A DNA stretch of 63,132 nucleotides, the filler included, from Chrysochromulina tobinii (lineage: Eukaryota), in NCBI GenBank assembly GCA_001275005.1. It is 8 parts of 8 records of this genome, joined end to end, with 100 filler letters (N's around TTAATTAATTAA, not from the genome) between each part and the next. Parts side by side here need not be neighbours in the genome. Positions count along the whole stretch, not along the records: positions 56,815 to 63,132 come from JWZX01001412.1; 7 more parts are not named here. One strand, given 5' to 3'. The translations under genes were made by a program, and so were the position numbers. The number at the start of each line of letters is the position of its first letter. Positions within the stretch are counted from its first letter, which is position 1. The notes under the pieces were generated by a model, which saw nothing but the letters and a program-made list of their open reading frames with translations, made no database searches and was not told where the DNA came from. Positions 1 through 63,132 of this stretch are shown here, one piece after another.

Positions 1-653
1 ACCAAGTGTGAAGCACCTCGCAGAAACCTGCATGCAAGAGGGGGAAGGGGGGGAGGGGGGATTTTGTGGCGGGTGTTCGTTGAGCGCGGCAAAATACTGC
101 CCGCGTGTAGGTGACTTGAATTAACCCACCAAACACACAGTGCCGTAGCACCGGCTGTCGCGTCTGTCGTGTTAACGTTCACATCAGACTCGACCCATCT
201 GCAGGTGCGCTCGCCTCGCCCTCGTCCTCGGCCTCGCCCTCGCCCTCGTCCTCGAGTGTAGTGAAATACAATCCACTCACCGATGGGATTGGCCATTTGG
301 GGGGCTGAGTGCCCAGTTGGCCCTTGGAGGCCTTGAGCTGTAGACGCTGCCCATCTAGGCACGGATTCACTCGGAGAATAAGCTGGAGGCGACGGCCATG
401 CTGCTGCTGCTGCCAGCGCCGCTGCTGCTGCTGGGGCACAGAATGCACGGGCCCGCAGGAAGGCCATCGCCAATGGCCTCCGTCGCGCGACGGCCTTCTT
501 TTGAGAGCCTGAGTGGCAACACGGCGGCGATACCACCGACGTGCTGCCACAGTGCCACTGTGCGAGGCATGCCTTAAGGCATCTTGCTCGCTGGCCGACG
601 AGATTGGCAGGCCACAATCCAGGCCAAGATGGATGAAACAAATGCTCGCCAGT

Positions 654-704
654 AATATGATCAGGTAGTTACCACCAGGAATATGATCAGGTAGTTACCA
701 CCAG
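654..704. repeat. Tandem duplication, 26-bp period (AATATGATCAGGTAGTTACCACCAG x2)
   Basis: Identical 25-mers at 654-678 and 680-704, overlapping the stop codon of the 695..1114 minus-strand ORF. Confidence 0.9.
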
Positions 705-1114
705 TCGAGCACCACCACAGGCACACCGCTCGGCATGAGCTCCATGACCTCCGCCTCAAACTTGTCGGTCTTCGAGCTCGCGTCCTCCATCGAGCGCAGC
801 TCACGCGCGTGGCGCGACACTGCGACGAGGAAATTGAGTGGGGAGTTTGTGTAGCGGTGGTCCGTGAACCAGCCGAGCAACAGATCTTTGTCGCCGCGCC
901 GACCGTTACGGATGATGATCTCGGAGGCAAGCCTCGCTTGGACCGAGGCCGTGACCTCGAACATTACGTAGCCGGTGCTCTCGTTGAAGCTGAACTTTCC
1001 CGGCGTGCTGCCATCACTCGGCGCGTCGTTGCAGTTCAGGAATTCGCGCACGACGGCGAAGTTCTGCTCAGCGGCTTGGCTGTTGTCGGTCCGACCAATG
1101 CACAACCCAGCCAC
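695..1114 (-). CDS. Hypothetical protein (possibly a last exon)
   Basis: 139-aa ORF with globular-looking composition and G/C-ending codons; the frame is open upstream to ~1207. No family recognised. Confidence 0.35.
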   Translation of the reverse strand: MAGLCIGRTDNSQAAEQNFAVVREFLNCNDAPSDGSTPGKFSFNESTGYVMFEVTASVQARLASEIIIRNGRRGDKDLLLGWFTDHRYTNSPLNFLVAVSRHARELRSMEDASSKTDKFEAEVMELMPSGVPVVVLDWW

Positions 1115-1229
1115 TACGAGATTGAATGGACCAGCGCCGACGCGGGCGGCGGAAGCTTGGACTTCGCCAACTTCCGCAGCGTCGACGTCCCGTCGGAGGC
1201 GGCGCCTGCTTCAGACTCTTTGAGTTATG

Positions 1230-1760
1230 AATGTTAAATTTTTTTCCAGCGGCCCAGAAGTGGGTGGTTCGAAAAAGAACGGAAACGTTAAAATTTTTCC
1301 TTAACGTTGTTTGATGTTCATGTTAATGATGAAAGGCTTGTTGTTGTTAAACGTTAATAACACTGTTTTGCACTTTTGCATGTCAAAAAGGAGGTCAAAA
1401 AGGGTCAAAAATCTTACCAAAAAGGAGGTCCTACCAAAAATGGGTGTATGGGTCAAAAAGGAGGTCAACAAGGCACAAATCTTACCATAGATCGCGTATG
1501 GGTCAAAACGCAGGTCAAAAAATCTTACCAAAAAGGAGGCGCTGACCAAAAATGGGTCAAAAAGGAGGTCAAAAAGGGTCAAAGATCTACGGGAGTTGTT
1601 AATGTTAACGGAAAACCCTTAACGTTAACGTGTTGTTGTTAATGGTTCCTATTGTTGTTATGTTGTTAGTGTTAACCACTTCAACAGTGTTTGGTCCTTA
1701 ACGTTAGGAAACTCTACCCGTTCCCCCTAACGTAACCCGATAGTACCGAGGGGACCGCTG
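1230..1760. repeat. AT-rich block of short dispersed repeats (GGTCAAAAAGGA / TCTTACCAAAAAGG; (G)TTAACGTT), possible DNA-transposon subterminal region
   Basis: Abrupt AT-rich island. About 10 GGTCAAAA-type units at 1383-1583, with many TTAACG motifs on both sides. Confidence 0.6.
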
Positions 1761-1978
1761 TTAACTGCGGCTGCAGCCGCGTTGCCGTCTCTCCCGCGAC
1801 CAGCAATGTGACCCGTGACTTGGACTCCCTCCTTTGCCTTCCTACCTATTGCTATTCCCTCCCTCCCTTTGCCCTCCTATGCCTGTCCTCCTATGCCCTC
1901 CTTTGACCTCCTTTCCCTTAGGAGGGGCCTGCCCTTCGCTCGTTCCTCTGTACTCACTCAGTTCTGCCGAAACGGCCA

Positions 1979-4900
1979 TCACCTGTGCAAGCCTGGGGCC
2001 CGCGGGGCCTGGGCCTTCCTCCATCTCCGCAGGATGTCAACCATGAGCACGGTGATAATGGGAGATACCGACGCGCAGGCGAGCATGCCGAAGCCCTCCT
2101 CGGCGCCGACCGCCGTGGAGAAGCCGATGCCAGTGGAGAGCACAAATGGCACCGTCACGGGGCCCGTGGTCACCCCGGCCGAGTCCCAGGCGATGGTCGC
2201 CATGTCCTCGCTGGAGAAGTAGGTGAGGACGAGCGCGGCAAAATATTTGCCCAGGATGAACCCGATGAGGCTCGCCCCAAAAAGGATCTTTGTCGACCCG
2301 GCCGACATGCCGGCAGCGACGCCCACGCACACGGAGTAGACCAGGAGCTTGCGGGTAAAGGCTCCCTTGGACAGCTGCTCCACAGTCTTGCCCAGCACGT
2401 TGAGGGCCGGCTCGGCGCGGGTGGCGAGGAAGCCGAGGATGAAGACGGTGGCGATGGTGAGCGCGACCCCCCCGCCGTAGGGGTAGAAGGGTGAGGACGG
2501 CTCGCCGGACACCGACATGAAGGACGCGGGGAGGAGGAGGCCCACCTGGTCCCTGCAACGCGCGCAATCGAGACAGATTTAGAGAGGGGATGCGTGGGCG
2601 CACGGGGCGAGGCGAAGGGGGTTAGGCGATTTCAAGGGTGCGGTCAGGAGGTTGATGAAAATGCGGGACGGAGAGGGGCCCTGCGCTTTGGGACGGAGGA
2701 TGTGTCGGCACGAGTGGGGAGGAGGTCAACATGCTGATTGGGGTGGGCTGGAATCACAACGCCGCCGATCCCCTTGATAAGACTCACCCGATGGCCGTGA
2801 ACCCGTACGTGAGGCCGAGGTTGAACAGCACCATGCCGATCTGCCCCATGAAGATGCCGAAGAGGAGAGGGCCGGCGTTCGCCCAGGAGGACTGGGCGGG
2901 CTTTCCGTTGGGAGGGGCTAGTGAGCTGTCGTCAGGGGAGAGGGGTGCGGTGGAAGAGGACGCAGCTGCTGCTGCTGACGCCGAGCTCTCCTGCCCACCG
3001 GCCGATCCGGCGGAGGGGCCGGGCATCTCCGTCGGAGGCTCAACCTCGCCTCCTTCCTCCGAGGTGCCGGGCTTCTCGAGAGCCGCCTGCACCTCGGCAT
3101 CGCAGATGGTGATGGAGTGGCGGCTAGGTTGGCGGCTGAGGGGGGGGAGCTGCACCTTCTTGTTGAGGGCTCGTGTGTCGGCGTCCTCCGCCGCCACGAC
3201 AGGGGTGGCCGCGGCGCTGGAGGACGTGTCTCCTCCTGCATCCTCCCGCTTGGCTGGTGCAATGTCGACGACCGGATATATAGACAGGTGCGGGATGGGC
3301 TCCCGGATGATGAAGAGCACGAGGAAAACCATGGCGAAGTTGAGGGGCAGGATGGCGCGGACGGCGAAGACGACCTCGCGCAGGGGGCTGATCTCGAGCG
3401 GCGAATCCTCTGCGACTGCCGCCTCGGGCCGGTTGACGATGTCGTCGTGGGTGTAGATGAAGGAGAGGACGATGCCCAGGAGCTGCACCGCGAGGACGGG
3501 TAAGAGGGAGGCGAGCGTGACGATGCCGAAGCCGTCGAGCGCGGGCTGCTGCCCGCCCCCCTGGACGGCCTGCTGGAGCATCAGGCTGGCGAGCCTCTTC
3601 TCCTTGGACGTCTTCATCGCGCCGATTCCGAGTGCAAGGAGGACGGGCACGGACACGGGGCCCGTCGTCACGGCGCCGCAATCCCACGCAAGCCCGAGGA
3701 TGGGCTTGAGCTCCGGGTTGCCCCACTGCATGTAGCAGCTGCAGATGAGGCAGGGGGTGATGGTGGCCAAGATGACCTTCTTCATGTTCCACTCGTTCTG
3801 GAAGCGCAGGATCCCAACGATGGCTGCAACGCCCACGCCGAGCCCGATGGCGAAGATGAGGGGCTCGAGGAAGTCGTTGAGCACGATGTACAGGTAGGGC
3901 GTCTTGCTTCGTTCGACGAGGCGCGCCAGGGGCCGCAGGGAGGCCAGGGCGGGCTCAGCGTAGGTGCAGAGGATGCCGAGGCACATGGCGATGAAGAGCG
4001 TCGCAGCCTGGGGCAGCTTGCGGGGCGTCTCGCGGCCGATGAGCTCCGCCAGGGGCATGACGCAGATGCGCAGGGAATCGGTGAAGAGCGTGAGCCCCAC
4101 GATGGCGCACAGCATGCCCCCGACCAGCTCCCCCGGGGCGTTGGGTGCGCGCCCGAAGAAGATAGCGATCGTGAGGATGAGCAGGAGGGTGATGGGCACG
4201 ACAGCCAGCGTCTGCTCCTGCAGGTTCACGGCGAGGAGGCGGGCGTACGCGGCAGCCCCGGTCGAGTAGCCCCGCTTGAGGAGGGCCACCTCCAACGAGT
4301 CAACCCAGGGCATGCCGTTTGATCTAGTCGCCGCGAGCACGGGCGCGGCAGATGCAGCTGCGCTTTTCGCATGATCCATAGCCTCATTCATCACGCCAGC
4401 GACGTCATCGTTGCGGAGCCAGAAGGCGAGGCGGATCAGCCATGCGGGGAGGAGGATCATGTCGATGAACAAAGTCGTGACGATGACCATGTTCGACGAG
4501 CCGCGCCAGTTGACGAAGCGCGTGACCTCGAAGATGAAGTCGAGCACGCTGAAGAAGACGATGGCGCCGGCGAGCAGCCCGAGCTCCCTGGGAGCTTCCT
4601 TGCTGGCGTGAGTGAGCTTCGCCGCACAGCCGAGCGCGACGGCGATAAAGATGTCATCCATCGCAAAGAGCCAGAGCGAACGGGACTGCACGATCAGGTA
4701 GGCCATCTCGAGGGACTGCGCCGCGGAGATCGTGCCTCGGCGGGCGGGGTTGGCGAGCGCGTTGTCCGGGGGCGAGGCGAGCACTCCCCACGAACTCGTA
4801 ATCCATTCCGTCGTCTGCGACGTGCCAATCTCTGAGACGAACTCGACGAGGGTCAGCGCGGCGGCGAAGACCCACGCGAAGACGATGGTGCTCCCGGGGC

Positions 4901-5309
4901 TGACAGTCGAGCCGCTTTGGTCAAAGATCGCCGCGAGGGCCGATATCGGAGGGATGCAGAAGAACCAGCCCAAGACCGCGAAGAAGTGGCCGCTGATAAT
5001 GATACCGTTGGCGTTGTTGCGCAGATTCCAGGTCTCACGGATCCCGGCATCGTTGAAGCGATCGGCCTGGAAGCGGCAGTCCAAGAAACCAGGATCGTAG
5101 TCTCCGCTCCCTTTGTCTTCAAAGCCGATGGTCTTCCTGCCGGTATTGTTAGTCGTGTAAGCGCACGTGCCGGCGTCCAACTGCAGCCCAATGTTGCCGG
5201 CTCCGTTTTCCTGCCCACGACCGATCGAGGACAGGAGCGCTCCCATGGCGAAGCAGAAGGCCGCAAAGACTGCCTGGAACGCGACGGCGCCGTTCTCCAC
5301 TCTCGGCAT
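1979..5309 (-). CDS. Multi-pass membrane protein: N-terminal unknown TM domain plus two DUF1538 halves; exons 5309-2788 and 2552-1979
   Basis: DUF1538 motifs AEPAL and AWD[C/S]-x-x-VTTGPV[S/T]VP each occur twice. A GT-AG intron at 2787-2553 (GG|GTGAGT...TTGCAG|G) joins the two ORFs in frame (AIG-DQVGLL). Confidence 0.8.
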
Positions 5310-5947
5310 GGCACCCAGTCGCGAGTACGAGAGCGCCACTGGATGAGCGGGTGCTCGCGCGCTGTCGCGAGCACATCGGAGCACTTGCAACCGTGCGAGA
5401 ACAACCGAGCGCCCAGTCTGGGGTGGCGATGAACGAAGGTCACGTGACCATAAACGGGCTGGGAGGTGCAGCGCTCTGACGGCGCGCTCGGCGTGGTCGA
5501 ACGCCCAACACGTCCACGCTCCACCAAGGCTCGACTCGACAAATGCGGGCCGTTTGGCGTTTCAACATTTCCCTAGGAGAGCTGGGTCACCCTGATCGGG
5601 CTGGAACGGACGAGGAGATGATCAGAAATGAGGACGATCGCGATGGTGGTGATGGGTGAATTTACCCGGTCCTCCAACAGGACAAGAATACCTGTCACGC
5701 AGCCTCGGCGAGCCTCTCGCAAAGCGCGCGACGGGGTCAGACGCTCATTCCTCATAGCGTTGTGTACCGTTGCTACAGTTCGGCTATTTCTCAATTACAG
5801 GGGTCTCTGGGGCGAGCGCTGGGGGTCCCGTGGCGGCCATGTAGAGCGTTTTGTGAACAGATTCCAGCAACAGACTCGCCCCATGCGAGGTGGGAATACA
5901 TGCGATTTGCATGCGGGCGACACGGACAGGACGGTCCCCTTCCTTAC

Positions 5948-8819
5948 TCACACTCCATGTTCTCCCACCTTGGTCGAACAATCGTGCTCATGGTCGAACA
6001 TGACTGCAGCAGCGGTGGACGACTCGTCGTTGCAGCTGGATGGGCGGGGTAGTGGTGAGCTCTGCACCGACGAGTCGCCCACACCTTGTGTCGCAGAGAG
6101 GGCTTGCATGCACGCTTCGAGCCTCTCGAGCACGGTGCTCATGCTCGGGCGGTCCTCTGGACGCCACGCCCAACACTCGAACGTGAGTGCCGGGATCATC
6201 CCATAGAGATTAGGCTCGACGAACTGTGGCCGAAGCCCCCGGCTGGCGCTGAAGGCGGCAGCAGCTCCTGTCATCCCCTCAAAGGCGCGGCGCTCATGCG
6301 TGAGCTCCCAGAGCAAGAGTGCAAAGGCGTAGACATCCGCACGGTCCTCAAAGCTGACGAGCGTGCGGCCCAGGCTGCAGCTGCTGCCGCCGCTGCTCCT
6401 GCCGCTGCTGTGGCCAAGGCCGTCGTCACGATCGCAGCTCTTGCGCGCGTGACGTAACGACTCCTCCAATTTTTCGGGCGCCAAATACCGCATTGTGCCC
6501 CCCGCGCTGACCGAATTCCTGCGTTTACGATCCGCGTAGTTCAGGCTGAGGCTCGCCAAACCAAAGTCGGCGAGCTTGCACACCGTGTGGTTCGCGTCGA
6601 GCAGAGCATTATCCGTCTTGACGTCGTGGTGCAGGATGCCGTGCGAGTGGAGGAAGCACAGCCCACTCGCCAGCTGCACGCCGAAGCGAATCTTCTTGTC
6701 GCAGGGGAGCATGCCAGCCAGGTGTGGGCGTCGTCGTGGGCGTGGCGGCGGCTCCATCGCCAGCGCAGCGGCGGCGTTGATGGGACGGAGGAGGCTATGG
6801 AAGATGCGCATCCCGCTCAATGAGCTCGACGCGCTAGCCCGGACGGCTTCCCCGGGGGGGTCCACGTTGGACGTTGCTAGCCTTGGGTCGAAGAGGTATG
6901 CGGCGAGAGAGCCGCCGGCCATGTACTCAAGGATGAGCGCGGGCCGCTGCTCAACCCGCATGTGGCCGAAGAGGGCGCAGATGCACGGGTGGCGCAGGCG
7001 GCGCAGGATGGCCACCTCCTGGAGCATGGCCACCTCCTGATACGCGGCCGACGCGTCGATGGCCACGCCCTCTACGTCGAGCACCTTGACTGCGAGCTCG
7101 TTGCCCTGCCACCGCGCAAGCCAGACGGTCGCGAAGCCGCCTTTGCCGATCGGCTTGCCCATCGTAAGCGTCGAGAAGTCCACCAACTCGAGCTGCGTCG
7201 GCTCGTCGGAGCCCACCGAGGAGCTTTGGAGCGAACTCGTGGGGCGCTCCTCCTGGAGCCTGGGCACCCGACCGGACACCGCGTGCATGGAGATGGAATT
7301 GCTGTCAAGCAGCTGGGCGACCGCCCGTCTGCGCTTGCTCCGCTGCCGAATGCAAGCAATCACCACTGGAAGCGCAACTAGAAGTGCAGCACTGGAGGCG
7401 AGGGCTGCTACAATTAAGGCTGCTACAACTTGTGGTTGTAGCATAATGCCATTCGCAGCTGCAACCAGAGCAGCAGGTGGTGTCGGTGGCGCTCGTGGGC
7501 ACTGCTCATCGCGCGCTCGGTTGGCTGCGCTCGAGTTGCTGCCCTCGTGGCACGGTAGCGGTTCCGCGGCGCCTGGCGGGCAGAAGCTGCCTGGTTCACA
7601 AGGCAAACACACGGAGAGGCCGCCGAACGGAGCGTATGTGCCCGGGGAGCAGTCGACACACAATGTGCCAGCCTCACGTTGGCGCTTGCCGCGAGGGCAT
7701 GCTACGCACTCGGCGGCTCCCACTGAGCGATCATAGCCGGGCTTGCAGGGGGAGCATTCGCCGCGACCGTCGAGCTCGGTGTGCTCTTCGCACTCGTAGC
7801 AGATATCGAAATGGTCGTCTCGGCGTGAAATCGGAGCGGGGCAGCGGACGCATCCGTTGCCGTAGCGGCTGCGTGCGGTCCCAGGTTCGGAGCACCGGAT
7901 GAAGGGCAGCAGACGGCTGGGCTTGTTCTGCCCAAAGACCGAAACTTTATTCCCAAGCAGCACGTCGAGGTCGCCGTCGCCGTCCACGTCCGCTGCCGCG
8001 ATCGAGTACGTGAACGCGCTGCCGCCGGGCAACGTGATGCTCGTCGGAAAGGTGCCATCGCCCGCGTTGAGCAGCACTCGGCTCGGACTGTCCTGGTTCC
8101 CAAGCAACACGTCGAGGTCGCCGTCGCCGTCCACGTCCGCCGCCGCGATCGAGCGCGTAGACGCGCTGCCGCCGGGCGGCTCGATGCTCGTCGGGAAGGT
8201 GCCATCGCCCGCGTTGAGCAGCACTCGGCTGGGACTGCCCCAGTTCCCAATCAACACGTCGAGGTCGCCGTCGCCGTCCACGTCCGCCGCCGCGATCGAA
8301 GTCGTGATCGATCTGCCGCCGGGCAGGTCGATGCTCGTCGGAAAGGTGCCGCCGCCAGCGTTAAGCAGCAATTGGCTGAGACTGCGGTCGTTCCCAAGCA
8401 GCACGTCCAGGTCGCCGTCGCTGTCCATGTCCGCCGCAGCGATTGAGCGCGTAGATGAGCTGCCGCCGGGCAGCTCGACGCTCGTCGGGAAGGTGCCGTC
8501 GCCTGCGTTGAGCAGCACTCGGCTCGGACGGCCTTTGTTCCCAAGCAGCACGTCGAGGTCGCCGTCGCCGTCCACGTCCGCCGCAGCGATCGAGTACGTG
8601 CCCACGCCCACGCCGCCGCCGCCGGGCAGCTCGATGCTCGTCGGGAAGGTGCCATCGCCCGCGTTGAGCAGCACTCGGCTCGGACTGCCATCGTTGCCAT
8701 CGTTCCCAAGCAGCACGTCAAGGTCGCCGTCGCCGTCCACGTCCGCCGCCGCGATCGAGGCTGTGGGCGCGCTGCCCCCGGGCAGCTCGATACTCGTCGG
8801 GAAGGTGCCATCGCCCGCG
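5948..8819 (-). CDS. Receptor-like protein kinase: FG-GAP/VCBS repeats, Cys-rich repeats, one TM helix, TKL-type kinase (5'-truncated by contig end)
   Basis: About 6 repeats of AADVDGDGDLDVLLGN; CxxCxPGxY repeats; TM segment VVAALIVAALASSAALLVALPVVIACI then RQRSKRRR; kinase motifs GKGGFATV, AVK, HHDVKTDN, DFG, APE, DVYAF. Confidence 0.9.
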
Positions 8820-8919
8820 NNNNNNNNNNNNNNNNNNNNNNNNNNNNNNNNNNNNNNNNNNNNTTAATTAATTAANNNNNNNNNNNNNNNNNNNNNNNNN
8901 NNNNNNNNNNNNNNNNNNN
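8820..8919. other. Artificial contig spacer N44-TTAATTAATTAA-N44 (same spacer at 14420-14519, 21607-21706, 37564-37663, 48566-48665, 51236-51335, 56715-56814)
   Basis: The same 100-nt structure occurs seven times; the core 12-mer gives a stop in all six frames. Confidence 0.98.
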
Positions 8920-9616
8920 CCCCCTCTCCCCCCCTCTCGCACAGACCGAGTTGGCCGAGCAAACCGAGCAGCTCGCCGGGGTACTCAAGGCGCTGGCGCG
9001 GCTCGAACGCGTGCCCGCCTAGTGCCCACCACGACGCGAAGAGACGAGCACGGGGGAGATGGCACTGTGGTTACCACAACGGGGACCTCGCTCACAGCGG
9101 GGTGAGCTCGTTCACAGCGGGGTGAGCTCGGCGCGGGGAGGAATGTATTTTGGCGACTTTGCACAGTGCGGGCGCGCCAGCACAGACCGGTGACCAAGCT
9201 CTAAAGCGCTCGGACCATCTCATTGCGGCGCTCTTTTGAGAACGTCGAACAGCGAAGGTCGCCGAGGATGACAAGACTGATTACTGTGCGCGGGCCGGCG
9301 GAGCCGGGGTCCGTCGCGGTTGCGGCTTAGCGCGTCCGCGGAACCGGCTAGACGCTTTATGCCGCTTTACGCACCCGTAACGCACCCGCTGCGCGCTGGC
9401 GCCTGGCCCGCATGTCGGTGCATGTCGCGATGTCGGCAACGAGTTCAGCATGAAATTTGGGAGCGTGATCCGTGTTCTGACTCTCAAACGAACAGGTAGT
9501 GCGCGAGCCCACGCGCACGACACAATCCATGCCCCAGAACCTCTCGCCACCCATCTGGCCACAGAGGCCAGCGGGGGCGCACGCAAAAGCCATCACTGAT
9601 GGCAATGCTCTCTCTC

Positions 9617-10283
9617 TCAGCAGAGGACCCCGAACCTATGCATATCCTTGGGCATGACGCTCAATCGGATGATGACCTCGCCGGCGGGCTCGGTCTCCAG
9701 CCGGAATCGGTCCGCTGACGAGGCGATCACCTCAAGGTGCTTCAACCGCGGAGCGCCGCCGAGAAAGAAGGCTGCGCGCCGAGGAGCGATCGGAGGCACG
9801 GGCGGTCAGAGAGGGGCGGGTGGCGGCGACGCTTGTCCTTGCGTTCGGGAATAGGAGAGAGCGAGGAGGCTCGTGGGCGAGTGGCGGGCGCGGCGCACTT
9901 GAAAATTGCTCGCGCATCGAGCCGCACGGCCTCCAAGTGTGGCAGCGCAGCTCGTGCATGCCGGCCGTCGTTGGCACTATGCAGCAGCCGTAGCCCGCGA
10001 GCTCGATGCGGCCGTACCTGTCCACCCCGTACACCTCGATGCGCAACCGCGGCCACCCGTCGATGCCTTTGACGGCATAGTGCACGTCGACCGGATGGGA
10101 CAAGATGGCCATCTCACCCTCGGGCGGCATGTCGCAGTGTGTCTGCCCGGTTGGCAGGCCCTGGAGCAACCGGAAGTTGGTGCCTGCCTCGAACGAAAAT
10201 TTGCAAAAGAGGCTGGGCAGCTCGTAGTCGGTCGCGCCCACGATCTCTCCGATTACGTGCAGCTCGGGCTGGTCGCGCAGCAT
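9617..10283 (-). CDS. B9D2: B9 domain-containing protein 2 (ciliary transition zone); exons 10283-9899 and 9771-9617
   Basis: ELHVIGEIVGA, GQT, SHPVDVHYAVKGIDGWPRL, LAGYG, TWRP, GGAPRL, ADRFRL and RFGVLC match B9D2. A 127-nt GT-AG intron at 9898-9772 restores the frame (QFS-TFFLGG). Confidence 0.92.
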
Positions 10284-10453
10284 TGGACGTTGTTCCGCCA
10301 GTGTCGCGGGAGATCCGTGAATTCACAGGGGAAACCAAAGTCATTCACGCCGTCCGCGTGTCCGATACACCTCACTTCTTGCTTCGGCCCGGCTCGGCGA
10401 AGGATCCCTCAGCGAACGTCTTGGTGCGGAACCAATTCCGCTTGGAGAGCCAC

Positions 10454-11813
10454 ATGAGTAGGTTGCCGACCTGCAAGTTCTTTGCCCAAGGCTATTGTCA
10501 GTGGGGCGCACCGTGCCGATTCGCGCACGACGAGTCAGCTGCACAGGATGCCGATGCGGCCAAGCAGGCGCTTCTCCAGAAGATGGAGAGGTTGCAAGCC
10601 GAGATGGTGAAGATGAAGCAGCAACAGCACCAGCACCAGCACCAACGAGCAGCAGCGAGCGGCTCTGCGTCGGACGCCGCACCTCCAGTCGACGCTCCCG
10701 CGACGAAAGCTGCCAGCAGTAGCAGCGCGGTGGAAAAGCCGCGTCTAGGCAAGCAGCCGCTACCGACCCAGCCGCCACCGATCCAGCCGCCATCGACCCA
10801 GCAGCCTCCTGCGAAGCCGTCACCCACCCCGAAACCGTCACCCGCGAAGAGGCCGTGCACCGCGACCTACAGCTGCGGCGGCGGCGGCGATGCAGAGGAC
10901 TCGGCTTCACCCGCGCCGGTCCGCAAGGCTGCTCGGAGCGACGCGAACGGTGTCCCGCTCGCCAGTGCCGGTGCCGGTGCCGACGACTCGTGTCCATCTG
11001 CAACTTCGTGTTCGTCTCCATTGCCTGCTGCCAGATGTCCTTCGCCAAGCCTGGAGCGCACTCGTGCCTCAGCGACTGGCGGCGGCCACGAGGAGCACAA
11101 GAAAGCAGAGGAAGAAGAGGGTAGCTCAAACGGCGGCTTGCCGCAGGAGCTGCGCGGCGCCGCGCTCGACTGGGTTGCCGCGCGCATTCTGTCAAGAGGC
11201 AGCGTCCACAGTGTCCTCTTCGTCGACACCGAGAACGTGGGCGACTTCTGGCTGGAGGTTGCATCGGGCTTCGCCAGCCGCCCAGGGCAGCTCTTTCGCG
11301 ACGACGTCTTTGTGTGGCTGTTTGTCCCGGCCGGGTTCACGACGCGGCTGTACGCGGCCCGGCCCCTCCGACCCTTGTTTGAGGAGGCCCGAGTCGCCTA
11401 CTCTGTGTGCAACACATTGGACGCGAAGGGATGCACCGTTCCCGACGCTCTCGACGCCTTCCTCGCCTCTGCCATGGACCTGCTTGGCGAAATCGCACCG
11501 CGCTCCGTCGATTTCTGCTGACCGTGCCCTCGGGCCGATGAGGTCGGCCGCCGTGCGCCATGGCGCCTCGCGCGCCGTAAAGCGGGTCTCCAGGGAGAGC
11601 GTGAGGACCCAAAACGAGTTATTCACGACGATGTCGGCTCCGGCCCCGCGCCGGACGTCTGACCTGCAGTGTGGGCTTGGGGAGCTGTGGGAAGAGCTTC
11701 AAGGGTGCAGCGATCTCGTGGAGGGAGAGGAGCTCCAGCGCAGCGCCAAGCGCTTCAAGAAGCGGCGCGCCGATGAGTACAAGGCCAAGAGCCTCTCGTT
11801 TCTACTGCGGTGA
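10454..11813 (+). CDS. CCCH zinc finger plus C-terminal PIN/NYN-like RNase domain; frameshifted near 11510 (pseudogene or assembly error)
   Basis: C-x7-C-x5-C-x3-H at the N-terminus; LFVDTENV, VWLF and DALD motifs; the expected next motif ISADRAL...G...VKRV continues in another frame to 11813. Confidence 0.6.
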
Positions 11814-12110
11814 CGCCACAGCAGAGAGGGAAATTTCTTCCATTGGACAGTTGCTGCGCGAGTTTGGTCGCGTGTGTGCCCGCTGTAAGCCGCCACGCGG
11901 GCCGCCGAGATGCGAAAGGCAACGGACCAAGAGCACGTGCTTGCACCTCGTGAGTCTTGCCTCGCCCCCTTCTCGCCACTAGGTTCTGGTGATCTCAAAG
12001 CTGTAACGTCCAATAAACAAAGCTGCAGCGGGCAGGGGCACTAGTCCGCAGCCGGCGTAACGAGCATGATTTCCGTCGCGCGTACGACGACTCGTCCGAC
12101 ATGAGAATGT

Positions 12111-14419
12111 GTGCGGTCAGTGAGCCCGTGCGATTTAATCCATTATTTGGCCAAAGGCCTCACGATGCTTCAGGTACCCCGCGTGCTCAGGCGGCACTGT
12201 GGCACGGACGGATCGCGGGTCGAAGTACGGAATGCGCGGGGGGCAGTGGAGGTTCGAGTCGCGTGCGGAGCATACAGCGGAGTACAGCCCCTCGAGCAAG
12301 GCGAACAAGAAGACGTGGAGGAGTGGAATGCCCGCAGGATGGCAGCTGGCATGATCGGCATGCGCCTCCCAGCGCACCTGGAAGTGATCGACGCAGAACT
12401 CGCGGGCATGCTCATGGTCATAAGAGAGGCAGCCGCGACCACAGACGCCCACGAGCGTAGACTCCTGATCATGAGCGACTGCCTCAGCGCCCTGCGACTC
12501 GTCGAGAGAGCATGGCGAGCAAAACACAGACGTGAGTATGCAGGTAGCACACGCGGCGCGATACTCGAAGCGATATGCACCGCACGGGAGCAAATAGACA
12601 TAGCCGTGTTCATGTACGTCCCAGCCCACCGCGGGCTCGCACCAAATGCGGTAGCAGATGCAGTTGCCAAAGCCTACACACAAGCACCGTTCCCCGCAAC
12701 CGGGGTGAGCGAGATGATTCAGGAGGGAATCCGATACCGACCCATGGTACACGAGGTGCAAGTCACAATGGGCGCAAGGCACGCGTGGGAAATCTGGGAC
12801 GAACGGGCGCACACTGCGATGAAAGAAGCCACCGGATGGCACATAAGGCGCCAGATGGCCAGCAGGCAGCACGGCCGCGCTGTCCGCAACGACTGCCTCG
12901 GACCTGCGTGGGAGGCGCGACGGGAAGACCGGTGGGAGGACGTGTGGCAACGCACAGGTGCCCGCAGCAGACACGGCGGCAAAGGGAGCGGTGGCGGGAA
13001 TGCGCCAGAGGATGGCGACGAGCAAGGCGACGGCGATGCCTCACCACCGGACGACAACCCAAATACCGGCGGCGGACAACGCGAGCTAGAACGAGTGGGC
13101 ACCGTGATGGCTGCACGCGCGGGTGACCTATGGGACGCCACGCACGGAGGCACATGGGCACGAGATGAGAAGAGGGATAGAGAACACCATCAGAGACGCC
13201 GAGCATGGCGACAAGGGCGGCAGGGGTGCCCGGCATGCTGTAGCAGACAAAGAGGATGGCGATGGATCACGGGGCATGGGGGCGAGCGGGAATGGAGAGG
13301 GCCACGGGGCGAGCAGGTGACAGACGCACGCATGGCCACGTCACAGCACATCATGTGCGGCGAATGTGACGCCGTCCGGGAGGCGGAAGAACAACCCACC
13401 AAACACCTTGTAGAAGCCGTACGCCACGTGACCGCAGTCCTGGTACGCAACGAGAAGCAGCGCCATCGGAACAATCGGGAGCGCGGGGGACAGGACGCAG
13501 AGGGCAGCTGCGTGGGGGCATGGACGGTAGCACGCCACGCGGAACGCGCGATCGGACAAACAGAAGCGGGCAGAGCAGGCCCATACGCAGTGGAAGCAAT
13601 GCGCCGCCTCGTCGCCGGGGACGTACCACCGCCCAACGGAAAGGGAATCGGCAAAGCAGGGACGCACCACGTTGTGCACGCCATCCGGCGAGTTCAGGCA
13701 GCGGCAGCGCTCGTACGGCGCACCTGGAAAAAGGCGGCAGAAACGGAAACGGCGCAGCGCGCGGCAGAGGAGGCGCACCTCCCGTGGGTCAGCACTGCAT
13801 GGGGCGTCTGGGGGCGGTGCCCGAACCTACGTATCGGAGAGGACGGTGAGCCGACAGATGCAGCACTCGAGGCGGCGGCGCGAGTAGCGGAGCAAACGGC
13901 GGCGGAAGAAAGGGCGGCGGCAAAACGGAGACGCATCAGCCCGGAAAAGAACCCAAGAGAGAGGCGCCGCGCACCGGAGGCCAGGCGTGAAGCAAGGGGC
14001 GACAGGCAGGGGTGGACAATGACGCGCGCGGTCGCAGAGTGGAAGTGGCAGCAGACGAAAGAACGTATACGCGAACTCGAGGAGCGCGCAGCGTCGGGCA
14101 AGGGAACGGAGGCGGAAGCGAGGGAAATAGAGGCGATGACGGCGAGGGTGACGGCGTACGAGGCAAGCAAAGGGGGCCACCGAGCCACCCAAGCACAAGC
14201 GAACGATGCGACACGAGACACCACAACCAAAGATACGTCACAGACAGCGCCGCCGCAAGCAAACCCCACGGACGGAGAACCGGCGGCCACAGCACCGACG
14301 CCAACGGCACCAGCAGGCAAGGAAGAACCCTCGAGCGACGAAGAAAGCGAACACGACCAGGAATCGGGAGACGAGAGCACCGAAGAAGCGAGAATCGCAA
14401 TACCGCACCACACGCGCGT
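12111..14419 (+). mobile_element. Non-LTR retrotransposon fragment: RNase H plus Cys/His motif, apparently 5'-truncated
   Basis: RNase HI motifs TDGS, AELAG, IMSDCLSAL, YVPAHRG, NAVADAVAK; then CPAC...HIMCGEC; purine-rich coding strand; same layout as the element at 56815-63132. Confidence 0.75.
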
Positions 14420-14882
14420 NNNNNNNNNNNNNNNNNNNNNNNNNNNNNNNNNNNNNNNNNNNNTTAATTAATTAANNNNNNNNNNNNNNNNNNNNNNNNN
14501 NNNNNNNNNNNNNNNNNNNAGATTCTAGAAGAAGAAGGTCTAGAGGCCAGATTCCTTTGCTCGTCGCTGATGAGGCCAGATTCTCAAAGGAATCTTCTGG
14601 AATTTCTCAAATGTCGATTCCCGTCCAAATATTCTTGTGGATTCATTTCTGATTCAATAATCTAATTACATGTATGATATAATATGAACTCGAAATTAAA
14701 TAATCAACTCAATATTACAAGTCGGCGTTTTGACACATCTAAAGACATTGCGGGCGGCGGGCTCGGCAGATGTGGCAAGGGCGGCATCAAGGGCGACGGT
14801 ACACAACAGGTCTCCACCTCTCCAGACCTCCAGATACACAAGTACAAGATCTTCTCTCCAGACTGCCAGATACGCGGGCAGC

Positions 14883-17800
14883 TCACAGTTGCTCGTTGCA
14901 CATGTCATACTGTGCACGCTTCATGTAGTACATGCCGTCCTCCTCCTTGTCCCACACCAGGTCGGGGATGCCCATCAGGTGCGTCACCGCGATGCGGTCC
15001 TGCTCGGTCGGCCAGATGGCGAAGATGGCATATTCGTCGGTGAGCTCCACGAGGTTGAGCCACTCCACAGGCACGCTGAAGTGGTTCTTCACGAGCTTGC
15101 ATGGGCCACACTGCACAGTCTCCTTGTTCTTCTCCTGCGGGCCGAGCGCATTGACAAACCAGATGCTCTCCCCGTCGGCCGTCTCGTCGTCTTCATCGCC
15201 CGGCATGCTGAGCAGGTGCGTGCTGATGCCGATGCTCTGGCGGAAGCTGTCTGAGGGACCACTCCGTCTCGGCTGCTGGGGCGCGCCGCTGCCGCCTGCT
15301 TGGGTGGGCCTGACGGGCACAACGGCCCCTCTGTCAAGGTCCCCCGTCCAGCCCCTGTGGCAGCAGCTTGCGCCCGCCGCTGGCACGCAGTAACAGCCTA
15401 TCCGGCGGCGCGTGAAGGTGAAGCCGGTTTCCGCGCCAACGCCATGAAGCGTGCGGCCGCCCTCGTAGTGCTTGTACGTCATCAGGTCCTTTACGGGAGC
15501 AGCAGAGAGCTCGAGCAGGTCATCATTGTGATGGCCCTCATCAAGCGGCGTCCCCTTCTCGTCTTCGCCGTAGCGATAGTAGTAGTGGAAGTAATGGTCA
15601 GCGGCGTAATCGCGCCAACGCGCCTCGCTCTTCTCCTGCGTTAGCGGTGAGCGAGAGCGAGAGTGCGCGAGCGTGAGCACGAACACGAGCGGAAGAGCAA
15701 ACGTGAACCGTGGCGCACACACCTGCTTCGGCCCCGCCATCGCCATCGCGTTGTGCTTGGCGTGAAGGTACGCGTTGTTGATGACGGCAGAGCGGTTGCG
15801 CACGGCGCTGTGCCGGCTCTCGGTCGACAACTTGCCATAATTATCCCACGGGCCCTTGAAGTCATACTTCTCGTGGATGTCGTGCGACATGCGCACTCCA
15901 AGGTCGGCGAAGCAGCGTGCCGTGCCGTGCACCGTCTCCTTCTGCTGGTACTGGGGTATGGCTCCGTCCGTGAAGCCTAACGCCTCTTCGAGATCTGGAA
16001 GCAGCGGTGAGAAGTTTTCCTCCGTCAACTTCTCGCCCTCCTCGTGCGCGTAGTTCTTGCAGCCTGGGAGCACCTTGCCGTCGTGCCACGCAGCAAAGGC
16101 GTGCTTCACCTTGCCCGTCTTGTACATCGCGAAGATGTCCTGGTGGAAGGTGTGGTGAAACCGTGCGTTGCCTTTGTTGCGCGCGTAGCCATAGTGGACG
16201 TCTGTGCGCAGCACAACCTTATCCTCGAGGGTATTGACGCCCTTCGCGTACGTGACGACCTTGCGCGCAAAGCCCTTGGCGTCCTCCTCGTTGATCACCT
16301 CTTTCGTGTACGTGGACACCCGGCGCATCGTCGGTGAGTGCTGCACGATCGAGACGCAGACCGATCCCACGTTGGGCCTCTGGCCGGTAGCGGAGTCCTG
16401 CTGCTCGTACGACTCGCGTGCCGAGAAGTCTGTCCGAAAGTTGAGAATCTTGCCGGCCTTGTCGGTGCCTAAAGTGTGCAGGAGCTTCTCGTCCTGCAGC
16501 TTGCGGTTGCGCCACTGCCACCAGCATCGCTCGCGGTGCTCGACGTACTCCTGCGGGTGGGGGTGGCGGAGGCGAGGGCGGCAGCACAGCAAGGATCATA
16601 TCAGAGCCATCAGAGTGCCAACAGAGTGCCATCAGAGTGCCGTCAGAGTGCCATCAGAGTGCCATCAGAGTGCCATCAGAGTGCAATCAGAGTGCAATCA
16701 GAGGGTAATCAGAGGGCAATCAGAGTGCAATCAGAGTGCAATCAGAGTGCAATCAGAGTGCCCACAAGGGTAAACGCTTACCCTTATGGACTCGAGGAGG
16801 AGCTTGATGAACTCGGGGCGCGACGACTCAAAGGGCAGCATCTCCTTCGACCATTTCTCGACATCTCCCTTGGGATCGTAATCATCGTCGCCATCGTCGT
16901 CACCCGTTGCCTTCGCCTTCATGCCACGAGGGACGGGCGTCCACTTCTTTGACGCAATTTCTGTCGCACTGCCCAGCTTATTCTGCACCGGGCAGAGCTC
17001 CCAAAGCGCCAGCTTGTTCTTCATGCAGCCCTTCTTCTTGCACTCGCATGAAATGCATTCGTAGGCGAGCTGCGAGTGCGGCGCAGTGTCGCGAGTCAAG
17101 CCGCGTGTCGGGTCAAGCTGCGGAGCGCACTCGCCTCGAAAGAGGAAGGACCAAAGATCCTTCTGCGTCTTGACCTCGAAAAAGCCCGGCTCCTTGCACA
17201 CGCAGTCAGCCTTGGTGCACTTGTCGGTCTTGTACCAGCTAGGGAGCGCCTTGGTCCAGGTGGCCAAGAAGATGTTGAACTGCGTGTCGATGGAGTCGGC
17301 GCACTGCGTCATCTTCTCGTCAACCATGCACGAGCAGATGCGCTTCTGGAAGAAGGAGACGTGCACCGGCTCCCGAGGAACGCCCTCAGAGCCCTTCCTC
17401 AACAGGAACGTCTTGTACTCGGCGGATTCAAGAAAGCGCTCGCAGAGCGCCAGACGGCTGCACGGGAGCGTGCGCCGCTCGTGCTCCTCGAAGGTCACCT
17501 GGCCATCGACCTTGACGTCGCCAAACCGCCGCACCTTCTTCCCCCCCGTCGTCTGGCTGGAATCGTAACGGCAGGTCTCATGAGCCCAATTGTCAAAGAG
17601 CTCGGCGTCGTCGTCGCAAGCATCGCAGCGCCGCCTGCGCGACACCTTGAGGAGCGCCCCCACCTGCACGCGGTGCTCGAGCTCGGCGTCCATCTTGACG
17701 CGGCAATCCAGCAGGTGGCGGAAGGTGGCGTAGCGCACGCCGATCCGCCCCGCCGCCTTGGTCATCATCTTCTCCTCGAGGAGCTCCTCGCTGGTCATGG

Positions 17801-19658
17801 CCTTGACCAACAGCTCGTGTGCCGCCTGCGCCTCCGTGCTCCTCGTGCCGCCGCTGTGCGAACCAAGCTCGCGGAAGGAGGAGTCGATGTGCTCCTTGAT
17901 GAAGCGCGCCAGCGCGTCCACCATCAAGCTGTCGGCTGAACACGTTGTCTGAGAGTAGCCCAAGTGCTCGACGATGGGCCGCATCTCCGCTCGCTGCAGA
18001 AAGTGGGCAATGACGGCGATCGTCTCGTTCAGGTCGCCAGATCTCTCAAAGATCACATCGGAGACGGCCTTCGACTTGGCGACAACGTTGCCATGGCCTG
18101 AAGCCTCCGGTGCAGCTGCCAGAAGAGCCTCAAAGAGGGCGGCGGCCTTGCGTGGCGCGTCGTGCGCTACCGCGCTCACCTTCTTCATGTCCGCCTTCGC
18201 CGAGCGGCCGGCGTCCGCGAGCCCCGACGGCCTGCCCGCTCTTGGCGCCACGGCGCGAGGCCGGGCTGCGGCTCGGTGGCTACTTGATGAGGCATCGGAG
18301 TCCGAATGAGGCAGCGGCGAACCGAAGGTGCCTGGAGGAGCCCTCAGTCGTTGGAGGGACTCGGGCTCCCGCAATTGCATCTCCCATCGCTCGTGACCGC
18401 TGCGATTCGCGCTGCGAGTCCAATCTGTAGTCCAATCCGGCGTCGGCGAGCGGTCCACGTCCGCCAGCATCTCCGCCTCCAGCTGTGACTCGGTCGACTG
18501 CTGCGACTCATCCGGCACGTACTTTGGGTCGGGCTTCTGCAAGCCCGCGACAAACGTGCACAGCTCCGTCATCAACTTCATCTTCCTCGACATCGAGACG
18601 CCGCGCTGTCCGCGATAAAAGTGCGCAAGCTCTGCCTCGTCATCTGGGTGCACTGCGCCGTTGAGCGGGTCCAGCGCGCTCAGCAGAGCGCGCAGCTGCT
18701 CCGTCTTCGTCTGCAGCTCATCCTCCCACTCCTCGTCGTCCAGGCCGTCCTCGCTGCTGCTTTGCTCAGCATGCTGCTGCAGCGCCGCCATCAGCCGCGC
18801 CTGAGCATCGCCGCCGCCCTCGTCGCCGCCGCCCTCCTCGTCGCCCTCGCCCTCGCCTTCGCCCTCTCCCTCGCCCTCTTCCTCGCCGCCCTCCTCCTCA
18901 GCCTCCTCGCCGCCCTCGCCACCCTCCTCCTCCTCAACCTCCTCCTCTTCTACCACACCAAGCTCCAAGCGCCGAACCTTGCCGCCGCCCTCGGCGCCGC
19001 CGTCCTCGTAGTGCCGCCTGCCCGTCGCCCTCTCCCTCAGCTCCATGCTCTCGGGGTACGCGCTGCGATGCGCCTTGCCACGCGCCGACACGCGTCGCGT
19101 CGTCGCCGACGATGCCTGCGCCGCCATCGGCTCGGCTGCCAGAGCCATCGGCTCGGCTGCCAGAGTAGGGCAGGCCGGCGAGCACTTCAGCTTCCTGATG
19201 CGGCATTGCTCACACGATGTCCTTCGGCGACGCGCGGCGCCTTGCACGACTGCACCCATCACAACGGGTGTGTTGCTTGACCCAGCAGCATCCAGCACTG
19301 ATGCCGCCTGCTCTGGCACGGCCAACGCTACATGGCTCGACGCCGAGCTGAGAGGAAAGGACGGGAGGCACCCAGTCATTGTATCGCGCGCATCACCATT
19401 CAATTTCGGAGACTGCTCGAATTTTCCGGCCGCCTCTTCCATGCCATTCATCGACGCATCAGTCTCTTGCACTTCAAAGTCGCCGGATATCATCTCGAAG
19501 TACCGGGATAGTATTCTGACCCTTTCGAGCCCCACAGGTGGTGGCTCCCGAGGATGTGGGCGAGTTTGAAGCCACGCCGTGGCCGTGTGCTCGCGCACGC
19601 TCGCCGACTCGGTCGACACAGAGTGTGCGGAGCCGCGTTTGGCAGGTCGAGAGACCAA
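14883..19658 (-). mobile_element. Spliced DDD-type DNA transposase gene, Sola(2)-like; introns 16781-16551 and 15722-15636; start codon uncertain
   Basis: TDFS..SYEQQD, FTDGAIPQY, KGPWDNYG and RRIGCYC correspond to the DF-ENY/QD, SDG..QY, HGKG..DG and R..SC.C motifs I associate with Sola2-type transposases. Both GT-AG introns keep the frame (ESIR|EYVEH; PKQ|EKS). Confidence 0.65.
16600..16765. repeat. Intronic ~11-bp tandem repeat (ATCAGAGTGC[C/A])n
   Basis: About 14 degenerate copies inside intron 16551-16781. Confidence 0.9.
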
Positions 19659-19804
19659 GTTTGGCAGGAACCCGCTACAACGCGCCGAAAAGACCGAAAA
19701 CTTGGCCCAACGCCCATCGGGGGACCCCCTCGGGTGGTTGGGATGCGCTGGAACCAGCCCTGGAATTTTTCTAGATTACTCAAACACCTGACCGAGCATC
19801 GAAT

Positions 19805-21606
19805 GACCCCTGCACTAACAGTGAAGCAGATCCGCCCAGAGGAACTGAGCTGTGTCAAAAGCATGTGAATGCTGAATGGCGAAGAGCCCAGCTCAGCCTC
19901 GTCCCTGCGGCTATACCTTCCTGCGGCGCCTCGGACACTCGGGGCCGTCTATGTAACGATTCTGCCCGCGTGTTCAGGTCGCAGCGTGCCCTGGTTTGCC
20001 TCCCAAAAGAAGCAGCAGCGCTTCGCTGGCCCCCTTCGAGCCAATCGCCACACAACGGCAAGGCATCTGACTTGTCCATCGTGCCTCGCTGCCAAGTCGT
20101 GTCCAGATCCCACCCAGCACGCCCTGCCGGTTAGCCACGTCTAGCCACGGGTCGCCATTCCGCACACGCAAAAAGGTTTTACACGCATACACAACACAAT
20201 ATAGGCCAGCAGTGCCAGGCAAGTAGGCCTCGGGAGTTGAGTTTGTTCGCGTTGGACCCAGCGAATACGGCTCGTGGCTGTCGTGCCTGCTGCCATTCAG
20301 ATGACCGGGTGGTTCCACACCAACCGCATCGGACTTTCACCCGCAGCGATGGCCGGCATGGGGTCAGACACTGTGCAGCTATTGCAGCGCCAAGCCGGCC
20401 ACCTGAACCACAGCAAAGCCGCTAGCCGATGCGTGATCAGAAAGAACAAGGCCATCCAGAACAAGCTGTTGAATACTTTGCGAGCCTGGTCTGTGCTCTC
20501 CACCGCTGCCTCAGCGTCTGCACGACAGTGCTGGGGCTGGGCGCGCAGCACTTTCAGTCGCCCCTTGCTCGCCAGCGAGTCGGCAGCGCGCCGAGCATGT
20601 TGCTCCGCTGCAGTCCCTGCTTGCCTCGCACGGCATTGCCTCTCAGCAGCCACCATCGGAGCACTGCCGAGCACGGAGCATCCGTACTGAAGAAGGCCGT
20701 CGAAGAGCACGCTGCCGCTCCACTTGACCAGCCACATGTCCTGCGCCGCGTGCCACTCATCATCGTCCAGATGATCGGCTGACGCTGGAGGGTCGTTCGA
20801 AGCCAACGCGCGCCTCAACCGGCCGCTTGAGCATCGCGCGCTCGAGCTGATGGCGAAAAATCGCCGTGGCCTCGTGGAAACTCTCCGGTGGCGGCTTCCA
20901 AAACCGACGACAAGAGGGGACCCTGCGTCACATCTGGTGCCTGCATGGAGGCGTCATCGTCATCGGCTGCTGGCTCGCGCGGTGGGCGGACGCTCGCCAT
21001 CGATGGTACGCAAAAAGCGGACCGCTCCAGGCTTCGCAGACAACGCGAGAGAGAGTGTCCGTCCCGTCGCGTGACGGACAAAAACCGACGAAATTCGACG
21101 ACCCTTCGTCTAGACGAGCCCCGCGGCGCAAAGCGCCGCGGCGGTGAACTCAAGTCTCTACACGCATCATAATAATACAGACACAGTCACATTATCATGA
21201 CACAGTCACAGGATTTTTGTTACTGTTCGCTTACATGTAGAACATGTCCACAGGATAGACAGATCCTCATGTGAATAGCACGGATGCTCAGTAGACATTA
21301 CGGCTTAACGCCACGAAGGTTTCATTGGACACGGCGATTTGCCTCTTGTCACTTGTGCATGAAAACAGTGTAAGGTAAGCCCGCCCCTGCACTACATGTA
21401 ACGGGGAAGCAGATCCCCCAGAGGAGCTGAGCTGCATCAAAAGCATGTGAATGCTGTGAATGGCGAAGAGCCCAGCTCAGCCTGCGGCTACCTTCCTGCG
21501 GCGCCCATTGGACACTCGGGTCCGTCTATGTAAATGCCCGTGTCGGCCGTGTGTCGAGGTCGCAGCGTCCCCTCTACCCCTGCGCCCTGGTTTGCCTCCC
21601 GAAAGA
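19805..21606. repeat. Diverged ~200-bp direct repeat pair (19805-20010 and 21383-21606)
   Basis: Shared blocks GCAGATCC, CAAAAGCATGTGAATGCTG, GAATGGCGAAGAGCCCAGCTCAGCCT, GGACACTCGGG, CCCTGGTTTGCCTCCC. Confidence 0.85.
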
Positions 21607-21706
21607 NNNNNNNNNNNNNNNNNNNNNNNNNNNNNNNNNNNNNNNNNNNNTTAATTAATTAANNNNNNNNNNNNNNNNNNNNNNNNNNNNNNNNNNNNNN
21701 NNNNNN

Positions 21707-23650
21707 GAGCGCCTCAAGGTGGAGCGGATTGAGGCCGAGCGCCTCGAGAAGCAGCGGCTCGCCGCTGAGCGCCTCAAGGTGGAGCGGATTGAGGCCGAGC
21801 GCCTCGAGGAGCAGCGGCTCGCCGCTGAGCGCCTCAAGGTGGAGCGGATTGAGGCCGAACAGCGGCGTCAACAGCAGCAGCTGGCAGCACAGCTGGCAGT
21901 TGCAGCCGGAGGCGCGGCGGCGACGACGACGGTGGTAAGTGCGGACCCAGCTCGGGAAGATCTCTCGGGGCAGGCTGCAGGCGAGGCAATGATGGGTGTG
22001 GCGATGGCGATGGCGATGATGGCGATGGCGATGGCGATAGCAGCGAGAAGGCAGCGAGGCGGTAATGCTGCTTCGGCGGCCCTGACTAATGCTGCTTCGG
22101 CGGCCCTGACTGAGCCCAGCGAGGCGGCAGCCGGCGAGTCCGCCTCCATGGCTGCTGCTACTGTCGAGGCGGAGATGGCGCTCAAGACGGCGCTCAAGAA
22201 GACGAAGCGCAAGAAGAAGAAGGCCACCGGCGGCGCAACGCAGACGCTCTGGGCACCGCCAGCCTATCCTCTTGACTGGGCTCCAGCAACCCCGTCGTCT
22301 GTACCTGCCGAGAGCACCTCAAGCTCGCTGCCGCTGCCGGTGGCGTGCCAGGTGATGCCACCCCTTTCGCCCGGCTGGGTGATGGCCGCCAAGCCCAAGG
22401 GCCGCCGTTCGATCAAGAGCCGCGGCGAGGCTGAGGGAGGCAGTCCGCCGACGGCGAGCAGCCGGACGCTGCATGCGCCGCCCTCGCTCGAAGCGCTGCT
22501 TCAGTGCGCCGCGTCGGGCGAGCATGACGGGCCGGTGCAGGGCCGCGAGCAGAGCATTCGATCTGCGGAGGAGGAGGAGGGCGACGCTGCGGCGCGGGCG
22601 CGGGAACGGCGCACGGCTGATGCGGCTCTGCAGCGTGCGATCGCAGTGGGTATGCTCGCCGGCGTGCGCTTCGCCCTCTCGCGCGCGACGGCAACCGGCG
22701 TGGACGATGTACGGCTCGAGGCCGCGCGGACCTTCCTCGCGACCGCCGCCGCCGCCGCCGTGAAAGTGGCGGCGGCGCAGCCGGACGCGCCCGATGCAAC
22801 GACGGGAGCCGAGCCAGGTTCGGAGATCGTGGAGGCGACGGCGGCCCCTGAGCCACCACCCATCGAAAACTGGCTACACCATCTGGACGCCCTCGGTGCA
22901 GCCGAGGATGATGAGGCCGACAGTGATTACGGAGATGAGAAGGCCAATCAAGAGCAGGAGTTGCACGAGAAGGAAGGCGAGCCACTCGTGCACGACGGAG
23001 CAGACGACGAGGAGGACGAGGAGGAGATGGAGGAGAAGGAGCCGGAGGCGATCGAGAAGGATGTGTCGTTCGACGTGAGGGAAGCACCCACGCCCGAGGC
23101 AACGCCCGTGGGGTCCGTCACGCCCCTCCGCCTGGCGCGCACCCCTCTCGAGGAGCAGCGCTCCGATCAGCGCGTCCTCTCCGTACGCAGTGAGGTCGGG
23201 GCGATGATCGAGCCCGGCGCGGCAGGTGGCGTGCCGGCGCTCGTGTCGCTCTTTGAGACCGGTACGGGAGTAGGTCTGGCCAACCCCCTTGAGACTGTGG
23301 CATCCGTGGCCGCGCGACCGCCTGCGAAGCTCGGCATGTCCCATGCGGCTTCGTTGCGTTCCAAGCGCGCGGCGTTGCAGAAGGAGGCTGCGGACAAGGC
23401 CGCGGAGGAGGAGGCGATGCATGCCCGCGCGGAGGCCGAGAAGCCGACCGAGGATTCACCGCCCGCCGAGCTCGACGAGGACGACGAGGACGACGAGGAC
23501 GACGAGGACGAGGAGGACGAGGGCGAGGAGGACGAGGGCGAGGAGGACGAGGGCGAGGAACACGAAGTGGAGCTCGAGCTGGAGCCAGTGGTGATTGCGG
23601 ACGAAGACGACGAAGACGACGAAGACGACGAAGACGACGAAGACGACGAA

Positions 23651-23686
<36 letters not shown>

Positions 23687-24046
23687 GAGGAGGACGAGGA
23701 CGAGGAGGAGGAGGACGACGACGACGACGACGTGGACGAGGAGGACGAGGAGGACGAGGCGCGCGTGTCACCGCACTCTGCAGCCCCGCGGGCAGTGGCC
23801 ATGCAGCACGCGCGGCTGCCCAAATGGGGTATCGCGCGGATGTCCAGTTTTGGGGGCTCGCTTTCGTCGCACAGCGTGCTCAGCCCGATGAGTCTTGTGG
23901 CTCAGGCGCGCGCTCGAGTGGCGCGCGCGCGCCAGGCAAAGGGAAGCAGCCCTTTTTCTCCTCAGTCGGCCGACATGCTGTCGCCCGATATGCTGGAGAA
24001 TAAGCCGCCGCTTGACTCGCCGCGCGCGCCGGAGCTGAGCATCTGA
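21707..24046 (+). CDS. Low-complexity acidic/Ala-rich protein, 5'-truncated; N-terminal 60-bp (20-aa) tandem repeat, poly-D/E tracts
   Basis: 775-aa ORF open from the contig edge; ERLKVERIEAERLE[K/E]QRLAA repeats; one hydrophobic AM-rich segment. Confidence 0.65.
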
Positions 24047-24583
24047 GACCGTGCTGAGACGGGGCTTGCAGAAGAAGGGATACAGATGATCCAAGGATGA
24101 GCAGGTTGATGGTGCAGAAACATGTGGCATTGAGCGCGTAAGGTGCGCGGTACCTGGATCATGGAACACTTTGGACTGGAGAGCCGCGCGTGCCGCAGGA
24201 GAGAATACAGCTACAGGTGGAAGGCTTGCTAGGTGGAGGTGTTGACTCCACAGCGCACAGGCGATGCACATAGGACGGGAGAGCCGCGCAGAATGTGCGC
24301 AGACTGAGGAGCACGGGATGGCTAACCCTAAACACAGCATGAGACGTCGGTAAGTCGGGTATATATGGACACCATCTCGCATCTGTACGTTAACGCCTTG
24401 GTTAACGATTAACGCGTTGTACGCTGTACGGTTCAGGTTTCGCTAACGGTTCTTGGACGAAACCAAACGAAACGCCAACCAAAATAACAAAAATACTGCT
24501 TCGGTTCAACACAACGCGCTCGACCTCCGCTAAGGACGGGGGTTGGCCACTCTCAGATGTGCTCACGGCAACGCTCGCAAAGT

Positions 24584-25666
24584 ATGGACGCCTGTGAGGC
24601 AATCGTCATGACCGTGGCCGTCGGCGCCTTGCTCAGCTGGGTCTGGCATGTACGCCGCCACTTGAGTGCATTTCCGATGCACCCTTCTGAGACCTTGGTT
24701 GTTGCAGGCGAGCTGACCACGCCTGCTGGTTGCCACGATTTCAACGCCTCGTGCCTTCCTCCATGCCCGACGTGCCAGCGCTTGAGTCGTGAGAGCTGTG
24801 CGCGTTGCCATGGGGAGCGAGGCTGCAAGAGGCGGCATCACAACCGCTCCAACTCACTAGCCGCTCCTCGTCAGCTTATTCGCTGGCTGCACTTTCCAAA
24901 GTGTGGAGCAACGTTCGCATTAAGCGCAATGTCGTATGCGTGCGCCAGCACCATCCCTACGTGGCACACCGTGGGCATGGCGCTGCGCGGCGGCCGGATC
25001 GACGTCCGAATGGCGCATGCAATCAACGCGCGCGGCCGGAAGCGCGGCACACGCTGTGACGGGCGCCTACTGCTCCCGTTTGACGGGCACCAGCCGGTGT
25101 CGGCACGTGATGCTGGCCTGGTCGCTATGTTCCGACGACCATCGCAACGGCTGATCTCGGCGTACCTTGACAATTATCACGCGTGGGGCCTCGCAGGGAG
25201 CGCACGCGCCACGATCAAGCAGCACGCGCCCACGATCGCCGCCTTTGCGCGCTTCCCGGGCATTGCCGGGTGCATGGCCAAGATGTTGAGTGGACACCAC
25301 TGCGCAGCAGATGTCGACTTGAGCGACGGCGCGGTGCTACGGAGAGCGCTTGAAGTGCTCCGCTCGGGGCGCTTCGCCTTCATTGGGCTGACCGAGGAGT
25401 GGCAGGCATCCGTCTGCTTGTTCCATCGGATGCTGCCCGAAGCGCCACCGCCGATGGCAGCCGAGTTTCGTCAACTCGGCCACTCGGTCAACTCGCACCG
25501 AGCGTTGGACTGGCTGCCGAGCTCGAGCGTCGACGGCGTGTACAACGAGAGCGTCTTGCAGGGCTTCGTCGATTTCGTTGACGAAGCCGTGTACGTGGAG
25601 GCTGCGCGGATCTTCAAAAGGAACATGCGCGTGCACCACGGCGGCCCGGCCGAAGAGCGAAGTTGA
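24584..25666 (+). CDS. Type II membrane sulfotransferase (Sulfotransfer_2/HS-sulfotransferase-like)
   Basis: N-terminal TM anchor; 5'-PSB motif WLHFPKCGAT; 3'-PB motif MFRRPSQRLISAY; FAFIGLTEEW; C-terminal D..VY. Confidence 0.8.
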   Translation: MDACEAIVMTVAVGALLSWVWHVRRHLSAFPMHPSETLVVAGELTTPAGCHDFNASCLPPCPTCQRLSRESCARCHGERGCKRRHHNRSNSLAAPRQLIRWLHFPKCGATFALSAMSYACASTIPTWHTVGMALRGGRIDVRMAHAINARGRKRGTRCDGRLLLPFDGHQPVSARDAGLVAMFRRPSQRLISAYLDNYHAWGLAGSARATIKQHAPTIAAFARFPGIAGCMAKMLSGHHCAADVDLSDGAVLRRALEVLRSGRFAFIGLTEEWQASVCLFHRMLPEAPPPMAAEFRQLGHSVNSHRALDWLPSSSVDGVYNESVLQGFVDFVDEAVYVEAARIFKRNMRVHHGGPAEERS

Positions 25667-26223
25667 AGAGATAACCATCGAACGGACACCGCGTCAGCCT
25701 GCGGACAACCGGACATTCGACATAGGCGCCGGACATAGGCGCGAGGGTCCCAGAGTCAACTGACAGAGGATAGATAGCCGATAGAGGTTTCGTTAATAAA
25801 TGAGTGATTTCCGATCATTAAACATAATTCATATGGGATCGCGGATCATAGAAAGATCATAGATCCTGATCCATGACCCCCTCATGACCCCCGCTCGCCC
25901 CGGGGACACGTCGAGTCAGACCTCCTTGCGCGCTGGCGACCCTCTGCTCGCCTGTTGACCACAAGGCGGTTCTGCTTCTGGCTTGAGCCTTAACATCCGC
26001 ATCGATGCACACTCACGCGGACGGGTCGAGGACCACCGGAGCATAACGTGCCTGTGGTCCCTACGCCGTCAAGTCAGGAAATACACCGCCTTTCCCAGAC
26101 CACTGCCCAGCGCCGGCGCCAACTCCGTGTAAGGGGGTAGATCAGGGTAGATCTGACCTACCCCCTTACTCCCGTGCTGTCCGAAGCCTCTGCGGAGCGG
26201 CCTCTCGCAACCCAGCGTGCGCA

Positions 26224-29200
26224 TCAGCCGGTGCGCTGAATCAAGTGAACACCACTCGCAGTCTCGACGATGTCGCTCAGCTCGCCCTCCTCGTCGTCCG
26301 TCGGCGCGCGCAGCGCGAGCACCGCTTCCTCGAACTCGGGCTGCATGTACTTGGCGGCAAACCAGCCGAGATCGCCGCCGTGTTTGGCCGTGTCGCAGTC
26401 CGAGAATGCCTCCGCGAGCGTCGCGATGTCCTTCTTGCCCTCCTCGATCATCTTTTTGTACTTTTTGAGCAGATTGATCGCCTCCTGCTTGGTGCGACGC
26501 TTGATCTCGCGGCCCTCGGGGTCACGCCACGAGGACATCCGGCGAGACTCGTTGTGCTTGAGAAGGATGTGCGAGGCGCGTGCGATCGCGGGCGGGTCGT
26601 TGCGCGTGTCGATCGCCTCCTTCCAATCGTCGCGCTGCTTCTGATCGTCGAAGCAGAGCGAGAAGACCTCACCGCCCGCGTCTGCGATCGAGAGCTCAGG
26701 CCCGTCCTCGCCGTCCTCCTCCACAGCTTCCGTCTTGCATCCGTGCAGCATGAGCGCCTCGGACGGCTCGGTGCCATCCTTGTCCTCGGGCGCATCGGCG
26801 CCCTCGTAGAGCAACAGCACCTGCCCGTACAAGTAGCCAAAGTACTCGCCGTACCCCTCGCCCTCCCACACCTTGCACTTGCCCTCGTGAGAGGCCTCGC
26901 CCTCGAGCTGTGAGAACGCCTTGGAGGTGAGCACGAGGAGGTCGCGCTCTTCGGTCTTCTGGAGCCCGCACGCGATCGGCTTCTTCTGCGTCGCGAGCAG
27001 CAGACCGGCGGGATCCTCGGGATCGCACGAGAGCACCGTCGCGCTCAGGTCGAAGACCTTTGTCCCCCCAAAGCGAGACTTGAGCGAGATGTTCTGTTTC
27101 GTCACGCAGAGCTTTGCCGGCCCGTCCTGCGTGCGCACCTCGTACTCAGCCTTCCCTTCGAGGATGGCTGCCTTCAGGTTCTCGCGATCCTCCGCCATCA
27201 GCCGCACGCACTCGTCCGACGCCTCCGTCGCGCCTTCCTTGGACGCCTCGCCGTTGGCGCCCAAGAGCTTCCACTCGCCGAACAGCCAGCAGCCCACATC
27301 CTCAGCCGTGAGCACGTAGCGCGACTCCGTCGACCCGATCGGCGTCCACTCGGCGCTGTCGTCGGGCTCGGTCGGGCACCGATGCCAGCCATACTGGAGC
27401 GTGAGCCCTTCCGCCTCCGCCTCCTCCGAAATGCTAATTGGCACCTCAATCGTGAGCGTGCAGCCCACCTGGAGATCACCCTGCATCTCGGCGAGCGGCT
27501 CATCGTCGTCCTCGTCCTCGTCCTCCTCCTCGTCCTCGTCGTCCTCGCCCTCCTTTTCTTCCGCCGTCGACTCCTCCTCCTCGCCCTCCTCCTCCTCGCT
27601 CTCCTCCTCCTCTTCCCCCTCCTCTTCCTCACCCTCCTCCTCCTCGCCTTCATCGTCCGCAGCCGTCTCTTCCTCGTCCTCCACTGAACGCACCGCGAGC
27701 GGTGGCGCCTGATCGATGAGCTCAGACTCCACGCGGACCTCTTCCTCCGCCTTCTCCGCCGCCGCCTTCTCCGCCGCCGCCTTCGCGGCCGCCGCCTTCT
27801 CGGCCGCTTCCTTCTCGGCCGCCGCCTTCGCGGCCGCCGCCTTCTCGGCCGCCGCCTTCTCGGCCGCCGCCTTCTCGGCCGCCGCCTTATCGGCCGCCGC
27901 CTTCTCGGCCGCCGCCTTCTCGGCCGCCGCCTTCTCGGCCGCTGCCTTCTCGGCCGCCGCCTTCTCGGCCGCCGCCGCCTTCTCGGCCGCCGCCTTCTCA
28001 GCTGCTGCCTTCTCGGCTGCTGCCTTCTCGGCCGCCAACCTCTCGGCGGCCGCCTTGTCCGCCGCCGCCTTCTCGGCCGCCCTCTCCTGCGCCGTGACGA
28101 GTACCCCCGCTCCGGTCTGCATCCCATCGAGGAACTCCCCACAGTAGCTCGCACCATCAGGCAGAAAGAGGCGGCCCACCCCCCTTCGCTGCCCAAGCAC
28201 CCACTCGCCCTCATACCGCTCCCCCCGCACAGTGTGCACGCCAAAGCCACTCCTCATTCCATCCTCAAATGCGCCCTCGTACGTCTCCTGTACCGTCTCC
28301 TGTACGCGCGCGTTCGCCGCCCTGGCACTCGCCAGCGGCGGCGGGTTTAGCGCCCAGCGCCCCTCACCTGCAAAGAGTCCAGCGGCCCATTGGCCTTTGT
28401 ACACCAGCCCGCTGCTCGGTGCGTCCAGGGTGCCGAAGCCTTCGCGCTGACCCTCCACCCACGCGCCCATGTAGAGCTGCTGGGGTGCTAAGGCGGCGGC
28501 GGCGGCGGCGCCAGCCTCAGCCGTGTCTTCGCGTGCGCCATCTCCTCTGCAACCCTTGCCGCCCGCCGCCGCCGCGAGCTCGGCACGTGACGAATCCCGA
28601 TCACGTGACGAAACCGTCGCGAGCTCGGCGCCGTAGCCATGTGACGAAACCGTCGCGAGCTCGGCGCCGTAGCCATGCTCCGTCCCATGGCGCCATTCGC
28701 CCAGATAGATGGAATGGTCCTGGTGGCGATAGAGCACTCCCCGCCCGTGCCACTGCCCATTGAGCCGCTCGCCAAAGTAGTCACCGCCGCCGCCCGCTGC
28801 CGAGCTGCTTGCCCCCTCGGACACGAGGCTCGGCCCCTCTCCTTCAGTAGGCACGTGCTCAAAAGGCTTGTCTGCCGCCACCAGCGGCGGCGCCGCCGCC
28901 GGCGCTGCCGCCGGCGCTGCCGCTGGCGCTGCCGCCGGCGCTGCTGCTGCTGCGCGACTTTTCTTCTTGATGGAAGGGACGCCATCCCCAGAATCGCCCA
29001 AGTCGCCAAACTCCTCGCCAAAGTCGGCCAGGGCAGCGGCGGCCTCCGCCTTGGCCCCCGCATACCGCTGCTTGAACCACGTGAGGCCCTGTGAGAGGCG
29101 TTGGCTGACTTGCTCACGAGCGGCACTCGCCTTCTCCTCAAAGCGAGTCGGCCCCGCGTCGGCGGACACACGGCCGCCGCCGCCGCCGCCAGCGGACAAG

Positions 29201-31500
29201 TCCGGGGGCTCTGCGGTCGGTGCGCTCGCCGCGAGCCGTGCACACCTGTGGAATGGGGGAGCGCCGTGGTGAGCACTTGCATGCGACGGCCGGTCATCCG
29301 TTCGGCTCGCCGCAAGCCGTGCATACCAGAGTCGGGCGGGCCCGTGCAGCTTGTTGGCGACGACCCAACGTTGAAAGTTGTCCGTGAGCGCCCATTGACT
29401 CACCCACGGCGCCCCTGCAAAGTCGTTCAACGGCTTCGCATCACCTTCGAGGATCTGTTTGGTCGCGGTCGCAAGGAGCCGTGCCATGTGAGCATGCACC
29501 TCGGAACGCACCCAATCGCTCGAGCCCTCCCACTTCGCTGTACTCGCGTCTGGGTCCGCCGCCGCCGTGCGGCAGGCCGCCGAGAGCTTGTTCGCAAACG
29601 CCTGCTCCCCGTGTGTCAGTGCACACGCGGCGAGAAGGTGCTTCTCCTGCACGTGCAGCTGCGTCGTCGCGAGCCCGGACGCAGTCGTCCAGTTGACCTC
29701 GGCGCCGCCGCCGCCGCTGCTGCTGCCCGCCCGCAGCGTCAAGACGACTTGCGCGAGCGGCGCGAGCAAGAGAGCACTGGCCTCATCCACGGCCGCTGCA
29801 CACCAAGACTTGAGCCCGACCGTGCTCTTCCCTGGCCGCAGCACGTGCGCATGCCAGCAGGAGGCTCCCGGCAGGAGCACATGCTGCGCGTCAAAAGGCA
29901 CAAGCGAGCCGGGGGGCGCCTGCCAGTCCGCAGGCAATGGAGGCCAGGCGCCGTCTGTTGCGGCATGAGACGAGGCAGCGGTAGAAGAGGATGTGGTGGT
30001 GGCCGCGGCCGGGGCCGCCGCCGTCGGCGCGCCTGGCGGTGGCGGCGGGAGCAGGCCGTGAGGCAGGAGGCTTGCGAAGGCGAGCAGGGCTGCACTCGCC
30101 AGCGAGGGCTGCGGCAGCTGCTGCCCTTGGGCGGTCGGCTGGCGGGCGGGCGCAAACAGGATGCGAGACTCGAGGAGGGCCAGCTTGAGGCAGCGTAGCA
30201 GATCCGTCGCGCCCGCGAGAACCAGAGGTCGAGGGTCGAGCGCCTCACCTGTGGGGAAGAGGGCGGGAGCGCCGTGGTGAGCACTTGCATGCAAGGCAGA
30301 GGTCGAGGGTCGAGCTTCACAGTGGCCTCACCTGTGAAGCAGGGCGTTGGGCGCCGTGGTGAGCACGAGCACTTGCACGCGAGGCCAATCAGGGGTCATC
30401 AGAGGCCATCAGATGCACTCACCGAAAGTGAGGAGCTCGGTGGGCTCGGAGAGCATGACAGGAGCGCGCAGACTCTCGAGGAGATCTTCCATGCCGTCAT
30501 CGCCCTCCCCCCGGCCACCGCCCACCTCGCCACCGCCACCGCCACCGCCACCGCCACCGCCACCGCCAACGCCAACGCCACTGCCATCAGCGCAGTTGCG
30601 GGCGCGGGGTTGGCTGAGATAAGTTGCCGACGCTACCGCCGAAAAGGCCGTGAGTCGCACCTGGAGGAGCGCGTGCAGGGGCAGCGAGCTCAGAGCACAG
30701 ACCGCGAGCGCACCCGCGCCGCCGCCGCTGCCGCCGCCACCGCCGCCGCCGCGACCACCCATCAGACGACACGCCACGCCGTACAGCCACTTGCATGCGG
30801 AGCCGTCGGCTTTTACTGGGCCACACGTGCCGCCATCGAGGGGGAGGCTGAAGAAGGTGTAGTTGCCGATGCCGCTGTCGATGCCGGTGGACGGGCGGCC
30901 GTCGCGAAGCACATCTTCCTTGGACAGCCGGCCGCTGCCGCCCTCGCCACCTCCACGCCCGAAGAGAGTCCTCACCCGCGGCGTCGCTGCCCAGACAAAC
31001 TGCTCGACAAGGCTGCTCGCCGCGCCGCCCGTGCGGCCGGCGAGTAGAGTGCCGCACGAGACGGCGACCTGGTGCCACGCCGTCGGCGGTAGCGGTCGCA
31101 CGTCGCCATGCGCAATGTGCCTGAGCACGACGGCGGCGCCGGTGAAAGCATCCACGCCCACCTCGGCCACGTACAAGACCGGTGCGGGCGCGGCCGCTCT
31201 CCGAGGCGCCGCCGACTTGGTGCTCTTCTCTGGCGACTCATCAAGCTCAGCATCATAGCGACGGCGGCGGCCGCCGGCGCGCACCGAAAGGAGCGTCTGG
31301 TCATACTCCTTGCGCGCCGCGGTCGACGAGAGCACGCTGAATGCTGCACTCACCCGCTGAAAGGCGGCCTGGCCCTCGGCACTCGTGTCGCCGGTGCGAT
31401 CTGGATGCACCTCGCGCGAGCGCTGAAGGTAGGCGACTCTAATCTCCGCGGCGGTTGCTTTGCGGTCGCACCCCAGCACGTCGTAGAGGGTGTTTTCCAT
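26224..31500 (-). CDS. Multidomain protein DnaJ - AVL9/DENN-like - MORN repeats - (EKAAA)n - acidic - Ig/AIR9-like - PH - Pin1-type parvulin PPIase; introns 30422-30249 and 29326-29246
   Basis: LYDVLG..HPD..FQRV..AFSVLS (J-domain); WEGSSDWVR and W..TDNFQRW (AVL9-like); YxGEWxxGxxxGxG repeats; [17 protein letters not shown] (PH); [35 protein letters not shown] (parvulin). Splicing keeps the frame. Confidence 0.78.
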
Positions 31501-31668
31501 TCGCGGCGGCGGCCGACGCAATCTGTGCGAGGAATCAACGAAATTCGAAACTCGGTAAAAGTTGGGGAAATTTGCAAAATGAGTCGAAGCGCGCTGTAGC
31601 GATCTCCGGCAAGCAAGACCCGCGAAGACGAAGCTCCCGCCGGTCGTCGCCGATAAAGCTTTCTCACC

Positions 31669-31951
31669 ATGGAGATCGCCGGTGCGTGTTAGCCCGACCT
31701 TCCACGCCCGTACACCCCACGTTCACCCGGCTCGCGCCGAAACCTGGTTCTGAGCTTCGCTCCGCCCACGCTCCCTGGCCGTAGGCATCCAAGGAGAGGA
31801 CCTCGCACCCGTCATTCTGTTGATCCTGATTGTCAGCTTCCTTACGTACATTTGCTGCGCGCCGGGTTCGGCACCAAGCGGCGAGCCTAAGGATAGGCCG
31901 CACTCATTCTCCTCGACGAGGGACATGCTTGACGACGATAAGGATGACTAG
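31669..31951 (+). CDS. Small single-TM protein (~59 aa), two exons 31669-31681 and 31785-31951 (not in the ORF track)
   Basis: ATG GAG ATC GCC G|GTGCGT...CCGTAG|GC gives MEIAGIQGEDLAPVILLILIVSFLTYICCAPGSAPSGEPKDRPHSFSSTRDMLDDDKDD*. Divergent from the DnaJ gene, ~170 bp apart. Confidence 0.6.
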
Positions 31952-32508
31952 TCCCTCTTGCACCTCGTACGCCGCCGCATCACGGGGATCGGCGCCGAGC
32001 GGTGCGCCCACGGACAGATCGCACTCATTCGCTTCGATGGAGGACATGCTCGACAACGCTAAGAATGTCTAGAGAGCCGCACTCTCTCCCCATGCCTTGC
32101 GACCCGCTCGCGGTCGCGACGGGGACCACCGTTCATGTCTCTCACATTCGTGTGTATCCAGGTGAACCTAGTTAATACGGTGTCGACTTTGGCACACGTG
32201 TCTAATACGGCTAGATCGCCTAAATTGTATCGCCACCAGCTTACCCATCCACGACGCCACGGCAACACACCCTGCGCTGTCGTCTTTTTATGTCCCGGGT
32301 TCTGACAGGGTTCATTGACAGGGTTCTGGAGGGGTCGCCCCACATTGTTATGTCCCGTCGAACGTTCGCGATTCGAGCATAGACGGCGGTGTACTGCCAG
32401 GTTTGTGCTCAACTCGGCGGGAACGACTGTGAACACGGGCGGGCCTTCTTCTGTGCGTCGCTGCTCTTTGAGCTCTGGAGCGCGCGGTGCACACGCACAG
32501 CACTCATC

Positions 32509-35225
32509 ATGCTCGGTGCTCGAATAATCGAGGATCACGTACCCAAGCCTGAAGACGAGGACGAGGACGAGGAGGACGATGCGGCCTCTCCCAAGGGCGA
32601 CGCCGCCGCCGCCGCGAAGAAGAAGAAGAAGAAGAAAAAGAAAAAGACACCGAGCAAAGAGGAGTCGAAGCAGGCAGCAGAACCTGCTTCGCCTGCTGCG
32701 GCTGAGGAGGCGGCCGCCGAGAATGCCGCCAAGGAGGCGGCCGCGGCTGCGGAGAAGGCGGCGGCGCAGAAGGCGGCAGCCGACAAGGCGGCAGCCGACA
32801 AGGCAGCTTCAGATAAGAAAGCGACCGAGAAGGCAGGGGCAGAAAAAACAGCGGCGGCCGAAAACAAGGCGGCCGAGAAAGAGGCGGCCGAAAAGGCCAA
32901 GGCCGATAAGAAGGCGGCCGAGAAGGCGGCGGCGGAGGAGGAATCAGCCGAGAAGGCGGCGTCCGAGAAGGCGGCGGCAGAGGCGGCGGCGGCTGAGGCG
33001 GCGGCGGCGGCTGAGAAGGCGGCAGCCGAGATGGCGGCGGCCGAGAGGGCTGCGGCCGAGAAGGCAGCAGCCGAGAAGAAGGCGGGCGAGAGGGCGGCAG
33101 CCGAGAAGACGGCGGCTGAGGCGGCGGCGGCTGAGGCGGCGGCGGCCGAGAAGGCGGCGGCCGAGAAGGCAGCGGCCGAAAAAGCGGCGGCAGAGAAGGC
33201 GGCGGCCGAGGAGGCGGCGGCCGAGGCGGCGGCGGCTGAGGCGGCGGCGGCTGAGGCGGCGGCGGCTGAGGCGGCGGCGGCCGAGAGGGCGGCGGCCGAG
33301 AGGGCGGCGGCCGAGAGGGCGGCGGCCGAGAAGGCGGCGGGTTCTGTGACCGAGGCGCAGCCCGCTGCGGCGCTAGCTTGGGCGCGTGGTCTTCTCGACG
33401 ACAAGGACGCGCGCCTCGCCTTCGCCGGGCAGGTGTTTGGCCATGCAGACGCGGACGGTTCGGGATCCGTCGAGGGCGCGGTGGCGATCGCGCTCATGCA
33501 GAAGATTGCACGGGCTTCTGATCTGAAGCTGCCTTCCATCGATCAGATGCAAGAGCTCCTCGAGAGCTGTGAACAGAGTGGCGACGGCTCTCTTCAGCTC
33601 CGCGAGTTTCAGACCTTCTTCAAGGCAGTGCTCGAGACGGCGGTGAAGCCCTCGAAGGGCACCGAGGACGAGGAGGACGTGGTCGTCGCGCCTTTCATGC
33701 CCACCTTGCAGACCCTGGCAAGCGCCCAGGCGAAGCAGATCGCGCAGTCGGCGGCGCATACGGAGCTTGAGGCCGCAAAGAAGAAGGAGGAGGAGGCGGC
33801 ACACTTCCAGGCCTTAGCAGCGGCGGAGGCCAAGAAGGTGGCGCAGGAGGCCGCACATACGGAGCTTGAGGCGTCACGCAAGAAGGAGGAGAATGAGGCG
33901 CAATTCCAGGCGCTTGCCGCGGCGGAGACGAAGCAGACGAGCCAGCAGGCCGCGCAGTCGGCGCTCGACTCGGCGCGAAAGCGTGAGTCGGAGGTCGTGA
34001 AGCTCCAGGGCCTCGCCACTGTTTGCCACTGATGACCCTTTGATTGCGTCCTCCCGCAGGTGAGTCGGAGGGTGTAAAGCTCCAGGGCCTCGCTGGACGA
34101 CTCGCTGCGGCATCATCCAAGGGCGACAGCCCGACCTCCAAGGTACGGGTCGCTCTCATGACCTCTAATGACCTCTAATGACCTCTGATGACCTCTAGTG
34201 ACGTCAGATCACCTCTGATGACCCCTAATGACCTCTGATGACCTCCAATGACCTCCAAGGTACGGGTCGCTCTCGTGCCTCGCCCCCACGAGCCCCGGAG
34301 CCCGACCCGGCTCGCATGCATGTGCTCACCACGGCGCCTCGTCCCTCCCAGGTCGCGATGCAGCTCCGCTTCGAGCAGGCAGTTGACGACGATGAGCTGC
34401 CCGGCAGCGCAGATGGGGCGCAGAGCACTGAGCAGCCTGTGGTCATTGAGGATGCGTATGCCGGTAGCGGTGGCTTCGAGGTGCTGTGAGCCCCCGAGTG
34501 ATGGCCTCTGATGGCCTCTGATGGCCTCTGATGGCCTCTGATGGCCTCTGATGGCCTCTGATGGCCTCTGATAGCACACTGATGACCACTACTGATCACA
34601 CATGTGCCCTGCGTGTAGGTACAGCGAGTGCAAAAGGGAGGTGACGCCGAGGCGGACGCCGAGGTGGCAGGCGTGCTCGGCACGGCGGCGGTCAAGCTGA
34701 CGGACAACGCCTTGACCCTCGGCAGCAAGATTGTGGAGATCGCGGAGATCTTGCCGGCGAGCGACCAGCTCGTCGACGCCGCTGCCGCCTCAGTCGAATC
34801 TGTCGTCGAGGCGGCATACGAGGGCGCCGCCGTCGCTGCGCAGGGGTTCGAGGCGGCGCGAACGGCCGTCGCCGACTGGCCTGTGGCCACCGAGCTCCTT
34901 GCCGCTGCACGCGAGTGGATGGGCTGGTAACGCTCCACTGTGGAACGCTCCACTGTGGAACGCTCCACTGTGGAACGCTCCACTGTGGAACGCTCCACTG
35001 TGGAACGCTCCATTGTGGAACGCTCCACTGTGGAACGCTCCACTCCGGACCCGGCTCGCATGCACGTGCTCACCACGGCGCCCCCCCTCCACCTTCCTTC
35101 ACAGGTGGGGCTCCACCCCGGACCCGGCAACGGCTCCCGTACCGGTCGGTGGGACCATCCCTCGCTCACCGGCGTTGGCGCCGACGGCAGCGCCGGCGGC
35201 GGTAACATACGTCACGCCGGCGTAA
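32509..35225 (+). CDS. (EKAAA)n coiled-coil plus EF-hand-pair protein; introns 33983-34059, 34143-34351, 34481-34618, 34927-35104; true start uncertain
   Basis: EF-like loops DADGSGSVE and [13 protein letters not shown]. Four GT-AG introns give one continuous frame ending ...VTYVTPA* at 35225. Confidence 0.7.
34498..34572. repeat. Intronic 10-bp tandem repeat (ATGGCCTCTG)n; related (ATGACCTCT[A/G])n at 34158-34258
   Basis: About 7 exact copies and ~10 degenerate copies within introns 3 and 2 of the EF-hand gene. Confidence 0.92.
34925..35044. repeat. Intronic 15-bp tandem repeat (TGGAACGCTCCACTG)x~8
   Basis: Directly visible; the first copy carries the GT donor at 34927. Confidence 0.92.
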
Positions 35226-35717
35226 CCACAAGAGCTACTGGTACCACACAGACCACGGCGCTCCGCGATCAGGCATCTTGGTTCTCGATGGCACAGCGAA
35301 GGACGGTGCTCCGTCCGGAGAATGAGTTGGAGCGCGTCTCTTTGTGCAGGTCACGTGGTTTCTACCGATGTGGCGTGTTATCGGCACTCTGCGGTGGCTC
35401 AATGCTGCTCTACATCGGCGTTTCTGCCGTTCGCGCTCTCGTGTGAGCGCTAACGTGTATCAAAGACGGAGCCGCCGCGTCCCCCTGCCCCTTGCCACGT
35501 GTCGGCGTGTGGAGTCACTGCGAGCCGAGCAAGACTGCGCTGCCTCCCCGATGAGAGCCGTATCGAAATAGCCCCCATCACTGTTAACTCACCGCACACG
35601 ATTCGCCCACGCCGCCACAAACCTCTTTTATGTGAAAGATCGCATTATGTGTTTCTGTTGCGTTAAATAAAGTAAACCCACCAACGCTGTCAAGTGTTTC
35701 GTCACAATGTGAAAAAG

Positions 35718-36623
35718 TCATCCATCATGCGAGATCGAGCGCCACGAGCGCCAGGGCCAGTAGGCGAGCGCGAGCCGCTCGATGCCGCTAAACATGGAGA
35801 AGACACACGCGATGTAGATGCAGCGCACTCCGAGGTCACGCGCGGCGATGCGGCTTAGGCGCGTGCCTGATGGTCCGTGCTCGAGATATTGCCGGTTTAG
35901 GAAGGCGACGAGGGTTTCTCGGAGCTCCACTGACGTCATGCTCCATGTCGCCGGCGTCGTGACGACGTACGACCAGCACAGGTTGAGCGGCGCAGAGACA
36001 AGGCACGTGGCAAATGAGGCGAGCATGTCGGAGAGGATCTCGCGCGGTCCTGACGGGACGACCGGCGTGAGGACCTCCTGTATCGGCGGAGAGAACATTC
36101 TGATGCCCGCCATGCCACACGCATTCCGCAGCACAAAGAAGGGCGCGCCCGGACCCCACGGGCGCACAATGTTGGAGAGAGGCACTGTGGCCGCCTGCAC
36201 CTTGGGCGCCTGCACATTGTACGCCATTTGCACGTTGCGCGTCTGCGAGCCAAACGTGATGAAGGTTTCGAGCGTCGCTGTCCCGAGGAGAGCAAACGGC
36301 GTGGGCAGGTACGAGTGCAGCGCGTGAAAGAATGGGCCAATAATGGTCCACTGTGGCACTGCCGGGCCGGCGGAGACCATTGCGCCCGTAAAGCCGACTC
36401 GCAGGCGAGTGGCCAAGCTGGCGCCGCTTCCACCGAACGCATGGAGGTACAACCGAGACAAACTCGACGTCTGATCCTTTGCCGCGTTGGACATGGCGTT
36501 GCGAAGCGGTGTGAGCGATGCTATGACGACAGGGCCACCGAGCGCGCCCGCAGCTGCGAGTGGCGGCGGCGGGATCGCATCGAACAGCGACGTGCTGGAC
36601 GTGACTACCTCGGCATTACTCAT
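35718..36623 (-). CDS. Divergent mitochondrial-carrier-like membrane protein (301 aa)
   Basis: ~300 aa with a three-fold hydrophobic pattern and degenerate carrier-like signatures (TPLRNA, APLNLC, GFTG, PWGPG..FFVLRN). Confidence 0.5.
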   Translation of the reverse strand: MSNAEVVTSSTSLFDAIPPPPLAAAGALGGPVVIASLTPLRNAMSNAAKDQTSSLSRLYLHAFGGSGASLATRLRVGFTGAMVSAGPAVPQWTIIGPFFHALHSYLPTPFALLGTATLETFITFGSQTRNVQMAYNVQAPKVQAATVPLSNIVRPWGPGAPFFVLRNACGMAGIRMFSPPIQEVLTPVVPSGPREILSDMLASFATCLVSAPLNLCWSYVVTTPATWSMTSVELRETLVAFLNRQYLEHGPSGTRLSRIAARDLGVRCIYIACVFSMFSGIERLALAYWPWRSWRSISHDG

Positions 36624-36791
36624 CCTTGAGGTTCCGCAGTTTCTGCGAACTTTCTCTTCAGAACATGTACATGTAGATGCCCTAGGGAATATAGAGTGTC
36701 ATGGCTCGTCTTGTTCGTCATGATGTTTCGATGAGTTTCGTTCAGAACCGCGGGGACGCCGAGGTTCGTGGCGGAACTTTTGCGTGTCGTG

Positions 36792-37563
36792 ATGGCGACG
36801 GTAGCGGCGATGTGGCTCAGCGCGACGGTCGCGCAGACTGCGCCGGCGAGTCCGTGCTCCCCCCAGCCGAGCAACAATTGCAAGTACACATGCGGTGGAA
36901 GTAAGTGCACTGCGTTCTCGCCCCGTGCGCCTCGCCCATCAGTTGTCTGAGGTTCGTTCCGAGCTTGCTGCGTGCACAGTCAACTATGACTTGTCCGCCA
37001 TCCAAAAAGCCATGAATAAGCCTGGCTACTTCTTGGATCAGGACGACCAGGCCCACTCGTACTTCTTCACTCCGTGCGGCCCTCTTCCCGCCAGCGTCAC
37101 ATGCACTTCGGGCTCGGGGACCAGCAATCCGATCGCGATGCAGTACTACGGCAGCGCTCCTAACCCACAGCCTCCCATCACCGACAGCTGCGGCTATCTC
37201 GGCAGCTTCGACACGCAGGTGTGCCAGGGCTTCGGCGCAAACCAGCTGCAGTGCAACTACCAAGGGGGCACGTCGGGGCGCAAGGTGTCGTTCATCTTCA
37301 ATGATGCCCCAACAGTCGGGATGCCTATGCCGTCAGAGACCAACTACCCGCAGTATCAGGTTGTGTTCTCCGGCCCCATCAAGACCACCGACCCGGAGCC
37401 GCCCGCGCGCATCGACTCGCCGGTCATCGTCATCATGTCGCACCCATACACGCCCAACACGAGCCTGCGCGCCTCCGACGCCCAATACGTCGCCCAAAAC
37501 GTCGGTGAGAGCTCTGGCAAGCAATACATGGCGGCGTCTTACGTCAAGTGGCTGGAGCTCGCG
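36792..37563 (+). CDS. Secreted MRH(mannose-6-phosphate receptor homology)-like domain fused to gamma-glutamyl hydrolase (peptidase C26); 3'-truncated; intron 36901-36979
   Basis: Signal-peptide-like N-terminus; YDLS..SYFFTPCG..CGYLG..YQGG..R...IF (MRH-like); PVIVIMSHP...YMAASYVKWLE matches the GGH N-terminus. Confidence 0.7.
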
Positions 37564-37663
37564 NNNNNNNNNNNNNNNNNNNNNNNNNNNNNNNNNNNNN
37601 NNNNNNNTTAATTAATTAANNNNNNNNNNNNNNNNNNNNNNNNNNNNNNNNNNNNNNNNNNNN

Positions 37664-40600
37664 AGGTGGGCGCCACCGGCGGCACTCTGACATCAGGCGA
37701 TGGCAGCGGCGGTGGCGGCGGCGAGGGCGATGGCAGCGGCATGGGGTCCTCCTCGGCGGTGGGGGCAACGCCTTTCAGGAAGGCATGAATCTCGCTGTGC
37801 TGTTTGGCCCTATCCACCGTGGCGGGAGCGCGCCGCGCCGCCACGCAGCCCTCCAGCGCTTTGCCGCCGCTGATGAGCTTGAGCGGTTCTTTTGCTGCCC
37901 TTGAGACTTCCTTCTTCCGGCTGAGCCTTGAGAGCGAGCCACCACCAGGAGGCTTCCTGGGCGGCCGCGCCTTTGCATCGGGCACGATCACTTCGGCGAG
38001 AATCTCCAGGTCGGAGTCGACGAAGCTGTCGTCCGAGCGCTCGTCCTCCGACAGAGCCTCGAAGCGACGGTCGTCGTCGTCGTCGTCGCTCTCCGAGTCG
38101 AAGATGATGTCGGTGCGCAGCGCACTCGAGCGCACGGTCATCGACTCCGTGCCCTCCTCGGTCTCCACTTCGATCTCATACGAGTGCCCCCATTCACAGT
38201 GGGCCGCCCGCTCCGAGGAGCGAAGCATCTGATCCCAAAATGCTGCGCTCTTCGAGAGCTCGGTCACCGGGCTCGCCGCAGACGAGAGCAGCGCCGCATA
38301 CGCCAGCTTCATGGCACCAGTGGCGAGCAGCCGCCATCGGTGCTTGTTGTGCGACAGTCGAAGGCCGTGGGGGTACTCGAAGTGGCCCCAGTTCAAGATC
38401 TGACGAACGACCGTGCCCACTACGGGGCGCTCGCCGTCGATCTCGAGGACGACCTCGTCGCCAATCGAGTGCTCGAACTCGTCGGGCGCTCCAAGCTCTT
38501 CGAATGCGTCGCGTGCACCGATGGCCTTGGCGGCGCCGCGACGAGGGCGCAGGCCGTCCGAGGCCTGTACGCGGCTGAGCGGGCCGCCGGGCGTGAGCTC
38601 GTCCCCATCGGCGGTCATGCACCTCGGACAGCTCTGCGAGCCGTACACGCAGCGCACATTGCAGAAGCCGCACGGAGCGCCCGAGGTATGGAGCTCAAGC
38701 TGCTCATGGCAAAACGACCACCGCTCAAAGTGCGCGTTGCTCAGGAGGTTGGCTCGGTACGGCCTGCCTGCGTCCGGCGTCCACGTGCCGTCGTCCTCGC
38801 GCCTCAGGTCGATGTCGACGACATGGTCAAACTCGCTGCCGGCTTCGGGCGGTCCATAGGACCGAACGCACCCCGCGTACACGCCCGACTGGCCATCAAT
38901 TTTCACGGGCTTCTCCTTGGTGCCCAGCACCACCCTCCATCCGACGAGCACATATCCATATCCCTGCAGAGGGACGCCCTTGATGTTCCGGCGCAGTGCC
39001 TCGAGTCCTTCCTTGTCAGGGCGGACAATGGGCACTTCGACCGCCGCGTGCAGATTGGCCGAGGTGGGGGGGAGGGTCTTGCGCTTGCTGTGGCTGTGGC
39101 GCCCGCTCTGAAGCTGCTCACACTTGATGGCCACTGATTTGTTGTGCTCGGCAGTGGCCGCCTGTTTGCGCAGCAGCTTCGAGCGCGTGTCGCGGCGGGT
39201 TTTGTCCTTCGCGGCATGCGCCTTCTTGAGACCGTTGATCAACGCCCGGGCGTGGGCGACCGCAGCCGATTGGGCCTTGGCCATCTGTGCCCCCATGGAT
39301 TTGCTTGCCTCTTCGAAGGCTACGTTCGCCGCCCCCTCATCCGGTGGCGGTGGCTGACCATGGATGTGGGCTAATGTTTCGTTCAGCTGGGCCATGGGCT
39401 GGAGCGCAATGGCCCGACACCAGCTATGCCAAACGAGCTTGAGGTAGCTCAGAAGGTGGGCGTACTCGACACTGTGGGCAGAGAGCATCGCCGTGCCCTC
39501 CTGGCACACGCGCTCTCGCAATGCGTGTGCCTTCGAGCGCAAACCTCTTGAGCGAACGAGAGATTGAATCCGGCGCGCAGCCGTTGCACGAGCACGGGCC
39601 GTTGCATGCTCGGCCGCCTGCTCTGCCGCCTCCCTATCTTTTGCTCTTTGGGCATCGGACTTTGAGGACAAGCAGTGCGCGTACCATTGTTGTGCCCCCT
39701 GTGGCTGCTCCGAGCTGCGCGGCGAGGCTCGGCGAGCCTCGTTCGCCGAGGTCGAACGCGTGCGCTTCGCAGCCTTGGCAGAGGCGCCCGACGCGCCCTC
39801 GGCGGCCGGCTGCACGCGTTTCGTGCCGGCCGTGACCCCGGTCGAACGCGTGTGCTTCGCAGCCTTGGCAGAGGCGCCCGACGCGCCCTCGGCGGCCGGC
39901 TGCACGCGTTTCGTGCCGGCCGTGACCCCGAGGTCGCTCGTGGAGGAGACGTGTGCCGCCGGGTCGTCCCACTCATCGTCGGCGTCGTCGAAGTCGGGGG
40001 CACCATCAGGGGCGTTGGCATCGAGCCGGGCTACCTCGTCTCCTGCTTGCTCGTCCACCGCCGGCGCCGCCACCTCGGCCGCCACCTTCTCGGCGTCTGC
40101 CTTCTCGGGCGCAATCTTCTCTGCCGCCGCCTTCTGATCTGCCTCCATCTCGGCAGTTGTTATCTCGGTCGCCGCTTTCTCGGAAGCCGCCGCTTTCTCG
40201 GAAGCCGCCGCTTTCTCAATTGCGGTGGCTATGTCGTCCACCTCCTTCTCTTCCGCCACCTTCTCGGCCGCCGCCAAATTGGCCGCCGCCTTCTCGAAAG
40301 CCACCTTCTCGACAGCCGCCTTCTCGGCTGCAGCGGTTTTCTCGGTCGCCGCCTTCTCGGCCGCCGCCTTCTCGGCCGCCGCCTTCTCGGCCGCCGCCGC
40401 TGCCTTCTCCTCTGCCGCCTTCTCTGCCGCCGCCTTCTCGGTGGCATCCTTCTCAACTGGTTCCATTCGCTTCAGAATAAAGTAGTGCTGTGCTGCTTGG
40501 TCGTGAGCCATGTACACGTCGTACGTCTCGACGTCGCTTATCAACGGCGCGAAAGTTCTATCGCGATTTTCGGACGCGCCGCATACCCTGATGCACACGT

Positions 40601-43600
40601 TGAAGGTGTTGGCCGCCGCGATCAGTTCGATTTCACCCTCGACGTACGTGCCCTCTCTTGACATAAGGTCGACATACGAGTCATAGTCCACGTCGTGCAC
40701 AAACTGTTCGAACTCTTCGCGGTGCTCACGCATGTACCGAATAGTCTCTTGGCGCGCACGACCGTGTTCCTGTTCCTGTTCGTTTGGTTCGTCCCATTGC
40801 AACTGCTTCGCAAGCGCACGGAAGAAGCAGTTACCGTCACCCACCACGTCCACTGCTTGCCAACCGTGGGCTTGGAGAGCATCAAGGCGACGACGCAACG
40901 CGGGCGGCGCCTTCTCGGCTGCAGCGGTTCTCTCAGCCGCCAACGCCTCCTTGGCCACCACCTCCTCAACGGCTGCTTTCTCGGGCGCCCTCGTCCCGGC
41001 CGCCGCTATCTCGGCAGTGGCTATCTCGGCCGCCGCTATCTCAGCCGTTGCTATTTCGGTAGACGTTATCTCAGCAGCTGCTCTTTTGGCCGCTGCTCTC
41101 TCGGCCGCCGCTATCTCAGCAGGTGCCTTCTCAGCCGCCGCCTTCTTGGCCGCCGCCTTCTCGGCCGCCGCCTTCTCGGCCGCCGCCTTTTCGGCCACCG
41201 CCTTCTCGACCGCAGCCTTCTCCTCCGCCGCCTTCTCGGCCGCGGCCTTCTCGAACGCCGCCTTCTCGGCCGCCGCCTTCTCGGCCGCCGCCTTTTCGAC
41301 GGCTGCCTCTTCCGGCGCGATCTTCTCGGGCGCGATCTTCTCGGCCGCCGCCCTCTCCGCCGCCGCCTTTTCGACGGCTGCCTCTTCCGGTGCGATCTTC
41401 TCGGGCACGATCTTCTCGGCCGCCGCCTCCTCGGCCGCCGCCTTCTCGACGGCTGCCCTCTCCGCCGCCGCCTTTTCGACGGCTGCCTCTTCCGGCGCGA
41501 TCTTCTCGGGCACAATCTTCTCGGCCTCCGCCTCCTCGGCCGCCGCCTTTTCGACGGCGGCCTCCTCGGGCGCGATCTTCTCGGGCGCGATCTTCTCGGC
41601 CGCCGCCTTCTCGGCTTCCGCCTTCTCGGCCGCTGCCTTCTCGAACGCCGCCTCCTCGGCCGCCGCCTTTTCGACGGCTGCCTCTTCCAGCGCGATCTTC
41701 TCGGGCGCGATCTTCTCGGCCGTCGCCTTCTCGGCTTCAGCCTTCTCGGCCGCTGCCCTCTCCTCCGCCGCCTTTTCGACGGCTGCCTCTTCCGGTGCGA
41801 TCTTCTCGGGCACGATCTTCTCGGCCGCCGCCTCCTCGGCCGCCGCCTTTTCGACGGCTGCCTCTTCCATCGCGATCTTCTCGGTCGCGATCTTCTCGGC
41901 CGCCGCCCTCTCGGCCGCCGCCATTTCGGCCGCTGCCTTCTCGAACGCCGCCCTCTCGGCCGCCGCCTTCTCGACGGCTGCCCTCTCCGCCGCCGCCTTT
42001 TCGACGGCTGCCTCTTCCGGCGCGATCTTCTCGGGCACAATCTTCTCGGCCTCCGCCTCCTCGGCCGCCGCCTTTTCGACGGCGGCCTCCTCGGGCGCGA
42101 TCTTCTCGGGCGCGATCTTCTCGGCCGCCGCCTTCTCGGCTTCCGCCTTCTCGGCCGCTGCCTTCTCGAACGCCGCCTCCTCGGCCGCCGCCTTTTCGAC
42201 GGCTGCCTCTTCCAGCGCGATCTTCTCGCGCGCGATCTTCTCGGCCGCCGCCTCCTCGGCCGCCGCCATTTCGGCCGCTGCCTGCTCGAACGCCGCCCTC
42301 TCGGCCGCCGCCTTCTCGACGGCTGCCTCTTCCGGTGCGATCTTCTCGGTCGTGATCTTCTCGGCCGCCGCCTTCTCGGTCGCCGCCTTTTCGACGGCGG
42401 CCTCGGTCGCCGCCTTTTCGACGGCGGCCTCCTCGGGCGCGATCTTCTCGGGCGCGATCTTCTCGGCCGCCGCCTTTTCGACGGCTGCCTTTTCGACGGC
42501 GGCCTCCTCGGGCGCGATCTTCTCAGGCGCGATCTTCTCGGCCGCCGCCTTCTCGGTCGCCGCCTTTTCGACGGCAGCCTCCTCGGGCGCGATCTTCTCG
42601 GGCGCGATCTTCTCAGGCGCGATCTTCTCGGCCGCCGCCTTCTCGGTCGCCGCCTTTTCGACGGCGGCCTCCTCGGGCGCGATCTTCTCGGGCGCGATCT
42701 TCTCGGGTGCGATCGTCTGCGCTGCCGCCTTTTCGACGGCTGAGCTCACTTCCATCTCGAGCGCGCCTGTGGTCACATTGTTGACGAGCACTCAGAGGCA
42801 CTCTGAGGCCATCAGAGGGCCAATCAGAGCTCGCGGCCATCCCGAGCGCGCCCTGGATGGTGGCCATCGTTATCCCGTCCGTGTCGAGTCGACTTAGCTC
42901 TCTACTTGCAATCACAATCTCCACTTGCAATCACAGTCTCCAATGGAAATCACAATCCTGAGCACACCTTGGAGCGTATTCATCACCGCCCCGTCGGTGA
43001 TGGCTTCCTTGAGCCGCTCCATGAGGTCGACTAGCTGTTCAAGTGTGATCGTACGCCGTTTCTCGAGTGAGATGATCGCCTCCTCGGTGTCCTCCGAATT
43101 GGGGATCGCCTGGAGCTTGTCCTCGAGAGCCCTGGCCGCCGCCTTCTCAGTTGCCTCTGCTCTCGCTGCCTTAGCCGCCGCCTTCTCGGCCTCAGCCGCC
43201 GCCTCCGCCTCATCTCGTTGGAGAGCACGTCGTTGCACGCGTATGGCATGGCTCGGGCATCTCTTTCGCTTCCTCGAGCGCCCCTCGCCTGATTCGACCA
43301 ACGGATGTTCGTCGTCTGCAGTACCCGCCCACGCTGCTCCTCCTCCTCCTCCTCCTGCTACTGCTGCTGCTGCTGTTGCTGCTTTGACAGCTGCCGCTGC
43401 TGCTCCCGCTGCTGCTGCTGCTCCTACTCCTTCTCTTTTAGCTGCTGTTGCTGAAAATGACGAGGGTGATGAGGCTGTCGGCGTCGAGAGGGGCACGCGT
43501 GCGCCACATCCTTGTGGCGGTCTCGAATGGCGGCCGCGAGGAAAGCAATGTCGGCCGGGCGGGCGGCCGGCATTCGCAGCCGGCGAAGCCATCGGCATCG

Positions 43601-43670
43601 CAGTGCGTTTTTCTCCGAAACGAACGGCGCTGTCTTGGGCAAGTAATTCAGCAGTTTCGTCGTGGTCCAT
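37664..43670 (-). CDS. Very large protein: ([10 protein letters not shown])n repeats flanking an OTU cysteine protease (~40480-40880), with a CxxC...CxxC motif; 3'-truncated; probable GC-AG intron 42851-42767; upstream exons uncertain
   Basis: OTU motifs [12 protein letters not shown]..., G.IELIAAA..F, and QHY, with the D/C/H triad intact; 1727-aa ORF; CGFC...CPRC. Confidence 0.8.
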
Positions 43671-43941
43671 CCGCGTTCGCCACACTTCTATATTTCGTAA
43701 AGCGGATGGGGGGAGACCACGACCGAGACGGCCATCATATTACATAGAGCTTGGCTGCCATAGGGTGGGGGTAAATTTAACCCGAGGGTCCGGAACCTTA
43801 TACTTTTTCTTCGTTACCGTTTCACGAGAATCTCGCCAAGTGGCAACTTTTACCGCCGTATTTACGCCCACATCTTGTCCGGTCCTTATTACCGTTTTAC
43901 CGTAGCATACAATTTTATCAAAGGGCGGGGATCAAGTCAAG

Positions 43942-46900
43942 TCAAGTCAGGAAAGCGCGGTGAAGGCGGTGAGGGCGGTGGCGGCGAGGGCGGAGGCGGC
44001 GGCGGCGAGGGCGAGGGTGATGATGGGGGAGATTGGGCGGCGGGGGCGAGGGCGGAGGCGGCGGCGGCGAGGGCGGCGGCGAGTGGCGAGTGCGATGGCG
44101 GAGGCGGAGGGGGCGAGGGTGTTGGCGGCGACGGAGGCGGTGACGGTGTGGCGGAGGCGAGGGTATAGTGGCGGGGAGGGTGGTGGTGGGGAGGGCGGCG
44201 GAGGCAAGAGTGGCGGAGGCGAGGGCGGCGACAGCCAGGGGGGCGGCGTCGAAGATGGGTGCGTCGGCGTGCAGCTCGCGCAGCCCGGCGGCGGCGGCGA
44301 TGAGCGACGTGACGTGCTCAACACTCAGCCGGTTGCCGATCAGAGAGTGGTGGCGCAGCGAGGTGCATCGAGGCAAGGCGTCGCATAGGAGCGACACCGC
44401 CTTGGCCGCTCATTAAGCTCATCGACACCGATACGCCTGATCGCAGCTCGCCCACGGGCATCACCCACTCGCCCAGCCTCAGCGTCTGCAGCGCGCGGCC
44501 CGCCGAGACGAGCGCGAGCGCCTCGTCTGTGCCCACCTCGAGGCCGCCGAGGTCGAGGTTGCGCAGGTGCGCCGCGAGCGTGTGCACGCTCTGCACCAGG
44601 TCGGCGCGCACCTCGGGGCCGAAGACGCTCCCATCCGAGCTGGGCCTCAGCCCGCCCATCCGCAGCTCGACCAGCGACACAGCAGGTATGAGAGCTGCGA
44701 CGACCATGCCGCCCTCATCGCCGATCTCCTTGTCCTTCAGGTCGAGCTCGGTGATGGAGTCGGCGCGCATCTCCTTGATCGGGATCCCGTTGAACATCTC
44801 GATCTTGAGGTTGCCGATGACTTCGGCTGAGAGCTGCGCAGCGCTGTCACCCGTGATGTTGTTGCCGCGCACGTCGATGCGTGTTAATGAGCCCGTAGCA
44901 ATGTCCGATGCGAAAAGGATGATGTCCGCTGGGCCGAGGCTCGCTTGAGCCGGAGCCGGTCTTCCAAACATATCGCCTCCCAAATTTGAAAACTGATTGG
45001 CAAAGTCGGCCTCCTTCTGGTCGCGTTTGATGCCAAAGAGCATGATGCCCTTCATGACACCGATCTTGGCGAGCACCTTGGCCGACTCCCTGTTCAACTT
45101 GTTGCCGCGCAGGTTGCACTCGGTGATCATTGTAGAAGTAGAGAGGTACTCAGCCAGTGGCGTAGCGATCCCAGGGCCCAAGTTCTCGCCGGACAGGTCC
45201 CATGCAGTGATCTTGCTGGTGGGGCTGTCGCGCAGGGCGTTGAAGATGCTGGTCCAGCCCTCGTCGCCCAAGTTGTTGCCGCACACGTCGACGCTTGTTA
45301 GCAGAGCAGTTACCGCGTGGCCGCTCTGCAGCAACCCGCAGAGCCGCTCGAGGGCCACTCTGTTGGCGCCGTTTGCGGTCAGATCCGTCCCCTTGTACGA
45401 GAGCGAGGTCACGCTCGGACTCAACGCCCAGCATGCGACCGCGAGGGTTTCAGGGCTCGCCTTGACGCCCTCCAGGTTGATGCTCAAGGGCACCTCCTTA
45501 GCGGCGGCGTGCCACGCGAGGCAGCAGAGCCCGTCGGCCTCATTGCGCGACATTGTAAGAGCAAGAGCGGGATCGGGAGCGGAAGTGGCACCGCCGGACA
45601 GACCGGCACCGCCAAAGCCGACAGCACCCCCGCCGAAGCCGACAGCACCCCCGCCAAAGCCAGCAGCAGCACCCCCGCCAAAGGGAGACGGCGCAGCTCC
45701 AAACAAATTTGGCTGTGCGGCTCCAAGGAGGCCACCGCCGCCGAGACCTCCCGCCGCTGCAACGCCGAATGGTCCCACTGCGGCGCCAAACGGGTTCTTC
45801 GGCGCTGCCCCGAAGGCATTTGGGGCTTGGCAGGCAGGAGCAGGCGCTGCCCCAAAGGGGGATGGGCCAGCTCCGAAAGGCGTCGTTACCAGCGCAGAAG
45901 CAGCCCCAGCAGCGACAAACTGCGACGCGGCGGCGGCAATTTCCTCGCCACCGCCGTCCAGCTCACGTAGCAGCGCCTCGGCCTCCGTGCCAAGCCTCTG
46001 CTGGAGCCAAGCCCGTGGCCGCGCCGCGAGCGCCTTCAGCCCCTCGGGCCAGCGAGAAATACCATCTGCGAGAGCCACCGCCTCCTGGATGGCGTCGCCG
46101 AGCGGGCCGTTCTCATTGTAGTGCGTCACCTCGTGCTCGGCGAGGGGCGCGAGCATGCCCTCGAAGAAGCGATCCACGGCCGGGCAGCGGCCGTCGGCGT
46201 CGCGGAGTCGCACCCACGCCGGATTGGTCTCGACATCACGCTGCGCGCCGCGCCGCAGCTGCTCGACCATGTCGCGCACGACCTTCTGCCGTTTGCCGAG
46301 CACCTGCTCAATCGTGAGCGCCGTCAGGTTGATGGAGAAGCTGCACTCGATCACAACGACCGAACCATCGATGCGTGTGCGCAGCACCTCGATGCCGGTG
46401 AGTGGCCCAAAGCTGCACATGCCATGCACGGGAGCGAGAGCGATCCGGCATGCAATCGGGCGCGTCAGGATGCACAAGGCGAGCGCGTGCGCAGCGGCGG
46501 GACCGCACAGAGATGCAATCGGGGACGGGTTGTCACATCAGAGAGGAGGTGGTGTGCGCGCACAGGATCTCTCTCTCGTGCGGGTACTGCGAGAGGCGGC
46601 TGATATCGGCGCCCCGATTGACCATGCCCTGCTGCACCTCGATTACGATGCCCATGCATGGAGCTTGTTTTGCGCCCCGGCCATCCGACGCATACCCCAT
46701 GGCTACTGCTTGCTCCGTGGTCGTCGACATGAAGGCCTTCTCGACGCCGCCTCGCACGCCGAACTCGTTCGGGATCCAAAACTCGCTCGGGAGCTTCATC
46801 CCGGCGATGCCGCGGTAGACCTTGATGGCCTTGGTGAGCTTGCCTAGCTTGATGATCGCCGAGTTGATGGCGTGCAGCGTCGTCGTGTACTTGTTCAGCG

Positions 46901-48098
46901 ACTGCTTGGCCACCTCGAAGGCGATCTTGCCCGCCGCCACCAAAAAGAGCTTGTCGCGCGGCATCGAGCCGAGGTACGCGTCGGCAACGTCCTTGGGGCA
47001 GCAGAGGCTCACCATCTGGTTGCGTAGGAAAGGAATCTCGGATGCGAGGCCGCGGAGCAGAGCATTATACTTGACAAACATCGGCCCCGTGTATAAACAC
47101 GCGGCGATGATTTCCTCCAACATCAACTCGGGCTGGTTGGCCTCACGAAGATGCCGGTTGTTGTCGGCGACGGCCGCCTCCAGTGCCTCGAGAGAGCGGC
47201 GCCGCCGAGCGCACGCCCTGTCGGGCAACTTTGCCGCGGACTCGATCGGCCAGCACGGGATACGAAGCTGCTCGGGGGTCACCTCCGCACTTGCCACGAA
47301 ATGCCACTCGATCCGCGACTGCGTCTCCACGCCGTAGTTGCTCGTGGTGAAGACGTCGGACGACTCGGTGCCGGGGCCTTTCAAGTGGTCGTTCCGGATC
47401 CCCTCAAGCACCTTGGGATTGGGCGAGCCCACAATGCCTTCGAGGCCCCCAAAGAACGTATCGAGGGTCGAGTACGAAAGCGCCACCGCTCCGGCAAACT
47501 TGCTCTCCAAGTTCTTGCTCGTCGCCGCACCCACACTCTGCAGCGTACGCACCTCGTTCCAAACCATATCAACCACGGTGGCCAGAAAGGCCCTCGTGCC
47601 GAGGAGCTGGGCGACCTGCTCGCGCGATTTCAGGCCCTTGACATACTCCAAGGCAGCGCCGGGATCGCTGGCCCGCTGCTCAGCTGCCAGCGGGGCTAGC
47701 AGCGCCGCCGCGACCGCGCGATGCACGCACACGCCCTTGATCCACTCGACGGTGCGCCACTCCTCCGTAGGGCTCCCGTCCTCGTCCGCAAGGAGCTCGA
47801 GAGTGACGTCCTCGGCTTCAACTCCTTGAGCTCGTGATGCTGCGTCTGCCTGTTGTGTTGCTGCGGGCGGCGGCGATGGAGGCGTCGCAGCACCTTGCAG
47901 TGTTGCCACCGTTGCGGCGAACGCCTGGGCTGCCTCGAGCTGCGCCTTGAGCTGCGTGACAGTGTCATTGGCCAGTCGCCTCGCGTCCTCGACTGCGTCC
48001 TCCTTCAGTAGTCTGATCTCACTGGCAGCGGAGCTGAACTGAGCCCCGCCCTCTGCCAGCTTCTGCTCCACCTGTCGCACCCTGGCCGCTGTCGACAT
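43942..48098 (-). CDS. Coiled-coil - ADP-ribosyltransferase (R-S-E clade) - FG-rich linker - RNI-like LRRs; intron 46563-46413; frameshift near 44410
   Basis: LYTGPMF..YN, KVYRG, FMSTT and SQYPHEREIL|FGPLTGIEV (after splicing); LRRs such as LTSVDVCGNNLGDEG, ITECNLRGNKL, LTRIDVRGNNI; the last LRR (CDALPRCTSL..GNRL) is in another frame. Confidence 0.8.
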
Positions 48099-48665
48099 GT
48101 CCCGTAAGTCGGCACACACCACCAGGTCGGAACTCCGCTCGCTTTTCCCACAGAACACAAATTCACAGTCACACCAACACGTATGAACGAACTCTCGCAC
48201 TCTCCGCTTCTCATGCTCGCGAGGTAAAACGCGTATCGCGCTCGCAGATACGGTTCTGTCTCCAACGGCCGAGCGGAGGTGAGTTTCTGGACACGTATCG
48301 TATACCTGCCCTTCCCGGTTCCTGCCGGCGGGGCCATATTGTCGCCTAACGCCGCGCTCATGATCGTCGCCGAATAGGGCCTGCGGCGACGATCGGCCGA
48401 TGGAACTCGGCCTCGGGGCCTCGGTGATCGGGGCCTGCGGGTTAGCCTGCGGGGCCTCTGGCTGCGGGGGGGAATTCGAGATACATGTATCTCAAATGCA
48501 TCCAAGCGCCCCCGCAAGTAGGGCTCGAGATACGTATCCTCGAATGTATCCCTTTGTATCTGACANNNNNNNNNNNNNNNNNNNNNNNNNNNNNNNNNNN
48601 NNNNNNNNNTTAATTAATTAANNNNNNNNNNNNNNNNNNNNNNNNNNNNNNNNNNNNNNNNNNNN

Positions 48666-51235
48666 GTCGCTCTGCTTGCATGAGTCGCATGAGCGGCCGG
48701 CCCTGCGTATCGGTCTCGCGCGGCTCGATTCGAGAGGTCGTCGAGCTCAAAGCCGACGGCCTCACAATCGGCCGCGAAGCTAGCGACTTCATCATCGACG
48801 ACCCACGTGTCAGCCGCCGACACCTGCGCCTCGAGCTAGACGGCGAGACGGTGTCAGCTCGCGACGAGAGCACGAACGGCACCCAGCTCAACGGCAACCT
48901 CATGGTCCGTGGCGAGGCCGTCGCGCTCAAGGAGGGCGACGAGCTGCGCATCGTGCTCAAGGAGGACTTGATGCCCACGCCGCCGCACGCCATCTGCCCT
49001 GAGAAGCTTAAGGTTGTGTTCGTCTTTCACCTGGACGTGGATGAGGCCCGGCGGCGCGTCGCTCAGGCGACGGCGCAGGCGACAGCCGCTGCTGCCACTC
49101 CCGCCGCCACAGCCGCCTGCTCTGCGGCGCTCAGCGCCCCACCACCGGCTCGGCGTGCTCCTTTCACGCCGCTCTCACCGCAGCAGGCCGGGCCACCGCC
49201 CTCGCCGCCGCCGCCGTCACCTAGGGTGAACGCGGAGGAGGCCAAGGAGGACGTGGAGGAGGACGTGGAGGAGGACGTGGAGGAGGACGTGGAGGAGGAC
49301 GTGGAGGAGGACATGGGGGCGGCGGCGAGCAGTGCCAAGCAGCGGGTGAAACCAAAGCTGCCGGCTCAGGCAGCAAAGCTGTTAGCTGCATTCAAGGTTG
49401 AGCGTGCCGTGCACCCAGACGGCGAGCCTATAGCCGCATGCATGGAAGCTCTCAAACAAGTCCGAGCGCAGTCCGAGGTCTACGGTGCTGCCCACTCAGA
49501 GGCGCTGGCCATCTACCACCTCACGAAGTACCCGACGTTGACGAACGAGTCCTACACGAGCCTCGTGGAGACCGTCGATCACGTTGTCAAGGTCCGTGGC
49601 ACGTGCCTGCGGGTGGGCATCAGCGCCGCCGCGGACGGCGAGCTCGGCAACCACTTTCGCGCCGAGAGCTACCCTGGCCTCGTCCTCTACCAGACCGACC
49701 TGCGTCCAGGACAGGCGCCAGGGATATTCGGCATCGACGACGACGGGCAGCCGCTGACGGCGGACGGCTCACGGGAGCCAGATGGCACAACCGATGTCGC
49801 GCTCGCTCGCAACTGCTTCTATTCCTTGCGGACGTCCTTCCTCACGCTGCTCAGCATGTGCCACGTCCTCCGCCAGGATGGCGTGCTGGCGGTTTGCTGC
49901 ATCCGCAAGCAGCTGGGCAATGTGTCGGCTTTTGTGCTGGAGGCGGAGCGCTTGGGCATCCTCACACCCACAACCCTTACGCCGATTCGACTCCACAGCA
50001 GCAGCAAGGGCGCGTTCGACGGCTTCAAGATCGAGGCGGTGCGCACCAATGTACCCGCCAGTGCCATCAGAGGCCTACCTGACCTGCTTAGCAGCACCAG
50101 CCGTGCGCTGGACAGCCGTGCCCAGCTGCTGGCACGGGCCATGCACACAGGTCTGCAGGTAGCAAAAGCACGAGAGCTGCTTCAAGATCCGGGCGACCGA
50201 CGTGACAAACGTGCAACATTGGAGATGGCCTACACGAGCGTGGCGGCTGGCGAAGCAGTATTGCGGTGGAGCGGCATTCTCAGCAATTCAGACGCGGCGG
50301 CGCTCATTTCTACAGCTGTGGAGATGGAGGCACAAGGCGCACGAATGACGCTGGCGGCCATCTCCAAGGGCTTGCGCGCTGATCTTGGCATTCTAGAGCG
50401 CTTCGAGCGATTGAACGTGTCACGGCTGGAGGCCTCCACGGCGGCTACAGATGACCCAGCTAGGCTGGCGGCGCTGCGTTCCGAGCCGGCAGGACTCGCA
50501 AACTTAGTTCAGCGGCCTCTGTTGGAGCTCGTGGCTGACGAGAACCAAACCTCGCCCTGCATCTACCTTGCACAGGTAGGCGACGGGGGGTTCAAGATTG
50601 GTGACGCCAGCAATGGGGTGCGGGTCAGATACCCAGCCGAGAGCGGGGTGACGGCCATCCCAATTCTTCTCACACAGAGGTCGCTGGCGGGCTCGAAGTC
50701 AGGAGGCAAGCCAGACTTGGAAGGCACTCGTAGCTTTGCACGGGAGGCAATCGAGACGCTCGCTGCGGTCGCCATCGGCGGCGGCCTGGGCAAGGCGGCC
50801 GCGATCTACGGCTCCGTAGCCACGCTTGGGGCCAAGCCAGGGCTTACCTCTACGTCGTTCAAGCCGGGGATGGTGGGCGCCACACCGGCGCAGCTGGCAG
50901 CGATTCACAAGCCAGGGTTGGTGGGCGCGACAGCGGCGCAGCGGAAGCAAGTTGAGGTCTTCAACGCCGCTTCAGCCAACTCGCTCGCCCACAAGCGAGC
51001 GCTTCTTGTGGAGGCTGGTCATGGTGCCCAGGTTGAAGCAAACAAGCGCCAACGAGCCAGACGCAAGGAGTTGGAGTCCGGCCGGGCCAACGACCTTGTT
51101 TGCAACCGCTGCGACATTATGTACAAAACCCTTGATTCGCTGAGAGTGCACGAACGGAAAGCCCACCCATACTGCGTGCCTGGCTGCATTCGCAACCGTC
51201 GCGATGACGGGAGCCTAATGATTGGCTGCGACGCG
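48666..51235 (+). CDS. FHA-domain multidomain protein with C2H2 finger and the start of a PHD finger (truncated by contig end)
   Basis: FHA motifs IGR..VSRRH..STNGT..NG; C2H2 CNRCDIMYKTLDSLRVHERKAH; YC..C..MIGCD(A) at the end. Confidence 0.8.
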
Positions 51236-51679
51236 NNNNNNNNNNNNNNNNNNNNNNNNNNNNNNNNNNNNNNNNNNNNTTAATTAATTAANNNNNNNNN
51301 NNNNNNNNNNNNNNNNNNNNNNNNNNNNNNNNNNNTCGCGCGTCGTCGTCGAGAATGCTGATGTGACAACGCCAAGCTCGCCAAGCTCAACGAGGCGATG
51401 TGTACGAAGCTCGGCGATCAAAATCCTGGCACGCTCATCTCCGCATCAAGCTCCACAGCACTTACACAGTACTCGCAAGGGAGATGGTTCAGATGGACAA
51501 TGCGAAGCTTGCCACGCACGACGAGGCGATGTTCGTGAAAAGCTAAGCGATCGAAACCCTGACACACTCATCTCCGTCAAGAGCCTGACTCGCAAGGGCG
51601 ATGGCTCGGATGGGACATCACATCGCCAAGCATGGCCGTGGGGACGGTGTGTAAACCGTGAGCCCTGAAATCTGTAACA

Positions 51680-53062
51680 CCGCCTCCCTCGCAGCCACGA
51701 TCACCGCCGCCTCCATCCGCGCCGCCGCCTCCATCGCCGCCTCCATCGCGCAACGAAGTCATCAGTGGCACACTCAGATGCACTCAGCATGCATCCGTCG
51801 CAATGTGTTGGTACCATCGTATACCATATGTACCATATATATTATATACATAGAGAACATATATAGGGAATATAGGGAACATAGATAGGGAATCTATGGA
51901 AAATACTAGGTGCTTGCACTCTCAGAGGCCGCCGTAGCCGAGCACGCCGCCCTCGCCGCCACCCTGTTGCCGCCTAGTTGCCGCCTCCGAGCCCATCGCT
52001 GCCAAGCTCAACGCCCTCGACGCCTCCCTCGACGCCTTCTAGCCCGCCGCAGCTGAGCTCGCCGCCCTGTAGCCGCCCTCGCCTGCCCGCCACCGTCAGC
52101 ATGATTGCACGCAGAGGCCACCGATGTCCGCCAACACGGTCACCGTTGCTGCATCGACTGTGTCTCGGCCACCAACGCCGCCGCCCTCGCATCGACGATC
52201 ATCGCCGCCTCCATCCGCGCCGCCGCCTCCATCGCCGCCTCCATTGCGCAACGAAGTCATCAGAGGCACTCGGATGCAATCAGCATGCCTCCGTCGCAAT
52301 CAGCATGTGTGCTTGCACTCTCAGAGGCCGCCGTAGCCGAGCACGCCGCCCTCGCCGCCGCCCTCGCCGCCTCCGAGCCCATCGCTGCCAAGCTCAACGC
52401 CCTCGTCGCCTCCCTCGACGCCTTCTAGCCCGCCGCAGCTGAGCTCGCCGCCCTGTAGCCGCCCTCGCCTGCCCGCCACCGTCAGCATGATTGCACGCAG
52501 AGGCCACCGATGTCCGCCAACACGGTCACCGATGCTGCATCGGCTGTGCGTGCCTCGGCCACCAACGCCGCCGCCCTCGCAGCCACGACCACCGCCGCCT
52601 CCATCCGCGCCGCCGCCTCCATCGCGCCACAAAGTCATCAAAGGCACTCGGATGCAATCAGCATGCATCCGTCACAATCAGCATGTGTGTGTGCTTGCAC
52701 ACTCTCAGAGGCCGCCGAAGCCGAGCACGTCGCCCTCGCCGCCGCCCTCGCCGCCTCCGAGCCCACCACTGCCAAGCTCAACGCCCTCGTCGCCTCCCTC
52801 GCCGCCTTCTAGCCCGCCGCAGCTGAGCTCGCCGCCCTGTAGCCGCCCTCGCCTGCCCGCCTCCGTCAGCATGATTGCACTCAGAGGCCACCGATGTCCG
52901 CCAACACGGTCACCGATGCTGCATCGGATGTGCCTCGGCCACCAACGCCGCCGCCCTTGCAGCGACGATCACCGTCGCCTCCATCCGCGCCGCCGCCTCC
53001 CTCGCGCCACGAAGTCATCAGAGGCACTCGGATGCAATCAGCATGCATCCGTCACAATCAGC
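51680..53062. repeat. Tandem array of ~380-400-bp units (starts ~51910, ~52309, ~52691; partial copy 51680-51802)
   Basis: Repeated CTCTCAGAGGCCGCCG..GCCAAGCTCAACGCCCTCG..GGCACTCGGATGCAATCAGCATGC blocks. Confidence 0.9.
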
Positions 53063-53609
53063 AAGTGCACTGCATGCACGCCTCTGAGTGCTTACACGCC
53101 GCCGCGATTGGCTTCGGTTGGAAGTGTAGCCGTCGCGTGACGTTCTGTTACTTTACAGGAAGCAATCCGACCCAAAGGGGCGGAGAAGGTGCCTAGAAAA
53201 CTGTTAATTGGTCTGTGTTGAGGTGATTCAAATACCGATACCCCGAAAGACTTCGAAAAGTGAACTTTGTGGCATGCATTTGAGCGAGCTAGTGTAGTTT
53301 TTAGACACGGCTCAGAGTCAGACACGGCGTCTCTCACAGGATGCATCCATTACAGCCCTAGAAACGCTCCCAAGTCGTGTTCAATCCTCAAACCTTACAC
53401 ACGTCGTACCTCAGCCCATTGCCCTCCATCGTCCATGCGCCTACACCCTCGCCTGTGTGGCCCTTCATTTTCGCACCGCAATCTGCCCAAGTGCCCCCAT
53501 GCCCAGTGTCAGTGCAATGTGCCGTGGCGTGCGCCCGTGCCGCCCGCTGTAGCCCACCTTCGCCACTAGCTCGCACATGCCATGTGCCGTGGCTGGCCCA
53601 AGTCTCGCC

Positions 53610-53870
53610 CGCACCTCCCTCGGCGTCGCCGCACTCTGATGCCACACATGTGCCGTTGCGCTCGACTGCGCGCCTCCCTCGGCGTCGCCGCCCTCTCATG
53701 CCGTGTGCCGTTGCGCTCGACTGCGCCTCCCTCGGCGTCGCCGCCCTCTCATGCCGTGTGCCGTTGCGCTCGACATGTGCCGTTGCGCTCGACTGCGCCT
53801 CCCTCGGCGTCGCCGCCCTCTCAAGCCGTGTGGGGCCAGCCGTGTGCCGTTGCGCTCGACTGCGCCTTTT
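53610..53870. repeat. Degenerate ~53-bp minisatellite (GTGCCGTTGCGCTCGACTGCGCCTCCCTCGGCGTCGCCGCCCTCTC...)
   Basis: About 5 full or partial copies visible. Confidence 0.85.
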
Positions 53871-54013
53871 GTTGTTGATGCTGTTGCACAAGAATGCTCA
53901 TGCCTGCAGAACCAAGGATGTGGCAAGAATCAGTCGAGGCCTGATGGGCAAGTGGGGAGGAGAGTCAGGGCTGCGTTCGACTCTGGGCGCTCTTGTAGGC
54001 CTTGCGACGATTC

Positions 54014-56280
54014 TCAGACGAAGATCAGCAAGGCCACACGAAGACATCGTGCCTCACCAAACCTTCGGCTGAGACCCCAAATGGCCGGGAGAGGACCCAA
54101 AGGTCCCCTACACACAGACGCCAGGCTCGCCTTCTTCTCCACGTTCGAATGGGACGCTGAACGGGTATGGTGAGTGCTCACGAAGAATTGATGGACAAAT
54201 GCTTCGTCCGCAGCCAACTTCAGTTGTTGAAAGGCCTCGTCTTCGGCCGAGCGCAAGTTTGCTATATGTGTTCTCTCTGCGTTGGCGCGATCGTGTTGCG
54301 CCCTCACAAATCGTGTTGCCAGAAGTGACTGCACAAGCATCTGCGTTGGCGCCGTTGGCGACGACCGTCTTGGACTTGGCAGAACCTGCGTTGGCGCCCA
54401 TGCCAGAGGAAAGGTGACCCCTGGGGAGCCTCCGAAGATACCGCCTGAGGGAGCGGGCGTCGGCGCGCCGCCGAAGAGACCGCCAGCAGAGGGGATGGGC
54501 ATCGGCGCGCCGCCAAAGAGACCGCCAAAAGGGGCGGGCGCCGGCGCGCCTCCGAAGAGACCACCATGCATAGCCTGCGTCTGCGGTGGCAGCGCCTGTG
54601 CCAGCGCCTGCGGCATCGCCTGCGGCAGCGCCTGTGCCAGCGCCTGCGGCAGCGCCTGCGCCTGCGCCAGTGGCAGAGCCAGGGCCTGCGCCGGTGGCAG
54701 AGCCTGCGTCTGTGGCAGAGCCTGGGCCTGCGCAGGTGGCAGAGCCTGAGTCTGTGGCGTAGCCTGCGCCTTCGGTGGCAGCGCCGGCGGCGGAGCCAGA
54801 GCCTGAGAAAATCTTAGCTTGCGGGAGAACTTCTTAGCTTGCTGGGGCGGCCGCGGCGGCGGCAGTGGTGGCGGAGGCAGAGTCTGAGCGGCTGCGACAC
54901 GCACTTTCTCTTGGATTTCATGGATTTCAAGGGTTGCTTTTGATATCAATGATTGCGCTGTTTTCTCGGCCTTCTGAAGTAACTCGGTGGCCATCCTTTG
55001 CGCTTGCAGCATGATCTTGTCTGCCTGCTGCTTGGCCTGCTGCTCTTTCTGCTGCTCGGCCAGCTCTTTCTGCTGCTTGGCCTGCTGCTGCTTGGCCTGC
55101 TGCTTGGCCTGCTGCTCGTTCTGCTGCTCGGCCAGCTGCTCGTTCTGCTGCTCGGCCAGCTGCTCTTTCTGCTGCTTGGCCAGCTGCTCTTTCTGCTGCT
55201 TGGCCTGCTGCTTGGCCAGCTGCTCTTTCTGCTGCTCGGCAAGCTGCTCTTTCTGCTGCTTGGCCAGCTGCTCTTTCTGCTGCTCGGCCAGCTCTTTCTG
55301 CAGCTTGACCTGATGCTTGGCCTGCTCTTTCTGCTGCTCGGCCAGCTCTTTCTTATGCTTCTTGGCCATCTCATTAGCCTCAGCCTTACGCTCCTTGTCC
55401 CGTTTCCGGTTCGCCTCCACCTTAGCCTTCTTGGAAGCCTCGAGATTTGCGATGCGGTTGTCTTCCTCGGCCTTTCTCTGTAGAGAGGGGCAACAAAAGC
55501 TCACGAGTCACGAAAGCTGAGAGTCAGGCGCGCGTGGGAGAACAAAGGCAGTAGACATCGCACTAGGCGAAGGGCAGTGATGGCCAGGCCAGGAGAGCCA
55601 AGGGCGGCGAGCGCGAAGCGAGGCACATGCGCAGGCAAGGAATGGTGGGGATCAGGGTTCAAGGGGGAGGGGCGAGGATGTGAAACGAAGGGCTCCACTC
55701 ACCTTGGCTTCAATCGTGTTCTCTGGGCGCTTGGCCAGGCGCTCTGGCCTACCAGTTGCTGCTGCTGCCATCGTGTTCGTCGCTGCTGCTGCCATCGCAC
55801 TCATCGCGGGAGACTGCGATGATGTAGAGGCCATCGGGAATGTCTTCTGCATAAAGGTGAACAGGCGCTCAGTCTCAAACGCTGCTGCTTTAAATTGATA
55901 GTTATAGTAGCCAGTGCCATCCAAAATGCCAGTGCTGGCGTATTGCTGACCAAACTCTTTGACGAGTCTTTTGGCAACCTCTTCAGAGTCCTTGACCAGC
56001 TTTCGCTCTTCTGGTAGTACATCTTTAATCATGGACATGCCTGCGGCACACGAATGACGATACTCGGAAGCACGTGAGTCAGAGAGTGAGAGCATGAAGG
56101 AAAGGGGCGTAGTTACTTGGTTTTTCGACCAAGAATCCGACTTTTGACTCCGCCACCACGAGGATAAGAGCTGGCAACACTTTCCCATTGATGTAGGTCG
56201 ACTGTCTAGTCAAGTTGTTGATTTCTGTCGCCGTTGTCGAAAAGGTCGTTCGAATGAACGTGTCGCTAAGCTTGGAATAG
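54014..56280 (-). CDS. Q/K/E coiled-coil protein with Pro/Gln-rich and GLFGG repeats; introns 56116-56041 and 55702-55478; 5' end unresolved
   Basis: GT-AG introns join the ORFs in frame (EKP-S-MSMIKD; TIEAK|RKAEEDN); (KEQLA[E/K]QQ)n repeats; GGLFGGAP x3 plus GGIFGG. Confidence 0.65.
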
Positions 56281-56352
56281 CTGCAGAGGACAACCATGTG
56301 AGCAAGGTAAGGGCATTGTAGGCACTCAGTGGTACTCAGCGGCTCCTCAGCA

Positions 56353-56714
56353 ATCACCACCGATGACAGAGGCCATCAAAGAGGCACTGAATGGTACTCA
56401 GAGGCTCCGCATGGCAATCATCACTGCTGACGGAGGCCATCACAAGGAGGCACTCAGTGGCACTCAGGAGCGGCGTCGGAGGCGGCGGCGGCCGAGGCGG
56501 CCGGGGTGGAGGTGATGGCGACGGCGGCGGCGGCGGCGGCGGAGGCGGCGGCGGCGGAGGCGTGGAAGCCATCGAGGAGGCACTCAGAGGCTCCTCACAG
56601 CAATGACCCACGCGGCAATCACCACTGATGACAGAGGCCATCAAAGAGGCACTGAATGGTACTCAGAGGCTCCGCATGGCAATCATCACTGCTGACGGAG
56701 GCCATCACAAGGAG
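56353..56714. repeat. ~97-bp direct repeat (56353-56449 and 56618-56714) in intron-like DNA
   Basis: Near-identical ATCACCAC[C/T]GATGACAGAGGCCATCAAAGAGGCACTGAATGGTACTCAGAGG...CACAAGGAG. Confidence 0.85.
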
Positions 56715-56814
56715 NNNNNNNNNNNNNNNNNNNNNNNNNNNNNNNNNNNNNNNNNNNNTTAATTAATTAANNNNNNNNNNNNNNNNNNNNNNNNNNNNNN
56801 NNNNNNNNNNNNNN

Positions 56815-59800
56815 ATGTAGGGAATGGCCAGGGAGACACCATCGCGCCCATGCGGAGCATGATCCCCCTTGCCATCGAAACACGAGCGGTGGAATGGCTG
56901 GTTGCAGGATTCCAGTTCGTGGCTCCACAGTCGAAGTCAGGTCACGGGGTCCGCCGCACACGCACCCCACAGGGGTGGTTCGCCGACGACGGCGCCTTCG
57001 TGGTCGACTCCCTCCGCACCCTCCAACAGGCGTTTACCGTGGGATCTGCTATGGCGCGCGTGCTCGGTTTCACGGTCGGCATCGATGTGGACGTCCGCGG
57101 CGGTGCGCCATCCGCCGGCGTCGGCCAGGAAATGTCTGCGCAGCGTGCCCCCGAGCCTGGCGAGGCGCCTGCCGTAAGTACGACCCTCTCGTTCCCATAC
57201 CGGGGCATCCGCGCCCTCCGGATCGTCGGGCATGCGGTATCGGTCGGCGAGGGCGTCCACGGCTCCGCTGCCTGTGTCGCTCGCGCGCGTGCGAACATTA
57301 GCGAGCTGAAGGTATAGCTGCCACGCTTCGATGATGCCTTCCTCGGTGAGCGAATCTCGCATCCACGTTGGGTTCCATGCGAGCGGAACGCGCGCGTCCT
57401 TGTTGGGTCGCCAACCCCACCGCCAGAACTCCTTGGCCACCCGGCACGCTGTGGCGACGTGGGCCGGCGCGGTTTCGGGCATGTTGAGCGCGCGGTCTAT
57501 TTCGACTACGAGCGCCGCCGCCGCGTGTGGCCAGGTCATTGCCATGCCGAGGCCGCGCGGGCGCGGCGCGTGCGCCAGCCATCTGGACGTGCGCTCGCCC
57601 GCGTGCCCCATGCGCGCGAGCCCTCGGCGTTTCGCCACGTCAATCCGTTCGCAGGCCTTTTCCCCGACGGGAAAGGTCGCCCCATAGTAAGCGACGACCG
57701 TGGTGGTCGCAGCGTCGACTGTGTCCACATACTCTTCCGCTGTGAGGATGCCGAGACGGGAGAGCGCGCTCGCGATGCCGCTGCAGCGGTTCGTCACCAC
57801 CTGCCGCGCCGTCGTCCAGTCGGCTATGGGCGTCTGACGTATCCCGAGGTGTTTGTAGAATCCCTGGACTCGAGGCACGGCTCTGCCGTCGATGAGCCGT
57901 ATGGTGACGTCGTCCCCCACCTCCGTCCACGCCCCATTCCGCCATTCACTCCCCATCCACCCCGTCTTGTCGCCGGTGGGTGCGCCTTTGGCCTCGGGGA
58001 ATACCTAGGCCGGGGAGGCCGCATCATCGGCGGACGCAGAGTCGGCGCGAAGCTCACCCCGGCGGAATCTCGGGAGTACCGGACGCTCCTGCAGCAATTC
58101 CACGGGGACGAGACAGCATGGGCGCAGTCACAACAACACGGCGGGCGCGAACGGCCGCTCGAGATACGCGCCGTCGACGTTCTTGGCGCCAAGGGCGTCT
58201 GTGACGGACCAGGCGCCACGGACGGCACCGACTACCTCCTCGAGTACAGCGACGGTACGACAAGGTGGGGACGCCGCCCAGGAGCCATGGCACCAGGGCT
58301 TCCGGCCAAGCTACGCGCAGCGCGCGCGGCCTATCTGGCGGAGGGAGAACGCACTGTCGAGCAATACGCCGCGGACGTACTTGACGACGCACCTGGCGCC
58401 CTATGGCTCGCCACCACGGCACCCCTGGCGGTCGGGGCACGCCCCCCCCGGGACGTCATCACGGACGCCGGCCGGGAGATGGGCGATCGAACTCGGATCT
58501 TCGCTGAGTTCGCTGTGCGGGAAGCGCGAATCGCGCCGCGGACCCCGGTCGCGCAAGCCCTGGGCCAGGCAGCGACCAGGGCCTACGCCCTCGCCGAGGA
58601 GGCAGACCGCGCGGTGACGCCCGAAAAGACGTCGCCACAAGAGCAAGCCGCCCTCGCGGAGCGGGCGGAGACGGCGTGGGCTTGGGCAGCGGCGGTGGAT
58701 ACCGAGGCCACGACGAGGGCGACACCAACCAAAGAACGCGCGGAGGCGCGGCGCACCGCGGACCGGGCCTACGCGGAGTGGCTCACGGCCAAGGCGCGAG
58801 AAGCGACCGGCACAATGGCGGGGGCGCTCGCGGAGTGGGCACAGGCGCTACCGGAATACAGCCTTGCTGCAGCCGGCAATGCCGACGGCGCACATGCAGC
58901 GGCGGAGGCGGATGCTCGATCCCCAGCCAAGCGGTTCCGACCCAGCGCACGCCCGGGGTGCTTCTTCGGCTCTCCCATGCCCGCGGGCGACGATGGCAAG
59001 AGGCGCACGCGGCCGTCCCTGGCGCTCACCGATGTGCAGCGCAGCGCCGCGGCTACGCTACCCCATGCAGTACCAGTGCCCGACGCGCGAGACATGCACC
59101 GAGACCCGAGGGTAGCGTGGGACGGCGGGCCGTGGCGCATGTGGTCCGATGCGCCACGGCGGCTGGGGTGGAAACTCACGGCGGAGCAACACGCCCATAT
59201 ACAGCGACAGAGACTGGCCGCCACGGCCCGCCGGGCGGCAGCACGCTCGGCGCGCCCTCACCAAGAGACAGACACGCTATCGGGCGTGCGGGCGGACGAA
59301 ACGGCAGCGGAAACAGACGAGACCGGCACCCGGCCCTACGGCGCCAACCGCGCCCGCCAGCATCTGGCAGAAGCCCTGGCCGCTGAGGAGCGGGCCGACA
59401 CGGCGGCGGCGAGGGCATCCGAGGGCGACGGGTGGCTGGGCGACTGGAGCGCGGAGGACCTCGCCGCAGCCGAGGACGAGGCCACGGGCGCACGAGAGGG
59501 CGAGGAGGCCGTGGAACCGTGGGACGCCATAGAGGCCATGGAAGCCTACGATGACGCGGGGATTCTGGCGGACGCCTACCTCCGACAAGACACGACCCAC
59601 GCGGCCACTCAGGAGTGCGCGGGGGGCCTGACAGCCACACAAAGGAGGCTCATGGAGGGAAACCACGTACTTGCACTGGAGGGCAGGCAACGGCGCGAAG
59701 AGGAACAGTCCGCGCGCACCGCCGCCGAGCTTGCCGCCGCCGCGACGGCCGCGGACAAGGAATGGCGACTTCGGTGCGACGAGGCCACCGCGACACGGAG

Positions 59801-62800
59801 GTCGGCGGATGCACGCGTGATGGCCATGGAGAACAACGTACCGATAGCGTGGGAAACGGTATATCGGGATGCCAACGCCAAGGCAGCCGAACGCACCGCG
59901 GCGGAGCAACGCAAATCCGTGGCATTGGACGCCGAGCGCGCGGACCGAGAGGCAAGCGCCATCCGCGCGCGCGCCACGGCGACCAGCCTCACCAGGGCCC
60001 GGGCGGCACTCGCTCGGATCAAGCTGGAACTCGGAGACCAAGCGAGCGTCACCGACGCGGAACGCGACGCCCTCGCTCAGGAGGAGCGGGACGAGGCGCA
60101 GGCACACGCGGCCGCCCAGGCGGCACAAACGGCCCAGGCGGCCCACGACGACGCAGCGCGCACAGCACTAGCCTCGGCGGCGGCGGCGGCGGAAAGGCTC
60201 CACACCGCACAGGAGGCAATCGCGGAGTCGCTGCACGCCCTTGCGGGAGGGGATGCGCGCACGAGACAATCCACACAACAGGCGGACGAGGCGAAGATAG
60301 AGGAAGACCGCTATGCCAACGTGGAATACTGGGACACGCTCACCGCGGAACAGAGAGTGGCGATCCTCGCCAGCCCGACGCTGCGGCTCTGCGTACGGCA
60401 CCGCGACATGGAACAAGCCGAGCCGCGACGATCGACAGATAGCCGCATCGATATCAGCATGGAGCCCAAGGAACGCCGGAACATAAGCACTGAGGAAACC
60501 AAACACATCGCCGCCATCGGGCTTGCCATCGAGCACGCGTACGATATCCAATACGCGTACGCGGTCGACGGCAGCAAGGATGAAGCGGAAGCGTGGGGCG
60601 ACGGCGCAACAGGGGAACGAGCGGCGGCATGGGGCGCGTGGGATGGCATCACGGCCTACGGGGGGGCGCTCCCGCCGGATACGGGACAACCAAGAGGCCG
60701 AACTTTATGCCATCGAACGCATCCTCGCGCGACATGAGCGGGGCGACCGGATCCTACTCATGTGCGACTGCCAAGCGGCACTCACGACGGTGGACGGTAC
60801 ATGGCAGAGCGGACGGGTGGGCACGGGCAGCCCCGCGGCGGGACGGACGGGAGGACTACTGGTCGAGGCGATCACGCGGCACCGACTCAGGATCGAGAGC
60901 CGGACGGACGACAGCCAGCCGCGCGGGTGCGTCTGCTTCCTGTGGGTCAAGGCCCACGGCGGAGGCATCGTGCCAAACGCTTACGCCGACGCGATTGCTA
61001 AATCCTGCCTGACGGCGGACGTGGATTATGCCAACGTGGACGCGCCATACCTGGCTCTCCCCCGGGCGTGCCTATACGCAACCACGCCCACCCCACGTGA
61101 TGATACGTGGGAACTCGATGGCGACCAATACTCCTGCATCGCGGCGGACAAGTCGCTGCGACGCATTATCATCGACGGTATCACACGCCACGCCCTCGAT
61201 CGCCTACCGAAACCGACCCAGGAGGGCTGCGACGCGCGCATCGTCGGTGAAGTGACTCACATGCGGGGACGTCCGGAGGGCGCGGCGCCAGGCGCCCCGC
61301 CGCGTCGTAGCGTGACAGCGCCGACCGCCACCGGCGGAGCTTTGCGATTGCGCTCTAACGACCTCCGTCAACACGGCGCGGCCTGCCCGCTGTGCCTCAC
61401 ACCGGGGCCGCTGGAAGGGGACCACACCATGCGATGCACTGCACTCTCCAGAGCGCTTCGCGAGGCAGCAATGGCCAAGGTAACCGCAGCACTCGACGCA
61501 GCCGCGAGCGCACTGCCCTCGGGCGCTCTCTGCGCGCCCGCGGAGAACACTATGCAGGCGTGGAAACTCGCAGCTCGCCGAGCCGGGCAACACGGCGCAA
61601 TAGCAGCCCTGGGACCGACGCCGGACGCTCACCACCCGCTCAAGCCGACATCCGCGCGCGAATGGGCGCATAGGGGGTGGAAAACTAAAGCAGACGAGTA
61701 CGCGCTCGACCTAGGTGAAGGCGCAGCAAGGCCCGACAAACAGCTCGCGATGTGGTGTGCCATAGCCGTATGCAGCGCGCACGCGGCTGCCATTCAAGCT
61801 GCCGACGCCGTGGGCGCCACGGCGGAGGTGGCGAGCGCTTGCACCGCGGCGATACAAAAAATAGAAGAGGGTCCGCTGGGGACGGCGAGTAGAGCAATAG
61901 GCCGCGTGGCGCTGAACGAGGAGTCCGGGGCGCCCGACGACAGTGGCATCATATATCAAACCCACGACGAGGGCGGCATCGACTCGATATGCATACGCTT
62001 TACCCAGCTCCAGCCACACGCCCAAGGGGCGCATCTGCGCGAATGGTCGGAACGCAGATCATGGCTACCGTCTGCACGCGCGCACACCGGCAAGCGCACG
62101 TGGTCGGCCCATACACACCGAGGGTTCTGCTCCGAGGGCGGTGCCGCAGGACGCAAGGTGGAACACTCGGTGGCCGTCGACCCCCTCGACGCCGTATACT
62201 CCATCACGGCGCCAGCGACATGGCCTTGGCGGGTGGAATACGAAATTCACGGACACGACACAGCGCGCCCGGACGGGACACCGGGGCAGCGGGTGCAAAT
62301 CAGCGTCCGCCTCGGGTACGCGGACGGCGCGCCCAAGGCGCGCGTCAGCGCACGTCACGTGCGGACGGACGGCCGCCGGCACCGGGGCGGAGACACGGCG
62401 ATTAACACGGAGGTGGAGCTCGCGGGGGATAAGCAGGGACTGGGACTGCGGGCCATGTTTTGGGAAATGGCGTACGGGGCCCACGCGGAAGAGCACGGAG
62501 CACAGGCCGCAGTACGACGTGCGACAGCGGCTGCCGCCTTGCGCTGCCAGGGGGGCCCAGAAGGTGCGGCCTGGCGCTCTCTGCGCAGCGTCATGGGGGG
62601 GGAATTACCCCCTCCCACCCCTCGCGAACGATTGGAATCACACCTAGCGAAACGAGCGGTAGGAGACGCCGCCGCGACGGAGGCTGAGGCTCGCGTCACG
62701 GCCAAGCACGACGCGGCGCCACCCGGACCGGCCCCGACGCACGTGAGCACCGACGCGGAGCGCCTCGGCGAGGCGGCAGAGGTGCTCGGCGTGCAGATAG

Positions 62801-63132
62801 ACGCGCCCCCCCAAGAAATGCGGCGCGCATACCTGCTAGCGGCCCTTCGCCTGCACCCGGATAAAGGGGGCTCCAACGCCGCCTTCCTCGGCATGCAGGC
62901 AGCCTATCAGCTCTTGGACGGCGCGACGAGCACCGCGCGCCAAGGGGCCACCAGGGAGCTGCGGGACGCAGCGATCGCGGCGGCGCGGACCCGACGCGAC
63001 ACGACGGACTCGGCGACGCAAAGGGCGCTTCGGCTCTCGAGTGAAGTGACTCAGGCGCGGGAGGAGGCGCGCAAACGGGCCGAAGCGGAATGGGTCCCGC
63101 CATGGCGCACCGCCGCACAACACATCCGCACG
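56815..63132 (+). mobile_element. Non-LTR retrotransposon pol ORF: RT (palm end and thumb) - long helical region - RNase H - CxxC..H..C - J-domain; disrupted by an inversion (57085-57982) and a +1 frameshift (~60684); truncated at both ends
   Basis: WFADD on +; DKT, YKHLG and PRGLG on the inverted segment; RNase H AVDGS / AELYAI / MCDCQAAL / WVKAHG / NAYADAIAK; CPLC..DHTMRC; by my hand translation the frame from 60685 is open to the window end. Confidence 0.85.
62761..62925 (+). CDS. DnaJ (J) domain within the retrotransposon ORF
   Basis: RLGEAAEVLGVQIDAPPQEMRRAYLLAALRLHPDKGGSNAAFLGMQAAYQLLDG: canonical LG, RRAY, HPDKGG and F...AY..L pattern. Confidence 0.88.

Follow-up and report, generated by a model that had tools for sequence, protein, structure and literature searches.

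Organization of the locus

The window, by which we mean the whole 63,132-nucleotide stretch of Chrysochromulina tobinii DNA analysed here, is a string of short contigs separated by spacers of the form N44-TTAATTAATTAA-N44, and a non-LTR retrotransposon occupies the last contig (56815-63132) throughout, with both ends cut. The host is a eukaryote whose DNA has a GC content of 61-69%, and the runs containing it come from culture and freshwater. Contigs from RNA runs cover 23 of 30 bins of the stretch, which is no measure of transcription. The features of this element copy are as follows.

56815-57093, plus strand: reverse transcriptase (RT) core, motifs 4-5, with GNGQGD at 56820-56837 and WFADD at 56976-56990; the contig start falls inside RT
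57094-57991, minus strand: inverted segment of ~900 bp with the remaining RT (KTGW, YKHLG, thumb), KTGW and YKHLG lying at 57968-57843
57993-60560, plus strand: long Ala/Glu/Arg-rich linker between RT and RNase H (dN/dS 0.36 across subfamilies)
60561-61005, plus strand: RNase H with its D-E-D-H-D residues, split in this copy by a single additional base near 60684-60686 (dN/dS 0.08)
60688-60714, plus strand: AELYAI motif, in frame 60685-63132
61384-61437, plus strand: zinc knuckle of CCHC type (C-x2-C-x9-H-x3-C), downstream of which neither an RH nor a PD-(D/E)xK motif occurs
61660-62622, plus strand: alpha/beta domain specific to the family, ~320 aa long, in which W/F/G/RK residues are invariant (model pLDDT 81)
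62572-62616, plus strand: WRSLRSVMGGELPPP, in frame 60685-63132
62761-62925, plus strand: J-domain, with HPD at 62854-62862, recognized by Pfam DnaJ, DnaJ sequences of the PDB and fold match
62854-62871, plus strand: HPDKGG, in frame 60685-63132
62926-63132, plus strand: helical region that follows J; the ORF of intact copies runs ~1,070 aa further

As the initial annotation had read it, the frame from 60685 is uninterrupted and stays open to 63132 (816 codons), and all the motifs then listed are located in it, namely AELYAI, CDC, WVKAHG, NAYAD, the zinc knuckle, WRSLRSVMGGELPPP and HPDKGG. Its description as an RT/RNase H polyprotein holds in part: the second half of RNase H is present, and RT lies outside the frame, 3.7 kb upstream, where it is split by the ~900-bp inversion. 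Because the frame holds the second half of RNase H only, its Pfam RNase_H match (E 0.0068) stays under the cut-off. One extra base near 60686 cuts RT off from this frame and puts AVDGS (60561), the first motif of RNase H, in a different one. Within the linker, the motif at 58230-58271 is one that we take to be chromo-like, and a Pfam search with it gave no match.

Comparison with other copies accounts for this damage. Positions 56815-57093 are collinear with the intact ORFs of loci L002-L004 at 99-100%, and 57094-57991 is inverted relative to L002-L004, L006, L007 and others, in an orientation common to L001, so that part of RT is on the minus strand in this copy. The joints at 57093/57991-57993, on opposite strands, are found in 3 runs. 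The base at 60686 is missing from the contigs of three of four runs (depth 220/292, 141/176 and 49/49), and the alignments of L001-L004 to this copy have one gap at the extra base. As assembled, the copy is broken twice, by the inversion and by the extra base, and is an inactivated copy of the element.

A second, more distant non-LTR fragment lies at 12105-14419 of the window, with RNase H and Cys/His motifs and no J-domain, its nearest relatives being proteins P0054 and P0242. The likeness between the two elements that had been noted earlier was not borne out, as GELPPP/GDVPPP scores 0.9 bits and no J match is found there. The fragment is homologous in RNase H alone (BLASTP E 1e-9), and homology outside RNase H was rejected on the BLASTP result, the low motif score and the lack of J.

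Identity and fold of the J-domain

The J-domain proposed at 62761-62925 is indeed intact: Pfam DnaJ matches 62779-62919 above cut-off and the predicted fold agrees. In the HMMER check, aa 699-745 of the 816-codon frame score 28.3 bits (curated cut-off 27.8, E 1.9e-6), and the segment matches solved DnaJ sequences in the PDB with a best E of 3.4e-6. In an AlphaFold model covering the knuckle-to-J region (16 sequences in the alignment, mean pLDDT 82), the modelled J superposes on the J-domain of Sis1 with an rmsd of 1.2 over 50 columns, and a structural search with it returns J-domain-type matches at Z 6-8. The top match is a J-like Tim16 chain (Z 8.1, rmsd 2.3, 60 aligned), true J-domains scoring Z 6-7, about one Z unit lower. 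Helix II of this copy (RAYLLAALRL) is less basic than the canonical one, and Pfam DnaJ scores across relatives are borderline, at 19.9-36 bits. Both hallmarks of J-domain proteins are present, namely the J fold and an HPD placed between its helices II and III, and the short HPDKGG loop is one that T antigens also match in the PDB.

A family of giant retrotransposons

Relatives were collected by searches blind to J, using P0001 aa 1-690, an RT profile and RNase H patterns, J never being part of a query; such searches reach relatives of 25-35% identity and recover proteins in which J occupies the same position. P0001 aa 1-690 found 6 near-length matches, plus 10 long matches at 28-97% identity, 8 of which carry Pfam DnaJ; the remaining two end inside J or right at it, where an inversion has its breakpoint. 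A DNA scan with RNase H patterns identified 18 loci. At eight (L003, L004, L006, L007, L010, L012, L013 and L014), RT, RNase H, the zinc knuckle and HPD lie in a single ORF of up to 5,246 codons. The proposal of a non-LTR family with an HPD J-domain in its RT/RNase H polyprotein stands. At six loci (L001, L002, L008, L009, L015 and L017) the frame with HPD is broken, inverted or partial, or an inversion has taken HPD out of the ORF, and four are too short. A pattern search of viral contigs gave 113 matches, none of them confirmed.

In intact copies the order is a variable N-terminus, APE, RT, a linker of ~900 aa, RNase H, CCHC, the family-specific domain, J, a conserved post-J domain and DUF4326 (up to 48.7 bits), J being placed ~1,900 residues away from RT within uninterrupted frames of 4,000-5,900 codons. 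The longest family protein, P0223, has 5,888 aa; half an RNase H is duplicated near its N-terminus. The catalytic motifs of APE, RT and RNase H are conserved across the family. The ORF stops after DUF4326, and the 3' UTR that follows the stop codon contains tandem repeats of ~80-95 bp and leads to a (GTAACCGG)n tail. This tail occurs at 7 of the 18 loci with six different 3' flanks, and therefore marks independent insertions; most other loci end before or near that point. Across subfamilies, 3' UTR tandem repeats of ~78-140 bp with a conserved core were seen at L007 15346-15837, L001 15894-16197 and L014 15850-16290. No intact 5' end could be recognized at any of the 18 loci, with flanks of up to 10 kb. 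The family consists of non-LTR retrotransposons of 16 kb or longer with a single ORF of more than 5,000 aa.

The N-terminal modules differ from lineage to lineage. That of L002 (~2900-3340) contains a motif that we presume to be that of an OTU-like cysteine protease, with neither Pfam nor PDB support. Other variable modules are sited at P0226 aa ~1070-1150, P0111 aa 336-441 and P0106 aa 1634-1733; a motif that we take to be 2OG-dioxygenase-like is among the variable accessory modules of relatives, which also include a GNAT domain, and another family has DUF4326 ahead of RT. In L007 (18-2600), L006 and P0010 (aa 1-330), host-like ARM-repeat sequence is fused in frame to 5'-truncated element ORFs, the host-like part of P0010 also having a U-box. 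These fusions occur in two subfamilies and are either insertions into ARM genes or misassemblies.

Conservation of the J-domain and selection on it

The J site was scored in a base of 249 proteins, 32 of which have both the preceding and the following domain, groups being defined as a 90% cluster or a locus. HPD is kept in 31 of these 32 proteins, or 13 of 14 groups. RT + RNase H + J is a conserved multicopy architecture found in many copies and distant lineages, a point that the initial annotation had asked to be checked. The family HMMs were built from the same sequences and their scores are therefore circular; the presence of HPD and the Pfam matches are independent of them. Over the region from the zinc knuckle to J, pairwise identity among 13 lineages is 25-66% (median 35%). 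Columns invariant in all 13 number 10 of 55 in J, one of 45 just upstream, none of 14 after it and 25 of 321 in the neighbouring domain. Those of J include H, P, D, the helix II Arg and the helix III Phe.

One protein that spans the site, P0034 (3,688 aa), lacks HPD. In an RT tree of 36 rows (the longer RT-profile relatives and the loci, midpoint-rooted, with 6 family rows too short for J scoring), the family clade has support of 100/100 and P0034 is the sister of the J-bearing P0017 (97/95). As P0034 is nested among J-bearing lineages, its loss of HPD is secondary, and J is therefore dispensable in that lineage. P0034 is otherwise conserved, with APE, RT and RNase H motifs intact. At the position of J (aa ~2857-2935) its helical pattern persists with HPD gone, which makes it a natural control. 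Furthermore, P0111 (3,481 aa), P0137 and P0247 are long relatives without J, so protein size alone does not demand the domain.

Selection was estimated as dN/dS pooled over 11 non-independent pairs, with pS near 0.5-0.6 and dS near saturation. On this measure J, at 0.38, is not under the linkers (0.36-0.46, with 0.36 for the linker between RT and RNase H); RT (0.11) and RNase H (0.08) are both far below it, and the conserved non-catalytic domains on either side of J have 0.25 and 0.27. Invariant residues together with a linker-like dN/dS indicate that selection acts on the signature residues and not on the whole domain.

The linker-like dN/dS would also be expected if J had no role in the element and were a captured host fragment or a chimera made in assembly. 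The contigs are indeed mosaics drawn from copies that are nearly identical, and the whole stretch is not bridged by any one Logan contig. Such an origin is nonetheless very improbable and largely refuted. Other copies and distant lineages retain J: 13 of 14 groups, drawn from different assemblies, have an intact HPD at the same position, and the one lineage without it falls within J-bearing ones (97/95). RT, RNase H and J are found in one ORF in independent assemblies, and at 8 of 18 loci, so J is not a chimera; nor is it a spliced host exon, because it sits in an uninterrupted frame of 4,000-5,900 codons. The J-domain is real and is a property of the element family.

We also consider it unlikely that the J fold is kept for a structural or protein-binding role independent of Hsp70 ATPase stimulation. 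The borderline Pfam scores, the less basic helix II and the rank of the Tim16 chain above true J-domains would suit such a role, but HPD, the Hsp70 contact, is invariant in 13 lineages at ~35% identity, whereas a merely structural J-like domain would be expected to drop it, as P0034 did. The simplest reading of an HPD retained over such distances is, with high probability, that it serves to engage Hsp70.

Relation to known elements

The element is of the non-LTR type on its RT motifs (DK..FFQS / G.GQGD / [WF]FADD / K / YKHLG), its endonuclease and its simple-repeat 3' tail with independent insertion sites. RT is very divergent: RVT_1 matches in intact loci are weak (11-14 bits, E 0.05-0.3, far under the Pfam cut-off), more distant RT-profile matches reach 35.8 bits, and the best retroelement match of the RT profile is an R2 protein, weak (E 0.038) and over motifs 3-6. 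In phmmer searches against the PDB with single RT or whole-protein queries, no RT was found. The APE endonuclease upstream of RT, outside the window, is matched by Exo_endo_phos at 27-32 bits (cut-off 24.5) in L002, L007 and L014, with its QE, GD, DH and H motifs. In sequence-motif tests on 13 proteins, none has the RH(D/N) of a restriction-like endonuclease (REL) after the knuckle, nor a conserved PD or (D/E)xK within 160 aa after it. A structural search with the domain after the knuckle found no nuclease among the matches listed, the best being cystatin-like (Z 5.7, rmsd 4.0, 91 aligned), a weak fold match that is no proof of a new fold; an ESM Atlas search with the region from the zinc knuckle to J gave no usable match.

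APE, RT, RNase H and CCHC in one ORF are the mark of Dualen (RandI) elements and are all found here. According to the accessible part of PMC5029228, the cryptophyte Dualen-1_GCr has 5,287 aa with SET, C48 peptidase, APE, RT, RNase H, CCHC and REL, so that Dualen resembles our family in its single giant ORF of ~5,000 aa or more, its APE-RT-RNase H-CCHC order and its variable N-terminal modules. Unlike Dualen, the family has after the knuckle a family-specific domain, J, a further domain and DUF4326, and because no conserved REL motif is found there it is not filed as Dualen. On sequence motifs, the family is not a canonical Dualen.

Ambal, Proto, I and Tad1 are APE-only, RNase H-bearing LINE clades. 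They share with the family APE, RT and RNase H without REL and a tandem-repeat 3' tail; the family differs in an ORF several times longer and an RT far below the RVT_1 cut-off. To our knowledge, no J-domain occurs in these four clades.

Long-term retention of a host-derived domain in a LINE has a parallel in SymbioLINE-Dnmt, which, in the accessible part of PMC5890265, has a captured methyltransferase in ORF1 with Ka/Ks <0.2; the cargo of our family differs in being a putative chaperone-recruiting module in the RT polyprotein, with a Ka/Ks of 0.38 for J. Other selfish elements encoding an HPD J-domain are the polyomaviruses, with their T antigens, and phage RB43, with Rki (PMC3486835, in its accessible part). 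In T antigen, J is fused to a replication protein; in the family it is internal, not N-terminal, lies in a retrotransposon and is known from sequence. In the literature searched, no J-domain in a retrotransposon was found, though Repbase or supplements may already hold one: the main texts of PMC6431247, PMC5890265, PMC5203782, PMC12477816 and PMC9503650 do not contain 'DnaJ', and in PMC9940879 and PMC9998398 it occurs in an unrelated context. The architecture is conserved and apparently has not been described before within this known kind of element.

Size-clustered rearrangements between copies

Near-identical copies were observed to differ by clean inversions and deletions, with sizes clustered at ~545-556, ~722-740 and ~900 bp, or about 3, 4 and 5 times 182. 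L009 and L010 have no mismatch in 10,527 bases, yet three inversions, of 725, 724-726 and 735 bp, set them apart; L001 and L002, with a common 3' flank, are three inversions and one 734-bp deletion apart, and L015 differs from L004 by one inversion and three deletions. The rearrangements lie at the following places.

Window: 57094-57991
L001: 12371-13098 and 14021-14760
L009: 3505-4229, 9794-10517 and 10881-11615
L002: 9302/9303
L015

Junctions are exact in 12 of 13 tested events, with 0-2 bases of ambiguity and without microhomology. The inversions are reciprocal, and seven have both junctions at identical coordinates. Several junctions recur in 2-4 runs at depths of 30-90. The 16 sizes collected (12 near 730, three near 550 and one near 900) fit multiples of 182 best, with a mean cosine of 0.98; this set omits joints of 89, 1,222 and 1,642 bp, several of <120 bp in low-complexity DNA and those of >5 kb with short sides. 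As one cluster dominates the set, the ~182-bp periodicity of event sizes is no more than suggestive. Neither host nor element DNA has a ~182-bp period in the autocorrelation of CG, GC and AT, and no in-frame deletions of ~243 aa were found among members of host-gene clusters, which is a weak test. Our guess at the origin of these events is that nucleosome linkers are cut bluntly and rejoined exactly; the available part of PMC9246332 describes linker-confined methylation in Emiliania. The size-clustered blunt events may indicate an undescribed mutational or anti-transposon process in the host.

Possible function of the J-domain

From what is known of such families, the element would move by target-primed reverse transcription, in which APE would nick, RT would copy from the 3' tail and RNase H would clear the RNA. 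J would bring Hsp70 of the host to the protein-RNA particle that the element itself forms and, being tethered, would stimulate ATP hydrolysis by Hsp70 beside the unusually large polyprotein. Hsp70 would then fold or activate the particle in cis, as a counterpart of free Hsp40/Hsc70 acting on the hepadnaviral RT. The chances are about even that J acts in cis, bringing Hsp70 to the particle for folding or activation. For the hepadnaviral RT, the accessible text of PMC2094093 indicates that the Hsp70 system alone suffices for activation. Against action in cis stand the ~1,900 residues that separate J from RT, the linker-like dN/dS of J, the loss of HPD in P0034 and the long relatives that have no J.

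It is also possible, as a more tentative proposal, that J is functional but directs Hsp70 at a host complex (chromatin, silencing or stress response) that a neighbouring module binds and that is then dismantled. Polyomavirus T antigens do direct Hsp70 at host complexes and take them apart, and it is these antigens that the HPDKGG loop also matches. This host-directed action would further suit the two conserved non-catalytic domains that flank J (dN/dS 0.25 and 0.27), the DUF4326 downstream of it and the N-terminal modules that vary between lineages. There is also the precedent of phage Rki, a J-protein whose role is not that of a general co-chaperone but the stabilisation of sigma32 (PMC3486835, in part). 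DUF4326 has been proposed, in the accessible part of PMC9503650, to act on ADP-ribose derivatives or signals in virus-host conflict, and as cargo it is compatible with a counter-defence toolkit. Against a host target, the chromo-, Tudor- and DEK-like likenesses are without Pfam support and no host partner stands out as a candidate.

Taken together, the sequences make it somewhat probable that these elements form an undescribed and ancient clade of giant LINEs (ORFs of 5,100-5,900 aa, with APE but lacking REL) and are the first retrotransposons to have a functional Hsp70 co-chaperone built in, aimed at their own RT particle or at host defence complexes.

Significance

For hepadnaviruses it is established that the reverse transcriptase needs chaperones, which there work in trans. 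With a J tethered to a retrotransposon, the action of Hsp70 on a LINE particle would become accessible through a single point mutation (HPD>QPD), and P0034 offers a natural HPD-less lineage for comparison. The family adds a very divergent RT clade with ORFs among the longest of LINEs. If J acts as proposed, the use of J-domains by selfish elements would extend from viruses and phages to transposons, and the built-in Hsp70 co-chaperone would represent a convergence on the strategy of the polyomavirus T antigen.
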